This document shows, one piece after another, positions 1 through 64,000 of a stretch of 64,000 nucleotides of DNA. The stretch comes from Escherichia coli (GTDB lineage: Bacteria > Pseudomonadota > Gammaproteobacteria > Enterobacterales > Enterobacteriaceae). The notes beneath the pieces were generated by a model that was given only the letters and a program-made list of their open reading frames with translations, was not told the origin of the DNA and made no database searches. Where the stretch lies: assembly GCF_965641715.1 (NCBI RefSeq), contig NZ_OZ282453.1, one strand, 5' to 3'. Each line of letters begins with the position of its first letter. The stretch's first letter is position 1. The position numbers and the translations under genes were made by a program.

Positions 1-164
1 TTCAGCATCCCTTTTTGCTGGATTTGCTGCGTTTGCATTTGGGTTTGCATCCGCTGCTGACTGGGGATCTGATACCCCGGCTGGTTAGGGTTATTCAGAG
101 TATTAATGGGCTGTGCAAAGCCGACAAACGGCAGGAGTGCCGTAAGAATCAGAAGTCGTTTCAT
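1..164 (-). CDS. yhhA: Gln-rich secreted protein, 5' part only (N-terminal ~54 codons; gene runs off window start)
   Basis: Minus-strand ATG at 162..164 preceded by GGAGGA (revcomp of 171..176); translation [23 protein letters not shown]... has a signal-peptide-like N-terminus then a Q-rich stretch; divergent from ggt as in the K-12 map (recalled). Confidence 0.6.
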
Positions 165-283
165 CGCGTATCCTCCTCTGAAGATATTCTTTAAGTTTAC
201 TCCTTTCCTGCAATCATCAGGATTAATTCAGAGTTATATACCAGGCTTAGCTGGGGTTGCCCCTTAATCTCTGGAGAATAACG

Positions 284-2029
284 ATGATAAAACCGACGTT
301 TTTACGCCGGGTGGCCATTGCTGCTCTGTTCACAGGAAGTTGTTTTAGTACGGTAGCCGCGCCACCTGCGCCGTCTCCTGTTTCTTACGGCGTGGAGGAA
401 GATGTCTTTCATCCGGTACGCGCGAAACAGGGGATGGTGGCATCTGTAGATGCTACTGCCACTCAGGTGGGGGTGGATATCCTCAAGGAGGGCGGGAATG
501 CCGTTGATGCCGCCGTGGCTGTGGGCTACGCGCTGGCGGTAACGCATCCGCAGGCAGGGAATCTGGGCGGTGGTGGTTTTATGCTGATCCGCTCGAAAAA
601 TGGCAATACCACCGCTATCGATTTCCGCGAAATGGCACCCGCCAAAGCGACCCGCGATATGTTCCTTGATGACCAGGGCAACCCGGACAGCAAAAAATCA
701 CTCACTTCGCATCTGGCTTCCGGCACGCCCGGTACGGTCGCTGGTTTCTCGCTGGCGTTGGATAAATACGGCACAATGCCGTTGAACAAAGTGGTGCAGC
801 CAGCGTTTAAACTGGCACGCGATGGTTTTATCGTTAACGACGCGCTGGCTGACGATCTCAAAACCTACGGGAGCGAAGTGCTGCCGAATCACGAAAACAG
901 CAAGGCTATCTTCTGGAAAGAGGGCGAGCCGCTGAAAAAGGGCGACAAGCTGGTGCAGGCGAACCTGGCAAAGAGCCTGGAGATGATTGCCGAAAACGGC
1001 CCGGACGAATTCTACAAAGGCACGATAGCGGAACAGATTGCCCAGGAGATGCAGAAAAACGGTGGCCTGATCACTAAAGAAGATTTAGCGGCGTATAAAG
1101 CGGTCGAACGCACACCGATAAGCGGCGATTATCGCGGGTATCAGGTTTACTCTATGCCACCGCCATCTTCCGGTGGGATTCATATCGTGCAGATCCTCAA
1201 TATTCTGGAAAACTTCGATATGAAGAAATACGGCTTTGGCAGTGCCGATGCGATGCAAATCATGGCAGAGGCTGAGAAATACGCCTACGCCGACCGCTCG
1301 GAATATCTTGGCGACCCGGATTTTGTCAAAGTCCCGTGGCAGGCGCTGACCAATAAAGCCTATGCCAAATCTATTGCCGAGCAAATCGATATCAATAAAG
1401 CGAAACCGTCCAGCGAGATTCGCCCTGGCAAGCTTGCGCCTTATGAGAGTAATCAAACTACCCATTACTCAGTGGTGGATAAAGACGGTAACGCCGTGGC
1501 GGTGACCTATACGCTGAACACCACCTTCGGTACGGGTATTGTCGCGGGCGAGAGCGGTATTCTGCTTAATAACCAGATGGATGATTTCTCCGCCAAACCG
1601 GGCGTACCGAACGTTTACGGGCTGGTAGGCGGTGATGCCAACGCGGTCGGGCCGAATAAACGCCCGCTGTCGTCGATGTCACCAACCATTGTGGTGAAAG
1701 ACGGTAAAACCTGGCTGGTTACCGGTAGCCCTGGCGGGAGCCGGATTATTACCACCGTGCTGCAAATGGTGGTGAATAGCATCGATTATGGCATGAACGT
1801 CGCCGAAGCGACCAATGCGCCGCGTTTCCACCATCAGTGGTTGCCGGACGAGCTGCGTGTCGAAAAAGGGTTTAGCCCGGATACGCTCAAACTGCTGGAA
1901 GCAAAAGGTCAGAAAGTGGCGCTGAAAGAGGCGATGGGCAGTACACAAAGCATTATGGTTGGGCCGGACGGTGAGTTGTACGGCGCATCCGACCCGCGCT
2001 CGGTGGATGATTTAACGGCGGGGTACTAA
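284..2029 (+). CDS. ggt: gamma-glutamyltranspeptidase (periplasmic, Ntn-hydrolase)
   Basis: ORF track 257..2029; N-terminus MIKPTFLRRVAIAAL... signal peptide from the ATG at 284; conserved autoprocessing region ...SNQTTHYSVVD...; full-length match to E. coli GGT as recalled. Confidence 0.95.
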   Translation: MIKPTFLRRVAIAALFTGSCFSTVAAPPAPSPVSYGVEEDVFHPVRAKQGMVASVDATATQVGVDILKEGGNAVDAAVAVGYALAVTHPQAGNLGGGGFMLIRSKNGNTTAIDFREMAPAKATRDMFLDDQGNPDSKKSLTSHLASGTPGTVAGFSLALDKYGTMPLNKVVQPAFKLARDGFIVNDALADDLKTYGSEVLPNHENSKAIFWKEGEPLKKGDKLVQANLAKSLEMIAENGPDEFYKGTIAEQIAQEMQKNGGLITKEDLAAYKAVERTPISGDYRGYQVYSMPPPSSGGIHIVQILNILENFDMKKYGFGSADAMQIMAEAEKYAYADRSEYLGDPDFVKVPWQALTNKAYAKSIAEQIDINKAKPSSEIRPGKLAPYESNQTTHYSVVDKDGNAVAVTYTLNTTFGTGIVAGESGILLNNQMDDFSAKPGVPNVYGLVGGDANAVGPNKRPLSSMSPTIVVKDGKTWLVTGSPGGSRIITTVLQMVVNSIDYGMNVAEATNAPRFHHQWLPDELRVEKGFSPDTLKLLEAKGQKVALKEAMGSTQSIMVGPDGELYGASDPRSVDDLTAGY

Positions 2030-2037
2030 GGTTAGCG

Positions 2038-2066
2038 GCCCTCTTCGTGGGAAGAGGGCTATTTTG
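2038..2066. terminator. Rho-independent terminator hairpin shared by convergent ggt and yrhB
   Basis: Stem GCCCTCTTC (2038..2046) / GAAGAGGGC (2051..2059), loop GTGG, followed by TATTTTG. Confidence 0.7.
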
Positions 2067-2351
2067 TCAGGGCAAGCCGAAGGTAGCCTTTTTTATTTCG
2101 TAATCCTGTAGATATTCTTCCAGCGGCTTTGCCGTTCCCAGAGAATGAATTTCACCACTGTCTTTATCAATAATAAAAGGTGCGTTACCAGCTAAGCGCG
2201 CGGCCTCATCTCCAGTTTCGAGAAATTCTCGTGCTTCGAAACAGAAATACCAGCCCTGGCTAAAGCGTCCATGTAGAGTAATGACGACCGGGAGATCTGC
2301 ATCATCAAGGTAATGGTTCGCTTTCGCGAATGCGTCGTGATAAGTAATCAT
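2067..2351 (-). CDS. yrhB: small 94-aa protein at the position of K-12 yrhB
   Basis: ORF track 2067..2351 (94 aa); size and position next to ggt match K-12 yrhB (recalled); the sequence itself was not independently recognised. Confidence 0.55.
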   Translation of the reverse strand: MITYHDAFAKANHYLDDADLPVVITLHGRFSQGWYFCFEAREFLETGDEAARLAGNAPFIIDKDSGEIHSLGTAKPLEEYLQDYEIKKATFGLP

Positions 2352-2800
2352 AATTATAATAAATATTATTGTTGAATGTTATATTATTATTCCTGTGTGA
2401 TACATTGAGCAAAGGTGCATTCATCTTCGTCAAAGATATTATTAAATGCTGGTTTTGAAAAAAGTTCATCGGATAAGATATAGTCACGAAATAAGTATCT
2501 GCTAATATTTTGTGATTTCTTTTTCAGAACGTCGAACGGGATTTTCTTATTTAAGATATCAGAATCTTATGATTTGGGTAAAATTCTAAATAAATCAACA
2601 TGTCACTAAAATCATCATAGCCATTAGCTATTTCGGCTAAAATAGAGACTACATGTCTTCGGTCCATCTCACTTAAGGAGTGTAGTTCCGTTGTAAGTTT
2701 TTCCATAGCTTGCATTGCTAAATTTCGAACAAGGAATTTTCTGGTGGTAATCTCTAAAAAGATGGCATGGTTTACAATGATTTTTGTTTCCTTTTGATTA

Positions 2801-3295
2801 TTATGAACAACTATCCATGATTTCGTTTAAGAATGAAGAGAAATCACTAAACGAACTGAATATATTTTCTGTGCCAATATTATCTCTAATTTCAAAAAAG
2901 TTACTTTTAATGTCATAAGTAAATATTGAAATGCTATCATCCCCGATCACTAACCGTTCTTGTAGATCAGGGTTTATGAAATCATCATTATTTCTATAAA
3001 ATTCATTTACGGCAAAAAGGTTTTTAACTGAAGGTTCTGGAATCGAGAGGCTAAATAATCGCAATCCATTAACTTCGAATCCATCCATTGCTCTTAAAAA
3101 AGTAAGATAATCAGGTTGATTCTTAAAAAGAATACTAACTTCATTACATAACTTCTCCAGGCAATTAGTTGAATTAGAATTAAATTCTATTTGGATTATA
3201 CTTTCAATAAATGATTCCTTGAGCGGTGCTTCAAATGGATAGTCTAAATCATTCATCATTTTTATTAATTTGTTTATTTGGGTTTTAGTCATCAT
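2801..3295 (-). CDS. putative immunity protein for the upstream HNH-like toxin domain (position of K-12 yrhA)
   Basis: 164-aa acidic ORF; its ATG overlaps the stop of the toxin-domain ORF (ATGA overlap at 3292..3295); AT-rich codon usage like the neighbouring Hcp gene. Confidence 0.5.
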   Translation of the reverse strand: MMTKTQINKLIKMMNDLDYPFEAPLKESFIESIIQIEFNSNSTNCLEKLCNEVSILFKNQPDYLTFLRAMDGFEVNGLRLFSLSIPEPSVKNLFAVNEFYRNNDDFINPDLQERLVIGDDSISIFTYDIKSNFFEIRDNIGTENIFSSFSDFSSFLNEIMDSCS

Positions 3296-3678
3296 TTTGT
3301 GGGTTCCATAATATTTTTCATGGGAGGATAAATTGAGCCAGATGGAATGGCCCAGGGAGTGATTTTGCTTTCACCTACTAATATTCCCTTAGCTATTCGT
3401 GATTGCATGTTAGTAAAAACTTTATGATATGGTTCGTTTTCGATTAATACTAAATTTTCGAAATCATTAGTACCACCATCATCTAGAGATAGTTTATGGT
3501 GAACATTATAATTTAGAGGAACATAGCCCTTTCTCATTCTTAAAAGGTCTTCGGTGTTGAATCTTCCAGATGCTTCGGAGGTTTTTGCAAGTTTGATAAG
3601 AAAATTTTTTCTTACAGTTTTGTTAAACTCCTTTCGTAAGTTAGCTAAGTCTTTTGAAGGTCTCTTAATGTATATTAT
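3292..3678 (-). other. C-terminal HNH-like nuclease toxin domain of an Hcp-toxin fusion (yhhZ-like), in frame with the Hcp ORF but separated from it by one TAA
   Basis: Frame arithmetic: 4470-3537=933 (multiple of 3); the 47 codons between the TAA (3679..3681) and the ATG at 3535..3537 contain no stop and translate cleanly (IIYIKRPSKDLANLRKEFNKTV...); HNH-type motif NVHHKLSLDDGGTNDFENLVLIENEPYHK. Confidence 0.55.
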
Positions 3679-4470
3679 TTATATTATGTCTATGCCATCA
3701 AGAAGTTTTTGTTGATCTCTAAGTTTGCCTAAGTAACTATTTATTTCTGTATATGTATCAACTTTAGAACGCTTTGTTAAAAGAATAGATGCTGTTGCTA
3801 TCGCTATGCCCGCTGTTTTTTCATTTAGTATTTGATCATAGCCTTTGATTGCATCTCCACCCAGTTTTTCCGCAGTATCTCTGAATCCTTCAATGTTCCC
3901 ATTGTATACGCCACCAGCAGCAAGTAGCCTGCCAACAGCTTTGCTGTTTAACGTTTTGAAACGATTATTTGTTTGGTTTTTTGAATTTGGTAAAAACAAA
4001 CGGTTATAATTTTCAGGGAGTGCCAAATAGCTGAACTCGGTATTTGCGATAAGATGTTGACAGAGGATAAATTCATAACTAACAGTTATTGTTTCTGTAT
4101 CCAGTTGATTTTGAATGATCTGATGATGAATAGCCGATAAAAAAGCGCCTCTTAGTTGTGTATAATAATACTTTTCCCATCTACCAAATCTATTGATTCT
4201 ATAAAAGTCAAATTTCATAAATAATTGCTCATTATTGTTAATGGAATTAATAAGTAATGGAGTGCTTTTATCAATTAATTTACAAAATGTCATAGCCTGT
4301 AACTGTGAACCAAGCCCCGTATTAGTAATTCTATTTTCGAGTGAGAATGTAAATATTTCATTCTCATGCCCGCTCTGCCAGCGATTACCTATAGATTCAG
4401 TAGTCCCACAACCTGCGGAGATGCTTCCTTGTTGTTCTCCCGTTACTGTCAGATAAACAATATTACTCAT
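3679..4470 (-). CDS. yhhZ: Hcp (type VI secretion tube protein) domain with C-terminal extension; N-terminal part of a yhhZ-like Hcp-toxin fusion ending at an in-frame TAA
   Basis: N-terminus MSNIVYLTVTGEQQGSISAGCGTTESIGNRWQSGHENEIFTFS is Hcp-like; 263 codons to TAA at 3679..3681; ORFs 3679..4470 and 3292..3537 share one frame; combined length ~392 codons equals K-12 YhhZ as recalled. Confidence 0.7.
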   Translation of the reverse strand: MSNIVYLTVTGEQQGSISAGCGTTESIGNRWQSGHENEIFTFSLENRITNTGLGSQLQAMTFCKLIDKSTPLLINSINNNEQLFMKFDFYRINRFGRWEKYYYTQLRGAFLSAIHHQIIQNQLDTETITVSYEFILCQHLIANTEFSYLALPENYNRLFLPNSKNQTNNRFKTLNSKAVGRLLAAGGVYNGNIEGFRDTAEKLGGDAIKGYDQILNEKTAGIAIATASILLTKRSKVDTYTEINSYLGKLRDQQKLLDGIDII

Positions 4471-4706
4471 CCCTGAAAAGTCCTTTTATGGCATGCTATT
4501 TTATCAATGGCACTATTATGCTTGTTAATTGTTATTTATTTACTCCAGGAAATTGTAGGCGTATATATTAAAAAATAAAATATTACACTTTAGGAAGTAA
4601 TTATGAGGTAAGTCTCAATATATTTATTGGGAAAATAAATACATTAAAGGAAGGTATGCCGATTTTGAATGACACCCTTTTTCCATCTCAGAAAAAGGGC
4701 ACTATT

Positions 4707-5195
4707 TTACTTCACCCGCGCCATAAAATACGCATCAACATATTCACCATTACGTAATGCGTACTTCTTGCCAGTCCCTTCAATCTCAAAGCCGAATTTT
4801 TTATAGACCTTAATTGCTGGCGCGTTATCGACAAACACCGTTAGCTCAATACGATCTACCCGCAACCAGTTGTCGCACATTTCAATCATCTCTCGCATCA
4901 GGGCGCTGGCGACGCCGCGATTCTTCCAGCGGGCGTCGACACAGATACCAAAATCGGCAACATGACTGCGGCGTGGGCGCTGTTGCACGTCAATGGTGAG
5001 ATGGCCCACGACGTCTCCATCAATACAGGCGACGAGTTGCTTGATGCCGGGACGATTGGCGAGTCGCTCCTGCCACATATAATCGGAAGGATGAGGCACT
5101 TGTAGCGTGTTGTAATACACCTCCGGCTGGGCGTGAATCTGCCTGATGGCCTCGTAATCGCGCGTTTCAGCATGGCGTATCACTATCTCACTCAT
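4707..5195 (-). CDS. yhhY: GNAT-family N-acetyltransferase
   Basis: ORF track 4707..5273; likely start at the ATG 5193..5195 (MSEIVIRHAETRDYEAIRQIH...) preceded by GAGGA; 162 aa. Confidence 0.85.
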   Translation of the reverse strand: MSEIVIRHAETRDYEAIRQIHAQPEVYYNTLQVPHPSDYMWQERLANRPGIKQLVACIDGDVVGHLTIDVQQRPRRSHVADFGICVDARWKNRGVASALMREMIEMCDNWLRVDRIELTVFVDNAPAIKVYKKFGFEIEGTGKKYALRNGEYVDAYFMARVK

Positions 5196-5528
5196 TCCTT
5201 TGTCCTCTTTGGGGTAAATGTCCCTTTCAACATCATTGACTTTCGAATGCGAGTCAAATGCATTTTTTTGCAAAAAGTGTTGGACAAGTGCGAATGAGAA
5301 TGATTATTATTGTCTCGCGATCAGGAAGACCCTCGCGGAGAACCTGAAAGCACGACATTGCTCACATTGCTTCCAGTATTACTTAGCCAGCCGGGTGCTG
5401 GCTTTTTTTTTGATCTTTCGTTCTCAATTTATCCTCGGGAAGTGCTTGTGTTCGTTATGCGCACTCCAGTAGGAACCACGTCCGCTTTGCGCTAAGGTGT
5501 AAATAACCACCTTAAAAAGGACGAAATC

Positions 5529-6566
5529 ATGGTCATCAACTGCGCCTTTATTGGCTTCGGCAAAAGCACCACCCGTTACCATCTGCCGTATGTACTTAAC
5601 CGCAAGGATAGCTGGCATGTCGCGCATATTTTTCGCCGCCATGCAAAGCCGGAAGAACAAGCTCCCATTTACTCTCATATCCATTTCACCAGCGATCTCA
5701 ACGAAGTGCTAAACGATCCCGATGTTAAGCTGGTTGTTGTCTGCACCCATGCGGACAGCCACTTCGAGTACGCGAAGCGCGCGCTGGAAGCCGGGAAAAA
5801 TGTGCTGGTCGAAAAACCGTTCACTCCGACACTTGCGCAGGCGAAAGAGCTGTTTGCACTGGCGAAAAGCAAAGGGCTGACCGTCACGCCATATCAGAAT
5901 CGTCGCTTTGATTCCTGCTTCCTGACGGCGAAAAAAGCGATTGAAAGCGGCAAGCTGGGAGAGATTGTCGAAGTGGAAAGCCATTTTGACTATTACCGCC
6001 CGGTGGCAGAAACCAAACCTGGGCTGCCGCAGGATGGCGCGTTCTATGGCCTTGGTGTGCATACGATGGACCAGATTATTTCTCTGTTCGGTCGCCCGGA
6101 TAACGTCGCTTATGACATCCGCAGCCTGCGCAATAAAGCCAATCCTGACGATACTTTCGAAGCGCAACTGTTTTATGGCGATCTAAAAGCCATCGTCAAA
6201 ACCAGCCATCTGGTGAAAATCGATTATCCGAAATTTATCGTTCATGGTAAGAAAGGTTCGTTTATTAAATACGGTATCGACCAGCAGGAAACCAGCCTGA
6301 AGGCTAATATTATGCCGGGCGAACCGGGATTCGCAGCGGATGATTCGGTCGGTGTGCTGGAGTATGTCAATGACGAGGGCGTGACGGTCAGAGAAGAGAT
6401 GAAGCCGGAGATGGGCGATTACGGGCGCGTTTATGATGCGTTGTATCAAACCATCACCCACGGTGCGCCAAATTACGTCAAGGAATCTGAAGTTCTTACG
6501 AATATGGAAATCCTTGAACGCGGATTCGAGCAAGCCTCTCCCTCCACAGTGACTCTCGCGAAGTAA
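5529..6566 (+). CDS. yhhX: Gfo/Idh/MocA-family NAD(P)-dependent oxidoreductase
   Basis: 345-aa ORF; N-terminal Rossmann motif CAFIGFGKSTTRYHLP. Confidence 0.9.
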   Translation: MVINCAFIGFGKSTTRYHLPYVLNRKDSWHVAHIFRRHAKPEEQAPIYSHIHFTSDLNEVLNDPDVKLVVVCTHADSHFEYAKRALEAGKNVLVEKPFTPTLAQAKELFALAKSKGLTVTPYQNRRFDSCFLTAKKAIESGKLGEIVEVESHFDYYRPVAETKPGLPQDGAFYGLGVHTMDQIISLFGRPDNVAYDIRSLRNKANPDDTFEAQLFYGDLKAIVKTSHLVKIDYPKFIVHGKKGSFIKYGIDQQETSLKANIMPGEPGFAADDSVGVLEYVNDEGVTVREEMKPEMGDYGRVYDALYQTITHGAPNYVKESEVLTNMEILERGFEQASPSTVTLAK

Positions 6567-6688
6567 GTTTGATGGCCCCTCGAATAGTTCAATTTTTTTG
6601 AACAGAGGGGTCAATTTTCACCCTCTATCATCCCAGGCAGATCGGGTCCACACTAAGCCCATCGAAATCATTCAGGGGGCGAATACAA

Positions 6689-7384
6689 ATGATCTACTTA
6701 CGCAAAGCAAATGAACGTGGTCATGCAAATCATGGCTGGCTGGACTCCTGGCATACTTTCTCTTTTGCCAACTATTACGATCCGAACTTTATGGGCTTCT
6801 CCGCGCTGCGCGTGATTAACGACGACGTGATTGAAGCAGGGCAGGGCTTCGGCACTCACCCGCATAAAGATATGGAAATTTTGACCTACGTGCTGGAAGG
6901 TACTGTTGAGCACCAGGACAGCATGGGCAATAAAGAGCAGGTTCCGGCGGGCGAGTTCCAGATTATGAGTGCGGGTACGGGTATTCGTCACTCAGAGTAC
7001 AACCCAAGCAGCACTGAGCGTCTGCATCTGTATCAGATCTGGATCATGCCTGAAGAAAACGGTATTACGCCGCGTTATGAACAGCGTCGCTTCGATGCCG
7101 TACAGGGCAAACAGCTGGTGCTCTCGCCGGATGCGCGAGATGGTTCATTGAAAGTGCATCAGGATATGGAACTGTACCGCTGGGCGTTGCTGAAAGATGA
7201 GCAGTCGGTGCATCAGATTGCCGCTGAACGCCGCGTCTGGATCCAGGTGGTGAAAGGCAATGTCACCATTAACGGCGTGAAAGCCTCGACCAGCGATGGT
7301 CTGGCAATCTGGGATGAGCAGGCAATCTCCATCCATGCGGATAGCGACAGCGAAGTGTTACTGTTCGATCTGCCGTCGGTTTAA
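6689..7384 (+). CDS. yhhW: pirin-like cupin protein (quercetin 2,3-dioxygenase)
   Basis: 231-aa ORF; cupin metal-binding His motifs (HPHKDMEILTYVLEG...H). Confidence 0.9.
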   Translation: MIYLRKANERGHANHGWLDSWHTFSFANYYDPNFMGFSALRVINDDVIEAGQGFGTHPHKDMEILTYVLEGTVEHQDSMGNKEQVPAGEFQIMSAGTGIRHSEYNPSSTERLHLYQIWIMPEENGITPRYEQRRFDAVQGKQLVLSPDARDGSLKVHQDMELYRWALLKDEQSVHQIAAERRVWIQVVKGNVTINGVKASTSDGLAIWDEQAISIHADSDSEVLLFDLPSV

Positions 7385-7607
7385 AGCTCAACGGCATCTT
7401 TGAAGCCTGCCTTTTTGCAGGCTTCCTCGCTCGCTCCGGTCGCGTGCTGATGTACGCTTCCGGGGTTTTGCAGCGTCGTTAGCACAATGCGATGCAATTG
7501 ATTTAGTGTATATCTAATAATTGTAAACAAGCACTGTTTTCCCCGGGAAGGTTCTGATGCGTCCGTGTTAAACTAAGAGAATCTATCTCTTTTGTACCTT
7601 CAGGACG

Positions 7608-8603
7608 ATGAAAAAGAAAAGACCCGTACTTCAGGATGTGGCTGACCGTGTAGGCGTGACCAAAATGACGGTCAGCCGTTTTTTACGCAACCCGGAGCAG
7701 GTTTCCGTCGCTCTACGCGGCAAGATTGCCGCGGCTCTTGATGAACTGGGCTATATTCCCAATCGTGCGCCCGATATCCTCTCTAACGCCACCAGCCGGG
7801 CGATTGGCGTCCTGTTACCTTCTCTCACCAACCAGGTTTTCGCGGAAGTATTACGCGGAATCGAAAGCGTCACCGACGCGCACGGTTATCAGACCATGCT
7901 GGCGCACTACGGTTATAAACCGGAAATGGAGCAAGAACGTCTCGAATCCATGCTCTCATGGAATATCGACGGACTGATCCTCACCGAACGTACCCACACG
8001 CCGCGCACCTTAAAGATGATTGAAGTGGCGGGGATTCCCGTGGTGGAACTCATGGACAGCCAGTCGCCGTGCCTCGATATCGCCGTCGGTTTTGATAACT
8101 TTGAAGCGGCACGCCAGATGACCACCGCCATTATTGCTCGCGGGCATCGCCACATTGCCTATCTCGGCGCACGTCTCGACGAACGTACTATCATCAAACA
8201 GAAGGGATACGAACAGGCGATGCTGGATGCAGGCCTGGTGCCATATAGCGTGATGGTTGAGCAATCTTCTTCTTACTCTTCCGGTATTGAACTGATTCGC
8301 CAGGCGCGGCGGGAATATCCGCAGCTGGATGGCGTGTTCTGTACTAATGATGATCTGGCGGTCGGCGCGGCGTTTGAATGTCAGCGTCTGGGGTTAAAAG
8401 TTCCTGACGATATGGCGATTGCCGGTTTCCACGGTCATGACATTGGTCAGGTGATGGAGCCACGACTTGCGAGCGTGCTGACGCCGCGTGAGCGGATGGG
8501 CAGTATTGGCGCTGAACGCCTGCTGGCGCGTATTCGTGGCGAATCTGTGACACCGAAAATGTTAGATTTAGGTTTCACCTTGTCACCGGGCGGATCTATT
8601 TAA
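7608..8603 (+). CDS. gntR: LacI-family gluconate repressor
   Basis: 331-aa ORF; N-terminal HTH (LQDVADRVGVTKMTVSRFL) plus periplasmic-binding-like effector domain; precedes gntK-gntU. Confidence 0.95.
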   Translation: MKKKRPVLQDVADRVGVTKMTVSRFLRNPEQVSVALRGKIAAALDELGYIPNRAPDILSNATSRAIGVLLPSLTNQVFAEVLRGIESVTDAHGYQTMLAHYGYKPEMEQERLESMLSWNIDGLILTERTHTPRTLKMIEVAGIPVVELMDSQSPCLDIAVGFDNFEAARQMTTAIIARGHRHIAYLGARLDERTIIKQKGYEQAMLDAGLVPYSVMVEQSSSYSSGIELIRQARREYPQLDGVFCTNDDLAVGAAFECQRLGLKVPDDMAIAGFHGHDIGQVMEPRLASVLTPRERMGSIGAERLLARIRGESVTPKMLDLGFTLSPGGSI

Positions 8604-8682
8604 GCCCACAAATTTGAAGTAGCTCACACTTATACACTTAAGGCACGGATGGATATTGCTTCTGATAATGTCCGGCTGGACA

Positions 8683-8711
8683 ATGTTACCGATAACAGTT
8701 ACCCGTAACAT
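8683..8711. promoter_or_regulatory. GntR operator (palindromic) in the gntK promoter region
   Basis: ATGTTACCGATAACAGTTACCCGTAACAT at 8683..8711, two ATGTTAC-type half-sites, ~30 bp upstream of the gntK TTG start. Confidence 0.6.
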
Positions 8712-8741
8712 TTTTAATTCTTGTATTGTGGGGGCACCACT

Positions 8742-9269
8742 TTGAGCACGACTAACCATGATCACCACGTTTACGTCTTGATGGGCGTATCGGGCAGCGG
8801 CAAATCTGCGGTCGCAAGTGAAGTGGCGCATCAACTTCATGCCGCGTTTCTTGATGGCGATTTCCTCCATCCACGGCGCAATATCGAAAAAATGGCGTCT
8901 GGCGAACCGCTGAATGACGACGATCGCAAACCGTGGTTGCAGGCGCTGAACGACGCTGCGTTTGCTATGCAGCGCACTAATAAAGTGTCGCTGATCGTCT
9001 GTTCTGCATTGAAAAAACACTATCGCGACTTGCTGCGTGAAGGTAATCCGAATCTCTCTTTCATCTACCTGAAAGGCGATTTTGATGTGATTGAAAGCCG
9101 CCTGAAAGCGCGCAAAGGCCATTTCTTTAAAACCCAAATGTTGGTGACGCAGTTTGAAACGCTGCAGGAGCCGGGTGCGGACGAAACCGATGTACTGGTG
9201 GTGGATATCGATCAACCGCTGGAAGGTGTTGTGGCAAGCACCATTGAGGTTATTAAAAAAGGCAAATAA
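8742..9269 (+). CDS. gntK: gluconokinase (thermoresistant), TTG start
   Basis: Frame of ORF 8721..9269; MSTTNHDHHVYVLMGVSGSGKSAV (P-loop) begins at TTG 8742..8744; 175 aa. Confidence 0.85.
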   Translation: MSTTNHDHHVYVLMGVSGSGKSAVASEVAHQLHAAFLDGDFLHPRRNIEKMASGEPLNDDDRKPWLQALNDAAFAMQRTNKVSLIVCSALKKHYRDLLREGNPNLSFIYLKGDFDVIESRLKARKGHFFKTQMLVTQFETLQEPGADETDVLVVDIDQPLEGVVASTIEVIKKGK

Positions 9270-9272
9270 GTA

Positions 9273-10613
9273 GTGACTACATTAACGCTTGTTTTAACAG
9301 CAGTAGGGTCTGTTTTACTGCTGCTGTTTTTAGTCATGAAGGCGCGTATGCACGCTTTCCTGGCTTTGATGGTGGTGTCCATGGGGGCTGGCCTTTTTTC
9401 CGGTATGCCGCTCGATAAAATCGCAGCGACGATGGAAAAAGGGATGGGAGGCACCCTCGGCTTCCTGGCGGTGGTTGTCGCCCTGGGAGCTATGTTTGGC
9501 AAGATCTTACATGAAACCGGCGCAGTCGATCAGATTGCCGTCAAAATGCTCAAATCCTTCGGTCACAGCCGCGCGCATTATGCCATCGGCCTTGCGGGGC
9601 TGGTCTGTGCGCTACCGCTGTTCTTTGAAGTGGCGATTGTTCTGCTGATTAGCGTTGCTTTCTCAATGGCGCGCCACACCGGTACGAACCTGGTGAAGCT
9701 GGTAATCCCATTATTCGCAGGCGTGGCGGCAGCGGCGGCGTTCCTGGTGCCAGGGCCAGCGCCAATGCTGCTGGCATCGCAGATGAACGCCGATTTTGGC
9801 TGGATGATCCTGATTGGCCTGTGTGCGGCAATTCCGGGAATGATTATTGCCGGGCCGCTGTGGGGTAACTTCATCAGCCGTTACGTTGAGCTGCATATTC
9901 CTGATGACATCAGCGAGCCGCATCTCGGCGAAGGCAAAATGCCGTCCTTCGGATTCAGCCTGTCGCTGATCCTGCTGCCGCTGGTGCTGGTGGGGCTGAA
10001 AACCATTGCCGCGCGTTTTGTGCCAGAAGGCTCTACCGCTTACGAATGGTTCGAGTTTATTGGTCATCCGTTTACCGCGATTCTGGTTGCTTGTCTGGTA
10101 GCGATTTATGGCCTGGCAATGCGTCAGGGCATGCCAAAAGACAAAGTGATGGAGATTTGCGGTCACGCGCTGCAACCGGCGGGGATCATTCTGCTGGTGA
10201 TTGGTGCGGGCGGCGTGTTCAAACAGGTGCTGGTTGACTCTGGCGTAGGTCCGGCACTGGGCGAAGCGTTAACCGGCATGGGCCTGCCGATTGCTATCAC
10301 CTGCTTCGTGCTGGCCGCTGCAGTGCGCATCATTCAGGGTTCTGCAACCGTTGCCTGTTTAACGGCGGTGGGACTGGTGATGCCGGTTATTGAACAACTG
10401 AACTACTCCGGTGCGCAAATGGCGGCGCTGTCGATTTGTATCGCCGGTGGTTCGATTGTTGTCAGCCACGTTAACGACGCTGGTTTCTGGTTGTTCGGTA
10501 AATTTACCGGCGCGACCGAAGCCGAAACGCTGAAAACCTGGACCATGATGGAAACCATCCTCGGCACTGTCGGTGCCATCGTTGGGATGATTGCGTTCCA
10601 GCTGTTGAGTTAA
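9273..10613 (+). CDS. gntU: low-affinity gluconate:H+ symporter (GntP family)
   Basis: 446-aa polytopic membrane ORF beginning GTG (MTTLTLVLTAVGSV...); paralogous to gntT in this window. Confidence 0.9.
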   Translation: MTTLTLVLTAVGSVLLLLFLVMKARMHAFLALMVVSMGAGLFSGMPLDKIAATMEKGMGGTLGFLAVVVALGAMFGKILHETGAVDQIAVKMLKSFGHSRAHYAIGLAGLVCALPLFFEVAIVLLISVAFSMARHTGTNLVKLVIPLFAGVAAAAAFLVPGPAPMLLASQMNADFGWMILIGLCAAIPGMIIAGPLWGNFISRYVELHIPDDISEPHLGEGKMPSFGFSLSLILLPLVLVGLKTIAARFVPEGSTAYEWFEFIGHPFTAILVACLVAIYGLAMRQGMPKDKVMEICGHALQPAGIILLVIGAGGVFKQVLVDSGVGPALGEALTGMGLPIAITCFVLAAAVRIIQGSATVACLTAVGLVMPVIEQLNYSGAQMAALSICIAGGSIVVSHVNDAGFWLFGKFTGATEAETLKTWTMMETILGTVGAIVGMIAFQLLS

Positions 10614-10625
10614 TTACTGCGACAA

Positions 10626-10665
10626 ATTACTGCGAGCTTGCTCGCAGTAATTCATTTCTCTTTTC
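10626..10665 (+). terminator. gntU terminator hairpin
   Basis: Perfect inverted repeat ATTACTGCGA (10626..10635) / TCGCAGTAAT (10642..10651) followed by TCATTTCTCTTTTC. Confidence 0.6.
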
Positions 10666-10698
10666 TCCTCTCTTCATCTTTTTGATCTCTCTCGCAAA

Positions 10699-10747
10699 TT
10701 TACCTGCAAATAATCCGTTCTAATCACTGCCTAAAGATCGCAGGAGA
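10699..10747 (+). promoter_or_regulatory. candidate sigma70 promoter and RBS for the RecQ-like gene
   Basis: TTTACC (10699..10704), 16-nt spacer, TAATCA (10721..10726); AGGAGA (10742..10747) 5 nt upstream of the ATG at 10753. Confidence 0.3.
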
Positions 10748-10752
10748 TAAAG

Positions 10753-12849
10753 ATGGAAAAGCACGCAGCTGAATTGCTTTTACAGCGGATGTTAGGAAAT
10801 ACCACCGCTACTTTCAGGGAAGGGCAATGGGAAGCCATAGACGCGGTGGTGAACCAACGGCGAAAACTGCTGGTTGTCCAACGCACTGGCTGGGGGAAAA
10901 GTGCTGTGTACTTCATCGCCAGTAAAATCTTCCGCGATCGCGGCGCTGGCCCGACAATTATCATCTCTCCTTTGCTTGCCCTGATGCGTAACCAGGTTGC
11001 CGCCGCTGAACGGTTAGGTATTACGGCTGAAACGTTGAATTCTACAAACAGAGAAGAATGGCAGCGCATTAGCGATAAGTTGCTGCAAGGTGAGGTCGAT
11101 TGCTTGCTGGTTTCCCCGGAACGTTTGGCAAACCAGGACTTTATCGAAACGGTTTTATATCCTATAGCCGATCGTATTGGCTTGCTTGTGGTCGACGAGG
11201 CGCACTGCATCTCTGATTGGGGCCACGATTTTCGCCCGGATTACCGACGTATATTAGATATTTTGCGCCAACTACCTGCGAATACCCCTGTTCTGGGTAC
11301 AACCGCGACAGCGAATAACCGTGTCGTTGAGGATATCCGTCAGCAATTGGGTGACATTGTGATTCAGCGTGGAACGCTGGCTCGCGAAAGTTTGGCGCTT
11401 GATGCCTTAGTCTTAGGTGAACAGTCATCCCGTCTGGCATGGTTAGCAACGGTTATCCCTCAGTTTTCCAAATCGGGAATTGTTTATACCCTGACTACTC
11501 GCGATGCCGAACTTGTCGCCGAGTGGTTAAGGAAAAATGGTATCAGTGCATTTGCTTACTACAGCGGCGTGACTTGCGAAGGCGCGGAAGATTCTAATAC
11601 TGCCAGGGAATATCTGGAGCAGGCGTTGCTGGCAAATAAAATTAAAGTGCTGGTTGCGACAACGGCGCTGGGAATGGGCTTTGACAAACCGGATTTGGGG
11701 TTTGTTATTCATTACCAGATGCCAGGTTCGATAGTTGGTTACTACCAACAGGTGGGGCGTGCCGGTCGCGGTATCGATTCTGCTGTTGGCATACTGCTTT
11801 GCGGCAGTGAAGACCGTGCTATTCATAAATTCTTCCGTGAAAGCGCCTTTCCTGCGGAGGCGCAAATTCATGAAATACTCAACGTACTTAGCGTGAATGA
11901 CGGTCTTACCTTACGAGGCATTGAACAACGGACGAATCTCCGTTATGGGCAAATAGAAAAAGCACTGAAATTATTGGTAGCTGAAAATCCATCGCCTGTG
12001 GTGTATACCGAGAAATTATGGCGCAGAACAATTGTCAGTTTTTCTCCTGACCATGAACGAATTAACCATTTGATGAATCAGAGAAAAAGTGAGCTGGCAG
12101 ACGTTGAAAGCTATATCACGACCAAGGAGTGCAAAATGCAATTTCTGCGCCGCGCACTCGATGAGCCAGGTGCCGAACATTGTGGTAAATGTAGCAGTTG
12201 TCTTCAGCATCCGTTGTTGTCGCCCGACATTGATAGCGGCTTACTCCATGCGGCAAACTTATTTATTAAACACGCTGACCTGCCATTAAATCTCAATAAA
12301 CAGGTGGCAGCTGGGGCTTTTACGCAATACGGATTTAAAGGGAACTTGCCTGCGAGTTTACAAGGATCTACGGGGCGAATCCTTTCTCGTTGGGGAGATT
12401 CCGGGTGGGGAAAGCAGGTAGCACAGGAGAAAAAAACGGGGCGATTCAGTGATGAACTGGTGGAGGCATGTGCGGAAATGGTTCGCCAACGCTGGAATCC
12501 GCATCCTGAACCAACCTGGGTATGCTGCGTTCCTTCATTAAAGCACCTCGACCTGGTTCCTGATTTTGCCCGGCGACTGGCGGCGAAACTTGGCTTACCT
12601 TTTATTGATGCCATTGAAAAAGTCGTGGACAATCCACCGCAGAAAATGCAGCAAAACCGTTTCCACCAGTGTCAAAATCTCGACGGGGCGTTTGTGATTA
12701 CCCCTCCTTTGATGCCTGGTCCGGCGTTGCTGGTTGACGATATCGTGGATTCTGCATGGACGCTGACAGTTCTGACAGCACTGTTACGCCAGGCAGGTTG
12801 CCCGACGGTTTATCCTCTTGCCCTTGCTTCTACCTCGGTAAAAAATTGA
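10753..12849 (+). CDS. RecQ-like superfamily-2 DNA helicase fused to a C-terminal divergent phosphoribosyltransferase (ComF/GntX-like) domain; candidate toxin/effector of a two-gene module
   Basis: 698-aa ORF. Walker A QRTGWGKSAV, DEAH box LLVVDEAHCISDWGHDFR, motif VI QQVGRAGRG, Cys cluster CKMQ...HCGKCSSC, C-terminal PRTase-like fold with altered PRPP loop (LLVDDIVDSAWTL). Strong AGGAGA RBS. Confidence 0.85.
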   Translation: MEKHAAELLLQRMLGNTTATFREGQWEAIDAVVNQRRKLLVVQRTGWGKSAVYFIASKIFRDRGAGPTIIISPLLALMRNQVAAAERLGITAETLNSTNREEWQRISDKLLQGEVDCLLVSPERLANQDFIETVLYPIADRIGLLVVDEAHCISDWGHDFRPDYRRILDILRQLPANTPVLGTTATANNRVVEDIRQQLGDIVIQRGTLARESLALDALVLGEQSSRLAWLATVIPQFSKSGIVYTLTTRDAELVAEWLRKNGISAFAYYSGVTCEGAEDSNTAREYLEQALLANKIKVLVATTALGMGFDKPDLGFVIHYQMPGSIVGYYQQVGRAGRGIDSAVGILLCGSEDRAIHKFFRESAFPAEAQIHEILNVLSVNDGLTLRGIEQRTNLRYGQIEKALKLLVAENPSPVVYTEKLWRRTIVSFSPDHERINHLMNQRKSELADVESYITTKECKMQFLRRALDEPGAEHCGKCSSCLQHPLLSPDIDSGLLHAANLFIKHADLPLNLNKQVAAGAFTQYGFKGNLPASLQGSTGRILSRWGDSGWGKQVAQEKKTGRFSDELVEACAEMVRQRWNPHPEPTWVCCVPSLKHLDLVPDFARRLAAKLGLPFIDAIEKVVDNPPQKMQQNRFHQCQNLDGAFVITPPLMPGPALLVDDIVDSAWTLTVLTALLRQAGCPTVYPLALASTSVKN

Positions 12850-14051
12850 TGAATCTTTCAGCCAATGCACAAGCAACTCTCCTGCTAACCAGCGATTTTT
12901 CTCGCGCGGCGGCGAGTGAGTATAAACCTCTTAGTAATAGTGAATGGGGGAAGTTTGCATTATGGCTGAAGCACCAACGTATCAGTCCCGCCGAGCTTCT
13001 GGTGCCGCAACCGCAAGAGAAACTTACAGGCTGGAGCGATCCGCGTATTTCTCAGGAGCGTATTCTTGGCTTGCTGGCGCGTGGTCATAGTCTGGCGTTG
13101 GCGGTAGATAAGTGGCAACGCGCCGGTTTATGGATCTTAACCCGCGGAGATGCTGATTATCCCGTTCGCTTGAAAAACCGATTGCGAACGGATGCACCTC
13201 CCGTTTTATTTGGCTGCGGGAATAAAGCATTACTGCAAGCGGAAGGTATGGCGATTGTTGGCTCGCGAGATGCTCCGACTGACGATTTGCGCTATACCCA
13301 ACAACTGGCCGCGAAACTGGCCCAACAGGGGATTTGCGTTATCTCTGGTGGTGCGCGAGGTATTGATGAATGTGCAATGGCGTCGGCACTGGAGGCCGGG
13401 GGAACTGCCGTTGGCGTATTAGCTGATAGCTTGTTAAAAACGAGTACGTTAGTGAAATGGCGTGAAGGGCTTATAGCAGGCAACCTGGTGTTGATTTCGC
13501 CGTTTTACCCAGAGGTACGTTTCACCGTCGGCAATGCGATGGCGCGAAATAAATATATTTATTGCCTTGCTGAAAGCGCAATGGTTGTACGTGCGGGAAT
13601 GACCGGTGGAACGATAACCGGGGCGATGGAGGCATTAAAACATCAGTGGCTGCCTGTGCAGGTTAAACCAAATCAGGATATGCAATCAGCCAATTCACGA
13701 TTAGTAGAAAATGGGGCGTCATGGAGTGCTGAACAGGCTGAGAATGTGACGATCAGACTGCCAGACGTTCCTGGGCTGATGTATGACAGAGCACTCCGTA
13801 ACGCTCAACCAGAACTGTTTTCGCTGCATGAAGATGACGCAAATTACGCAGTAATGCCCGCGTATACGCCTGTCGATTTTTATCAACTCTTTGTGGCGGA
13901 ACTGGCGATCCTTGCAAAGGAATCGATAAGTATTGAAAGGCTGGCGTCTTGTACTGGTTTAACCATCGAACAAATTAGTGTGTGGCTGAACCGCGCAGAA
14001 GAAGAGGGAAGGGTTATCCGATTGGGCGAAGGTCATTATCAGTTCAGGTAA
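12849..14051 (+). CDS. DprA/Smf-like protein; candidate antitoxin/partner of the RecQ-PRTase protein
   Basis: ATG at 12849..12851 overlaps the helicase TGA (12847..12849); 400 aa (MNLSANAQATLLL...); Rossmann signature GMAIVGSRDAPTDDLRYTQQLAAKLAQQGICVISGGARGIDECAMASALEAGG; ORF track extends it upstream in the same frame (12756). Confidence 0.8.
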   Translation: MNLSANAQATLLLTSDFSRAAASEYKPLSNSEWGKFALWLKHQRISPAELLVPQPQEKLTGWSDPRISQERILGLLARGHSLALAVDKWQRAGLWILTRGDADYPVRLKNRLRTDAPPVLFGCGNKALLQAEGMAIVGSRDAPTDDLRYTQQLAAKLAQQGICVISGGARGIDECAMASALEAGGTAVGVLADSLLKTSTLVKWREGLIAGNLVLISPFYPEVRFTVGNAMARNKYIYCLAESAMVVRAGMTGGTITGAMEALKHQWLPVQVKPNQDMQSANSRLVENGASWSAEQAENVTIRLPDVPGLMYDRALRNAQPELFSLHEDDANYAVMPAYTPVDFYQLFVAELAILAKESISIERLASCTGLTIEQISVWLNRAEEEGRVIRLGEGHYQFR

Positions 14052-14053
14052 TA

Positions 14054-14091
14054 AAACAGGTGCCGCGTCTGGTTGTGTGCAGCACCTGTTT
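14054..14091. terminator. inverted repeat / likely bidirectional terminator between the DprA-like gene and yhgN
   Basis: AAACAGGTGC (14054..14063) / GCACCTGTTT (14082..14091), 18-nt loop. Confidence 0.4.
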
Positions 14092-14096
14092 GAACC

Positions 14097-14690
14097 TTAC
14101 CCCTTCATCCACATTCGAATGCCGTCGAGGAACATCTGGGTTGCCATCATCACCAGAATCAATCCCATCAGGCGTTCAAGTGCGTTCACCCCTTTCTCGC
14201 CCAGCAGACGTAAAAATAGCGAAGACTGTAGCAGGATGACAAAGGTGCCGCCCCAGGCCAGCAGCAGAGCAATCACCAGATGTCCCATCTGATTCGGGTA
14301 CTGATGAGACAACAACATCAGCGTGGCGAGAATAGTTGGCCCGGCGACCAGCGGAATTGCCAGCGGCACGATAAATGGCTCTTCACCTGCCGGAAGCCCG
14401 CTGCTATTTCCTGAAGCGCTGGGGAAAATCATCTTAATGGCAATTAGAAACAGAATGATGCCGCCAGAAATGGAGACGGTTTCTGCTCGCAGGCTGAGAA
14501 ATGCCAGAATTTTCTCACCCGCAAACAGGAACACCAGCATCACCAGGAGAGCAATAAGCAACTCTCGCACCATGATTGCCCGCCGTCTTTTCGGTTCAGT
14601 ATGTTTCAGTACGGACATGAAAATAGGTAGGTTTCCGAGCGGATCCATAATCAGGATCAATAAAACTGCTGCAGAAATGATTTCATTCAT
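14097..14690 (-). CDS. yhgN: MarC-family inner membrane protein
   Basis: 197-aa multi-TM ORF (MNEIISAAVLLILIMDPLGNLPIF...); adjacent to asd as in K-12 (recalled). Confidence 0.9.
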   Translation of the reverse strand: MNEIISAAVLLILIMDPLGNLPIFMSVLKHTEPKRRRAIMVRELLIALLVMLVFLFAGEKILAFLSLRAETVSISGGIILFLIAIKMIFPSASGNSSGLPAGEEPFIVPLAIPLVAGPTILATLMLLSHQYPNQMGHLVIALLLAWGGTFVILLQSSLFLRLLGEKGVNALERLMGLILVMMATQMFLDGIRMWMKG

Positions 14691-14881
14691 AACTCAAATT
14701 CCCTGATAATTGCCGCGGACTTTCTGCGTGCTAACAAAGCAGGATAAGTCGCATTACTGATGGCTTCGCTATCATTGATTAATTTCACTTGCGACTTTGG
14801 CTGCTTTTTGTATGGTGAAAGATGTGCCAAGAGGAGACCGGCACATTTATACAGCACACATCTTTGCAGGAAAAAACGCTT

Positions 14882-15985
14882 ATGAAAAATGTTGGTTTTA
14901 TCGGCTGGCGCGGTATGGTCGGCTCCGTTCTCATGCAACGCATGGTTGAAGAGCGCGACTTCGACGCCATTCGCCCTGTCTTCTTTTCTACTTCTCAGCT
15001 TGGTCAGGCTGCGCCGTCTTTTGGCGGAACCACTGGCACACTTCAGGATGCCTTTGATCTGGAGGCGCTAAAGGCCCTCGATATCATTGTGACCTGTCAG
15101 GGCGGCGATTATACCAACGAAATCTATCCAAAGCTTCGTGAAAGCGGATGGCAGGGTTACTGGATTGACGCAGCATCGTCTCTGCGCATGAAAGATGACG
15201 CCATCATCATTCTTGACCCCGTCAATCAGGACGTCATTACCGACGGATTAAATAATGGCATCAGGACTTTTGTTGGCGGTAACTGTACCGTAAGCCTGAT
15301 GTTGATGTCGTTGGGTGGTTTATTCGCCAATGATCTTGTTGATTGGGTGTCCGTTGCAACCTACCAGGCCGCTTCCGGCGGTGGTGCGCGACATATGCGT
15401 GAGTTATTAACCCAGATGGGCCATCTGTATGGCCATGTAGCAGATGAACTCGCGACCCCGTCCTCTGCTATTCTCGATATCGAACGCAAAGTCACAACCT
15501 TAACCCGTAGCGGTGAGCTGCCGGTGGATAACTTTGGCGTGCCGCTGGCGGGTAGCCTGATTCCGTGGATCGACAAACAGCTCGATAACGGTCAGAGCCG
15601 CGAAGAGTGGAAAGGGCAGGCGGAAACCAACAAGATCCTCAACACATCTTCCGTAATTCCGGTAGATGGTTTATGTGTGCGTGTCGGGGCATTGCGCTGC
15701 CACAGCCAGGCATTCACTATTAAATTGAAAAAAGATGTGTCGATTCCGACCGTGGAAGAACTGCTGGCTGCGCACAATCCGTGGGCGAAAGTCGTTCCGA
15801 ACGATCGGGAAATCACTATGCGTGAGCTAACCCCAGCTGCCGTTACCGGCACGCTGACCACGCCGGTAGGCCGCCTGCGTAAGCTGAATATGGGACCAGA
15901 GTTCCTGTCAGCCTTTACCGTGGGCGACCAGCTGCTGTGGGGGGCCGCGGAGCCGCTGCGTCGGATGCTTCGTCAACTGGCGTAA
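14882..15985 (+). CDS. asd: aspartate-semialdehyde dehydrogenase
   Basis: Frame of ORF 14822..15985; start [17 protein letters not shown] (NAD-binding motif) at the ATG 14882; active-site Cys context GGNCTVSLM. Confidence 0.95.
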
Positions 15986-16257
15986 TCTTTATTCATTAAA
16001 TCTGGGGCGCGATGCCGCCCCTGTTAGTGCGTAATACAGGAGTAAGCGCAGATGTTTCATGATTTACCGGGAGTTAAATAGAGCATTGGCTATTCTTTAA
16101 GGGTGGCTGAATACATGAGTATTCACAGCCTTACCTGAAGTGAGGACGACGCAGAGAGGATGCACAGAGTGCTGCGCCGTTCAGGTCAAAAAAATGTCAC
16201 AACCAGAAGTCAAAAATCCAATTGGATGGGGTGACACAATAAAACAGGAAGACAAGC

Positions 16258-18444
16258 ATGTCCGATCGTATCGATAGAGACGTGATTAACGCGCTAATTG
16301 CAGGCCATTTTGCGGATCCTTTTTCCGTACTGGGAATGCATAAAACCACCGCGGGACTGGAAGTCCGTGCCCTTTTACCCGACGCTACCGATGTGTGGGT
16401 GATTGAACCGAAAACCGGGCGCAAACTCGCAAAACTGGAGTGTCTCGACTCACGGGGATTCTTTAGCGGCGTCATTCCGCGACGTAAGAATTTTTTCCGC
16501 TATCAGTTGGCTGTTGTCTGGCATGGTCAGCAAAACCTGATTGATGATCCTTACCGTTTTGGTCCGCTAATCCAGGAAATGGATGCCTGGCTATTATCTG
16601 AAGGTACTCACCTGCGTCCGTATGAAACCTTAGGCGCGCATGCAGATACTATGGATGGCGTCACAGGTACGCGTTTTTCTGTCTGGGCTCCAAACGCCCG
16701 TCGGGTCTCGGTGGTTGGGCAATTCAACTACTGGGACGGTCGCCGTCACCCGATGCGCCTGCGTAAAGAGAGCGGCATCTGGGAACTGTTTATCCCTGGG
16801 GCGCATAACGGTCAGCTCTATAAATACGAGATGATTGATGCCAATGGCAACTTGCGTCTGAAGTCCGACCCTTATGCCTTCGAAGCGCAAATGCGCCCGG
16901 AAACCGCGTCTCTTATTTGCGGGCTGCCGGAAAAGGTTGTACAGACTGAAGAGCGCAAAAAAGCGAATCAGTTTGATGCGCCAATCTCTATTTATGAAGT
17001 TCACCTGGGCTCCTGGCGTCGCCACACCGACAACAATTTCTGGTTGAGCTACCGCGAGCTGGCCGATCAACTGGTGCCTTATGCTAAATGGATGGGCTTT
17101 ACCCACCTCGAACTACTGCCCATTAACGAGCATCCCTTCGATGGCAGTTGGGGTTATCAGCCAACCGGCCTGTATGCACCAACCCGCCGTTTTGGTACTC
17201 GCGACGACTTCCGTTATTTCATTGATGCTGCACACGCAGCTGGTCTGAACGTGATTCTCGACTGGGTGCCAGGCCACTTCCCGACTGATGACTTTGCGCT
17301 TGCCGAATTTGATGGTACGAACTTGTATGAACACAGCGATCCGCGCGAAGGCTATCATCAGGACTGGAACACGCTGATTTACAACTATGGTCGCCGTGAA
17401 GTCAGTAACTTCCTCGTCGGTAACGCGCTTTACTGGATTGAACGTTTTGGTATTGATGCGCTGCGCGTCGATGCGGTGGCGTCGATGATTTATCGTGACT
17501 ACAGCCGTAAAGAGGGGGAGTGGATCCCGAATGAATTTGGCGGGCGCGAGAATCTTGAAGCGATTGAATTCTTGCGTAATACCAACCGTATTCTTGGTGA
17601 GCAGGTTTCCGGTGCGGTGACAATGGCTGAGGAGTCTACCGATTTCCCTGGCGTTTCTCGTCCGCAGGATATGGGCGGTCTGGGCTTCTGGTACAAGTGG
17701 AACCTCGGCTGGATGCATGACACCCTGGACTACATGAAGCTCGACCCGATTTATCGTCAGTATCATCACGATAAACTGACCTTCGGGATGCTCTACAACT
17801 ACACTGAAAACTTCGTCCTGCCGTTGTCGCATGATGAAGTGGTCCACGGTAAAAAATCGATTCTCGACCGCATGCCGGGCGACGCATGGCAGAAATTCGC
17901 TAACCTGCGCGCTTACTATGGCTGGATGTGGGCATTTCCGGGCAAGAAACTGCTGTTCATGGGGAACGAATTTGCCCAGGGCCGCGAGTGGAACCATGAC
18001 GCCAGCCTCGACTGGCATCTGTTGGAAGGCGGCGATAACTGGCACCACGGTATCCAGCGTTTGGTGCGCGATCTGAACCTCACCTACCGCCACCATAAAG
18101 CGATGCATGAACTGGATTTTGACCCGTACGGCTTTGAATGGCTGGTGGTGGATGACAAAGAACGCTCGGTGCTGATCTTTGTGCGTCGCGATAAAGAGGG
18201 TAACGAAATCATCGTTGCCAGTAACTTTACGCCGGTGCCGCGTCATGATTATCGCTTCGGCATTAATCAGCCAGGCAACTGGCGTGAGATCCTCAATACC
18301 GATTCCATGCACTATCACGGCAGTAATGCAGGCAATGGCGGCACGGTACACAGCGATGAGATTGCCAGCCACGGTCGTCAGCATTCACTAAGCCTGACGC
18401 TACCACCGCTGGCCACTATCTGGCTGGTTCGGGAGGCAGAATGA
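16258..18444 (+). CDS. glgB: 1,4-alpha-glucan branching enzyme
   Basis: 728-aa ORF; GH13 catalytic motifs; first gene of the glg cluster. Confidence 0.95.
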
Positions 18445-20414
18445 CACAACTCGCCATTGGCAAGCCCGCTCCCCTCGGCGCGCATTACGACGGTCAGGGC
18501 GTCAACTTCACACTTTTCTCCGCTCATGCCGAGCGGGTAGAGCTGTGTGTCTTTGACGCCAATGGCCAGGAACATCGCTATGACTTGCCAGGGCACAGTG
18601 GCGACATTTGGCACGGTTATCTGCCGGATGCGCGCCCGGGTTTGCGTTATGGTTATCGCGTTCATGGCCCCTGGCAACCCGCCGAGGGGCATCGCTTTAA
18701 CCCGGCGAAGTTGTTGATTGATCCTTGCGCGCGGCAAATTGACGGGGAGTTTAAAGATAACCCGCTGCTGCACGCCGGTCATAATGAACCTGACTATCGC
18801 GACAACGCCGCCATTGCGCCGAAATGCGTAGTGGTGGTTGATCACTATGACTGGGAAGATGATGCCCCGCCGTGCACGCCGTGGAGCAGCACCATCATTT
18901 ATGAAGCCCATGTCAAAGGATTAACATACCTGCACCCGGAGATCCCGGTCGAGATCCGTGGCACTTATAAAGCCCTCGGGCATCCGGTGATGATCAACTA
19001 TTTGAAACAGTTGGGCATTACCGCGCTGGAACTGCTGCCGGTGGCGCAGTTTGCCAGTGAACCACGTCTGCAACGCATGGGGCTAAGTAACTACTGGGGG
19101 TACAACCCGGTGGCGATGTTTGCGCTGCATCCGGCGTATGCCTGCTCGCCAGAAACGGCGCTGCATGAGTTTCGCGATGCAATCAAAGCACTGCATAAAG
19201 CGGGTATCGAAGTCATTCTTGATATCGTGCTCAACCATAGTGCGGAACTGGACCTCGACGGCCCGTTATTCTCGCTGCGTGGGATCGACAACCGTAGCTA
19301 TTATTGGATAAGAGAAGACGGCGATTATCACAACTGGACCGGTTGTGGCAACACGCTCAATTTGAGTCACCCGGCGGTGGTGGATTATGCCAGCGCCTGC
19401 CTGCGTTATTGGGTAGAAACCTGCCACGTCGATGGTTTCCGCTTTGATCTGGCGGCAGTCATGGGTCGTACGCCAGAGTTCCGTCAGGATGCGCCGTTGT
19501 TTACCGCTATCCAGAACTGCCCGGTGCTCTCGCAGGTGAAGTTAATTGCTGAACCGTGGGATATCGCTCCTGGTGGTTATCAGGTGGGAAATTTCCCGCC
19601 GCTGTTTGCCGAGTGGAACGATCATTTCCGCGATGCTGCCCGTCGTTTCTGGCTACATTATGATTTGCCTCTGGGGGCGTTTGCCGGGCGTTTTGCTGCC
19701 TCCAGCGATGTTTTTAAACGTAATGGTCGTCTGCCGAGTGCCGCGATTAATCTCGTCACCGCACATGACGGTTTTACGCTTCGCGACTGCGTTTGCTTCA
19801 ACCATAAACACAATGAAGCAAACGGAGAAGAAAATCGCGACGGGACCAACAACAATTACAGTAACAATCATGGTAAAGAAGGGTTAGGCGGTACTCTTGA
19901 TCTGGTTGAACGGCGGCGCGACAGCATTCATGCCCTGTTAACAACGTTGTTGCTCTCCCAGGGCACGCCGATGTTACTGGCCGGTGACGAACATGGTCAC
20001 AGCCAGCATGGCAATAACAATGCCTACTGTCAGGATAACCAATTAACCTGGTTGGACTGGTCGCAGGCAAGCAGTGGTTTAACCGCATTTACCGCCGCGT
20101 TAATCCATCTGCGCAAGCGTATTCCCGCTTTGGTGGAGAATCGCTGGTGGGAAGAAGGCGACGGCAATGTCCGTTGGCTAAATCGATATGCTCAACCTTT
20201 AAGCACGGATGAGTGGCAAAACGGGCCGAAACAGCTGCAAATTCTGCTCTCGGATCGCTTTTTGATCGCAATTAACGCCACGCTTGAGGTAACAGAGATT
20301 GTTTTACCTGCTGGGGAGTGGCACGCCATTCCCCCATTCGCTGGAGAGGATAACCCAGTGATTACGGCTGTCTGGCAGGGACCTGCACACGGATTGTGTG
20401 TGTTCCAGAGATGA
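18441..20414 (+). CDS. glgX: glycogen debranching enzyme
   Basis: 657-aa ORF; start overlaps the glgB stop (ATGA); GH13. Confidence 0.95.
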
Positions 20415-20431
20415 TAAAAAAGGAGTTAGTC

Positions 20432-21727
20432 ATGGTTAGTTTAGAGAAGAACGATCACTTAATGTTGGCGCGCCAGCTGCCATTGAAATCTGTTGCCCTG
20501 ATACTGGCGGGAGGACGTGGTACCCGCCTGAAGGATTTAACCAATAAGCGAGCAAAACCGGCCGTACACTTCGGTGGTAAGTTCCGCATTATCGACTTTG
20601 CGCTGTCTAACTGCATCAACTCCGGGATCCGTCGTATGGGCGTGATCACCCAGTACCAGTCCCACACTCTGGTGCAGCACATTCAGCGCGGCTGGTCATT
20701 CTTTAATGAAGAAATGAACGAGTTTGTCGATCTGCTGCCAGCGCAGCAGAGAATGAAAGGGGAAAACTGGTATCGCGGCACCGCAGATGCGGTCACCCAA
20801 AACCTCGACATTATCCGCCGTTATAAAGCGGAATACGTGGTGATCCTGGCGGGCGACCATATCTACAAGCAAGACTACTCGCGTATGCTTATCGATCACG
20901 TCGAAAAAGGCGCACGTTGCACCGTTGCTTGTATGCCAGTACCGATTGAAGAAGCCTCCGCATTTGGCGTTATGGCGGTTGATGAGAACGATAAAATTAT
21001 CGAATTCGTTGAAAAACCTGCTAACCCGCCGTCAATGCCGAACGATCCGAGCAAATCTCTGGCGAGTATGGGTATCTACGTCTTTGACGCCGACTATCTG
21101 TATGAACTGCTGGAAGAAGACGATCGCGATGAGAACTCCAGCCACGACTTTGGCAAAGATTTGATTCCCAAGATCACCGAAGCCGGTCTGGCCTATGCGC
21201 ACCCGTTCCCGCTCTCTTGCGTACAATCCGACCCGGATGCCGAGCCGTACTGGCGCGATGTGGGTACGCTGGAAGCTTACTGGAAAGCGAACCTCGATCT
21301 GGCCTCTGTGGTGCCGGAGCTGGATATGTACGATCGCAATTGGCCAATTCGCACCTACAATGAATCATTACCGCCAGCGAAATTCGTGCAGGATCGCTCC
21401 GGTAGCCACGGGATGACCCTTAACTCACTGGTTTCCGGCGGTTGTGTGATCTCCGGTTCGGTGGTGGTGCAGTCCGTTCTGTTCTCGCGCGTTCGCGTGA
21501 ATTCATTCTGCAACATTGATTCCGCCGTATTGTTACCGGAAGTATGGGTAGGTCGCTCGTGCCGTCTGCGCCGCTGCGTCATTGATCGTGCTTGTGTTAT
21601 TCCGGAAGGCATGGTGATTGGTGAAAACGCAGAGGAAGATGCACGTCGTTTCTATCGTTCAGAAGAAGGCATCGTGCTGGTAACGCGCGAAATGCTACGG
21701 AAGTTAGGGCATAAACAGGAGCGATAA
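20432..21727 (+). CDS. glgC: glucose-1-phosphate adenylyltransferase
   Basis: Frame of ORF 20396..21727; start [20 protein letters not shown] at 20432 after AGGAG; 431 aa. Confidence 0.95.
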
Positions 21728-23160
21728 TGCAGGTTTTACATGTATGTTCAGAGATGTTCCCGCTGCTTAAAACCGGCGGTCTGGCTGATGTTATTGGGGC
21801 ATTACCCGCAGCACAAATCGCAGACGGCGTTGACGCTCGCGTACTGTTGCCTGCATTTCCCGATATTCGCCGTGGCGTGACCGATGCGCAGGTAGTATCC
21901 CGTCGTGATACCTTCGCCGGGCATATCACGCTGTTGTTCGGTCATTACAACGGGGTTGGCATATACCTGATTGACGCGCCGCATCTCTATGATCGTCCGG
22001 GAAGCCCGTATCACGATACCAACTTATTTGCCTATACCGACAACGTATTGCGTTTTGCGCTGCTGGGGTGGGTTGGGGCAGAAATGGCCAGCGGGCTTGA
22101 CCCATTCTGGCGTCCTGATGTGGTGCATGCGCACGACTGGCATGCAGGCCTTGCGCCTGCGTATCTGGCGGCGCGCGGGCGTCCGGCGAAGTCGGTGTTT
22201 ACTGTGCACAACCTGGCCTATCAAGGCATGTTTTATGCACATCACATGAATGACATCCAATTGCCATGGTCATTCTTTAATATTCATGGGCTGGAATTCA
22301 ACGGACAAATCTCTTTCCTGAAGGCCGGTCTGTACTATGCCGATCACATTACGGCGGTCAGTCCAACCTACGCTCGCGAGATCACCGAACCGCAGTTTGC
22401 CTACGGTATGGAAGGTCTGTTGCAACAGCGTCACCGTGAAGGGCGTCTTTCCGGCGTACTGAACGGCGTGGACGAGAAAATCTGGAGTCCAGAGACGGAC
22501 TTACTGTTGGCCTCGCGTTACACCCGCGATACGTTGGAAGATAAAGCGGAAAATAAGCGCCAGTTACAAATCGCAATGGGGCTTAAGGTTGACGATAAAG
22601 TGCCGCTTTTTGCAGTGGTGAGCCGTCTGACCAGCCAGAAAGGTCTCGACCTGGTGCTGGAAGCCTTACCGGGCCTTCTGGAGCAGGGCGGGCAGCTGGC
22701 GCTACTCGGCGCGGGCGATCCGGTGCTGCAGGAAGGTTTCCTTGCGGCGGCAGCGGAATACCCCGGCCAGGTGGGCGTTCAGATTGGCTATCACGAAGCA
22801 TTTTCGCATCGCATTATGGGCGGCGCGGACGTCATTCTGGTGCCCAGCCGTTTTGAACCGTGCGGCTTAACGCAACTTTATGGATTGAAGTACGGTACGC
22901 TGCCGTTAGTGCGGCGCACCGGTGGGCTTGCTGATACGGTTTCTGACTGTTCTCTTGAGAACCTTGCAGATGGCGTCGCCAGTGGGTTTGTCTTTGAAGA
23001 TAGTAATGCCTGGTCGCTGTTACGAGCTATTCGACGTGCTTTTGTACTGTGGTCCCGTCCTTCTCTGTGGCGGTTTGTGCAACGTCAGGCTATGGCAATG
23101 GATTTTAGCTGGCAGGTCGCGGCGAAGTCGTACCGTGAGCTTTACTATCGCTTGAAATAG
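21727..23160 (+). CDS. glgA: glycogen synthase
   Basis: 477-aa ORF ([22 protein letters not shown]...), start overlaps the glgC stop. Confidence 0.95.
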
Positions 23161-25626
<2,466 letters not shown>

Positions 25627-25642
25627 GTTCGCTAAAAAACAG

Positions 25643-25670
25643 AACGGGGCCACAAGGTCCCGTTTTTTTT
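25643..25670 (+). terminator. Rho-independent terminator of the glg operon
   Basis: Stem AACGGGGCC (25643..25651) / GGTCCCGTT (25656..25664) then a T8 run. Confidence 0.8.
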
Positions 25671-25742
25671 CGCCTTTATTTCGGAAAAGTGTCCAGAGGG
25701 GGCGAGGGTTCTCGGGGAGTATAATTCCGTCATTCAGGAAGA

Positions 25743-27260
25743 ATGGACAGAATGATGCCAAATAGAAAATGGATTTTGACCTCGCTGATAATGACTTTTT
25801 TCGGCATCCCCATACTGGCGCAATTTTTGGCAGCGGTTGTTGCCATGCTGGGTGTCGGGCTTACCGGTATTATTGAAGTTTGTAATATCCTTATCACGCC
25901 AACAATTTATCTTCTACTCAACGTCTTTATGCTGACGCTGGGGGCGATAATAATATTTTTCTCTGGTCGCGTGTGGGCCGGTGATAGCGCGCCAGAAAAC
26001 AGAGAAATAGCCGTCTGGCGGCAATGCTTTTTTCTCTTACCCGCGCTATTAACCTTGGTTGGCTGGATAATCACGCTACATCTGGCAGATTATCAATTTC
26101 GCCAGATGGGAGCTGGTTGGTTGGCAAACCTTATGCTTCCCTGGTTGGGCGTTTTTTTAGTCTCATTAGTGGGTGGTGAGTACTGGTGGATGGTCATTAT
26201 TCCCGTTGGGGCGCATATCAGTTTTTCGCTGGGATACGCCTGGCCGACCAGATATCCTTTATCCGGCACGTCCGGACTACGTTGCCGTAACTTACTCCTG
26301 TTTCTACTTATCTTACTTGGTATTGTCGCCGGGTATCAGGCCCATTTATATAAGCAGCAAAATCCTGGTGTCGGTGTACGCGAAAATATTGATATCTGGG
26401 CCTGGCGACCCGATAAACTCAATAATCGACTGACGCCGCTGCGTGGCAAACCGCAAATTCAGTTTAGGCAAAACTGGCCGCGAATCGATGGCGCCACGGC
26501 TGCGTACCCAATTTATGCTTCTGCATTTTATGCATTAAGTGTAATACCAGAGGATTTTCACGTTTGGGATTATCTGGAAAACTCTCGTACGCCAGAAGCA
26601 TATAACAAAATCGTTAAGGGCGATGCTGATATTATTTTCGTGGCGCAACCTTCCGGTGGGCAAAAAAAACGTGCAAAGGAATCTGGTGTCACTTTGGTGT
26701 ACACCCCCTTTGCCCGTGAAGCATTCGTTTTCATCGTCAATGCGGATAATCCGGTTAATTCCCTGACTGAACAACAGGTGCGTGACATTTTCAGTGGTGC
26801 AATTACCAATTGGCGTACTGTTGGCGGTAACGATCAGGAGATCCAGACCTGGCAGCGCCCGGAAGACTCTGGCAGCCAGACAGTGATGCAATCACAGGTC
26901 ATGAAAAATGTCCGCATGATCTCGCCGCAGGAAACGGAAGTGGCAAGCGTGATGGAGGGAATGATTAAAGTCGTTGCCGAATACCGTAATACAAACAACG
27001 CAATAGGCTATACCTTCCGCTATTACGCGACGCAAATGAATGCCGATAAAAATATAAAACTGCTAGCGATTAACGGTATTGCACCGACTGCGGAAAATAT
27101 TCGCAATGGCAAATATGCGTACATCGTCGATGCATTTATGGTGACGAGAGAAAATACAACGTCAGAAACACAAAAACTGGTCGAATGGTTTTTAACGCCG
27201 CAGGGGCAGAGTCTGGTAGAAGATGTGGGATATGTGCCGCTGTATCCAACAATGGAATAA
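25743..27260 (+). CDS. membrane-anchored PstS-like (PBP-like) substrate-binding protein: ~6-7 TM N-terminal domain plus C-terminal binding domain
   Basis: 505-aa ORF; N-terminal ~200 aa with several hydrophobic helices; C-terminal domain paralogous to the next gene (IIFVAQPSGGQKKRAKESGV...WQRPEDSGSQTVMQ); start codon uncertain (25743, 25752 or 25755). Confidence 0.75.
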   Translation: MDRMMPNRKWILTSLIMTFFGIPILAQFLAAVVAMLGVGLTGIIEVCNILITPTIYLLLNVFMLTLGAIIIFFSGRVWAGDSAPENREIAVWRQCFFLLPALLTLVGWIITLHLADYQFRQMGAGWLANLMLPWLGVFLVSLVGGEYWWMVIIPVGAHISFSLGYAWPTRYPLSGTSGLRCRNLLLFLLILLGIVAGYQAHLYKQQNPGVGVRENIDIWAWRPDKLNNRLTPLRGKPQIQFRQNWPRIDGATAAYPIYASAFYALSVIPEDFHVWDYLENSRTPEAYNKIVKGDADIIFVAQPSGGQKKRAKESGVTLVYTPFAREAFVFIVNADNPVNSLTEQQVRDIFSGAITNWRTVGGNDQEIQTWQRPEDSGSQTVMQSQVMKNVRMISPQETEVASVMEGMIKVVAEYRNTNNAIGYTFRYYATQMNADKNIKLLAINGIAPTAENIRNGKYAYIVDAFMVTRENTTSETQKLVEWFLTPQGQSLVEDVGYVPLYPTME

Positions 27261-27285
27261 CGCTCGAGAGAAAGGAATCAGCGAG

Positions 27286-28278
27286 ATGAATAAATTCACC
27301 GGTGTTTTACTATTAGGCACGGCGTTACTGGCGGGATGTGTCGACCGGGAAGGGTACTATAACAGCGTCAGGGAAGAAGAGAGCCATGGACTGACGTCTC
27401 TGCGGGGGCAACCTGCATTACGTTACAGCGATGATTGGTCAAGATGGCCGAGAGTGTACGGCGCTACAGCCTTATACCCGCTGTATGCCTCCGCGTATTA
27501 TAAATTAGTACCCGAGCCAAAAGATAAGGATCGAACCTCGCTGGCCTGGCAGGCGTATGGTTTGCAGCAAACCCGAACAGCTGAAGCCTACGATAGTCTG
27601 ATTAAAGGTTCCGCGACGGTTATTTTTGTTGCACAACCGTCGGAAGGACAGAAAAAACGTGCAGAAGAAGCGGGTGTTAAACTGAAATATACCGCTTTCG
27701 CCCGCGAAGCCTTTGTCTTTATCGTTGATATTAATAACCCGGTAAATTCTCTCTCTGAGCACCAGGTTAAAGATATTTTTAGCGGCAAAACTAGCCGCTG
27801 GAATAAAGTAGGTGGTAGTGACGAACATATAAAAGTCTGGCAGCGCCCTGAAGATTCTGGAAGCCAAACGATTATGAAGGGATTGGTTATGCAAGACACC
27901 CCAATGCTGCCAGCTAAAAAATCCACTGTGATTGATCTTATGGGCGGTTTAATTACTGAAGTTGCCGACTATCAAAACACGCCATCTTCCATTGGGTACA
28001 CCTTCCACTATTACGTCACTCGTATGAATGACAATATGCTCAAAATGCGCAAGCAGATTAAACTTTTGGCTATAAATGGCGTTGCGCCTACCGAGGAAAA
28101 TATCCGCAACGGCACTTATCCATACATTGTGGATGCCTATATGGTGACGCGTGAAAATCCCACGCCGGAAACGCAGAAATTTGTTGACTGGTTTATAAGT
28201 CAGCAGGGGCAACAGTTGGTAGAGGATGTGGGGTATGTGCCGCTGTATGAAGCATCCCCCGAATCATCAGGACAATAA
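27286..28278 (+). CDS. PstS-like (PBP-like) substrate-binding lipoprotein, paralogue of the upstream gene
   Basis: Frame of ORF 27223..28278; start MNKFTGVLLLGTALLAGC (lipobox LLAGC) at 27286 after AAAGGAA; 330 aa; shares VIFVAQPSEGQKKRAEEAGV...WQRPEDSGSQTIMKG with the upstream gene. Confidence 0.8.
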   Translation: MNKFTGVLLLGTALLAGCVDREGYYNSVREEESHGLTSLRGQPALRYSDDWSRWPRVYGATALYPLYASAYYKLVPEPKDKDRTSLAWQAYGLQQTRTAEAYDSLIKGSATVIFVAQPSEGQKKRAEEAGVKLKYTAFAREAFVFIVDINNPVNSLSEHQVKDIFSGKTSRWNKVGGSDEHIKVWQRPEDSGSQTIMKGLVMQDTPMLPAKKSTVIDLMGGLITEVADYQNTPSSIGYTFHYYVTRMNDNMLKMRKQIKLLAINGVAPTEENIRNGTYPYIVDAYMVTRENPTPETQKFVDWFISQQGQQLVEDVGYVPLYEASPESSGQ

Positions 28279-28412
28279 TGATGAATATAATCAGACTTTA
28301 TATTTATCCGTTATTTCTCGGCTTTGTTATTGTGCCGTTGTTGGTGTGGCCGATGGTGGTTGCGCTGGCTGCTTGTATTATCGTTGACAAAGTGCACTTT
28401 GTTCATGCCTGA
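28278..28412 (+). CDS. candidate 44-aa hydrophobic small protein, translationally coupled to the lipoprotein gene
   Basis: ATG at 28278 overlaps the TAA of the upstream gene (TAATG); MMNIIRLYIYPLFLGFVIVPLLVWPMVVALAACIIVDKVHFVHA; below the ORF-track size cut-off; no RBS beyond coupling. Confidence 0.3.
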   Translation: MMNIIRLYIYPLFLGFVIVPLLVWPMVVALAACIIVDKVHFVHA

Positions 28413-28440
28413 TGCGGCGTGAACGCCTTATCAGGCCTAC
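28407..28440. repeat. REP (repetitive extragenic palindromic) element
   Basis: GCCTGATGCGGCGTGAACGCCTTATCAGGCCTAC; a related copy lies at 53568..53593. Confidence 0.7.
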
Positions 28441-28547
28441 AAAATCATGCAAATTCAATATATTGCATAAACCACGCATCAGGCAATTTTGTGTTTGTCA
28501 TCAGTCTCAGGCCAGATTGAAATCTGACCTGATCACCTTACGTTAAT

Positions 28548-30053
28548 TTATGACGCCAGCGACAACTTCTGCTGCGTATATTCCACCAGCCACTGACTCA
28601 CACGAGATTGTTGATCCGCATTCAGCCACATGCCTTGTTTTGTGCGACGCCACAGGGCATCGTCGGCGCGGCGGACCCATTCGTGATCCACCAGGTATTT
28701 CAGTTCCGCTTCGTAGAACTCATGACCGAAATCCTCCCCGAGGTCGCTTATCGCCCCCGCATTGCCGAGCAGCAGCTCGCTGTTGCTGCCGTAAGTGCGT
28801 GCGTAATGACGCGCCAGCGATTCAGTCAGGAATGGATAGCGACGGCGCAGACGAGCGGCATAATCGTCGCGGTCGCCTTCAATGGCACCACCCGGTAGCA
28901 CGCTCTCTTTCGTCCACGCCGGGCCAATACCCTGATAATACGGCGTCAGTTTTTCCAGCGCATGTTCCGCCAGTTTGCGGTAGGTGGTCAGCTTACCGCC
29001 GAATACCGACAGCAGCGGTGCTTTGCCATTTTCATCATGAATATCAAGGGTGTAATCACGGGTAATAGCCTGCGGCGAGTCGGACTCATCATCACACAGC
29101 GGACGCACACCGGAGTAGGTCCAGACGATATCGTCACGGCTTAACTGCTTTTTAAAGTGCGTGTTATACACTTTCAGCAGGTAATTGATTTCACTCTCTT
29201 CAATCTTCACTGCTTTCGGATCACCTTTGTATTCCACATCGGTGGTGCCGATGATGGAAAACTCGTCCATCCACGGGATCACGAACACAATGCGTTTATC
29301 TTCGTTTTGCAGAATGTAGGCCTGCTTTTGGGTATGCACGCGCGGCACCACAATATGGCTGCCTTTGATCAGGCGAATGCCATAAGGCGAAGGCAGATGC
29401 ATCCCGTCGTCGAAGAACTGTTTCACCCACGGGCCGGTGGCGTTAACCAGGCCGCGCGCTTGCCAGCTATATTTTTTGCCGGTATCGATATCTTCCGCTT
29501 CCACAATCCACAGGCCGTTTTCGCGGCGAGCAGAGGTGGCGCGAGTCCGAGTAAGCACTTCGCCGCCTTTACGCACCACCATCTGGGCGTTGGCGAGTAC
29601 CAGACGGGCGTCGTCTACCCAACAGTCAGAATATTCGAATCCGCGCTTAATTTCCGGTTTTAACACTGAATTTGCGCCAAAACGCAAACCAGTTGATCCC
29701 GGCAGGCTGGTGCGTTTACCCAGATGATCGTACATAAACAGACCAATGCGAATCATCCACGCCGGGCGCAGATGCGGACGATGTGGCAGGCGAAAACGCA
29801 TCGGGAAGGCGATATGCGGGGCCATTTTCAGCAGCACTTCACGTTCAGCCAGCGCCTCGCTGACCAGGCGGAATTCATAGTGCTCAAGGTAGCGCAGGCC
29901 ACCGTGAATGAGTTTTGAACTGGCGGAAGAGGTCGCGCAAGCGAGATCCTGCGCCTCCAGCATCAGCACGGATAAACCGCGTCCAGCGGCGTCTGCCGCG
30001 ATACCAGCACCATTGATGCCGCCCCCTATCACAATCAGATCTTTGGTTTCCAT
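28548..30053 (-). CDS. glpD: aerobic glycerol-3-phosphate dehydrogenase (FAD)
   Basis: Frame of ORF 28548..30068; start METKDLIVIGGGINGAGIA (FAD-binding GxGxxG) at 30053; 501 aa. Confidence 0.95.
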   Translation of the reverse strand: METKDLIVIGGGINGAGIAADAAGRGLSVLMLEAQDLACATSSASSKLIHGGLRYLEHYEFRLVSEALAEREVLLKMAPHIAFPMRFRLPHRPHLRPAWMIRIGLFMYDHLGKRTSLPGSTGLRFGANSVLKPEIKRGFEYSDCWVDDARLVLANAQMVVRKGGEVLTRTRATSARRENGLWIVEAEDIDTGKKYSWQARGLVNATGPWVKQFFDDGMHLPSPYGIRLIKGSHIVVPRVHTQKQAYILQNEDKRIVFVIPWMDEFSIIGTTDVEYKGDPKAVKIEESEINYLLKVYNTHFKKQLSRDDIVWTYSGVRPLCDDESDSPQAITRDYTLDIHDENGKAPLLSVFGGKLTTYRKLAEHALEKLTPYYQGIGPAWTKESVLPGGAIEGDRDDYAARLRRRYPFLTESLARHYARTYGSNSELLLGNAGAISDLGEDFGHEFYEAELKYLVDHEWVRRADDALWRRTKQGMWLNADQQSRVSQWLVEYTQQKLSLAS

Positions 30054-30164
30054 GCTGCCCTCATTCACTTTCGTTAAAGCTCATAAATGTTCGTTATCGA
30101 ACATATTAGCAAAGAATCGCGCTTTAGGTAACATTGAAAAAACATTTTAGAGTGATATGTATAA

Positions 30165-30569
<405 letters not shown>

Positions 30570-30601
30570 CGCTTTATACTGTCCCCTTTTGTGTGGAATA
30601 A

Positions 30602-31444
<843 letters not shown>

Positions 31445-31460
31445 TTCCAGGGATTTATAA

Positions 31461-32219
31461 ATGAAACAAACACAACGTCACAACGGTATTATCGAACTGG
31501 TTAAACAGCAGGGTTATGTCAGTACCGAAGAGCTGGTAGAGCATTTCTCCGTCAGCCCGCAGACTATTCGCCGCGACCTCAATGAGCTGGCGGAGCAAAA
31601 CCTGATCCTGCGCCATCATGGCGGTGCGGCGCTGCCTTCCAGTTCGGTTAACACGCCGTGGCACGATCGTAAAGCCACCCAGACCGAAGAAAAAGAGCGC
31701 ATCGCCCGCAAAGTGGCGGAGCAAATCCCCAATGGCTCGACGCTGTTTATCGATATCGGCACCACGCCGGAAGCGGTGGCGCACGCGCTGCTCAATCACA
31801 GCAATTTGCGCATTGTCACCAACAATCTTAACGTTGCTAACACGCTGATGGTAAAAGAGGATTTCCGTATTATTCTCGCCGGTGGCGAATTACGCAGCCG
31901 CGATGGCGGGATCATTGGCGAAGCGACGCTCGATTTTATCTCCCAGTTCCGCCTTGATTTCGGCATTCTGGGGATCAGCGGCATCGATAGCGACGGCTCG
32001 CTGCTGGAGTTCGATTACCACGAAGTTCGCACCAAGCGCGCCATTATTGATAACTCGCGCCACGTTATGCTGGTGGTCGATCACTCGAAATTTGGCCGTA
32101 ACGCGATGGTCAATATGGGTAGCATCAGCATGGTAGATGCCGTCTACACCGACGCCCCGCCGCCAGTAAGCGTGATGCAGGTGCTGACGGACCACCATAT
32201 TCAACTGGAGCTGTGCTGA
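31461..32219 (+). CDS. glpR: DeoR-family glycerol-3-phosphate regulon repressor
   Basis: 252-aa ORF with N-terminal HTH (IIELVKQQGYVSTEELVEHFSVSPQTIRRDL); 3' end overlaps the convergent rtcR 3' end by 19 bp. Confidence 0.95.
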   Translation: MKQTQRHNGIIELVKQQGYVSTEELVEHFSVSPQTIRRDLNELAEQNLILRHHGGAALPSSSVNTPWHDRKATQTEEKERIARKVAEQIPNGSTLFIDIGTTPEAVAHALLNHSNLRIVTNNLNVANTLMVKEDFRIILAGGELRSRDGGIIGEATLDFISQFRLDFGILGISGIDSDGSLLEFDYHEVRTKRAIIDNSRHVMLVVDHSKFGRNAMVNMGSISMVDAVYTDAPPPVSVMQVLTDHHIQLELC

Positions 32220-33799
32220 TCCTGCACGGCTTCCCACGTCAGACCAAAACGCGCCAGGTATTTGCGTAGCCGATCCGCGTCATTGACGCTGGCTTTGCCC
32301 TGGCGCGAAACGTCAAAAAGCTGGCGTCCGGCTGCGGAAAGCGACTTTGCCTGGCGGCAGATTGCGATAACGTGTTCCAGTTGCATACGGTCGAAGAGAT
32401 CGATGTTTTCTGCCTCTGCGCCCAGCAACGCCGTAAGCGCGGAGGGGCGGCTCTCCTGCCAGTTATAGCGCAGACGGTTTATCTCATCTTCAACCACGTC
32501 CAGAGTAATGCGTCCGCTAGAGGCAAAGGTTGCCATTCGCGTGACGCTGGCAGAAAGCTCGCGAAAGTTACCGCGCCATGTTGCCTGGGGAGATGTCGCA
32601 AAGGCCAGCCAGGCGCGCCGCGCTTCGGTGTTAAAACGCACGCTGTCGCCGGTGAGTGAAGCGTGGCGCTCCACTTCATAATCCAGGTTAGGTTCAATAT
32701 CTTCCTGACGCTGGCGCAGCCCCGGCAGGGTGAAGGTCCAGAGATTGATCCGCGCGTATAGATCTTCGCGGAATTTGCCATCGGCAACCAGCTGGCGTAA
32801 ATCGCGCACCGTTCCGGCGATGAGCTGAAAATCACTGCTCACCTGGCGATCGCTGCCAAACGGATAAAAGGTTTTTTCTTCAATGGCTTTAAGCAGCATT
32901 GCCTGTTCGTCTGCGCCCAGTTCGCCAATCTCATCAAGAAACAACATTCCGCCGTTGGCGCTGCGTAATAATCCTTCACGAGATTCCCGCGCCCCGGTAA
33001 ACGCGCCTTTCACATGACCAAACAGCGTCGACATGGCGGTATCGCCGCGCAGGGTTGCGCAGTTCACTTCCACAAACGCGCCGCTAAACTGATGCCGCGC
33101 CTGTTTTAATTCAAATATACGTCGCGCCAGAAATGACTTGCCCGCACCGGTTGGGCCGTTTAGCAGGATCGGTGCGCGGGATTTAATCGCCACTTTTTCG
33201 ATCTGTTCAATCATGCGGTTGAAGTGCGGGTTACGCGTGGCAATGCCGGACTTAAGAAAATCAAGCGTTTGCTGGCGTTCCTCGGCAAAGCGGCTGGCGA
33301 TGGCGTTATAACGGCTTAAATCGAGATCGATAATCGTCACTTCACCTGGGCCGCGCGGCTGTTCTTTTTTGCGCGGAGGTGAAGATTGTATCAACCGGGC
33401 GGGCAGGTAACGCGCTTCCGCCAGCAGAAACCAGCAAATCTGCGCGACGTGGGTGCCGGTGGTGATGTGAATTAAATAGTCTTCTTTTTCTGGCTGAAAC
33501 TCGTAACCACGGGCGAAATCATGCAGGCAGGCGTAAACCTCTTCGAAATCCCACGGGTTATGCAGTTCAATCTCAACGCTCACCACTTCTGTTTCTGGCG
33601 AAACGCTGGCGATATCGCGTTTAAGCGTTTCAAATAGCGAGCGCGAGCGGGCGTCGTGCAATAATTCCAGTCGATCGATGACCAACGATTCTTGCTGGCA
33701 TAAACAGAGCGTCGGACGCCATTTTGACCAGCGCTGACTACCGCGCCCGGCATAATCCAGCACCGTTCCGACAAAGCCAAAAGCCACTTTTTTACGCAT
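32201..33799 (-). CDS. rtcR: sigma54-dependent transcriptional activator of the rtcBA operon
   Basis: Frame of ORF 32201..33967; start [18 protein letters not shown] at 33799; AAA+ sigma54-interaction motifs ([14 protein letters not shown]); 532 aa. Confidence 0.9.
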
Positions 33800-33985
33800 C
33801 TTAGATATCCTTATAAAAGACGATATTTCATTATCGGTAAATCGGCTTTGCGGGAAATCTCCGGTTACGGACGTAAAGATATAATCTTTTTTAAAACAAT
33901 GAATTAAAAAATTAATCTGCTTATTTAATTTTCTGGCACGACGGTTGCAATTATCAGGACATACCAACGAAAAGAGAAAAACAAA

Positions 33986-35212
33986 ATGAATTACGAATTA
34001 CTGACCACTGAAAATGCCCCGGTAAAAATGTGGACCAAAGGCGTGCCGGTAGAAGCCGATGCGCGTCAGCAACTTATTAATACGGCGAAGATGCCGTTTA
34101 TTTTCAAACATATTGCGGTAATGCCTGATGTACACTTGGGTAAAGGTTCCACCATTGGTAGCGTGATCCCGACCAAAGGGGCGATTATTCCGGCGGCGGT
34201 GGGCGTGGATATTGGCTGTGGAATGAACGCGCTGCGTACCGCGTTAACGGCGGCAGATCTGCCTGAAAACCTGGCGGAGCTGCGTCAGGCGATTGAAACT
34301 GCGGTGCCGCACGGGCGTACCACTGGCCGTTGTAAACGTGATAAAGGCGCATGGGAAAACCCGCCTGTTAACGTCGATGCGAAATGGGCTGAGCTGGAGG
34401 CCGGTTATCAGTGGTTAACGCAAAAATATCCGCGTTTCCTTAACACTAACAACTATAAACACCTGGGAACGCTGGGAACGGGTAACCACTTTATTGAAAT
34501 CTGCCTTGATGGGTCGGACCTGGTGTGGATTATGCTGCACTCCGGTTCACGCGGAATTGGTAACGCCATCGGGACTTACTTTATCGATCTGGCGCAAAAA
34601 GAGATGCAGGAAACGCTTGAAACATTGCCGTCGCGTGATCTGGCGTACTTTATGGAAGGTACGGAATACTTTGATGATTACCTGAAAGCCGTGGCCTGGG
34701 CGCAGCTTTTTGCCAGCCTTAACCGCGATGTGATGATGGAAAACGTAGTAACGGCGTTGCAGAGCATTACGCAGAAAACGGTCAGACAGCCACAAACGCT
34801 GGCGATGGAAGAGATCAACTGTCACCACAACTATGTGCAAAAAGAACAGCACTTTGGTGAAGAGATCTACGTGACGCGTAAAGGCGCGGTGTCTGCGCGT
34901 GCTGGTCAATATGGAATTATTCCAGGGTCGATGGGAGCGAAAAGCTTTATCGTCCGTGGGCTGGGAAATGAAGAGTCGTTCTGTTCATGCAGCCACGGTG
35001 CCGGGCGGGTAATGAGCCGTACTAAAGCGAAAAAACTGTTCAGCGTGGAAGATCAAATTCGTGCCACCGCGCATGTGGAATGCCGTAAAGATGCCGAAGT
35101 GATCGACGAAATCCCGATGGCGTATAAAGATATTGATGCGGTGATGGCGGCACAAAGCGATCTGGTGGAAGTTATCTATACCCTGCGTCAGGTGGTGTGC
35201 GTAAAAGGATAA
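33986..35212 (+). CDS. rtcB: RNA-splicing ligase RtcB
   Basis: 408-aa ORF (MNYELLTTENAPVKMWTKGVP...), intact. Confidence 0.95.
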   Translation: MNYELLTTENAPVKMWTKGVPVEADARQQLINTAKMPFIFKHIAVMPDVHLGKGSTIGSVIPTKGAIIPAAVGVDIGCGMNALRTALTAADLPENLAELRQAIETAVPHGRTTGRCKRDKGAWENPPVNVDAKWAELEAGYQWLTQKYPRFLNTNNYKHLGTLGTGNHFIEICLDGSDLVWIMLHSGSRGIGNAIGTYFIDLAQKEMQETLETLPSRDLAYFMEGTEYFDDYLKAVAWAQLFASLNRDVMMENVVTALQSITQKTVRQPQTLAMEEINCHHNYVQKEQHFGEEIYVTRKGAVSARAGQYGIIPGSMGAKSFIVRGLGNEESFCSCSHGAGRVMSRTKAKKLFSVEDQIRATAHVECRKDAEVIDEIPMAYKDIDAVMAAQSDLVEVIYTLRQVVCVKG

Positions 35213-37578
<2,366 letters not shown>

Positions 37579-37593
37579 TGATATAAAGATGTA

Positions 37594-37619
37594 AGCCGGA
37601 TCCAATGCATTATCCGGCT
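37594..37619. terminator. hairpin between convergent rtcA and malT (likely bidirectional terminator)
   Basis: AGCCGGAT (37594..37601) / ATCCGGCT (37612..37619), 10-nt loop; 5 nt past the malT stop. Confidence 0.45.
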
Positions 37620-37623
37620 AAAC

Positions 37624-40335
<2,712 letters not shown>

Positions 40336-40827
40336 TCACTTCACTGTGGAAAATGAGGAAATATTATTTTTTTTGCGCTTCGTAATTAATGGTTATAAGG
40401 TCGGCCAGAAACCTTTCTAATGCAAGCGATGACGTTTTTTTATGTGTCTGAATTTGCACTGTGTCACAATTCCAAATCTTTATTAACAACTCACCTAAAA
40501 CGACGCTGATCCAGCGTGAATACTGGTTTTCCTTATGTTCATCAGTTTCATTTAAGCAAGGGTTTGTGCTCCATTCCTGATGAAAGTGCTATCTAAAAAG
40601 ATGATCTTAATAAATCTATTAAGAATGAGATGGAGCACACTGGATATTTTACTTGTGAAACTGTTTCACTCCTTTACTTAATTTATAGAGTTACCTTCCG
40701 CTTTTTGAAAATACGCAACGGCCATTTTTTGCACTTAGATACAGATTTTCTGCGCTGTATGGCATTGATTTGCTGCTAATCCTGTGGTTTGCACTAGCTT
40801 TAAGTGGTCGAGATCACATTTCCTTGC

Positions 40828-40869
40828 TCATCCCCGCAACTCCTCCCTGCCTAATCCCCCGCAGGATGA
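40828..40869. promoter_or_regulatory. malPQ promoter region with MalT-box-like hexamers
   Basis: GGATGA at 40864..40869 and its reverse complement TCATCC at 40828..40833, upstream of malP (ATG 40941); matches the MalT box consensus GGA(T/G)GA as recalled. Confidence 0.4.
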
Positions 40870-40916
40870 GGAAGGTCAACATCGAGCCTGGCAAACTAGC
40901 GATAACGTTGTGTTGA

Positions 40917-43334
<2,418 letters not shown>

Positions 43335-43343
43335 GGAAGCTCG

Positions 43344-45428
43344 ATGGAAAGCAAACGTCTGGATAATGCCGCGCTGGCGGCGGGGATTAGCCCCAATTAC
43401 ATCAATGCCCACGGTAAACCGCAGTCGATTAGCGCCGAAACCAAACGGCGTTTGCTTGACGCGATGCATCAACGTACCGCCACGAAAGTGGCGGTAACGC
43501 CAGTCCCGAATGTCATGGTTTATACCAGCGGCAAAAAAATGCCGATGGTGGTGGAGGGCAGCGGCGAATATAGCTGGCTGCTGACCACCGAAGAAGGAAC
43601 GCAGTACAAAGGCCATGTAACGGGGGGCAAAGCGTTCAATCTACCGACGAAGCTGCCGGAAGGTTATCACACGCTGACGCTTACCCAGGAAGACCAGCGC
43701 GCGCATTGCAGGGTGATTGTCGCCCCGAAACGCTGTTACGAACCGCAGGCGTTGCTGAATAAACAAAAGCTGTGGGGTGCCTGCGTCCAGCTTTATACGC
43801 TGCGATCGGAAAAAAACTGGGGTATTGGGGATTTTGGCGATCTCAAAGCGATGCTGGTGGATGTGGCAAAACGTGGCGGGTCGTTCATTGGCCTGAACCC
43901 GATTCATGCGCTCTATCCGGCAAATCCGGAGAGCGCCAGCCCATACAGCCCGTCTTCTCGCCGCTGGCTGAATGTGATTTATATCGACGTTAACGCCGTC
44001 GAAGATTTCCATCTTAGCGAAGAGGCTCAGGCCTGGTGGCAGTTGCCGACCACGCAACAGACGCTGCAACAGGCGCGGGATGCCGACTGGGTCGATTACT
44101 CCACGGTTACCGCCCTAAAAATGACAGCATTACGAATGGCGTGGAAAGGTTTCGCGCAACGTGATGATGAGCAGATGGCCGCGTTTCGCCAGTTTGTTGC
44201 AGATCAAGGCGACAGCCTGTTCTGGCAGGCAGCCTTTGATGCGCTACATGCCCAGCAAGTGAAAGAGGACGAAATGCGCTGGGGCTGGCCTGCATGGCCA
44301 GAGATGTATAAGAACGTGGATTCACCAGAAGTGCGTCAGTTCTGCGAAGAACATCGCGATGACGTTGATTTTTATCTCTGGTTGCAGTGGCTGGCTTACA
44401 GCCAGTTTGCCGCCTGCTGGGAGATAAGCCAGGGCTATGAAATGCCGATTGGCTTGTATCGTGATCTGGCGGTTGGCGTAGCGGAAGGTGGGGCGGAAAC
44501 CTGGTGCGACCGTGAACTGTATTGCCTGAAAGCGTCGGTTGGCGCGCCGCCGGATATCCTCGGCCCGTTGGGGCAGAACTGGGGATTGCCGCCAATGGAC
44601 CCGCATATCATCACCGCGCGTGCCTATGAACCGTTTATCGAGCTGTTGCGTGCCAATATGCAAAACTGCGGCGCATTACGAATTGACCATGTGATGTCGA
44701 TGCTGCGTTTGTGGTGGATACCGTATGGCGAGACGGCAGATCAGGGCGCGTATGTTCACTATCCGGTGGATGATCTGCTCTCGATTCTGGCACTCGAAAG
44801 TAAACGTCATCGCTGTATGGTGATTGGTGAAGATCTCGGTACCGTACCGGTAGAGATTGTCGGTAAGCTGCGCAGCAGCGGTGTGTACTCCTACAAAGTG
44901 CTCTATTTCGAAAACGACCACGAGAAGACGTTCCGTGCACCGAAAGCGTACCCGGAGCAGTCGATGGCGGTTGCGGCGACACACGACCTGCCAACGCTGC
45001 GTGGTTACTGGGAGAGCGGGGATCTAACTCTGGGCAAAACCCTGGGGCTGTATCCGGATGAAGTGGTACTGCGCGGTCTGTATCAGGATCGCGAACTGGC
45101 GAAGCAAGGGCTGCTGGATGCACTGCATAAATATGGTTGTCTGCCAAAACGTGCCGGGCATAAGGCATCGTTGATGTCGATGACGCCGACGCTGAACCGT
45201 GGTTTGCAGCGCTACATTGCCGACAGTAACAGTGCTCTGTTAGGACTACAGCCGGAAGACTGGCTGGATATGGCCGAACCGGTGAATATTCCTGGCACCA
45301 GTTACCAGTATAAAAACTGGCGACGCAAGCTTTCCGCAACGCTTGAGACGATGTTTGCCGATGATGGCGTGAACAAGTTGCTGAAGGATTTGGACAGACG
45401 GCGCAGAGCTGCAGCGAAGAAGAAGTAG
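43344..45428 (+). CDS. malQ: 4-alpha-glucanotransferase (amylomaltase)
   Basis: 694-aa ORF directly downstream of malP. Confidence 0.95.
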   Translation: MESKRLDNAALAAGISPNYINAHGKPQSISAETKRRLLDAMHQRTATKVAVTPVPNVMVYTSGKKMPMVVEGSGEYSWLLTTEEGTQYKGHVTGGKAFNLPTKLPEGYHTLTLTQEDQRAHCRVIVAPKRCYEPQALLNKQKLWGACVQLYTLRSEKNWGIGDFGDLKAMLVDVAKRGGSFIGLNPIHALYPANPESASPYSPSSRRWLNVIYIDVNAVEDFHLSEEAQAWWQLPTTQQTLQQARDADWVDYSTVTALKMTALRMAWKGFAQRDDEQMAAFRQFVADQGDSLFWQAAFDALHAQQVKEDEMRWGWPAWPEMYKNVDSPEVRQFCEEHRDDVDFYLWLQWLAYSQFAACWEISQGYEMPIGLYRDLAVGVAEGGAETWCDRELYCLKASVGAPPDILGPLGQNWGLPPMDPHIITARAYEPFIELLRANMQNCGALRIDHVMSMLRLWWIPYGETADQGAYVHYPVDDLLSILALESKRHRCMVIGEDLGTVPVEIVGKLRSSGVYSYKVLYFENDHEKTFRAPKAYPEQSMAVAATHDLPTLRGYWESGDLTLGKTLGLYPDEVVLRGLYQDRELAKQGLLDALHKYGCLPKRAGHKASLMSMTPTLNRGLQRYIADSNSALLGLQPEDWLDMAEPVNIPGTSYQYKNWRRKLSATLETMFADDGVNKLLKDLDRRRRAAAKKK

Positions 45429-45440
45429 AGTGCGGTTGAT

Positions 45441-45461
45441 GCCGGATGCGATGCATCCGGC
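45441..45461. terminator. hairpin between convergent malQ and gntT
   Basis: GCCGGATGC (45441..45449) / GCATCCGGC (45453..45461), loop GAT. Confidence 0.45.
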
Positions 45462-45472
45462 AGTCAGTGTTA

Positions 45473-46789
45473 TCAAATCACCATATTCAGCAGCAGACAG
45501 CCTACCAGACCGCACACCGAGATAATGGTTTCCAGCATCGACCAGGATTTGATGGTCTCGCCGATAGTCAGGTTAAAGTACTCTTTGAACAGCCAGAAGC
45601 CCGGATCGTTCACATGAGAGAAAATCACACTACCGGAACCAACCGCAATAACCATCAGCTCCGGGCTAACACCCGTCGTTGCAATCAGCGGTGCCGCGAT
45701 ACCACCCGCAGTGATTGCCGCAACGGTTGCGGAACCCAGCGCGATACGCAGTACGGCAGCAATCGACCAGGCCATCAGCAGCGGAGAAATGTTGGTTTCG
45801 TGCATCATGGAAGCAATGTATTTGTCCACGACGCTGTCTACCAGCACCTGCTTGAACGCACCGCCACCACCGATGATCAACAGCATCATCGCAATGATTT
45901 TGATGGAAGAAACCAGCGTGTCGTTAATCTGATCCATTGAACGACCACGGTTTAGACCAAAGGTGAACATCGCAATCAGCACGGCAATCAGCGTAGCCAT
46001 TACCGGGTCACCGAGGAACTCCGCTACCGGCAGGAAAGCGTGACCTTTCGGCAGGATCATTTCGGCAATCGCACGCATCGCCATCAGTACTACCGGCACC
46101 AGAGAGGTCCAGACGCTGACGCCAAAGCTCGGCATCTCTTCTTCGCTGAAGGTTTTCGCGCTGTAGAGACCTTCCGGAATTGGCTTATCGATACCTTTCA
46201 ACACGCGAGCGTAAACCGGACCGGCGAGAATCACGGTCGGGATTGCCAGAATAGTACCGTACAGCAGGGTTTTACCCATATCGGCATTGAAAATGGTGGC
46301 AATCGCAGTCGGACCCGGATGCGGTGGCAGGAAGCCGTGGGTCACAGACAGTGCAGCCGCCATTGGTACACCAACATACAGCAGTGGAATATTCGCAGAA
46401 GCCGCGATGGTAAACACCAGCGGCAGCATCAGCACAAAGCCCACTTCATAGAACAGGGCAAAACCAACGGTAAAACCGGTCAGTACCACCGCCCACTGGA
46501 TGTGTTTTTTACCAAATTTGGCAATCAGCGTGGTGGCGATACGTTGTGCGCCACCGCAGTCTGCCAGCATTTTGCCCAGCATTGCGCCAAAACCCATGAT
46601 CAGGGCAAGGCTACCGAGCGTCCCGCCGACACCGGCTTTGATGGAGCCAATAACTTTATCCAGCGGCATTCCTTGCATTAATCCAACAGCAAGCGCCACG
46701 AGGACGAGAGCGATGAAGCCGTTCATTTTGAAGCGGATCATCAGGAGCAACAACAAGATTACACCGATAGCAACAATGACTAATGGCAT
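45473..46789 (-). CDS. gntT: high-affinity gluconate:H+ symporter (GntP family)
   Basis: 438-aa polytopic ORF; paralogue of gntU. Confidence 0.95.
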   Translation of the reverse strand: MPLVIVAIGVILLLLLMIRFKMNGFIALVLVALAVGLMQGMPLDKVIGSIKAGVGGTLGSLALIMGFGAMLGKMLADCGGAQRIATTLIAKFGKKHIQWAVVLTGFTVGFALFYEVGFVLMLPLVFTIAASANIPLLYVGVPMAAALSVTHGFLPPHPGPTAIATIFNADMGKTLLYGTILAIPTVILAGPVYARVLKGIDKPIPEGLYSAKTFSEEEMPSFGVSVWTSLVPVVLMAMRAIAEMILPKGHAFLPVAEFLGDPVMATLIAVLIAMFTFGLNRGRSMDQINDTLVSSIKIIAMMLLIIGGGGAFKQVLVDSVVDKYIASMMHETNISPLLMAWSIAAVLRIALGSATVAAITAGGIAAPLIATTGVSPELMVIAVGSGSVIFSHVNDPGFWLFKEYFNLTIGETIKSWSMLETIISVCGLVGCLLLNMVI

Positions 46790-46930
46790 GATTTACCTGG
46801 CCTTTCATTTGTTATGGGTAACGTCAATTTTCTGACGACAAACTCTAATTATCCCAATCGGGAACAGAGATATTGCGGCACCACGACTGATACCCACTAA
46901 AACTAATTATTGTAGTCAGATGTCAGGAGT

Positions 46931-46965
46931 ATGTTTGGTACCCATGTGAATGATACGGGTAACAT
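46931..46965. promoter_or_regulatory. GntR operator-like palindromes in the gntT promoter region
   Basis: Minus strand reads ATGTTACCCGTATCATTCACATGGGTACCAAACAT; the ATGTTACCCGTA half-sites match the gntK operator at 8683..8711. Confidence 0.55.
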
Positions 46966-47093
46966 CTGGCGTTTGAGAATCACCAGAGCGGGGTAAATTT
47001 AAATTATGAGAGGTTGGTCATATTATCGCGGGGAAACGAAGGGAGGGATTTGCCAAAGCAATGCTGCGCCAACGTCTGGCACATGTTCAACGT

Positions 47094-47149
<56 letters not shown>

Positions 47150-47725
47150 TTAGTAGTAGGAGTGTTCGCCGCGCTGGTGTTCGGTGAGATCGCGCACACC
47201 TTTCAGCTCCGGGAATTCGTTTAGCAGCTGCTTCTCGATCCCTTCTTTCAGCGTCACATCGACCATGGAACAACCGTTACAGCCGCCGCCAAATTGCAGA
47301 ATGGCGTAACCGTCTTCGGTGATTTCCATCAGCGAAACGCGACCACCGTGACCAGCAAGTTGCGGGTTGATCTGCGACTGCAGCATATACTCCACACGCT
47401 CCATCAGCGGTGCATCGTCTGCCACTTTACGCATTTTGGCGTTCGGGGCTTTCAGCGTTAACTGGGAACCCAACTGGTCGGTAACAAAATCGATCTCTGC
47501 ATCTTCCAGGTATGGTGCGCTTAACTCATCAACATACGCGGTCAGCAGGTCAAATTTCAGGGCGGTGTCGGTGGCTTCCACGGCATCCGGCGGACAATAA
47601 GAAACACCACATTCAGCGTTAGGCGTGCCAGGGTTAATCACAAATACGCGGATTTGTGTCCCTTCTTCCTGATTTGCCAGCAGTTTGGCAAAGTGCGCTT
47701 GTGCAGCATCGGAAATACGGATCAT
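47150..47725 (-). CDS. nfuA: Fe-S cluster carrier protein NfuA
   Basis: 191-aa ORF; C-terminal Nfu CxxC motif (GGGCNGCSM). Confidence 0.95.
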
Positions 47726-47783
47726 AGTAATGGCCTAATAGTTGACTATTTTAGTTGGTTATAATACGCCCATCATCGAGGCT

Positions 47784-49275
<1,492 letters not shown>

Positions 49276-49301
49276 GCACTTTTGAATGGCGAGACAGAAC
49301 T

Positions 49302-50180
49302 TTACTGGCTCGCCGCAGCCAATTCTTCCTCTGACAGCCCGGTAAAGCGCATGATGTCTGCAAGAGGGACTCCGGATTCAAGCATTATTTTGGCTATATG
49401 CAGGGCTTTGGATTGTTCCCCCTCCTGCCGCAATCTTTCCGCAATAGTCATTAAACTCTCCTTGTGTATCGGTGATCGTTCGGCAACGCCGTCGATAAAA
49501 TCGTTAAAACGTACCGCATCGCCGGTTTGCAGTATGTAATTAAACAGCCCTTTGATTTGTCTGTCATTAGCGTATCCACTACTTAATAAGCAGGCCATTT
49601 GCTCTACCAGCCCCATCAGGTCGCGTTGACGAATATGTTTTTGAATTAACTCCAGCAGCGCCATACGTCGGTGCTGCATGATTTCATCATCAGGCATGAC
49701 GGTGACATCAATCAGCGGAAATGCAGAGGCATAAAGCTGCCTTGCCAGGTTGGGATCGGCGAAACGATCCAGCCAACACAGCGAATAGGGATAGGGGCTT
49801 TCAATACCGTGATAAAACAACAATGGCACCACCATCGGCAACGTTTTGTATCCGGCATCAAGGTGATTTTGCATTGCGGCAATGGCGTAACGCATCATGC
49901 GGAATGCGATCAGTTTGTTTGAGGTGCTTTGATGTTCAATCAGACAATAGATGTATCCTGGTCCTTGTTCTGTTTTCACCGACCACAGCACATCGGAATA
50001 GCTTTCACGCAGATCGTCATCAATAAAGCTGCTCGACTCCAGCTTGAGGGTTTTCATATCACAGAGCGCGTGAATGGGTGCCGGTAAATGAAACGCAAGA
50101 AAATCGCGTGCCGTGTCCGGTTGGCGTAAAAAGAGTTTGAACAGCGCATCGTGTGGGGTGGAACTCTGCTTTTTGCTCAT
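49302..50180 (-). CDS. rpnA: Rpn-family recombination-promoting nuclease (PD-(D/E)XK, transposase_31-like)
   Basis: 292-aa ORF ([27 protein letters not shown]...); position of yhgA/rpnA between bioH and feoC. Confidence 0.85.
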
Positions 50181-50329
50181 GGCGTTCCTTCACCTGTTGT
50201 TTGAATGCCGCGACTCTACGCGCCACTCCACACCTGTGCATTAGCCAGTTTTCATCCCTGCGAGACGCTTTCAGAGGAACTTACGTCGCGCTGCAAGAAT
50301 TGCATTTTTATGGAAAGCCGCACGCAAAA

Positions 50330-50362
50330 AAGCCCGGATGCAAACGCATACCGGGCTTTTCA
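50330..50362. terminator. bidirectional Rho-independent terminator downstream of feoC
   Basis: AAGCCCGG (50330..50337) / CCGGGCTT (50351..50358) flanked by an A6 run upstream and TTTTC downstream. Confidence 0.7.
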
Positions 50363-50382
50363 AAACAGGCGATGGAGTATGG

Positions 50383-50619
50383 TTAACGCAGCGCCCACCA
50401 CTCGCGCAGACAGGCTTTTCCTTCCGGACAGCTTTTACAACTGCCGGAGAGGCAGCCGTCAGGTTCTTCCTGAATCCGCACGGCTTTGCCCATGCTTTCC
50501 AGCTGTTGCAGCATGGCGTTAATCATTGGCTGCGGAGTGTTCAATGTCTGGCTTATCTGGGCCGCTTCCATACGGCCCCGTAACGCCAGCAAATCACGTA
50601 CCTGAATAAGTGAAGCCAT
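50383..50619 (-). CDS. feoC: ferrous iron transport regulator FeoC (winged helix, Cys-rich)
   Basis: Frame of ORF 50383..50628; start [15 protein letters not shown] at 50619 overlapping the feoB stop (TAATG); 78 aa. Confidence 0.85.
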
Positions 50620-52940
50620 TAATGGCAATCACCGGTGGTGCTGGCTGCGCAGCAACTACTTACCGACTTGCGGGTTGCCAGCAGTTCGATATCCACCCGG
50701 CTACGCGCGCGGCGCAGCAGACCGATAACCACGATGTTAAACAGGATAACCGCCAGAATGCACACCAGGCTGTAAGTTGGGTGCTGACTGTAGCTGGCGA
50801 TCTGATAGAACAATGTTGCCAGTGAGTAAGCGATATTCAGCCCCCACAGGATGGAGAAGCCCATCCAGCCACGGCTTGATTCACGGGCGATGGCTCCCAT
50901 CACCGAGATGCACGGTACATACAGCAGGACGAAAATCAGGTAGCTGTATGCGGCAGCTGCGCTACCGAATTTCTGATCCATCACGCCCATCGCCCCGGTA
51001 CCCATTTCGCCGTCGCCTTTGCTAGCTTCAATGGGGTTCATCAGTACGCTAAGGCTGAAGGTGTCCTTCAGGCTCTGCCAGGTTTCATCTACCGCGCTGA
51101 ACAACTCTTCACCGAGGTTAAATTCCGCCGGATTGAACTCTTCGTCCTGAATATTTTCTGCGGTGTAGAGGGTGTTGAGCGTACCCACCACCACTTCTTT
51201 CGCCATTGCACCCGTAAACAGGCCAACTGTTGCCTGCCAGTTATCTTCATGCACGCCAATCGGCTTGAAGACCGGGGTGATCACCCGGCTGACGGAAGCC
51301 AGCGCCGAGTCGTTGATGTTATCGACGATTTTCCCGCTCAACGAGAAGCTGTTGAAAGCGCTCAGGAAAATGCTGACGATGATAATCACTTTACCAGCAC
51401 GCAGAACGAAGCCTTTCAGACGCTGCCAGGTCTGGATAATCAGGCTTTTAACGTGTGGTACATGGTAGACCGGCAGCTCCATGACAAACGGCGTCGCTTC
51501 ACCGCGCATGATGGTGTACTTGAGCATCAGGCCAGTCAGCACCGCCATCACGATACCGAGCATATACAGCGAGAAGACCGCCAGCGCACCGTTCTGCCCG
51601 AAGAAGGCAGCCGCGAATACTGCGAAGATAGCCAGACGCGCGCCGCAGGACATAAACGGTGCCATCATGATGGTCATCAGACGTTCACGCGGTGCATCAA
51701 GTGTACGTGCACCCATTACCGACGGTACGTTACAACCGAAACCGACGATCAGCGGCACAAAGGATTTCCCCGGCAAGCCCAGCGCCTGCATCAGGCGGTC
51801 CATCACAAACGCTGCACGCGCCATATAGCCGGAGTCCTCAAGGAAGGAGAGGAACAGGTACATCATGCCGATCTGCGGCACCAGTGGCAGCACGGTGTTA
51901 ATACCGCCACCCAAGCCCTGGGCGAGGAAGATAGTCAGCCAGTCCGGGAAGTGGAGCGTGTAGCCAATCCATTGAATACCATGCACAAATAGCGCCACGG
52001 AGCCGACGTCAAACAGCGGCTGTAACGCCCCGCCGATGTTGATAGCCAGCAGGAACATCAGGTACATCACAAAGAGGAAAATCGGCAGACCGAGGAAACG
52101 GTTGAGCACGATTTTATCTACCGCAGTGGTGAAACGGCTGGGTTCTGCCGTCAGGGTGTTGCTTACCACATCACAGATGGCAGCAATGCACTGGTAACGC
52201 GCATCGGCAATGTGCAGCGCCGGATCGTCCATCTCATTACGCAGACGGGCGAGGGCGGCATCAAGATGCTGCGACGCTTCACCGGCGTAGGCGCGGCTGT
52301 AGATATCGCCTTCCAGCATTTGCAGGCCCAGCCAGCGACGTTGTTTCAGCGGGATGTCGGAAGGCATCACTTTTGCCAGTGAATCTGCTTCGTTGAGCAG
52401 CGGCTGTGCGTAATGCACCAGTTCCACATTCTCGTTAGCTTTATAGCGATCAATCGCCAGCTTGAGCGCTTCAATACCGCGACCACGGGTTGAAACCAGC
52501 GGGATCACCGGGCAGCCAAGACGCGCCGACAGAGCATCAATTTCAATACGAATATTTTGCTTCTCGGCAATGTCGAGCATGTTCAGTGCCACGATGCAGG
52601 GAATGCCGAGTTCCAGCAGTTGTAGCGTCAGGTACAGGTTACGCTCAAGGTTAGACGCATCCACCACGTTAATCAGTAGGTCGGCGTCGCCACTCAAAAT
52701 GTAGTGACAGGCGATTTGCTCATCGAGCGAGGTCTGCGATGAGATGGTGGTCAGAGAATAGGTGCCGGGCAGGTCCACCAGCGTGACCTGATGATCGGTG
52801 GTGGAGAATTGCCCTTCTTTACGTTCGACGGTAACGCCAGCCCAGTTACCTACACGCTGACGTGCGCCAGTGAGCTGGTTAAATAAGGTTGTCTTGCCAG
52901 AATTTGGATTACCAATTAAGCCAATGGTTAATTTTTTCAT
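50619..52940 (-). CDS. feoB: ferrous iron transporter FeoB (N-terminal GTPase plus membrane permease)
   Basis: Frame of ORF 50619..52952; start [25 protein letters not shown] (G1 motif) at 52940; 773 aa. Confidence 0.95.
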
Positions 52941-52956
52941 TGTTGTTATCACCGTA

Positions 52957-53184
52957 TTAACAGGAAACCGCTTCCACTTCTAATAAGGCCAGATCTTTTT
53001 TGCGTAATACCAGGCTCACACGACGGGTTTCGATATGAATGGGGTCGCCGAGTGGAGCGACGCGCACCACATTAAAAGAGGAGCCAGGTAACATGCCTAG
53101 AGAAAGCAGTTTTTGGCGATATGCCGGGCTGATTTCACGGGAAAAGCCAGTGATTTTCCACGCAGTATCTGGAGTGTATTGCAT
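52957..53184 (-). CDS. feoA: ferrous iron transport protein FeoA
   Basis: 75-aa ORF directly upstream of feoB. Confidence 0.9.
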
Positions 53185-53521
53185 AGGTGCCTACTTGTTT
53201 CTCATTAACTGGATAACTACCTCATGGGGCGTTTGACAGCGACATGAGACCAGATGATTTGCCAACGAAGGAGAGATTAAATAATCAACAGTACAATGAT
53301 AATGAGAATGGTTTCTATCAGCAATACTTAAAATGTGTGCGAATGTTGGTTTGAATAATAATCTGACTCAATGTTGATGTGGCTCAAGGTTATATCGCAG
53401 CGAAAATATAATTCGAATAGCGAATTACCAGGACTGGCTAATGTTTAATTAAGGTTTCAGTTGTTAATGAGGTGATAAATATTAACGAAATATATTGTGA
53501 GTTTGGCTGTGGAATAAATAT

Positions 53522-53593
53522 GCCGGAGATATTCTCCGGCACTTTTATGTCAGGCAAGGCGTTCGTTGCCAGATGCGGCGTGAACGCCTTATC
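53522..53593. repeat. hairpin (probable tex terminator) plus REP-like element between tex and the feoA promoter
   Basis: Palindrome GCCGGAGA-TAT-TCTCCGGC at 53522..53540 with flanking A/T runs; REP-like GCCAGATGCGGCGTGAACGCCTTATC at 53568..53593 matching the REP at 28407..28440. Confidence 0.55.
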
Positions 53594-53621
53594 GCGCAGG
53601 TTTAGGGGCCAGTCCGGGCGT

Positions 53622-55943
53622 TTAACGTTTTTTGCCCATTGCTGCCGCCAGCGCGTCCATCATCGCGCTGTTACCGGCAGGCTGCGCTTCACGACCGCGT
53701 GGTTTGGCTGCCGGGCGGTTGTTTTGCGGGCGATCGTTACCGCCGCCGCGACGAGCGTTGGTTTCGCCAGGCTGCTCGTCCAGACGCATAGTCAGGGCGA
53801 TACGTTTACGCTGAAGATCCACTTCCAGCACTTTCACCTTCACAATGTCGCCCGCTTTCACCACGGTATGCGGATCTTCCACAAACTTGTTCGACAATGA
53901 AGAGATGTGAACCAGGCCGTCCTGATGCACGCCGATATCGACAAACGCGCCAAAGTTGGTGACGTTGGTGACAGCGCCTTCGAGGATCATACCCGGTTGC
54001 AGGTCGTTCATTGTCTCGACGCCATCGGCAAACTGAGCGGTTTTAAATTCCGGACGCGGATCGCGACCCGGTTTTTCCAGCTCTTTGATGATGTCAGTTA
54101 CTGTCGGCACACCGAATTTTTCATCAGTAAAGTCAGACGCTTTCAGGTTACGCAGTTCGCTGCTGTTACCCATCAGATCTTTCAGTGCCTGCTGTGTTGC
54201 TGCCAGAATGCGTTCCACCACCGGATAGGCTTCCGGGTGAACGGTAGAGGCGTCCAGCGGGTTATCACCGTGGTTAATGCGCAGGAAGCCCGCGCACTGC
54301 TCGAAGGCTTTCGGCCCCAGACGGCTCACTTTTAACAGTTGCTGACGGTTCTGGAACTGGCCGTTCTCATCGCGCCAGGCTACGATGTTTTGCGCCATCA
54401 TGCGCGTCAGGCCCGCCACGCGGGTTAACAGCGGAACAGAAGCAGTGTTGAGATCGACGCCAACGGCGTTTACGCAGTCTTCTACTACTGCATCCAGTTT
54501 GCGGGCCAGTTGCGTCTGGCTGACGTCATGCTGATACTGACCTACGCCGATAGATTTCGGATCGATTTTCACCAGCTCCGCCAGCGGATCCTGCAAACGG
54601 CGGGCGATAGAAACCGCGCCACGCAGCGAAACGTCGAGATCCGGGAACTCCTGCGCTGCCAGCTCGGAAGCCGAGTAAACCGACGCGCCAGCTTCGCTGA
54701 CGATCACTTTCTGTGCGGTCACTTTCGGGAACTGCTTCTGCACGTCGAGATAGAAACGTTCGGTTTCGCGGGAAGCTGTACCGTTGCCGATCGCCACCAG
54801 TTCAACGTTATGCTTTTCACACAGCGCAGCAACAGTCATCGCTGCTTTTGCGGCTTGTCCGGTGTGCGGGTAAATGGTATCGGTCGCTACCAGTTTGCCA
54901 GTGGCATCGACCACCGCCACTTTTACCCCAGTACGCAGACCCGGATCGAGGCCCATCGTTGCACGCAGTCCGGCAGGGGCCGCCATCAGCAGATCGTGCA
55001 GGTTACGGGCAAAGACGTTGATTGCTTCATCTTCCGCGCGTTCGCGCACGGTGCCCATCAGTTCGGTTTCCAGATGCATCAGCACCTTGATGCGCCAGGT
55101 CCAGCTCACCACGCCTTTGCGCCAGCTATCCGCCGGAGCATTGTTCAGGCGCAGGCCGAGATGATCCATGATGATTTGCTCGCAATAGCTCTCTTTTGGC
55201 GGCTCATCGAACTGCGGATCGGCATTCAGCGAAAGCTGGAGTACGCCTTCGTTACGCCCACGGAACATCGCCAGCGCGCGGTGAGAAGGCACCGTTGACA
55301 GCGGTTCGTGATGATCGAAATAGTCGCGGAATTTCGCCCCTTCCTCTTCTTTACCGCTCACCACCGTAGAAACCAAATGCGCGTTCTTCCACAGATAATC
55401 ACGCACTTTCGCCAGCAGCGCGGCATCTTCGGCAAACCGTTCCATCAGGATATAGCGCGCGCCGTCCAGCGCGGCTTTGGTATCTGCCACGCCTTTATCG
55501 GCATCAACATATTGTGCAGCGGCGACTTCTGGCGTGTGTGACGGATCGCTCCACAGCAGGTCAGCCAACGGCTCAAGCCCTGCTTCAATGGCGATTTGCC
55601 CGCGGGTGCGGCGTTTAGGTTTGTAGGGCAGGTAGAGGTCTTCGAGTTCGGTTTTGCTTAGGGTGGCGTTGATGGCATTCGCCAGATCATCGGTGAGTTT
55701 GCCTTGCTCGGAAATGGACTTGAGGATCGCCTGACGTCTCTCTTCCAGCTCGCGCAGGTATCCCAGACGCGTTTCCAGATTACGCAGCTGCGTGTCATCC
55801 AGACCGCCGGTGATTTCCTTACGATAACGTGCGATAAACGGCACGGTATTCCCTTCGTCAAGCAGGCGAACGGCAGCGTCAACCTGTTCCGGGCGCGCCT
55901 GAATTTCACCCGCAATAATGCGGCAGAACGAATCATTCATCAT
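53622..55943 (-). CDS. tex: transcription accessory protein Tex (S1 domain, YqgF-like)
   Basis: 773-aa ORF ([21 protein letters not shown]...). Confidence 0.95.
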
Positions 55944-56039
55944 GGTTTGAGTTCATCTTTTCGGATCAAAAATCAGGGGATAGTTATACGGACTGGCTGG
56001 CAAAAATGCCAGCCATCGGCAGGAGGTTAAGACTCTTCC

Positions 56040-56516
56040 TTACGGTTTCACGTACTCGATAGCATTAACATACCAGCTCGCTTCCCCGGCAGGGGTATTC
56101 ACCACCGCCAGATCGCCGACTTCTTTTTTCAGCAATGCGCGGGCCATTGGGGAATCGATAGAGATGTAATCTTTACGGCCAAAAATTTCATCGTAGCCGA
56201 CAATACGGAAGCGGTGAGTCACGCCATCGTCGTTTTCAATCTCCACCCACGCGCCAAAAAAGACTTTGCCTTCCTGCTGCGGGGAGTAATCGACGATTTT
56301 GAGATTTTCCATGCATTTAGTGAGATAGCGCACGCGACGGTCGATTTCACGCAGGCGCTTTTTATTATACTGATAGTCAGCATTTTCGCTGCGGTCGCCC
56401 AGACTTGCGGCCCAGGTCACCTTTTTTGTGACCTCCGGGCGTTCTTCACGCCAGAGATAATTAAGCTCTTGTTTGAGTTTTTCATACCCTTCCCGGGTAA
56501 CCAGGGGCGTTTTCAT
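56040..56516 (-). CDS. greB: transcription elongation factor GreB
   Basis: Frame of ORF 56040..56552; start MKTPLVTREGYEKLKQEL at 56516; 158 aa. Confidence 0.95.
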   Translation of the reverse strand: MKTPLVTREGYEKLKQELNYLWREERPEVTKKVTWAASLGDRSENADYQYNKKRLREIDRRVRYLTKCMENLKIVDYSPQQEGKVFFGAWVEIENDDGVTHRFRIVGYDEIFGRKDYISIDSPMARALLKKEVGDLAVVNTPAGEASWYVNAIEYVKP

Positions 56517-56743
56517 CTCGTTGATTCCCTTTGTCTGTTTGATAATGCGCACATTGGGTATAACGTGATCATATCAACAGAATCAATAATGTTTCGCCGA
56601 ATAAATTGTATACTTAAGCTGCTGTTTAATATGCTTTGTAACAATTTAGGCTGAAATTCATACCAGATTTAGCTGGTGACGAACGTGAGCTTTTTTAAGA
56701 ATACACGCTTACAAATTGTTGCGAACCTTTGGGAGTACAAACA

Positions 56744-58812
<2,069 letters not shown>

Positions 58813-58815
58813 ATA

Positions 58816-58850
58816 AACGGGAGGCGAAGGTGCCTCCCGTTTTGCTTTCT
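58816..58850. terminator. bidirectional Rho-independent terminator between envZ and pck
   Basis: AACGGGAGGC (58816..58825) / GCCTCCCGTT (58832..58841), loop GAAGGT, T-run after on plus and TTTATTT after on minus. Confidence 0.8.
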
Positions 58851-58887
58851 ATAAGATACTGGATAGATATTCTCCAGCTTCAAATCA

Positions 58888-60510
58888 TTACAGTTTCGGA
58901 CCAGCCGCTACCAGCGCGGCACCCGCAGGGGTGTCGGTGTATTTATCGAAGTTGTCGATAAACAGTTTCGCCAGGGTTTCGGCTTTTTCCTGCCACTGTT
59001 CCGGAGAAGCGTAGGTGTTACGCGGATCGAGGATCTTAGTGTCAACACCCGGCAGCTCGGTCGGGATCGCCAGGTTAAACATCGGCAGAGTGAAAGTTTC
59101 TGCGTTGTCCAGCGAACCGTTGAGGATAGCGTCGATAATGGCGCGGGTATCTTTAATCGAGATACGTTTGCCAGTGCCGTTCCAGCCAGTGTTAACCAGA
59201 TAAGCCTGCGCGCCCGCCGCCTGCATACGTTTCACCAGCACTTCTGCGTACTGAGTCGGGTGCAGCGACAGGAATGCCGCGCCGAAGCAAGCGGAGAAGG
59301 TTGGCGTCGGTTCGGTGATGCCACGCTCAGTACCGGCCAGTTTGGCGGTGAAGCCAGAGAGGAAGTGGTACTGGGTTTGATCGGCAGTCAGACGAGAAAC
59401 CGGCGGCAGCACACCAAAGGCGTCTGCGGTCAGGAAGATAACTTTCGTTGCGTGACCCGCTTTTGAAACCGGCTTAACGATGTTATCGATGTGATAGATC
59501 GGATAAGAAACGCGGGTGTTCTCGGTTTTTGAACCATCATCAAAGTCGATAGTGCCATCTTCACGCACGGTGACGTTTTCCAGCAGCGCATCGCGACGGA
59601 TAGCGTTGTAGATTTCAGGTTCCGCTTCTTTCGACAGCTTGATAGTTTTTGCGTAGCAGCCGCCTTCGAAGTTAAACACGCCGTCATCGTCCCAGCCGTG
59701 TTCGTCATCGCCAATCAGGCGACGTTTCGGGTCGGTGGAAAGGGTGGTTTTACCGGTGCCGGAAAGGCCGAAGAACACCGCAACATCGCCTTTCTCGCCA
59801 ACGTTGGCGGAGCAGTGCATAGAAGCGATACCTTTCAGCGGCAGCAGGTAGTTCATCATCGAGAACATCCCTTTCTTCATTTCGCCGCCATACCAGGTGC
59901 CGCCAATCAGCTGCATGCGCTCGGTCAGGTTAAAAGCCACGAAGTTTTCGGAATTCAGACCCTGTTCTTTCCACTGCGGGTTAGTGCACTTCGCGCCGTT
60001 CATAACGATAAAGTCTGGTTTGAAACCTGCCAACTCTTCATCGCTCGGGCGAATAAACATGTTTTTGACAAAATGCGCCTGCCAGGCCACTTCGGTGATG
60101 AAACGGACGGAAAGACGAGTATCCGGGTTCGCACCACAGAAGGCGTCGACAACGAACAGACGTTTGCCGGAAAGCTGTTTGGTCACCAGGCCTTTCAGAT
60201 GTTGCCAGGTTTCCGGAGAGAGAGGTTTGTTATCGTTCTTACCTTTGCCTTTGTCTGCCCACCAGAAAGTATCGCGAGTGGTATCGTCACGGACGATATA
60301 CTTATCTTTTGGTGAACGACCGGTGAAGATCCCGGTATCGACGGCAACGGCACCCAGATTAGTTAACACCCCGCGCTCATAACCTGTCAGGCTCGGATCG
60401 AGCTCTTCCTGATACAGCAGGTCGTAGCTTGGGTTGTAAACGATATCATGTACGTCACTGATACCATAAGCCTCGAGTTCTTGCGGGGTCAAACCATTGT
60501 TAACGCGCAT
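58888..60510 (-). CDS. pck: phosphoenolpyruvate carboxykinase (ATP)
   Basis: Frame of ORF 58888..60579; start [21 protein letters not shown] at 60510; ATP-binding [11 protein letters not shown]; 540 aa. Confidence 0.95.
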
Positions 60511-60888
60511 TTCACTGCTCCTTAGCCAATATGTATTGCCTGAATAGTAAAGTCTTTTTGGGGGTGTTAACCGCGACAAGGCTCATAGATTTACGTATCT
60601 GGAGAAATTCATATTTGACAAAAAACTCCGTGATTCCTGTCACGAAACGGTTGCTATTATCGCAGAAATAGCATTTTAGGTGTGGAAAATGTTCTCAAAA
60701 GGTTAAATCTTGGTTTATATGGCGGGAATATTGTGAGTGGAATCGCATTCCTGAATGAAATTGATGCAAATTCAACCGGTAAAGTATCGATTCACCACGC
60801 TAACTTTTTTTGATTATTTTCTGAAAAAAGCAAAATACTACTGCCCGGATGCGATAATTAACCCACCTTTTGATTCTGGATAACCAAC

Positions 60889-62613
60889 ATGGATAACGTT
60901 GAACTTTCACCCGCAACACGCTGGGGGATGATTGCTACCGGATTACTTCAGGGGCTGGTTTGCTATCTGCTGATCGCCTGGCTTGCCGGAAAAAATCACA
61001 GTTGGATTGTTTATGGCGTGCCTGCGACCGTTGCGTTTTCATCCGTTTTACTCTTCTCCGTGATCTCTTTTAAACAGAAGCGCCTTTGGGGATGGCTGGC
61101 GCTGGTGTTTATTGCCACGCTGGGGATGAGCGGCTGGTTGAAGTGGCAAACTGATGGCATGAACCCCTGGAGAGCTGAAAAGGCGCTTTGGGATTTTGGC
61201 TGCTATCTGCTGCTGATGGCAATGTTGTTGCTACCGTGGATACAACAAAGCCTTCGTATCCGCAATGACAGTAGCCGCTATCGCTATTTTTACCAGTCAG
61301 TATGGCATAACGTACTTATATTACAGGTTATTTTTCTCGCCAATGGCCTGACGTGGCTGGTGCTTTTACTGTGGGGTGAGTTGTTTAAACTTGTTGGCAT
61401 CACGTTTTTCAATACGCTCTTTTTTGCAACCGACTGGTTTATGTATCTTACATTAGGTCTGGTTACCGCGCTGGCGTTGATCCTCGCGCGAACACAGTCA
61501 CGTTTAATCGACTCTATTCAAAAGTTGTTCACGTTAATCGCCACGGGGTTGCTGCCGTTAGTATCATTGCTAACCCTGATGTTTATCATCACCCTGCCGT
61601 TTACAGGCCTGAGTGCGATTTCTCGCCACATCTCCGCCGCTGGGTTGCTGTTAACGCTGGCCTTTTTGCAATTGATCTTAATGGCTATTGTCCGCGATCC
61701 GCAAAAAGCGTCACTTCCCTGGACGGGGCCGTTGCGTTGCCTGATTAAAACCGCTTTGCTGGTTGCTCCGCTGTATGTGTTCGTCGCCGCCTGGGCGTTA
61801 TGGCTGCGGGTCGCTCAGTACGGCTGGACTGTCGACCGCTTGCAGGGCGCGCTGGCGGTGCTGGTGTTACTGGTATGGTCGCTGGGGTATTTTGTCAGTA
61901 TCGTATGGCGTAAAGGGCAAAATCCCCTTGTTCTTCAGGGCAAAGTGAACCTTGCGGTTTCGTTATTGGTGTTGGTAATACTGGTGCTTCTTAATTCTCC
62001 GGTGCTGGACAGTATGCGCATTAGCGTGAACAGTCATATGGCGCGTTATCAGAGTGGCAAAAACACGCCAGACCAGGTAACTATCTACATGCTCGAACAG
62101 AGCGGTCGCTATGGACGTGCGGCGCTTGAGTCGCTGAAAAGCGATGCCGGGTTTATGAAAGACCCGAAACGTGCGCGGGATCTGTTGATGGCGTTAGATG
62201 GAGAGCAACATCTTCAGCAACAGATATCGGAAAAAGTATTAGCCGAAAATGTGTTAATTGCCCCTGGTTCTGGTAAACCGGATGCGACATTCTGGTCGGC
62301 CTTAATCCAGGATCGCTATAACGTGATGACCTGTATTGAAAAAGACGCCTGCGTACTGGTCGAGCAAGATCTGAATAGTGATGGCAGGGCAGAGCGGATC
62401 CTCTTTGCCTTTGATGATGAAAGATACATTGTCTATGGCTTTGATCCTGACAAGAAAGAATGGCAAGAGCTTACGATGAGTTTACTTCCGCGTGATATAA
62501 CGAAAGAAAAATTACTCACAGCTGCGAAGGATGGAAAACTGGGAACGAAGCTCAAAGCGTGGCGCGATCTTGTAGTGGATGGTGAAAGGCTGGATGTGAA
62601 TCTGAATGAGTGA
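60889..62613 (+). CDS. yhgE: polytopic inner membrane protein
   Basis: 574-aa ORF, highly hydrophobic N-terminal two-thirds; position between pck and hslO. Confidence 0.85.
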
Positions 62614-62675
62614 CAAAGCGCATCAGGTGTATTAGTCGTAAAATCCGGCAGAACCCTCTCTGCCGGACATACTCA

Positions 62676-63560
62676 TTAATGAACTTGCGGATCTGCCGGA
62701 GACGCGTTGTTGCGGATTTCAGCAATATCCATCGCATTGAACAGATAGTGGTTACCGCAGTAATCACAATGCATGTCAATTTCGCCATCTTCCGCCAGGA
62801 TGCTATCGACTTCTTCATCAGGCAGCGTTTTCAGCGCATCGGCGCAACGTTCACGCGAGCAGGTGCATTTGAACTCCACATCCTGCGGATCGTAAACCGT
62901 CACCTCTTCTTCGTGATACAAACGCCACAACACTTCGTTTGCCGGTAAGGTCAGCAGTTCTTCGGTTTTGATGGTTTCGGTTAGCGTCGCCAGGTGGTCA
63001 AAGTCGTCCTGCTGGGCATTTTGCGCAGGCATTACCTGCAACAACATACCGCCTGCAGCCGGTTTGCCGTCTACGTCGCCGGTGCGAATAAACAGACGCG
63101 TCGGCAGCTGTTCAGAACGCATAAAGTAATCTTCCAGGCAGGCCGCCAGGGTATCACCTTCCAGACCCACCACGCCCTGATAGCGTTCACCTTCGCTCGG
63201 GGTAATGGTGATCACCACGTAACCATTGACGACCAGCGTTTTCAGGTCGGCATTTTCTGGAATTTCGCCCTGCACGCGCGCCACACCGCGCATCTGCTGG
63301 TTGTTGTTACCGTTAATAACCGCCAGATTCATCGGACCGTCGCCTTGCAGCTGTACGGTGATATCACCATCAAACTTCAGCGTAGCGGTTAACAGGCTGG
63401 TCGCAACCAGCAGTTCTGCCAGCACGTTTTTAACGGGCTGCGGATAATCGTGATTCTCAAGGATCTGTTGCAGGGTTTCCGAAACGGTTACCAGTTCGCC
63501 GCGAACGGCAAAGTTTTCAAACAGATAGCGATGTAATTGGTCATGTTGCGGCATAATCAT
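62676..63560 (-). CDS. hslO: redox-regulated chaperone Hsp33
   Basis: 294-aa ORF; C-terminal zinc centre CTCSRERC...CDYCGNHY; the start may be 2 codons later (MPQHDQ...). Confidence 0.95.
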
Positions 63561-63578
63561 CTCTCTTGCAGGTGACAG

Positions 63579-63980
63579 TTATTCACTGTCGCCGTGTTTA
63601 AATCGTAACAGGTCGCGGCGCTCTTTTTTGTCCGGGCGTCGGTCCGGATGCGGCATGGTTAAGGCATTAAGTTTACGTGCCAGCGCCATTTTTTCGCGTT
63701 TCTCTACACTTTCCGCAGTCTCTTCATACAGCAAGGCTGCCTCGCTGGCGGGGCGACGCTGTTCAGTAATCGCCTTTACAATCACCGTGCGTTCGTCATT
63801 TCCCTGGCGCAGAGTGAGCGTGGCATTCAGCTCGACGATTTTGCTCGGCTTGCTGCGCTGCCCGTTGTAATGCACCTTACCGCCTTCAATCATTTCACGG
63901 GCCAGCGCGCGGGTTTTATAAAAACGGGCAGCCCATAGCCATTTATCCAGTCGAACCTCAACAGCAGGTTTTTCTTTCAT
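63579..63980 (-). CDS. hslR: ribosome-associated heat shock protein Hsp15 (S4 domain)
   Basis: 133-aa ORF (MKEKPAVEVRLDKWLWAARFYKTRALA...), immediately upstream of hslO on the same strand. Confidence 0.95.
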   Translation of the reverse strand: MKEKPAVEVRLDKWLWAARFYKTRALAREMIEGGKVHYNGQRSKPSKIVELNATLTLRQGNDERTVIVKAITEQRRPASEAALLYEETAESVEKREKMALARKLNALTMPHPDRRPDKKERRDLLRFKHGDSE

Positions 63981-64000
63981 GGCGTCTCCTTCACATTAGC

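Follow-up and report, generated by a model that had tools for sequence, protein, structure and literature searches.

Does the PRTase domain at the C-terminus of a RecQ-like helicase in Escherichia coli still carry a PRPP-binding loop, or has that loop been exchanged for something else? A sequence-only reading of the 64-kb stretch of DNA analyzed here (the window) had favored the latter. The protein in question is PsyrT, i.e., RqlH, which serves as the toxin in PsyrTA/RqlHI, a toxin-antitoxin module with anti-phage function. RefSeq names its coding sequence 'RecQ family ATP-dependent DNA helicase', and the PADLOC profile for the PsyrT toxin (PDLC03928) is matched over its full length (E=0, 1065.9 bits, residues 3-697 against profile positions 5-687 of 689). 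A co-oriented, adjoining DprA-like gene accompanies it: the PADLOC profile for PsyrA (PDLC03927) matches at E=1.1e-202, with protein residues 1-400 on profile positions 1-397 of 398 (12849-14048), and the same protein scores 102, under the cut-off, against the NCBIfam model for dprA (TIGR00732). RefSeq places the start of psyrA at 12756, earlier than the ATG at 12849. RqlH of the ExPEC strain E. coli F11 (Russell & Mulvey, 2015, PMC4670107) is the PsyrT of PsyrTA (Sberro 2013; Millman 2022). Gene, architecture, DprA-like partner and residue numbering are the same, with no difference of substance, and the DIVD segment falls at residues 663-666 as in the published RqlH mutants (PMC4670107). PsyrTA is listed among defensive systems (10.1101/2022.05.11.491447).

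Among 5426 complete E. coli genomes the locus occurs in 1650 (about 30%), inserted between gntU and yhgN, and homology to genomes that are free of psyrTA stops at 10613. Comparison of the empty gntU-yhgN site with the island junctions for direct repeats or shared sequence returned just one 9-mer chance match, and a sigma-70 promoter scan of 10560-14150 found none. Coordinates of the features discussed are collected in Table 1.

Table 1. Features of the psyrTA locus and of the gntX comparator, in positions of the window.
Feature	Position	Strand	Remarks
Terminator-like hairpin	10625..10652	+	just past the gntU stop; left edge of the psyrTA insertion
psyrT / rqlH CDS	10753..12849	+	ORF, 698 aa
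RecQ-like SF2 ATPase/helicase core, aa 20-357	10810..11823	+	Pfam DEAD aa 23-194, E=4.9e-25; Helicase_C aa 239-339, E=9.5e-13
RecQ-type Zn-binding module, aa 443-484	12079..12204	+	weak Pfam RecQ_Zn_bind, E=0.0031; CGKCSSC at aa 477-483
ComF-like 'hood' subdomain, aa 500-565	12250..12447	+	precedes the PRTase core; starts upstream of 12400, where the flagged region begins
Type I PRTase core, aa 566-698	12448..12846	+	
PPi-loop equivalent VPSLKHLD, aa 593-600	12529..12552	+	predicted between strand 589-592 and helix 601-613; aligns with GntX 'VPL'
Flexible-loop equivalent VVDNPPQKMQQN, aa 624-635	12622..12657	+	followed by the helix bearing N642
PRPP-binding motif ALLVDDIVDSAWT, aa 658-670	12724..12762	+	hydrophobic strand and DD pair, then D-S-A-W-T as 5'-phosphate loop at a helix N-terminus
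psyrA / rqlI CDS, DprA-like antitoxin, 400 aa	12849..14051	+	directly downstream of psyrT; ATG overlaps the psyrT stop as TGATG
gntX (ComF family)	47784..48467	-	NCBIfam GntX NF008616, E=6.7e-130; ComF TIGR00201, E=4.5e-81, 271 bits
gntX PRPP motif MVIVDDVVTTGST	47862-47900	-	signature regex match

The N-terminal part of PsyrT passes the recQ_fam model of NCBIfam (TIGR00614, 253.9 against a cut-off of 219.8, residues 19-357) and reaches only 298 against the cut-off of 640 for the bona fide RecQ equivalog (TIGR01389). The sequence-only reading had placed a RecQ Zn-binding Cys cluster ahead of the PRTase and had seen no HRDC-like region; the cluster is there, and Pfam gives no match to either HRDC or RQC in the protein. 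This combination of RecQ motor, Zn module and ComF-like PRTase without HRDC was published in 2012 for Mycobacterium smegmatis RqlH, a distant orthologue of PsyrT that shares the RecQ-like ATPase, the linker, the tetracysteine Zn domain (the homologue of the PsyrT Zn module) and the C-terminal ComF/PRTase-like domain, and which does not need its C-domain to act as an ATPase and helicase (Ordonez, Unciuleac & Shuman 2012, PMC3378886). The DprA-like pairing is not universal in Gram-positive bacteria (PMC4670107).

To judge by an AF2 model of the C-terminal domain (pLDDT 96.4, pTM 0.92), the region adopts the type I PRTase fold, with a Rossmann-like PRT core (parallel beta-sheet between helices), PPi loop, flexible loop and PRPP loop all in place, and strand E159-166 and helix H170-181 (model numbering) are predicted at the PRPP motif. 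The best Foldseek matches of this model are all type I PRTases, and by structure ComFC is by far the closest match. The PPi and flexible loops are predicted between the secondary-structure elements where they would be expected, and both align with GntX and PRS; for the flexible loop, the counterparts are the ComF motif Q...N-L-x-x-A-F in GntX and, in PRPP synthetases, the catalytic flexible loop region. Sequence comparison reaches these relatives with difficulty. PsyrT has no match to the ComF HMM TIGR00201 at E<=1e-3, on which GntX scores 271 bits, and only profile-profile comparison (hhalign E=1.4e-8) and structure reveal its homology to ComF; a phmmer search of the PDB with the single PsyrT sequence gave marginal matches (E ~0.1), so that a family profile was needed, and a search with that profile left ShosT and ComFC unretrieved at E<=1, both being recovered by structure only. 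Hood and PRT core are common to PsyrT, H. pylori ComFC (PDB 7P0H) and GntX, whereas the loop is T-T-G-[AST]-T in the ComF family and D-S-[RGA]-W-T in the PsyrT family, and the RGFNQ-type PPi loop of ComF is S-x-[RK]-x-P-x-L-V in PsyrT. The Cys cluster before the PsyrT hood scores as RecQ_Zn_bind and not as the N-terminal 4-Cys Zn finger of the ComF family. ComFC is a competence factor, whereas PsyrT is a toxin fused to a RecQ-like motor. Short matches (170-330 aa) in the representative search were considered as stand-alone ComF-like PRTases; most bear an upstream RecQ-type 'FL..LDD..CG.C..C' segment and are therefore fragments or truncated gene calls.

The segment ALLVDDIVDSAWTLT (residues 658-672, 12724-12768) lies within the coordinates given for the flagged region and contains the hydrophobic strand, the acidic pair and DSAWT as they had been described. 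The further claim, that DSAWT replaces the canonical PRPP loop, is not borne out: DSAWT occupies the canonical site, is of canonical length and needs no gap to align with the loops of PRS, APRT and GntX. The signature of the enzyme class, which we take to be PROSITE PS00103 (four hydrophobic, two acidic and two hydrophobic residues, then [STAVD]-[STAR]-[GAC]-x-[STAR]), is satisfied by ALLVDDIVDSAWT of PsyrT just as by E. coli Hpt, Gpt, Apt, PyrE and GntX. Across the six reading frames of the window, it matches PsyrT and GntX and nothing else, with no match in 100 shuffles. The loop had been compared with the ComF-type TTGST alone and taken for lost; the gntX gene cited for that comparison does contain VIVDDVVTTGSTV, though it has to be read on the minus strand. 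DSAWT differs from DSGNT of E. coli Hpt at two of five positions, and DSGWT at one. The type D-[ST]-[GA]-x-T occurs in PsyrT, in Hpt, as DTGGT in Gpt and PRS, and as DTAGT in B. subtilis PRS; the Hpt and B. subtilis PRS loops bracket that of PsyrT. Ala in place of Gly is also seen in the PRPP synthetases of B. subtilis and Burkholderia. DSAWT retains the hydroxyl residues for 5'-phosphate binding; the equivalent of T670 in H. pylori ComFC is T165, and T165A abolishes nucleotide binding (PMC9005727). Core fold and PRPP signature are shared with the housekeeping enzymes of the type I PRTase class (E. coli Hpt, Gpt, Apt and PyrE, and the PRPP synthetases), unlike which PsyrT has a ComF-type hood, a Trp at the variable loop position, Arg for Gly in about half of its family, and a toxin role. 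A bulky Trp in the 5'-phosphate loop is absent from the canonical enzymes compared; this invariant Trp is the sole real peculiarity. Of the two outcomes that would have contradicted the sequence-only reading, neither occurred: PsyrT has no canonical loop elsewhere, and the region has the fold of a PRTase. The PRPP-binding motif is best read, as far as sequence can tell, as intact and as a selected ligand site rather than a lost one.

Conservation was assessed in 126 representatives of 50%-identity clusters. The acidic pair (D662 100%, D663 99%) and the loop residues S667 (99%), W669 (98%) and T670 (96%) are nearly invariant, as are Q630 (100%), N635 (97%) and N642 (98%) on the flexible-loop side and P594 (99%) and S595 (98%) in the PPi loop. 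The family consensus of the loop is D-S-[R/G/A]-W-T. Conservation of DSAWT among homologues extends to Ser, Trp and Thr (96-100%, like the DD pair) but not to Ala, which occurs at position 668 in only 4 of the 126. Arg occupies this position in 54% of the family and fails the [GAC] position of the classical signature; those loops are therefore without any Gly. The fusion of helicase and PRTase is kept family-wide, and the DprA-like partner occurs with both R-type and G-type loops. Whether the residue at 668 (R or G) tracks that partner was considered and rejected, since a DNA_processg_A gene comes after each of the R-type homologues P0137 and P0225 and the G-type P0143; P0129 was uninformative because its contig ends. 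In one homologue, a C-terminal dual-OB domain of the ssDNA-binding type follows right behind the PRTase.

The rarity of Ala668 raises the question of whether the E. coli allele represents a step of toxin attenuation or decay, with a weakened or inactive PRTase. In the close search, all homologues at <=74% identity have DSGWT, and Ala is restricted to Escherichia/Shigella sequences; in O157:H7, a 29-bp duplication puts the PRTase domain out of frame and psyrA is intact; the psyrT copies of Shigella sonnei are truncated; and one study could detect no protection from phage by a native E. coli PsyrTA (10.1101/2024.12.20.629700). These observations would fit decay, but Ala is found at this position in active PRPP synthetases and in four other diverged representatives of the family, and among E. 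coli alleles, which diverge by 2% or less in the PRTase domain, seven synonymous differences stand against two non-synonymous ones, i.e., purifying selection. Furthermore, the F11 protein is strongly toxic via D663 (PMC4670107), and expression of E. coli PsyrTA still impairs growth (10.1101/2024.12.20.629700). Decay is the least credible of the readings considered here, and very improbable.

Published genetics tie the domain to toxicity. The toxicity of F11 RqlH, reported in 2015, is abolished by D663A and by DIVD>EVME and is rescued by RqlI, and SOS induction, the mutator effect and DNA-damage sensitivity caused by RqlH all need D663 (PMC4670107). RqlI co-immunoprecipitates with RqlH only if the PRTase domain is present, and not with RqlH 1-509, from which that domain is missing (PMC4670107). 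The isolated PRTase domain is nontoxic by itself and helicase-dead mutants behave complexly; helicase-dead K49A is still harmful, and addition of D663A rescues (PMC4670107), so that the harm maps to the PRTase pocket and not to the motor. Given the conserved DD pair and loop residues together with the effect of D663A, loss of PRTase function is unlikely.

Among defense proteins, ShosT and the effector of Retron-Eco11 offer the closest parallels. ShosT (PDB 8ZVB/8ZVC) requires PRPP binding for its toxicity (PMC11961720, PMC12961424). It differs from PsyrT in that its N-terminal domain is of the pyrophosphatase type rather than a helicase, and ShosT is not a direct binding partner of ShosA, whereas association of RqlI with RqlH depends on the PRTase domain. 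The effector of Retron-Eco11 (type III-A3) is, like PsyrT, a defense-associated PRTase with a non-classical PRPP motif, which is even more divergent yet required; the effector is activated in connection with helicase activity and measurably depletes PRPP (PMC12746101). Here the likeness rests on the published description, and the effector differs in its retron context, its winged-helix fusion and its motif VVILTDTIGSGNQ, which has no DD pair. Taken together with ComFC, which binds PRPP and NMPs via the Thr equivalent to T670 (PMC9005727), these analogies suggest that PsyrT binds and turns over PRPP. We consider it probable that PsyrT carries a ComF-like type I PRTase with an intact PRPP motif that turns over PRPP when unrestrained. 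The pocket would bind PRPP or a 5'-phosphoribosyl ligand; turnover, either as transfer to an acceptor or as net PRPP consumption, would start once restraint by PsyrA and the helicase domain is gone; and the resulting disturbance of nucleotide and DNA metabolism would lead to SOS induction, filamentation and growth arrest. Points against this explanation are the nontoxic isolated PRTase, the complex behavior of helicase-dead mutants, the Arg-type loops, the bulky Trp and the native PsyrTA without detectable defense.

Alternatively, the domain may be non-catalytic, a regulatory sensor or docking module whose ligand would be ssDNA, PRPP or a nucleotide; such a role has been proposed for ComFC, PurR and PyrR. 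Toxicity would then arise from a misregulated helicase on DNA instead of from phosphoribosyl transfer. PRTase activity on common bases is not demonstrated for ShosT or ComFC (PMC11961720, PMC9005727): ShosT showed no transferase activity on common purines (PMC11961720), and for ComFC, the top structural match, binding of ssDNA and NMPs is demonstrated but catalysis is not (PMC9005727). The nontoxic isolated PRTase domain (PMC4670107), the dual-OB domain behind the PRTase of one homologue and the DprA-like nature of PsyrA would also suit a sensor. Its weakness is that the near-invariant set of catalytic type (DD pair, flexible-loop Q and N, P-S of the PPi loop) exceeds what a phosphate sensor needs, that the rescue of K49A by D663A points to the pocket rather than the motor (PMC4670107), and that related defense PRTases measurably deplete PRPP or disturb purines (PMC12746101, PMC11961720). 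We regard this alternative as unlikely, if less so than those that follow. The earlier proposal of altered chemistry or a non-catalytic role overstated its premise of a lost loop, while a ligand-sensing or nucleic-acid-linked role is possible for a ComFC-like domain; both ideas have been published before (PMC4670107, PMC5512222).

The genotoxic phenotype that depends on D663 (PMC4670107) is also what would be expected if the PRTase acted on DNA, as in the model of Russell and Mulvey: the helicase would feed ssDNA, phosphoribose would be placed onto a DNA base or end, W669 would stack on the base, and PsyrA/RqlI would resolve or mask the lesion. An invariant aromatic residue at the predicted entrance of the pocket, the family-wide fusion with a helicase and a DprA-like partner for both loop types, and the dual-OB fusion in some homologues are compatible with this. 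A DNA adduct has never been reported in the literature, though, disturbance of nucleotide pools explains SOS equally well, as with ShosT (PMC11961720), and the architecture of the pocket is that of small-molecule PRTases, all of which makes direct action on DNA improbable. It would be similarly speculative to regard the PsyrT PRTases as a distinct catalytic subclass, to which the fused helicase would hand over, in place of free PRPP and a free base, a nucleic-acid-linked or unusual phosphoribosyl donor or acceptor. The idea builds on the invariant Trp, the frequent Arg and the Gly-free loops, and if true, for example with phosphoribosylated DNA bases or ends, it would explain the genotoxicity.

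With PRPP turnover by an unrestrained PRTase as the preferred explanation, the region flagged in the window is the domain of an already described toxin, and the finding is largely ordinary because that toxin is known and its loop fits the normal signature of the enzyme class; by itself, the finding leaves the existing suspicions of the field unchanged. The locus is correctly annotated as a PsyrTA/RqlHI toxin-antitoxin and defense module rather than as a RecQ paralogue whose PRTase is dead. The PRPP pocket of PsyrT should be treated as functional, and the conservation map singles out W669, S667, T670, Q630, N635 and N642 as targets for mutagenesis, whereas R, G and A are all tolerated at position 668. 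What this PRTase does is of interest for phage defense and for the fitness of ExPEC.

The window is a stretch of E. coli chromosome in which gntK-gntU lies to the left and yhgN-asd to the right of psyrTA. PsyrT was matched over its full length by the PADLOC PsyrT profile (E=0), and the following ORF matched PADLOC PsyrA (E=1e-202), with a weaker match to ShosA; RefSeq names the pair 'RecQ family ATP-dependent DNA helicase' and 'DNA-processing protein DprA'. Pfam placed DEAD, Helicase_C and ResIII on PsyrT, together with weak matches to RecQ_Zn_bind (aa 443-484) and Pribosyltran (aa 605-683, E=0.0087), and detected no HRDC domain in the protein, in agreement with the sequence-only reading of a Cys cluster ahead of the PRTase domain and no HRDC. 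In NCBIfam, PsyrT passed the recQ_fam subfamily cut-off alone and fell far under the RecQ equivalog cut-off. This locus is an already known system, PsyrTA/RqlHI, and the gene pair is RqlH/RqlI of ExPEC strain F11.

Features of the psyrTA locus and the gntX comparator (nucleotide positions in the window)
Feature	Nucleotides	Residues	Strand	Remark
psyrT ORF	10753..12849		+	698 codons; 12400-12846 is its 3' end
Cys cluster CGKCSSC		aa 477-483 of PsyrT	+	translated ORF
Peptide ALLVDDIVDSAWTLT	12724-12768	aa 658-672 of PsyrT	+	translated ORF
gntX	47784..48467		minus	carries MVIVDDVVTTGST
psyrTA insertion	10614-14096			between convergent gntU and yhgN
Hairpin	10625-10652			12-bp stem, then T-rich tail
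TIGR00725 match	13248-13430	aa 134-194 of PsyrA		weak, E=3.2e-8

The architecture was defined in M. smegmatis RqlH by Ordonez, Unciuleac and Shuman, as a RecQ-like ATPase, a linker, a tetracysteine Zn domain and a ComF/PRTase-like C-domain, without HRDC (PMC3378886). This preceded the RqlH work of Russell and Mulvey, who described 'an unusual PRTase domain' at its C-terminus; growth inhibition and SOS induction by RqlH were abolished by deletion of the PRTase domain, by D663A or by DIVD663>EVME, and co-immunoprecipitation of RqlI with RqlH required the domain (PMC4670107). In the window PsyrT, DIVD occupies residues 663-666, the published numbering (PMC4670107). Millman et al. placed PsyrTA (= RqlHI) among defence systems with a PRTase-bearing toxin and a DprA-like antitoxin (10.1101/2022.05.11.491447). 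Because of these three reports, every structural element of the finding, save the detailed reading of the loop, was already published.

The flagged region belongs to the type I PRTases and is ComF-like. The structure prediction of the domain was confident (mean pLDDT 96.4, pTM 0.92), and the top Foldseek matches in the PDB were all type I PRTases, one of which, H. pylori ComF (7p0h_A), aligned over most of the query length. A search with the C-terminal 199 aa of PsyrT gave 1620 matches at E<=1e-3, and homologues were sampled as 150 representatives of 50%-identity clusters. In an alignment of 41 diverse PRTase domains, 27 members matched Pfam Pribosyltran at E<=1e-3. In the PDB, the family profile matched PRPP synthetases (E=1e-5) and, less strongly, HGPRTs and PurF, and hhalign paired the family with the window GntX at 95.5% probability (E=1.4e-8). 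The ComF-type hood begins at about aa 500, upstream of nt 12400.

The peptide quoted in the sequence-only reading, with its strand and acidic pair, is real as sequence, and the GntX comparator motif is present. The further claim that DSAWT replaces the canonical PRPP loop did not hold. In the model, aa 658-665 form a strand and a helix begins at W669, which is the canonical layout of strand, DD pair, loop and helix N-terminus. The motif was free of gaps in all sequence and profile alignments, PsyrT LLVDDIVDSAWTLT pairing with VDDVVSTGSTL of T. thermophilus APRT, LIDDIIDTAGTIT of B. subtilis PRPP synthetase, LVDDMIDTGGTL of PRPP synthetase 4s2u and IVDDVVTTGSTV of GntX. We also extracted the motifs of E. 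coli K-12's own PRTases, and the purine/pyrimidine PRTase signature was matched by all six proteins compared: Hpt (VLIVEDIIDSGNT), Gpt (FIVIDDLVDTGGT), Apt (VLVVDDLLATGGT), PyrE (VMLVDDVITAGTA), GntX (MVIVDDVVTTGST) and PsyrT (ALLVDDIVDSAWT). The pattern, taken as PROSITE PS00103, was tested empirically; in the six-frame translation of the whole window it hit PsyrT and GntX only, and it had no hits in 100 shuffles. PsyrT DSAWT differs from Hpt DSGNT at two residues, a variable position and a Gly>Ala change that also occurs in active PRPP synthetases. The contrast originally drawn arose because the comparison was made with ComF-type TTGST only. The residue equivalent to PsyrT T670 in H. pylori ComFC is T165, and T165A abolishes nucleotide binding (PMC9005727). 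What stands of the earlier interpretation is the ComFC-like domain and the question of substrate, both already in the literature.

Conservation was analyzed in 120 close full-length homologues and 126 diverse representatives. Among the close homologues, DSAWT is confined to Escherichia/Shigella sequences; those at <=74% identity all have DSGWT. E. coli alleles are all at least 98% identical in the PRTase region, and a 98.0% allele also has DSAWT. Across the 126 representatives, position 668 is Arg in 54%, Gly in 35% and Ala in about 4% (4/126), the rest being Thr, Lys or Ser, and its neighbours are mostly near-invariant (D662 100%, D663 99%, D666 81%, S667 99%, W669 98%, T670 96%), so the family signature is D-S-x-W-T. 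Also conserved at 97-100% are P594-S595 at the start of the PPi loop, several hood residues, and Q630, N635 and N642 in the flexible-loop region, which aligns to the ComF Q...N-L-x-x-A-F motif. Unlike in other PRTases, Trp is invariant at their variable position and the classical Gly is dispensable, which is a genuine if modest peculiarity of the PsyrT family. That it reflects an unusual, possibly DNA-linked, substrate seems doubtful. That Ala668 attenuates the E. coli allele is highly improbable, since the toxicity of the E. coli protein is documented. Residue 668 was rejected as a tracker of system type, because Arg-type and Gly-type homologues both precede a DprA-like gene.

Several homologues depart from this architecture. 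A longer subgroup, P0227 (1056 aa), P0193, P0218 (1441 aa) and P0251 (1720 aa), has a PsyrT-like helicase-PRTase unit at the C-terminal end, behind an N-terminal extension of about 390 residues or more; the PRPP loop in these proteins is DD-V-V-[AG]-S-R-W-T, with Asp666 lost, the PPi loop is VPSxSxEG, and the P0227 extension had no confident Pfam domain. In the family fragments P0169, P0159, P0196, P0220 and P0178, the pre-hood segment 'FL..ALDGD...' has no Cys and lacks the CxxC pairs, so the Zn-binding cluster is not universal. In P0133, a metagenomic PsyrT homologue of 927 aa, the PRTase is directly followed by a Dual-OB domain at the C-terminus (Pfam DuOB PF22557, E=1.4e-43), and the module is therefore linked to an ssDNA-binding-type domain in one polypeptide.

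psyrTA occupies the identical gntU-yhgN site in 1650 of 5426 complete E. coli genomes (~30%). Genomes without it have a gntU to yhgN spacing of 56 bp, and the sequence match to them breaks off right at the gntU stop codon (10613); psyrTA is thus an insertion of two genes, 3.4 kb long, into a core-genome position. The insertion is clean, the 56-bp spacer of the empty site is unrelated, and neither flanking repeats nor mobility genes were observed. The hairpin at its left edge, directly after gntU, is likely a gntU terminator that came with the island; a search for sigma-70 consensus promoters ahead of psyrT found none. In O157 strains, as seen in E. coli O157:H7 ATCC 43894, psyrT is a pseudogene ('frameshifted; internal stop' in RefSeq): a tandem duplication of 29 bp (AAAGCACCTCGACCTGGTTCCTGATTTTG) behind codon F605, equivalent to window ~12540-12570, frameshifts the PRTase domain just past the PPi loop, and psyrA is intact; the toxin is lost and the antitoxin kept. 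Shigella sonnei PsyrT proteins (P0002-P0013) are either shortened, at 656-657 aa, or partial, at 593-604 aa, compared with 698 aa in E. coli, which suggests that psyrT is decaying in this lineage as well.

Between E. coli alleles, synonymous and non-synonymous differences in the PRTase domain stand at 7:2. This ratio, the strong conservation of the full pocket and the loss of toxicity in D663A (PMC4670107) argue for a functional ligand-binding site, which is predicted to be probably catalytic. ShosT carries PRPP-Mg in the corresponding pocket and cannot be toxic without binding PRPP; its effects include disturbed purine metabolism and filamentous cells (PMC11961720, PMC12961424). In the Retron-Eco11 PRTase effector the motif is less canonical still (VVILTDTIGSGNQ) and is required, and activation of the effector lowers PRPP by ~50% (PMC12746101). 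ComFC has been crystallised in complex with PRPP, and it also binds NMPs (PMC9005727). Since pocket conservation and these three systems point likewise, we favour turnover of PRPP or a phosphoribosyl ligand: the pocket would bind such a ligand, its turnover would be the toxic activity, and the helicase domain, together with PsyrA bound to the PRTase domain, would keep this activity in check, a scheme that we regard as fairly probable. A purely regulatory or ssDNA-handling domain, as in ComFC and as first proposed for this sequence, is unlikely, and direct phosphoribosylation of DNA, the Russell and Mulvey model, more unlikely again.

For the DprA-like CDS, RefSeq gives a start at ATG 12756 (431 aa), which makes 94 nt overlap with psyrT in a different frame. 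Alignment to the PsyrA profile begins at ATG 12849, where the overlap with the psyrT stop is TGATG, and diverged homologues have toxin/DprA-like gene overlaps of 4-8 nt; the RefSeq start probably adds 31 codons too many, and psyrT and psyrA are likely to be translationally coupled. Besides the TIGR00725 match in PsyrA, its homologues show weak Pfam LDcluster4 matches beside DNA_processg_A. If TIGR00725 and LDcluster4 are LOG/SLOG-type nucleotide-binding folds, a nucleotide made by the PRTase might be a ligand or a substrate of PsyrA.

Follow-up and report, generated by a model that had tools for sequence, protein, structure and literature searches.

A chromosomal rqlH–rqlI (PsyrTA) gene pair between gntU and yhgN of Escherichia coli, probably a toxin–antitoxin system of the abortive-infection type

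Introduction

Between gntU and yhgN on the Escherichia coli contig NZ_OZ282453.1, of which a stretch of 64,000 nucleotides was analysed (the window), two adjacent genes encode a helicase fused to a phosphoribosyltransferase (PRTase) domain and a DprA-like protein. The question raised by this locus is whether the pair belongs to the machinery for handling single-stranded DNA (ssDNA) in natural transformation, as its domain content might suggest, or serves another purpose. A sequence-only reading had likened it to a fused competence-type set, with a helicase, a ComFC/GntX-like domain and a DprA-like protein as possible sensor or inhibitor. According to the analysis presented here, the pair is the chromosomal rqlH–rqlI (PsyrTA) operon and probably (at roughly 70%) acts as a toxin–antitoxin system of the abortive-infection anti-phage type. 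Earlier publications already cover the two genes, their behaviour as toxin and antitoxin, the binding of their products to each other, the listing among anti-phage systems and the analogy to competence proteins, so that as a discovery the pair matters little. PsyrTA as a toxin–antitoxin system reportedly goes back to Sberro 2013.

Results

Identity and organization of the gene pair

The identification as RqlHI/PsyrTA is based on full-length matches to the models of both PsyrT and PsyrA, on the residue numbering and protein lengths of the E. coli F11 proteins, on the RefSeq annotation and on the locus. The product of rqlH matches the PADLOC model PsyrT (PDLC03928) with E = 0 and 1065.9 bits (aa 3-697 on model positions 5-687 of 689), that of rqlI the model PsyrA (PDLC03927) with E = 1.1e-202 (aa 1-400 on model positions 1-397 of 398). 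Both open reading frames are uninterrupted, lie on the plus strand and have the positions given for them earlier (10753-12849 and 12756/12849-14051). The toxin gene is located 5' and the antitoxin gene 3', and the rqlH stop and the rqlI start share 1 nt (TGATG, 12847-12851); the same gene order is found, with 4-nt overlaps, in Marinobacter, Shewanella and Citrobacter. In E. coli F11, rqlH and rqlI form an operon (Russell & Mulvey 2015, PMC4670107). Translation of RqlI likely starts at the ATG at 12849 rather than at the RefSeq-annotated ATG at 12756, since the alignment to PsyrA is full-length from there, M1 is invariant among 32 homologues and the published RqlI has 400 aa. The features of the locus are compiled in Table 1.

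Table 1. Features of the rqlH–rqlI locus (positions in the window)
Feature	Position	Strand	Description and basis
Upstream spacer	10614..10752	+	Module-bearing haplotype only; unrelated to the 56-bp K-12 spacer; sequence read
Terminator-like hairpin after gntU	10625-10652		Within the upstream spacer
Shine-Dalgarno AGGAG	10742-10746	+	6 nt ahead of the rqlH ATG
rqlH / psyrT	10753..12849	+	698-aa RecQ-like helicase–PRTase fusion, toxin-bearing; PADLOC, NCBIfam, Pfam, residue numbering
SF2 helicase core	10810..11823	+	aa ~20-357; Walker A GWGKS (K49), DEAH (D148)
Tetracysteine zinc-binding module	12130..12201	+	C460, C477, C480, C483; weak Pfam RecQ_Zn_bind match, aa 443-484
PRTase domain, predicted toxic effector	12277..12846	+	aa 509-698; AF2 model, Foldseek, family profile
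PRPP-binding loop VDDIVDS	12733-12753	+	aa 661-667 of RqlH
rqlI / psyrA	12849..14051	+	400-aa DprA-like antitoxin; PADLOC, Pfam, AF2 and Foldseek
GC-rich hairpin between convergent rqlI and yhgN	14054..14091	.	Fold −21.9 kcal/mol, z = −3.68

A scan of the plus strand upstream of rqlH revealed no consensus sigma-70 promoter. The hairpin downstream of rqlI, equalled in stability by none of 200 shuffled sequences, has its better T-run on the minus strand and is probably a bidirectional terminator.

The helicase part of RqlH

Pfam assigned the domains DEAD (4.9e-25) and Helicase_C (9.5e-13) to RqlH, and with 253.9 bits the protein passes the NCBIfam family recQ_fam (TIGR00614, cut-off 219.8). It is not a RecQ proper, the scores for TIGR01389 (298 versus 640.2) and NF008279 (226 versus 1015) both being below the equivalog cut-offs, and neither an RQC nor an HRDC domain was found by Pfam. 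The best NCBIfam families were RecQ and DpdF, and none of the 23 matches was to ComFA. As judged from its sequence, the helicase is of the RecQ type and not a ComFA. The RqlH orthologue of M. smegmatis translocates along ssDNA in the 3'-5' direction and has helicase activity, and the tetracysteine zinc module has been described for RqlH in the same work (Ordonez et al. 2012, PMC3378886).

The PRTase domain

The C-terminal part of RqlH is matched weakly by Pfam Pribosyltran (aa 605-683), while the AlphaFold model of the last 209 aa (pLDDT 90.1) adopts a type I PRTase fold. A Foldseek search of the PDB with this model retrieved ComF, APRT, HPRT and PurF, with ComF of H. pylori (7p0h) as the top match (E = 1.6e-4), APRT and HPRT next (2.3-2.7e-4) and these three sharing a TM-score near 0.4. 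By sequence, the single domain reached only E ~0.1 against the PDB, and a profile of the family matched the PRPP loops of PRPP synthetase and HPRT, not ComF. At a relaxed E-value, GntX was the best NCBIfam match of the domain (NF008616, E = 0.011, 15.2 bits versus a cut-off of 304), and BLASTP aligned 76 aa in the region of the PRPP loop to the GntX of E. coli encoded in the same window (47784-48467), with 28% identity. A truncated fragment is labelled 'ComF family protein' by PGAP. NCBIfam, BLASTP, Foldseek and the profile agree on the PRTase superfamily, none of them separating ComF clearly; if the modelled domain favours ComF over APRT, HPRT or PRPP synthetase at all, it does so only marginally. 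Of the earlier label 'ComFC/GntX-like', the PRTase superfamily stands, whereas the specific affiliation with GntX or ComF is tentative.

The DprA-like protein RqlI

The AlphaFold model of RqlI (pLDDT 84) shows three domains: aa 1-91 are helical, aa 89-292 form a Rossmann domain of the DprA/SLOG type, and aa 344-400, preceded by a disordered linker (306-341), fold as a winged helix. The Rossmann domain, recognized by Pfam as DNA_processg_A (PF02481, 4.7e-51, aa 89-292) and also matched by the SLOG family LDcluster4, lies between the N-terminal helical domain and the C-terminal winged helix, the arrangement of the DprA superfamily fold. The Foldseek matches of the model were DprA (3maj, 2.5e-18), in second place ShosA (8zva, 1.1e-15) and another DprA (3uqz, 1.6e-15). 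RqlI is not a bona fide DprA, as it scores 102 versus 191.15 for TIGR00732 and 79.9 versus 495 for NF008007. A helicase–PRTase fusion encoded beside a DprA-like protein, as proposed from the sequence, was borne out by Pfam, NCBIfam, PADLOC and AlphaFold/Foldseek. The view of a fused competence-type set was retained for the three superfamilies and given up at the family level, ComFA being absent from the matches and the specific thresholds for GntX and DprA being missed; the likeness of the module to ComFA/ComFC/DprA is at the superfamily level only.

Locus and distribution

Of 5426 complete E. coli genomes, 1650 (~30%) carry rqlHI in place of a 56-bp spacer between gntU and yhgN, and the E. 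coli alleles of the module share 96-100% DNA identity. Compared to the empty site of K-12, no direct repeats, integrase, IS element or tRNA were found at the module borders; since the entire spacer is exchanged, insertion and deletion are both compatible with the data. The flanks are split in only 13 of 5425 genomes, so that the locus shows a presence/absence polymorphism and is not a hotspot for multiple cargoes. The pair is located at the same gntU–yhgN locus with intact open reading frames in Citrobacter, and in both genera this is a fixed housekeeping locus without mobile-element or defence-island neighbours. In Marinobacter and Shewanella, the pair is nested in type I restriction-modification operons (hsdM–hsdS–[T–A]–hsdR) adjoining integrases. 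Searches by tblastn with the PRTase domain identified plasmid copies, mostly distant, in 11 of 72,556 records and no copy in the phage collection. In O157:H7, the toxin gene is decayed and the antitoxin gene retained. RqlH occurs without RqlI in most Gram-positive bacteria and may therefore also serve a non-toxic DNA metabolism.

Discussion

Toxicity, neutralization and a proposed mechanism

RqlH alone is toxic in K-12; the toxicity of the F11 protein is lost with the exchange D663A or with the deletion of aa 509-690, and the helicase mutants K49A and D148A stay toxic (Russell & Mulvey 2015, PMC4670107). The PRTase loop residues DIVD663-666 are kept in the RqlH encoded in the window. RqlI rescues the toxicity of RqlH, co-immunoprecipitation of the pair needs the PRTase domain, and ΔrqlHI mutants are without a fitness phenotype (PMC4670107). 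The suggestion that the DprA-like protein acts as an inhibitor thus agrees with the experiments on a near-identical E. coli RqlI.

In the proposed mechanism, RqlH would act as a RecQ-like 3'-5' ssDNA translocase/helicase carrying a C-terminal PRPP-binding PRTase domain, which, if unrestrained, would be genotoxic: cells would induce the SOS response, filament, accumulate mutations and lose viability. RqlI, a protein of the DprA/SLOG fold presumably formed by coupled translation from an mRNA shared with RqlH, would silence the PRTase domain by direct binding, and the helicase ATPase would add restraint; toxicity, binding and silencing by RqlI as well as restraint by the ATPase are experimental results obtained with near-identical E. 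coli alleles (PMC4670107). Upon phage infection this restraint may be lost, either because phage ssDNA, SSB or replication intermediates titrate RqlI away or because RqlI decays following host shut-off, whereupon the PRTase would harm nucleotide or DNA metabolism and replication would stop. [quoted passage not shown] A mechanistic paper on PsyrTA itself was not found in the literature from 2023 onwards. It is also conceivable, if quite improbable, that the tethered PRTase, unlike ShosT with its action on free bases, acts directly on nucleic acid exposed by the translocase, e.g. by phosphoribosylating ssDNA bases, and that the SLOG/LOG-like Rossmann domain of RqlI blocks the lesion or reverses it enzymatically. 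A direct action of the PRTase on nucleic acid was raised earlier as a speculation (Russell & Mulvey, PMC4670107) and, if true on ssDNA, would add a novel type of DNA modification serving immunity or genome maintenance.

Defence and its alternatives

In Millman et al. 2022, PsyrTA (= RqlHI) is among the validated anti-phage systems, a ΔpsyrA construct could not be transformed, and anti-phage activity is reported with donors other than the native copy of E. coli NILS69. In the native host NILS69, or upon expression in K-12, protection by PsyrTA was undetectable with the phages tested. We count the nesting in restriction-modification operons beside integrases in Marinobacter and Shewanella in favour of defence, as well as the decay in O157:H7, a pattern typical of toxin–antitoxin pairs. 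The null result with NILS69, the missing phenotype of ΔrqlHI mutants, the fixed locus outside defence islands and the occurrence of RqlH without RqlI in most Gram-positive bacteria are counted against it.

The same observations bear on a cooperative role in DNA maintenance, a model proposed by Russell & Mulvey (Fig. 10 in PMC4670107), in which the PRTase of RqlH would modify a base or nucleotide on DNA exposed by the helicase, RqlI would resolve the intermediate and toxicity would reflect an imbalance of the two. The chromosomal locus, which is fixed, common to Citrobacter and outside a defence island, would fit this model, as would the lack of protection in NILS69 and the SLOG/LOG-like fold of RqlI, which is kin to nucleotide phosphoribohydrolases. 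We nevertheless consider it unlikely, as the phenotype of ΔrqlHI was undetectable (PMC4670107), 70% of the E. coli genomes are devoid of the pair, O157:H7 kept the antitoxin alone, and the family confers heterologous phage resistance and is elsewhere sited in restriction-modification operons. The pair might also be a purely selfish addiction module, of no use to the host and kept via post-segregational killing; it does behave as a toxin–antitoxin pair, deletion of both genes caused no fitness defect, native protection was not detected in NILS69 and the toxin has decayed in some lineages. This is still less probable, because the pair is located off mobile elements here and is rare on plasmids and absent from the phage collection as described above, because the conservation of the E. 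coli–Citrobacter locus with intact open reading frames argues for selection, and because members of the family are reported to act in defence.

Least probable by far is a module for DNA uptake, in which counterparts of ComFA, ComFC and DprA would process incoming transforming ssDNA. The domain-level agreement with the competence set in an SF2 helicase, a PRTase and a DprA fold, the top Foldseek rank of H. pylori ComF and the PGAP name of the truncated fragment speak for it. They are opposed by the RecQ-family helicase, by the scores for GntX and the DprA equivalog (15 bits versus 304 and 102 versus 191), by the presence of a separate GntX and DprA of its own in E. coli and by the action of the pair as toxin and antitoxin; furthermore, natural transformation was undetected in the isolates of Russell & Mulvey (PMC4670107).

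Comparison with known systems

PsyrTA (Sberro 2013; Millman 2022) is represented by models in PADLOC and DefenseFinder, and both window proteins match the PADLOC models end to end. With ShosTA the pair shares a PRPP-binding PRTase toxin, an antitoxin of the DprA fold and a phenotype of DNA damage and filamentation; ShosT, however, is without a helicase. An assignment of the pair to ShosTA was rejected, since the PRTase domain of RqlH matches the ShosT model with E = 0.027 only and RqlI fits PsyrA (1e-202) far better than ShosA (2.7e-27). ShosA neutralizes ShosT without binding it; RqlI, by contrast, attaches to RqlH at the PRTase domain, as seen with near-identical E. coli alleles, and the transfer of the mechanism from ShosTA is therefore uncertain.

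ComFA–ComFC–DprA comprises the same three superfamilies (SF2 helicase, type I PRTase fold, DprA Rossmann fold), but the pair in the window would differ from it in the RecQ-type helicase, in a PRTase that is fused instead of separate and, by analogy with its relatives, in its function as toxin and antitoxin. We know of no role of RqlHI in competence. The analogy to ComF and DprA has been drawn in print three times (Ordonez 2012, PMC3378886; Discussion of Russell 2015, PMC4670107; Iyer 2017). RqlH of M. smegmatis (PMC3378886) has the same RecQ-like ATPase, linker, tetracysteine zinc module and ComF-like PRTase and likewise no HRDC domain; unlike the pair in the window, the mycobacterial rqlH is without an rqlI partner.

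The closest counterpart is RqlH–RqlI of the extraintestinal pathogenic (ExPEC) E. coli strain F11 (PMC4670107), which is of the same species and has the same gene order and the same lengths of 698 and 400 aa; the RqlH numbering K49, D148 and D663-D666 is matched as well. The rqlHI pair has been linked to the fitness of ExPEC in hosts. Compared by lengths and residues, there is no difference of substance between the two, and the copy in the window is a further allele at this locus. Present in ~30% of complete genomes, the E. coli rqlHI allele is a convenient model for the biochemistry of PsyrTA.

Identity of the module

The two adjacent ORFs form a module that is already known as RqlHI or PsyrTA, a toxin–antitoxin and anti-phage pair; the feature is real, and its sequence-only reading was right at the domain level. 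The PADLOC model of PsyrT was matched end to end by the first gene product, RqlH (E = 0, 1065.9 bits), and that of PsyrA by the second, RqlI (E = 1.1e-202). In contrast, the ShosA model of the sister system ShosTA matched RqlI much more weakly than PsyrA did (2.7e-27), and the ShosT model barely matched RqlH (E = 0.027, on the PRTase domain). Millman et al. (2022) give RqlHI as another name for PsyrTA, and RqlHI was studied in E. coli F11 (Russell & Mulvey 2015, PMC4670107). The residues mutated in F11 RqlH (K49, D148, DIVD663), its PRTase domain (aa 509-690) and the length of RqlI (400 aa; PMC4670107) fall exactly on their counterparts in the window proteins. Since these positions and lengths coincide, the window carries an allele of rqlH–rqlI.

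Both ORFs were confirmed on the same strand with the extents first read from the sequence, apart from one correction. RefSeq places the start of the DprA-like gene at the upstream ATG (12756), resulting in a protein of 431 aa and a 94-nt overlap with rqlH. The ATG at 12849, overlapping the rqlH stop codon (TGATG), is in all likelihood the true start, because the 400-aa form aligns over residues 1-400 to positions 1-397 of the 398 in the PsyrA model, Met1 is invariant across 32 homologues from many genera, and the published RqlI has the same length.

Coordinates of features in the window and in comparison loci from other genomes (L004-L009, numbered within each locus)
Feature	Sequence	Coordinates	Strand	Remark
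rqlH (psyrT)	window	10753-12849	+	698 aa
rqlI (psyrA), open frame	window	12756-14051	+	same strand as rqlH
Insert at gntU–yhgN	window	10614-14096		3,483 bp
Stable hairpin	window	14054-14091		between convergent rqlI and yhgN; -21.9 kcal/mol, z = -3.7
gntX	window	47784-48467	-	adjoins nfuA and bioH
Variable segment, ggt to yhhY	window	2066-4705		33-38% GC
YrhA-family protein	window	2801-3295		in variable segment
81-aa fragment	window	3292-3537		in variable segment
Hcp/TssD-like protein, C-terminal extension	window	3679-4470	-	in variable segment
RyhB sRNA	window	5346-5410	+	Rfam RF00057, 83 bits
Tandem PstS-family genes	window	25743-28278		glgP to glpD
IS4-family element	window	35867-37203		1337 bp, in rtcA
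rqlH disrupted, NRZ94505	L004	1-4586		NZ_OZ501598.1
rqlH pseudogene, O157:H7 86-24	L005	1501-3625		NZ_CP017249.1
Nested pairs, Marinobacter / Shewanella	L006; L007; L008	537-10514; 474-10605; 577-10605
Citrobacter werkmanii pair	L009	3905-7206

Relationship to competence proteins

RqlH contains an SF2 helicase core (Pfam: DEAD 4.9e-25, Helicase_C 9.5e-13) and passes the curated RecQ-family threshold of TIGR00614 (253.9 versus 219.8 bits). The curated RecQ equivalog thresholds were not reached, and identity as ComFA was rejected in favour of the RecQ family. A tetracysteine cluster (C460, C477, C480, C483) is present, RecQ_Zn_bind matches weakly, and neither an HRDC nor an RQC domain was reported by Pfam. 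The C-terminal domain shows a weak match to Pribosyltran (E = 0.0087) and carries the PRPP loop VDDIVDS. Modelled from 35 aligned homologues (pLDDT 90.1), this PRTase domain had H. pylori ComF (7p0h, E = 1.6e-4) as its top Foldseek match, followed by APRT, purine PRTase and OPRT (2.3-3.1e-4) with TM-scores equal to that of ComF (approx. 0.4). Matches to the sequence profile of the domain are confined to PRPP loops in PRPP synthetases and HPRTs. GntX was its best NCBIfam match, yet membership was rejected at 15 bits, the cut-off being 304; its similarity to the GntX of the window, which is the ComFC homologue native to E. coli, is limited to the region of the PRPP loop (BLASTP, 28% identity over 76 residues).

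The DprA domain of RqlI is strong (PF02481, 4.7e-51, aa 89-292) and is accompanied by a SLOG cluster-4 match; as a bona fide DprA the protein was rejected (102 bits, equivalog cut-off 191). Its predicted structure (pLDDT 84.3) has the three-domain layout of DprA and matches R. palustris DprA, ShosA and S. pneumoniae DprA, then Moco-carrier and LOG proteins. At the fold level, the likeness of RqlHI to ComFC and DprA is therefore real. Of the "competence-type" set of helicase, ComFC-like domain and DprA proposed from sequence, the fold-level likeness to ComFC and the DprA domain stand, whereas the family tests failed or were marginal and the helicase is of the RecQ family. The analogy has, moreover, been published (Ordonez 2012, PMC3378886; Russell & Mulvey 2015, PMC4670107; Iyer et al. 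2017). The novelty of RqlHI is low, and potential for discovery lies only in the biochemistry of the PRTase.

Locus and distribution

The window follows the E. coli chromosome (ugpQ–ggt … gntRKU … yhgN–asd–glgBXCAP–glpD … malT–malPQ–gntT–nfuA–gntX–bioH … ompR–envZ–pckA). In the empty site of K-12, convergent gntU and yhgN are separated by a 56-bp spacer, which the insert replaces without any similarity between the two; the hairpin downstream of rqlI stands in place of a different one in the K-12 spacer. Comparison with the K-12 site revealed neither repeats nor an IS element, integrase or tRNA at the insert borders. Among 5426 complete E. coli genomes, 1650 carry the module, always on the chromosome and with 96-100% identity. 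Matches to the flanks occur in 5425 genomes, and in only 13 of these are the flanks split at gntU–yhgN. The site is a presence/absence polymorphism and no multi-cargo hotspot.

Citrobacter werkmanii has the pair where E. coli has it (gntU, pair, marC(yhgN)–asd–glgB), which shows that the locus is old; identity in RqlI is only 64% there. In Marinobacter and two Shewanella loci, psyrT–psyrA lies within a type I restriction-modification operon, with hsdS on one side and hsdR on the other, a setting typical of defence; the Shewanella loci adjoin a phage-type integrase. PsyrT-type PRTase domains are uncommon on plasmids, with 11 records, and the phage collection has none.

The toxin gene has decayed in two strains. 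In O157:H7 86-24, rqlI is intact and rqlH is a pseudogene: it has lost 1 bp near codon 172, a CAA codon has become a TAA stop, and a 29-bp stretch of the PRTase domain is duplicated in tandem; the 3327-bp match length of 86-24 is common to other O157:H7 records. In NRZ94505, rqlH is interrupted by an ISEcp1–blaCTX-M-15–wbuC unit with a Tn3 remnant and rqlI is kept; the residual C-terminal rqlH fragment is labelled 'ComF family protein' by PGAP. Decay of this kind, in which the toxin goes and the antitoxin stays, is the pattern expected of a toxin–antitoxin pair.

Other features of the window

The rtcA gene is interrupted by an IS4-family element, presumably IS186-like, encoding a 372-aa transposase on the minus strand; it is flanked on both sides by the 12-bp direct repeat GGGAGTTTTCCC and is missing from strain XH990. 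The variable segment between ggt and yhhY is also unlike XH990 and has the look of a yhhZ–yrhA-type orphan type VI effector/immunity islet. Both tandem PstS-family substrate-binding protein genes score under the family cut-off, and just downstream of them, around 28380, approx. 524 bp are missing compared to XH990. RyhB was the sole Rfam match over the gathering score within the window.

Proposed mechanism and comparison with ShosTA

The genes rqlH and rqlI form one operon (PMC4670107). RqlH alone reduces growth and viability of K-12, induces SOS and causes filamentation; this harm is abolished by deletion of the PRTase domain or by D663A, while the PRTase domain alone is insufficient for it (PMC4670107). 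Helicase-dead K49A and D148A variants are still harmful unless D663A is added (PMC4670107), and the PRTase is thus restrained by both RqlI and the helicase. Rescue by RqlI requires its N-terminus and DprA region, the C-terminal HTH being dispensable (PMC4670107). The physical interaction expected in the sequence-only reading is on record, as RqlH co-immunoprecipitates with RqlI in a manner dependent on the PRTase domain (PMC4670107). [quoted passage not shown] Evidence on DNA binding, the other point put forward in the sequence-only reading, is confined to this orthologous helicase and to ShosA.

PsyrTA is among the validated anti-phage systems of Millman 2022, where a ΔpsyrA construct was unobtainable, 'possibly due to toxicity'. 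Against a defensive role in E. coli, neither deletion of PsyrTA in its native host NILS69 nor its expression in K-12 revealed detectable protection against the phages tested, and ΔrqlHI has no known phenotype (PMC4670107). The best-supported mechanism is direct sequestration, in which the DprA-like antitoxin RqlI holds the genotoxic, helicase-tethered PRTase (the experimentally shown half) and the PRTase would be released on infection. We infer the trigger, the PRTase substrate and any ssDNA sensing by RqlHI. In ShosTA, purine metabolism is disrupted by the PRPP-binding toxin ShosT, the antitoxin ShosA, which is DprA-like, binds ssDNA and RecA, and phages escape by mutations in their genes for SSB and primase-helicase. 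The action of ShosA does not involve binding to ShosT, and in this respect RqlI differs from ShosA.

Follow-up and report, generated by a model that had tools for sequence, protein, structure and literature searches.

The 3′ end of the glgP–glpD island

The DNA analysed here (the window) is a 64,000-nt stretch of an Escherichia coli genome (RefSeq assembly GCF_965641715.1, contig NZ_OZ282453.1), which carries a variable gene island between glgP and glpD. At the 3′ end of this island, two genes for PstS-like proteins (genes 1 and 2) are followed by a 44-codon reading frame, termed ORF44, which begins with the 5′ end of the third island gene (gene 3), and then by a REP element and the convergent glpD. 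The features of this segment, in window coordinates, are as follows:

25743–27260, plus strand: gene 1, an intact 505-codon ORF encoding a hydrophobic N-terminal domain of ~200 aa (several predicted TM segments) and a PstS-like periplasmic binding domain
27286–28278, plus strand: gene 2, encoding a PstS-like lipoprotein of 330 aa with the lipobox LLAGC (ORF, Pfam and NCBIfam searches)
28269–28272, plus strand: Shine-Dalgarno-like AGGA, read from the sequence and conserved in all five aligned alleles
28278–28382, plus strand: native 5′ end of gene 3 (codons 1–35, first TM helix), 100% identical to nt 1–105 of Combat11I9 gene 3 (WP_021578030.1)
28382–28383: deletion junction, with 526 bp missing relative to the intact Combat11I9 allele (3049–3574 of the region fetched from that genome)
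28383–28412, plus strand: former gene 3–glpD spacer, read as codons 36–44 (VDKVHFVHA) and a TGA, identical to Combat11I9 from 3575 on
28407–28440: REP element, an imperfect palindrome of 34 nt with arms at 28407–28420 and 28423–28436 (86% complementary), the ORF44 stop codon lying in the 5′ arm
28465–28485: partial second REP, of which ~20 nt (GTAGGCCTGATAAGCGTAGC) present in O157 and K-12 are absent from the window and Combat11I9
28548–30068, minus strand: glpD, convergent and downstream; the PGAP CDS (1506 nt) is slightly shorter than the ORF

Gene 1, which encodes 502 aa from the start chosen by PGAP and is annotated as a PstS family protein, matches the general Pfam family PBP_like_2 with an E-value of 1e-29. 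Against TIGR02136, genes 1 and 2 score 124 and 119 bits, respectively, under the cutoff of 206.6 required for assignment to PstS, and TIGR00975 matches gene 2 with an E-value of 0.0055. With only the general Pfam model passing, both products are best described as PstS-like binding proteins with a putative ligand.

A preliminary description of this DNA had proposed that an ATG overlapping the stop codon of the lipoprotein gene opens a short frame for a single-TM-like peptide that terminates within a REP, and its coordinates proved correct throughout. In the sequence TAATG (28276–28280), the TAA of gene 2 (28276–28278) shares its last base with the ATG at 28278–28280; the 44-codon frame at 28278–28412 encodes MMNIIRLYIYPLFLGFVIVPLLVWPMVVALAACIIVDKVHFVHA (44 aa); and the TGA at 28410–28412 lies 3 nt into the REP. 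The product has one hydrophobic segment, peaking at 2.72 in a 19-residue Kyte-Doolittle window at residues 17–35.

Alignment of alleles identified a second ATG, at 28281, as the orthologous start of gene 3. The AGGA is thus positioned 5 nt 5′ of the ATG at 28278 and 8 nt 5′ of that at 28281, and as it lies within gene 2, whose stop codon overlaps the start of ORF44, the two frames have the layout of a translationally coupled pair. The overlap itself is specific to the arrangement shared by O157, Combat11I9 and the window, and involves an A-to-T change at 28279; O145 and Nissle instead have TAA-AG-ATG at the junction, so it was with the lipoprotein arrangement that the overlapping ATG at 28278 arose. 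A consensus scan for promoters and terminators across 27000–28800 returned nothing above shuffled expectation.

The REP sequence recurs in other E. coli genomes at intergenic positions unrelated to this one, such as the lpdA–yacH interval of UPEC 536, as befits a dispersed repeat. The Rfam model naRNA4 scored 34.8 bits over the region 28386–28467, against a gathering score of 59.5; since naRNA4 models one particular REP cluster, this sub-threshold score was not counted against REP identity. A second model, ES036, was also sub-threshold over the REP region (25.6 against a gathering score of 37.6). Folding of the segment 28380–28500 is more stable than that of its shuffled counterparts (z = −3.8), in keeping with the presence of REP palindromes. 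Among assemblies carrying the gene 3 deletion described below, spacers to glpD of both 136 and 157 nt occur.

A 526-bp deletion in gene 3

As many as 57 ORFs of 20 aa or longer lie in or extend into the 3.5 kb surrounding ORF44, and a length of 44 codons is by itself not beyond chance. ORF44 stands out from chance frames by being identical to the 5′ end of a genuine gene. O157:H7 has, from the same ATG, a gene of 603 nt annotated as encoding a “hypothetical protein” of 200 aa (WP_000981061.1), and the same start in Combat11I9 opens an intact gene 3, also of 603 nt. Gene 3 is 199–201 codons long and predicted to encode a multi-helix membrane protein; most of its length is found in 2054 or more of the 5426 complete E. 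coli genomes, at nucleotide identities of 79–100%, and homologues are found in E. coli, E. albertii, E. marmotae and the cryptic Escherichia clades. Pairwise dN/dS among four intact alleles is 0.23–0.33 (dS up to 0.8), which identifies gene 3 as a real coding gene and one that, judged by these ratios, is under purifying selection.

Comparing the window with Combat11I9 base by base revealed 100% identity on either side of a clean 526-bp gap, the breakpoints of which were confirmed by blastn coordinates. The DNA lost comprises codons 36–200 of gene 3, its stop codon and 28 nt of the downstream spacer, and the window from 28383 onward corresponds to spacer starting 29 nt past the stop codon of the intact gene (at 3546 of the Combat11I9 region). 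When the region was searched by megablast against the 5426 complete E. coli genomes, the closest matches were collinear with it, and many others aligned as two pieces with ~550 extra bases between them.

Residues 1–35 of the ORF44 product are 100% identical to WP_021578030.1, so that the N-terminus and start are those of the gene 3 family, and the frame occupies the family’s syntenic position as the last gene before glpD in the island. In addition, the family profile matches the representative (P0101) of the 90%-identity cluster containing the 44-aa peptide, with an E-value of 2e-8 over profile positions 1–35. The architecture of full-length gene 3 (~200 aa, several helices and a conserved C-terminal GPISAQLGFALGYY motif) is nevertheless lost; as the deletion has left 35 native residues and has taken the motif region together with every predicted helix beyond the first, ORF44 is a pseudogene fragment rather than a functional member of the family.

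Taken on its own, ORF44 could pass for an accidental frame downstream of the lipoprotein gene, in its 3′ untranslated region, with no coding history. Short ORFs of similar size are abundant around it, and the sole terminator-like hairpin in the 27000–28800 scan falls inside it, the number of such hairpins not exceeding shuffled expectation. A chance frame would not be expected to begin with 105 nt identical to the 5′ end of a 603-nt gene that is conserved across Escherichia and under purifying selection; the intact Combat11I9 gene 3, and its comparison with the window, refute this reading, to which we attach a negligible likelihood.

The direction of the event also has to be considered, as the orientation of an indel is unreadable from two sequences alone, and the short form could in principle be ancestral, with the 200-codon gene of O157 and others having arisen through a 526-bp insertion. 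The long form, however, exists as highly diverged alleles in E. coli, E. albertii, E. marmotae and the cryptic clades (dS up to 0.8), and in a metagenomic relative at 37% identity, whereas the short form is near-identical and has a single breakpoint wherever it is seen. Moreover, its nine tail codons align to spacer located downstream of the long gene’s stop codon. An insertion origin is therefore scarcely credible.

We consider that ORF44 is the decayed 5′ stump of gene 3, the third gene of the variable glgP–glpD island, and hence an ordinary deletion pseudogene, with a probability of roughly 0.9; the stump’s homology, breakpoints, distribution and annotation status are all directly observed. 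The preliminary description had suggested that the frame either encodes a small membrane protein or is what remains of the gene ancestral to the locus. The latter reading has held and can now be made specific, as codons 1–35 of a 200-codon gene, and the former is unsupported. Conservation of the frame in related genomes, which had been named there as the check, gives a divided answer: the first 35 codons are conserved, but only as part of a much longer frame.

The stump originated from a gene 3 of ~200 aa, with several predicted membrane helices and a distribution essentially confined to the genus Escherichia. One illegitimate deletion took the 526 bp containing codons 36–200, the stop codon and the 28 nt of spacer, and the frame now runs on for nine codons through what had been spacer, to a TGA that happens to fall in the 5′ arm of the REP located between gene 3 and glpD. 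The junction is unique, and its breakpoints show neither repeats nor microhomology. A REP-mediated mechanism was considered and is unsupported, given this lack of breakpoint repeats or microhomology and a right breakpoint 24 nt before the REP. In the intact Combat11I9 allele the gene 3 stop codon sits ~52 nt upstream of the REP, which makes the placement of the ORF44 stop within the REP a by-product of the deletion.

Exact copies of the 44-aa product are recorded on 550 contigs, and 723 index blocks of the public assembly collection contain it. The six places shown all have the context gene 1, gene 2, ORF44 and glpD, which fits one inherited deletion. Complete genomes carrying the deletion include A30, 100181 and ZF8-1, and M26T is the sole substitution between the deletion alleles fetched, too few differences to weigh selection. 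A30 is the closest complete genome for a 411-nt query (99.5%). Its gene 1 is additionally frameshifted (604–2111 of the fetched A30 locus); that of the window is intact, indicating that decay of the island is continuing.

RefSeq already flags the stump as a pseudogene: in each of the three deletion-carrying strains fetched (A30, 100181 and ZF8-1), its 105 nt bear the PGAP annotation “hypothetical protein; incomplete; missing C-terminus”. Older records carry the 44-aa product as a CDS, as in EHN93084.1, and in SQM44826.1, where it is named “ybl142”. A search of the literature under the protein identifiers found nothing, and Pfam and NCBIfam scans of ORF44 returned no family match.

Probable residual translation and possible function of the stump

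The deletion left the start signals of gene 3 untouched. Since the AGGA and the stop/start overlap survive, the stump is probably still translated, with ribosomes that finish gene 2 initiating again to give a peptide of 43–44 aa with one TM helix. According to the summary in PMC12306157 of work by Liang, Rudd and Deutscher (2015), REPs within 15 nt of a stop codon stall ribosomes and down-regulate translation. The ORF44 stop codon resembles the cases summarised there, as it lies within the REP itself and hence inside the 15-nt limit; it differs from them in being an accident of deletion, and in that stalling is here a prediction. By analogy with those REPs, ribosomes would be expected to stall at the stem-loop holding the ORF44 stop, and output would probably be low. 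Without the ~165 missing residues of its parent, the peptide is most likely non-functional, loss of function being the most economical reading of the sequence.

The principal alternative is that ORF44 is a functional stand-alone one-TM protein, translated together with the PstS-like lipoprotein, which either was co-opted once the gene had been truncated or has kept some of the parent’s function. This would account for the intact Shine-Dalgarno-like AGGA and stop/start overlap, for the strong TM segment, and for the abundance of the allele in public assemblies. The stump also retains the most conserved segment of the family, LGFVIVPLLVW, which is invariant in the family alignment. A functional small protein should, however, be conserved as a frame of its own, and ORF44 is seen only downstream of one specific deletion, the same start elsewhere opening a gene of ~200 codons. 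Its last nine codons are spacer DNA, with a stop codon supplied by the REP at a position that predicts poor expression, neither Pfam nor NCBIfam has a family that matches it, and PGAP regards it as a pseudogene. The variants within its 90%-identity cluster, namely one of 80 aa (stop lost), two of 43 aa, and some with amino-acid changes in the conserved block, are unexpected under constraint, even if their numbers are tiny. Taken together, these observations make a functional small protein improbable.

Validated E. coli small membrane proteins of under 50 aa with a single TM helix are encoded by independently conserved ORFs, and have been detected experimentally. ORF44 is similar to them in size and in having a single hydrophobic helix. 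It differs in that it is not independently conserved, and is known here from its sequence rather than from detection of a product.

A narrower version of this idea, and a very improbable one, is that the stump is still made through coupling to gene 2 and has been kept as a one-helix membrane peptide, contacting the partner of its parent or modulating the putatively paralogous membrane domain of gene 1. If this were true, the stump with its retained LGFVIVPLLVW would represent a small protein born from a truncated gene.

As a deletion pseudogene, ORF44 is a textbook case of a deletion leaving behind a neat small ORF that is easily mistaken for a small membrane protein. It misleads by combining a hydrophobic helix with a good start signal and with a stop codon borrowed from a repeat. 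Its practical value lies in annotation, where the older CDS records (EHN93084.1 and SQM44826.1) stand against the present PGAP pseudogene flag. In itself it is of little importance, being an ordinary gene remnant already marked in RefSeq.

The gene 3 family and its mosaic surroundings

The surroundings of the stump are somewhat more interesting than the stump itself, as gene 3 and its partner hypB (described below) are uncharacterised and almost confined to Escherichia. An exhaustive profile search with gene 3, covering 1.84 billion representative proteins, gave 43 hits, consisting of the family’s full-length representative, apparent fragments belonging to that family, and one metagenomic relative at 37% identity. 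Pfam, NCBIfam and PADLOC returned no family match for gene 3 or hypB, and searching PDB sequences with profiles of the two gave nothing significant. The AlphaFold model of gene 3 (pLDDT 43) is unusable. For hypB, a model with a pLDDT of 80 and a pTM of 0.84 was obtained; a Foldseek search with it against the PDB gave no significant match (best E-value 0.59, TM-scores of 0.30 or below).

Synonymous divergence among the E. coli gene 3 alleles of O157, Combat11I9, Nissle and O145 reaches ~0.8, far above the divergence typical of the core genome within E. coli, and suggests that the allelic lineages are old or that alleles were imported from other species of Escherichia.

The gene 3 product (2944–3543 of the Combat11I9 region) can also be compared with the N-terminal membrane domain of gene 1 (window 25743–26387). 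The two are collinear, with residues 1–169 aligning to 5–170, and PISAQLGFALGY and PVGAHISFSLGY occur at the same residue numbers (154–165). BLASTP gave a 12-residue match at the same residue numbers, shuffling gave z-scores of ~2.3–2.9, and hhalign returned a probability of 66% with an E-value of 5e-5. These values are suggestive of a paralogous relationship, which is not claimed here; if it is real, genes 2 and 3 together would mirror the domain content of gene 1.

At least two arrangements occur between glgP and glpD: hypA–hypB–gene 3 in O145 and Nissle, as against PstS-like lipoprotein–gene 3 in O157, Combat11I9 and the window. In O145 RM8843-C1 (2019–4101 of its fetched region) and Nissle 1917 (2003–4091), gene 3 is preceded by hypA (236 aa) and hypB (255 aa). 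From ~35 nt ahead of the gene 3 start codon onward, the two arrangements are homologous at the DNA level; the last ~9 codons of gene 2 (EASPESSGQ) therefore derive from the 3′ end of hypB. Gene 2 is thus a chimera produced by cassette replacement.

The hypB–gene 3 pair recurs in the distant metagenomic relative (contig ERZ28569670, 121–1499), at identities of 49% and 37%, respectively, to O145 2732–4101, and this recurrence marks hypB as the conserved partner of gene 3. The PstS-like lipoprotein was also considered for this role and was rejected, as the upstream partner is hypB in O145, in Nissle and in the metagenomic relative. The conserved pairing points to hypB, predicted to be soluble and all-helical, and the membrane protein encoded by gene 3 forming a functional pair.

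Gene loss at this locus is recurrent, as an independent deletion produced yzgL (b3427) of K-12. Like ORF44, yzgL is a deletion relic within the glgP–glpD island and is flagged as incomplete by PGAP. In this case, however, the deletion was larger: it brought the 5′ end of gene 1 up against the final 60 nt of gene 3 (2695–2916 of the region fetched from the K-12 derivative EPI300), and it took gene 2 and the 5′ end of gene 3, the latter being the part retained in the window. Only incidental mentions of yzgL were found in the literature.

The glgP–glpD island can therefore be regarded as a repeatedly decayed mosaic, of which gene 3 is the constant member, and the glp–glg region is listed as a structural hotspot in a 2026 paper (PMC13185298). 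Mosaicism is visible within the window itself, where genes 1 and 2 are nearest to those of O157 (98.5%) and the stump is identical to Combat11I9, whose own genes 1 and 2 are 95.2% identical to those of the window. In Nissle 1917 (1–1829 of the fetched region), genes for a fimbrial chaperone and a fimbrial protein lie directly upstream of hypA, in the position occupied by gene 1 in O145.

Follow-up and report, generated by a model that had tools for sequence, protein, structure and literature searches.

Convergent genes sharing nucleotides at their 3' ends are a known feature of the E. coli genome. Seventy-five convergent CDS overlaps have been counted in the species (Huvet & Stumpf, PMC4161906), and overlaps of this kind are conventionally put down to 3' extension after the loss or shift of a stop codon (PMC2716372). 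At the transcript level, 276 of 370 convergent E. coli operons (~75%) have overlapping 3' ends, whether or not the coding regions overlap, and the mean overlap is 286 nt (Conway et al. 2014, PMC4161252). Transcripts of convergent genes may be ended by hairpins working in both directions (Ju et al. 2019; bioRxiv 10.1101/2022.10.23.513370). Collision-assisted bidirectional terminators are described in the preprint as requiring a hairpin and as Rho-independent. Untranslated and antisense RNAs are terminated by Rho (Peters et al. 2012 as cited in PMC7815308; Adams et al. 2021, PMC7815308).

The junction analysed in this work is formed by the glpR and rtcR genes of E. coli, and lies in a contiguous stretch of 64,000 nucleotides, hereafter the window. 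Like the convergent overlapping pairs catalogued earlier (PMC4161906, PMC2716372), the two genes reside on opposite strands, are both real, and share a short 3' segment. As in those pairs, one partner adds only a non-conserved C-terminal extension, and the length of the overlap drifts between lineages via indels or stop shifts. No substantive difference from that set was found. The glpR/rtcR overlap is indeed one of the about 75 counted in E. coli, and as such is annotated in the K-12 reference genome. We regard it, with a probability of roughly 0.85, as ordinary and known from existing annotation: two regulator genes with no relation to each other, packed closely, overlap at their tails, and the overlap does not serve regulation.

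The glpR/rtcR junction

The order of genes in the window, glpD (-), glpE, glpG, glpR (+), rtcR (-), rtcB, rtcA (+) and malT (-), is the same as in K-12. The gene names glpR and rtcR, originally assigned from the open reading frames, are right, since both products match full-length equivalog profiles. The glpR gene (31461..32219, + strand) is the last gene of glpEGR, and encodes the DeoR-family repressor of the sn-glycerol-3-phosphate regulon. Its identity is supported by the open reading frame, by the RefSeq CDS of identical or near-identical genomes, and by the NCBIfam equivalog NF008154, matched over residues 1-252 of 252 with 551.9 bits (cutoff 331). Pfam domains complete the picture, as the protein carries the N-terminal DeoR helix-turn-helix (HTH_DeoR, PF08220, residues 6-61) and the C-terminal DeoRC sensor domain (PF00455, residues 74-231), the layout expected of GlpR. 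The upstream gene in the operon is glpG (30614..31444, + strand), coding for a rhomboid protease (NF008155 equivalog, 1-276/276). Two promoters within glpG affect the transcription of glpR, as stated in PMC5442614, which cites Yang & Larson 1998.

The rtcR gene (32201..33799, - strand) encodes the sigma-54-dependent activator of rtcBA, a protein of 532 aa. The open reading frame starting at ATG 33799 corresponds to the K-12 RefSeq annotation, and its product matches the NCBIfam equivalog NF038308 (residues 1-527 of 532, 851.2 bits, cutoff 650) and includes the RtcR N-terminal domain (PF06956, residues 2-185), the Sigma54_activat domain (PF00158, residues 187-354) and AAA_lid_14. The start at ATG 33799 is both annotated and supported by homology; the TTG at 33967, reported in the list of open reading frames, makes the protein too long (588 aa), and has no influence on the 3' end of the gene. 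Family profile, N-terminal and sigma-54 AAA+ domains are accompanied by the expected genomic context, with rtcBA transcribed divergently from a -24/-12 promoter. The consensus of sigma-54 promoters is TGGCAC-N5-TTGCA, and the motif TGGCACGACGGTTGCA, read directly at 33935..33950 (+ strand), 36 nt upstream of the rtcB start, fits it. The rtcB gene (33986..35212, + strand) was recognized as an open reading frame and by profile search. No RNA family was detected by searching Rfam (E <= 1) across positions 29500..38000.

An IS4-family element of 1337 bp (35867..37203) interrupts the rtcA gene of the window after about codon 218. It contains a transposase ORF (36037..37155, - strand), is bounded by the terminal inverted repeats CATAAGCGCTAACTTAAGGGTTG, and is flanked by the 12-bp target duplication GGGAGTTTTCCC at 35855-66 and 37204-15. 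The element resembles IS186. A junction like that created by this insertion occurs in 2 of 5426 complete E. coli genomes.

The two coding regions share the 19-nt stretch TCAACTGGAGCTGTGCTGA at 32201..32219, as directly read in the sequence. The letters from 32200 to 32219, t-TCA-ACT-GGA-GCT-GTG-CTG-A, accommodate both stop codons. The glpR stop is the TGA at 32217..32219, closing the + strand ORF of 252 aa, and the rtcR stop is the TCA at 32201..32203, the reverse complement of TGA, on the - strand. GlpR ends with ...HHIQLELC; within the overlap, the + strand reads (I)QLELC* and the - strand (D)QHSSS*. These are, thus, opposite-strand protein-coding genes with 3' nucleotides in common, and the 19-nt overlap with its two stops, as originally described, is confirmed.

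A misplaced stop codon, or a sequencing error in either gene, could in principle simulate an overlap, and misassigned stops had been indicated as the condition able to refute the original prediction. Nothing in favor of an artefact was found. Both stops were read directly, full-length profile matches and RefSeq ends agree in indicating that both genes are real and end where assigned, and identical ends recur in thousands of independent assemblies, as well as in other genera. The probability that the overlap is an annotation artefact is virtually negligible.

How the overlap arose can be plausibly described in simple terms. The rtcR frame, having no stop of its own before glpR, runs for 16 nt plus the stop codon into the antisense of the last glpR codons, and ends at the first in-frame stop met there, the TCA hidden inside the glpR codons ATT-CAA. 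Such an arrangement would cost almost nothing, the C-terminus of GlpR being the constrained partner, and the end of RtcR a dispensable-looking tail that follows the conserved C-terminal core. The length of the overlap was compared with a chance model, in which an incoming ORF devoid of its own stop continues, on the antisense strand, into the tail of each long ORF of the window. The expected overlap has a median of 71 nt (quartiles 32-162), and reaches at least 19 nt in 83% of cases. Had rtcR entered glpR in either of the remaining antisense frames, the first stop would have set the overlap at 95 or 330 nt. The 19-nt overlap is no more than chance would give.

The overlap in E. coli and in other Enterobacteriaceae

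The original prediction anticipated the same arrangement in K-12, and this is the case. In the RefSeq annotation of BW25113, glpR and rtcR span 4062..4820 and 4802..6400 of the extracted locus, and overlap by 19 nt (4802..4820). In MG1655 (NC_000913.3), rtcR resides at 3558268..3559866 and glpR at 3559848..3560605, again with a 19-nt overlap (3559848..3559866). The glpR gene of the MG1655 reference is an annotated pseudogene, due to a 1-nt deletion at nt 151 (corresponding to position 31611 of the window), and the window gene is intact and encodes 252 aa. A 601-nt query spanning the junction was found in 5424 of the 5426 complete E. coli genomes, and a 60-nt query centred on the overlap in 5421.

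The rtc locus appears to have been repeatedly struck in E. coli by IS insertions and deletions. A recurrent deletion, exemplified by strain E302, eliminates rtcB and most of the locus, leaving the 3'-terminal ~399 nt of rtcR fused to the 3'-terminal ~420 nt of rtcA. In E302 the fusion covers positions 4802..5588 of the extracted locus, and corresponds approximately to window positions 32201..32600 joined to the end of rtcA. The fusion junction was identified in 565 of 5426 complete genomes (~10%), in which both glpR and its overlap with rtcR are kept. As read from the annotation, these genomes would have lost the promoter-proximal ~1200 nt of rtcR. In strain ETEC1701 (positions 2562..4687 of its locus) a deletion spans the glpR/rtcR junction; glpR is annotated as a pseudogene with its C-terminal end missing, and what remains of it is overlapped by the annotated rtcR (3116..4687). 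In strain DSM 103246 (4802..7738 of its locus), which is 100% identical to the window over 31900..32500, rtcR is split by an IS4-like element of the ISVsa5 family.

The comparison was extended to 80 glpR loci, retrieved by a GlpR scan of species-representative genomes of Enterobacteriaceae. The GlpR end QLELC* is found in all of them, with the exception of two Pseudocitrobacter loci, in which the protein is extended by 2 residues. The distribution of rtcR next to glpR is uneven. A convergent rtcR gene was found in the scan only in Escherichia whittamii, Escherichia sp. E1V33, E. albertii, Klebsiella oxytoca, K. spallanzanii, Superficieibacter electus and Intestinirhabdus alba. The overlap measures 19 nt in the three Escherichia and in the two Klebsiella species. 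It is reduced to 4 nt in S. electus, where the two stops share the sequence TTAG, and extends to 35 nt in I. alba, where a short indel just past the glpR stop moves the rtcR frame to a later stop. The RtcR tails vary past the conserved core, reading AVQDQHSSS in Escherichia, MLKDQHSSS in K. oxytoca, SVKEMAN in S. electus and AISTAPAEYGDR in I. alba. Since the tail varies beyond the conserved part of the protein, and the family profile NF038308 stops at residue 527 of 532, short of the tail, the RtcR residues encoded in the overlap belong to a non-conserved tail. By comparison of the sequences, the tail found in Escherichia and Klebsiella corresponds to the antisense reading of the invariant last codons of glpR.

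These data bear on the hypothesis that the overlap has been selected as a dual-coding segment, either because the RtcR tail QHSSS is functional, or because the overlap guards rtcR from deletion; in the latter version, the end of rtcR is tied to glpR, which nearly all strains retain. Both the 19-nt overlap and the DQHSSS sequence are identical in Escherichia, K. oxytoca and K. spallanzanii, though the RtcR proteins are overall only ~83% identical, and the rtc deletions halt short of the junction, leaving a 3' remnant of rtcR, in E. coli as well as in a second bacterium described below. However, the invariant GlpR C-terminus, read in antisense, fully explains the conservation of the tail, and the kept remnants show selection on glpR only. 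Moreover, the tails of S. electus and I. alba are unrelated and their overlaps differ in length, yet RtcR is otherwise conserved, and the profile of the family does not cover the tail. Selection for dual coding is decidedly improbable.

The remnant mentioned above was detected in Enterobacteriaceae bacterium UBA5654 (positions 3260..3457 of its locus), in the interval separating glpR from the next convergent ORF, in a genome with no rtcR gene at that site. It consists of 110 nt, 76% identical to E. coli rtcR (E = 4e-19), and matches RtcR residues 487-531 by tblastn. The similarity indicates that the rtc locus was probably lost in the past. Among the candidate species loci, that of UBA5654 is the only one with a clear rtcR scar. 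Putative scars next to glpR in K. michiganensis and K. grimontii were discarded, the similarity being too short (14 nt, or none).

Downstream of glpR, the other ~70 species have a spacer, mostly 6-120 nt long, which hosts a strong hairpin, often with a T run; as an example, AAAGGGCGCTGATGAAGCGCCCTTTTT is found in Kluyvera and AAACCGCCTTGCGGCGGTTTTT in Kosakonia. Beyond the spacer, most of these loci carry a convergent malT gene.

Termination of transcription at and beyond the junction

The original prediction held that the junction leaves no room for independent terminators. This proved correct insofar as the site lacks a spacer and shows no convincing intrinsic terminator; it did not hold for termination farther on, as in K-12 a region of Rho-dependent termination has been located 334 nt past the glpR stop. 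A consensus scan for intrinsic terminators over 31000..34200 retrieved 6 sites versus 4.6 +/- 2.2 in shuffled sequences, none of which lies at the junction. The most stable hairpin that sliding RNAfold detects in the 150 nt after the glpR stop (+65..+108) has an energy of -17.8 kcal/mol, near the coding background, and no T run. It was rejected as a terminator for lack of the T run, and in view of the median of -15.0 kcal/mol measured as background in random 150-nt pieces of the window. By the same measure, the most stable 44-nt hairpin at most 150 nt downstream of the glpR stop, the medians are -21.3 kcal/mol in the 71 loci with a spacer and -17.0 kcal/mol in the nine loci in which rtcR is adjacent (Mann-Whitney p = 2.5e-4). 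In E. coli, a hairpin-forming repeat resides in the short spacer between rtcA and malT. The rtc cassette (rtcR-rtcB-rtcA) thus sits between the glpR stop and the hairpin on the malT side, and leaves glpR without an intergenic hairpin of its own. According to this view, glpR would have lost its hairpin to the interposed cassette. As to the order of events, the cassette may have been present early and repeatedly lost, or may have been acquired.

Evidence for an alternative way of ending glpR transcripts comes from published data. A Rho termination region mapped at MG1655 position 3559514, on the - strand of that genome, which is the glpR strand, has been classed as antisense to rtcR (Adams et al. 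2021, PMC7815308, Supplementary file 2). In 800-nt windows, 154 reads upstream and 29 downstream of the region were counted without bicyclomycin (BCM), versus 153 and 256 with BCM; the Rho score is 8.89 (p = 2.7e-27) (PMC7815308). Position 3559514 aligns to position 32553 of the window, inside the antisense of rtcR. The location in the window strain is a projection from K-12 MG1655, in which the 1-nt deletion in glpR may stop translation early and alter the loading of Rho, compared with an intact glpR mRNA. For the glpR strand, read-through increasing under Rho inhibition is therefore documented in K-12. The corresponding segment of the window, 32220..32553 (+ strand), its end being set by the projected Rho region, would be transcribed as untranslated glpR read-through RNA, antisense to the last ~111 codons of rtcR.

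With Rho-terminated untranslated and antisense RNAs, glpR shares a BCM-sensitive read-through. Regions located more than 50 nt after a stop codon and antisense to a gene account for 51.5% of the Rho regions in PMC7815308, and the glpR region falls in that class. The differences are that no recognizable C>G rut composition was found in the window sequence downstream of the stops, and that termination was measured in K-12 MG1655. The C/G ratio in 75-nt windows varies from 0.69 to 1.37 between the glpR stop and +350, and no C-rich, G-poor signature exceeding the window background was found downstream of either stop (highest C/G 1.37 versus a background 90th percentile of 1.55). Between 3559300 and 3560499, Adams et al. 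(PMC7815308) list no Term-seq 3' ends on either strand, and report neither Rho regions nor 3' ends on the rtcR strand. In the supplements of SMRT-Cappable-seq, b3423 is found only in the per-gene count table, rtcR (b3422) is absent, and no number beginning with 35593-35598 occurs. The absence of rtcR is consistent with low expression.

The convergent arrangement is a trait that glpR/rtcR share with bidirectional hairpin terminators (Ju et al. 2019; bioRxiv 10.1101/2022.10.23.513370), and relatives in which glpR abuts malT carry intergenic hairpins, just as members of that class. The glpR/rtcR junction differs by having neither a spacer nor a strong hairpin, and by being Rho-dependent on the glpR strand. 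A collision-type or bidirectional intrinsic terminator at the junction was consequently discarded, as there is no hairpin to support it, and the Rho score obtained on the glpR strand contrasts with a Rho-independent class. In the mechanism we favor, glpR transcripts would continue into the rtcR antisense and be stopped by Rho after roughly 300 nt, and the weak rtcR transcript would likewise be ended by Rho inside the antisense of glpR.

The glp and rtc regulons

The original prediction also held that, by implication of the overlap, the glp and rtc regulons are linked, either by transcriptional interference or by antisense coupling. Overlap of 3' transcript ends is the norm for convergent operons, being found in about three quarters of them in E. 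coli, and therefore has by itself no implication of regulation. In this respect the glpR-strand transcript, which enters the antisense of rtcR for ~330 nt, close to the 286-nt mean, behaves like the operons surveyed in PMC4161252. Transcript overlap has been seen for the glpR strand only, as the K-12 read-through extending to ~334 nt past the stop.

Coupling remains to be weighed as a hypothesis in its own right. The convergent glpEGR and rtcR transcripts would be forced to overlap, and collisions of RNA polymerases, or the formation of RNA duplexes, would allow each regulator to depress the other, linking glycerol-3-phosphate control to RNA-repair control. In K-12, transcription of the glpR strand does reach at least ~330 nt into the rtcR antisense, and proceeds much farther when Rho is inhibited, as shown by the rise of the downstream reads from 29 to 256; no hairpin terminator lies at the junction, and antisense transcription can tune expression in E. 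coli synthetic systems (PMC4731013). Yet, such overlaps are not specific to glpR/rtcR. Furthermore, both genes are regulators expressed at low level, as suggested by the glpR-strand count of 154 reads in 800 nt and by the absence of b3422 from the SMRT-Cappable-seq supplements, and collisions should therefore be rare. The 565 E. coli genomes retaining only the last ~399 nt of rtcR keep an intact glpR, rtcA is IS-broken in the window itself, and the length of the overlap is not conserved between genera.

Nor does the overlapped part of rtcR carry a trace of additional constraint. Identity at fourfold sites in the last 111 rtcR codons versus the rest of the gene was 0.73/0.74, 0.78/0.83 and 0.75/0.74 in comparisons within Escherichia, and 0.39-0.57 versus 0.44-0.54 in comparisons with other genera, with no consistent excess in either set; the test is a weak one, each comparison including ~40-50 sites. 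Taken together, the survival of glpR in genomes deprived of most of rtcR and the lack of extra synonymous conservation do not sustain the claimed coupling, which we consider improbable. The same two observations are indirect signs, both negative, on a reciprocal effect of glpR and rtcR. Excludons, a term applied to divergent operons in PMC4161252, are pairs in which each partner has been demonstrated to affect the expression of the other. For glpR and rtcR no effect of this type is known or indicated, nor is a functional relation between them established. The six papers found to name both glpR and rtcR contain no discussion of the overlap, or of a link between the genes.

A narrower regulatory role may be envisaged for the Rho-limited glpR read-through RNA, which, being antisense to the last ~110 rtcR codons, could act as a conditional cis-antisense brake on rtcR. 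This is highly improbable. If true, a decrease in Rho activity, or an increase in glpEGR transcription, would spread antisense RNA across rtcR and lower RtcR, and the inducibility of the RNA-repair operon would be tied to the status of Rho or to transcription of the glp operon. The locus would be moderately interesting for the regulation of Rtc RNA repair only if the read-through RNA controls RtcR.

The interpretation of the overlap as a by-product of gene packing makes the useful outcome of this analysis a negative one: both stop codons are correctly placed, no special account of the overlap is called for, and the claimed regulatory coupling is unsupported. Still, the locus provides a small example of how a cassette inserted, or retained, flush against the stop of a neighbouring gene alters termination: the hairpin terminator that follows glpR in relatives is replaced, in E. 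coli, by Rho-dependent termination in the antisense of the neighbour.
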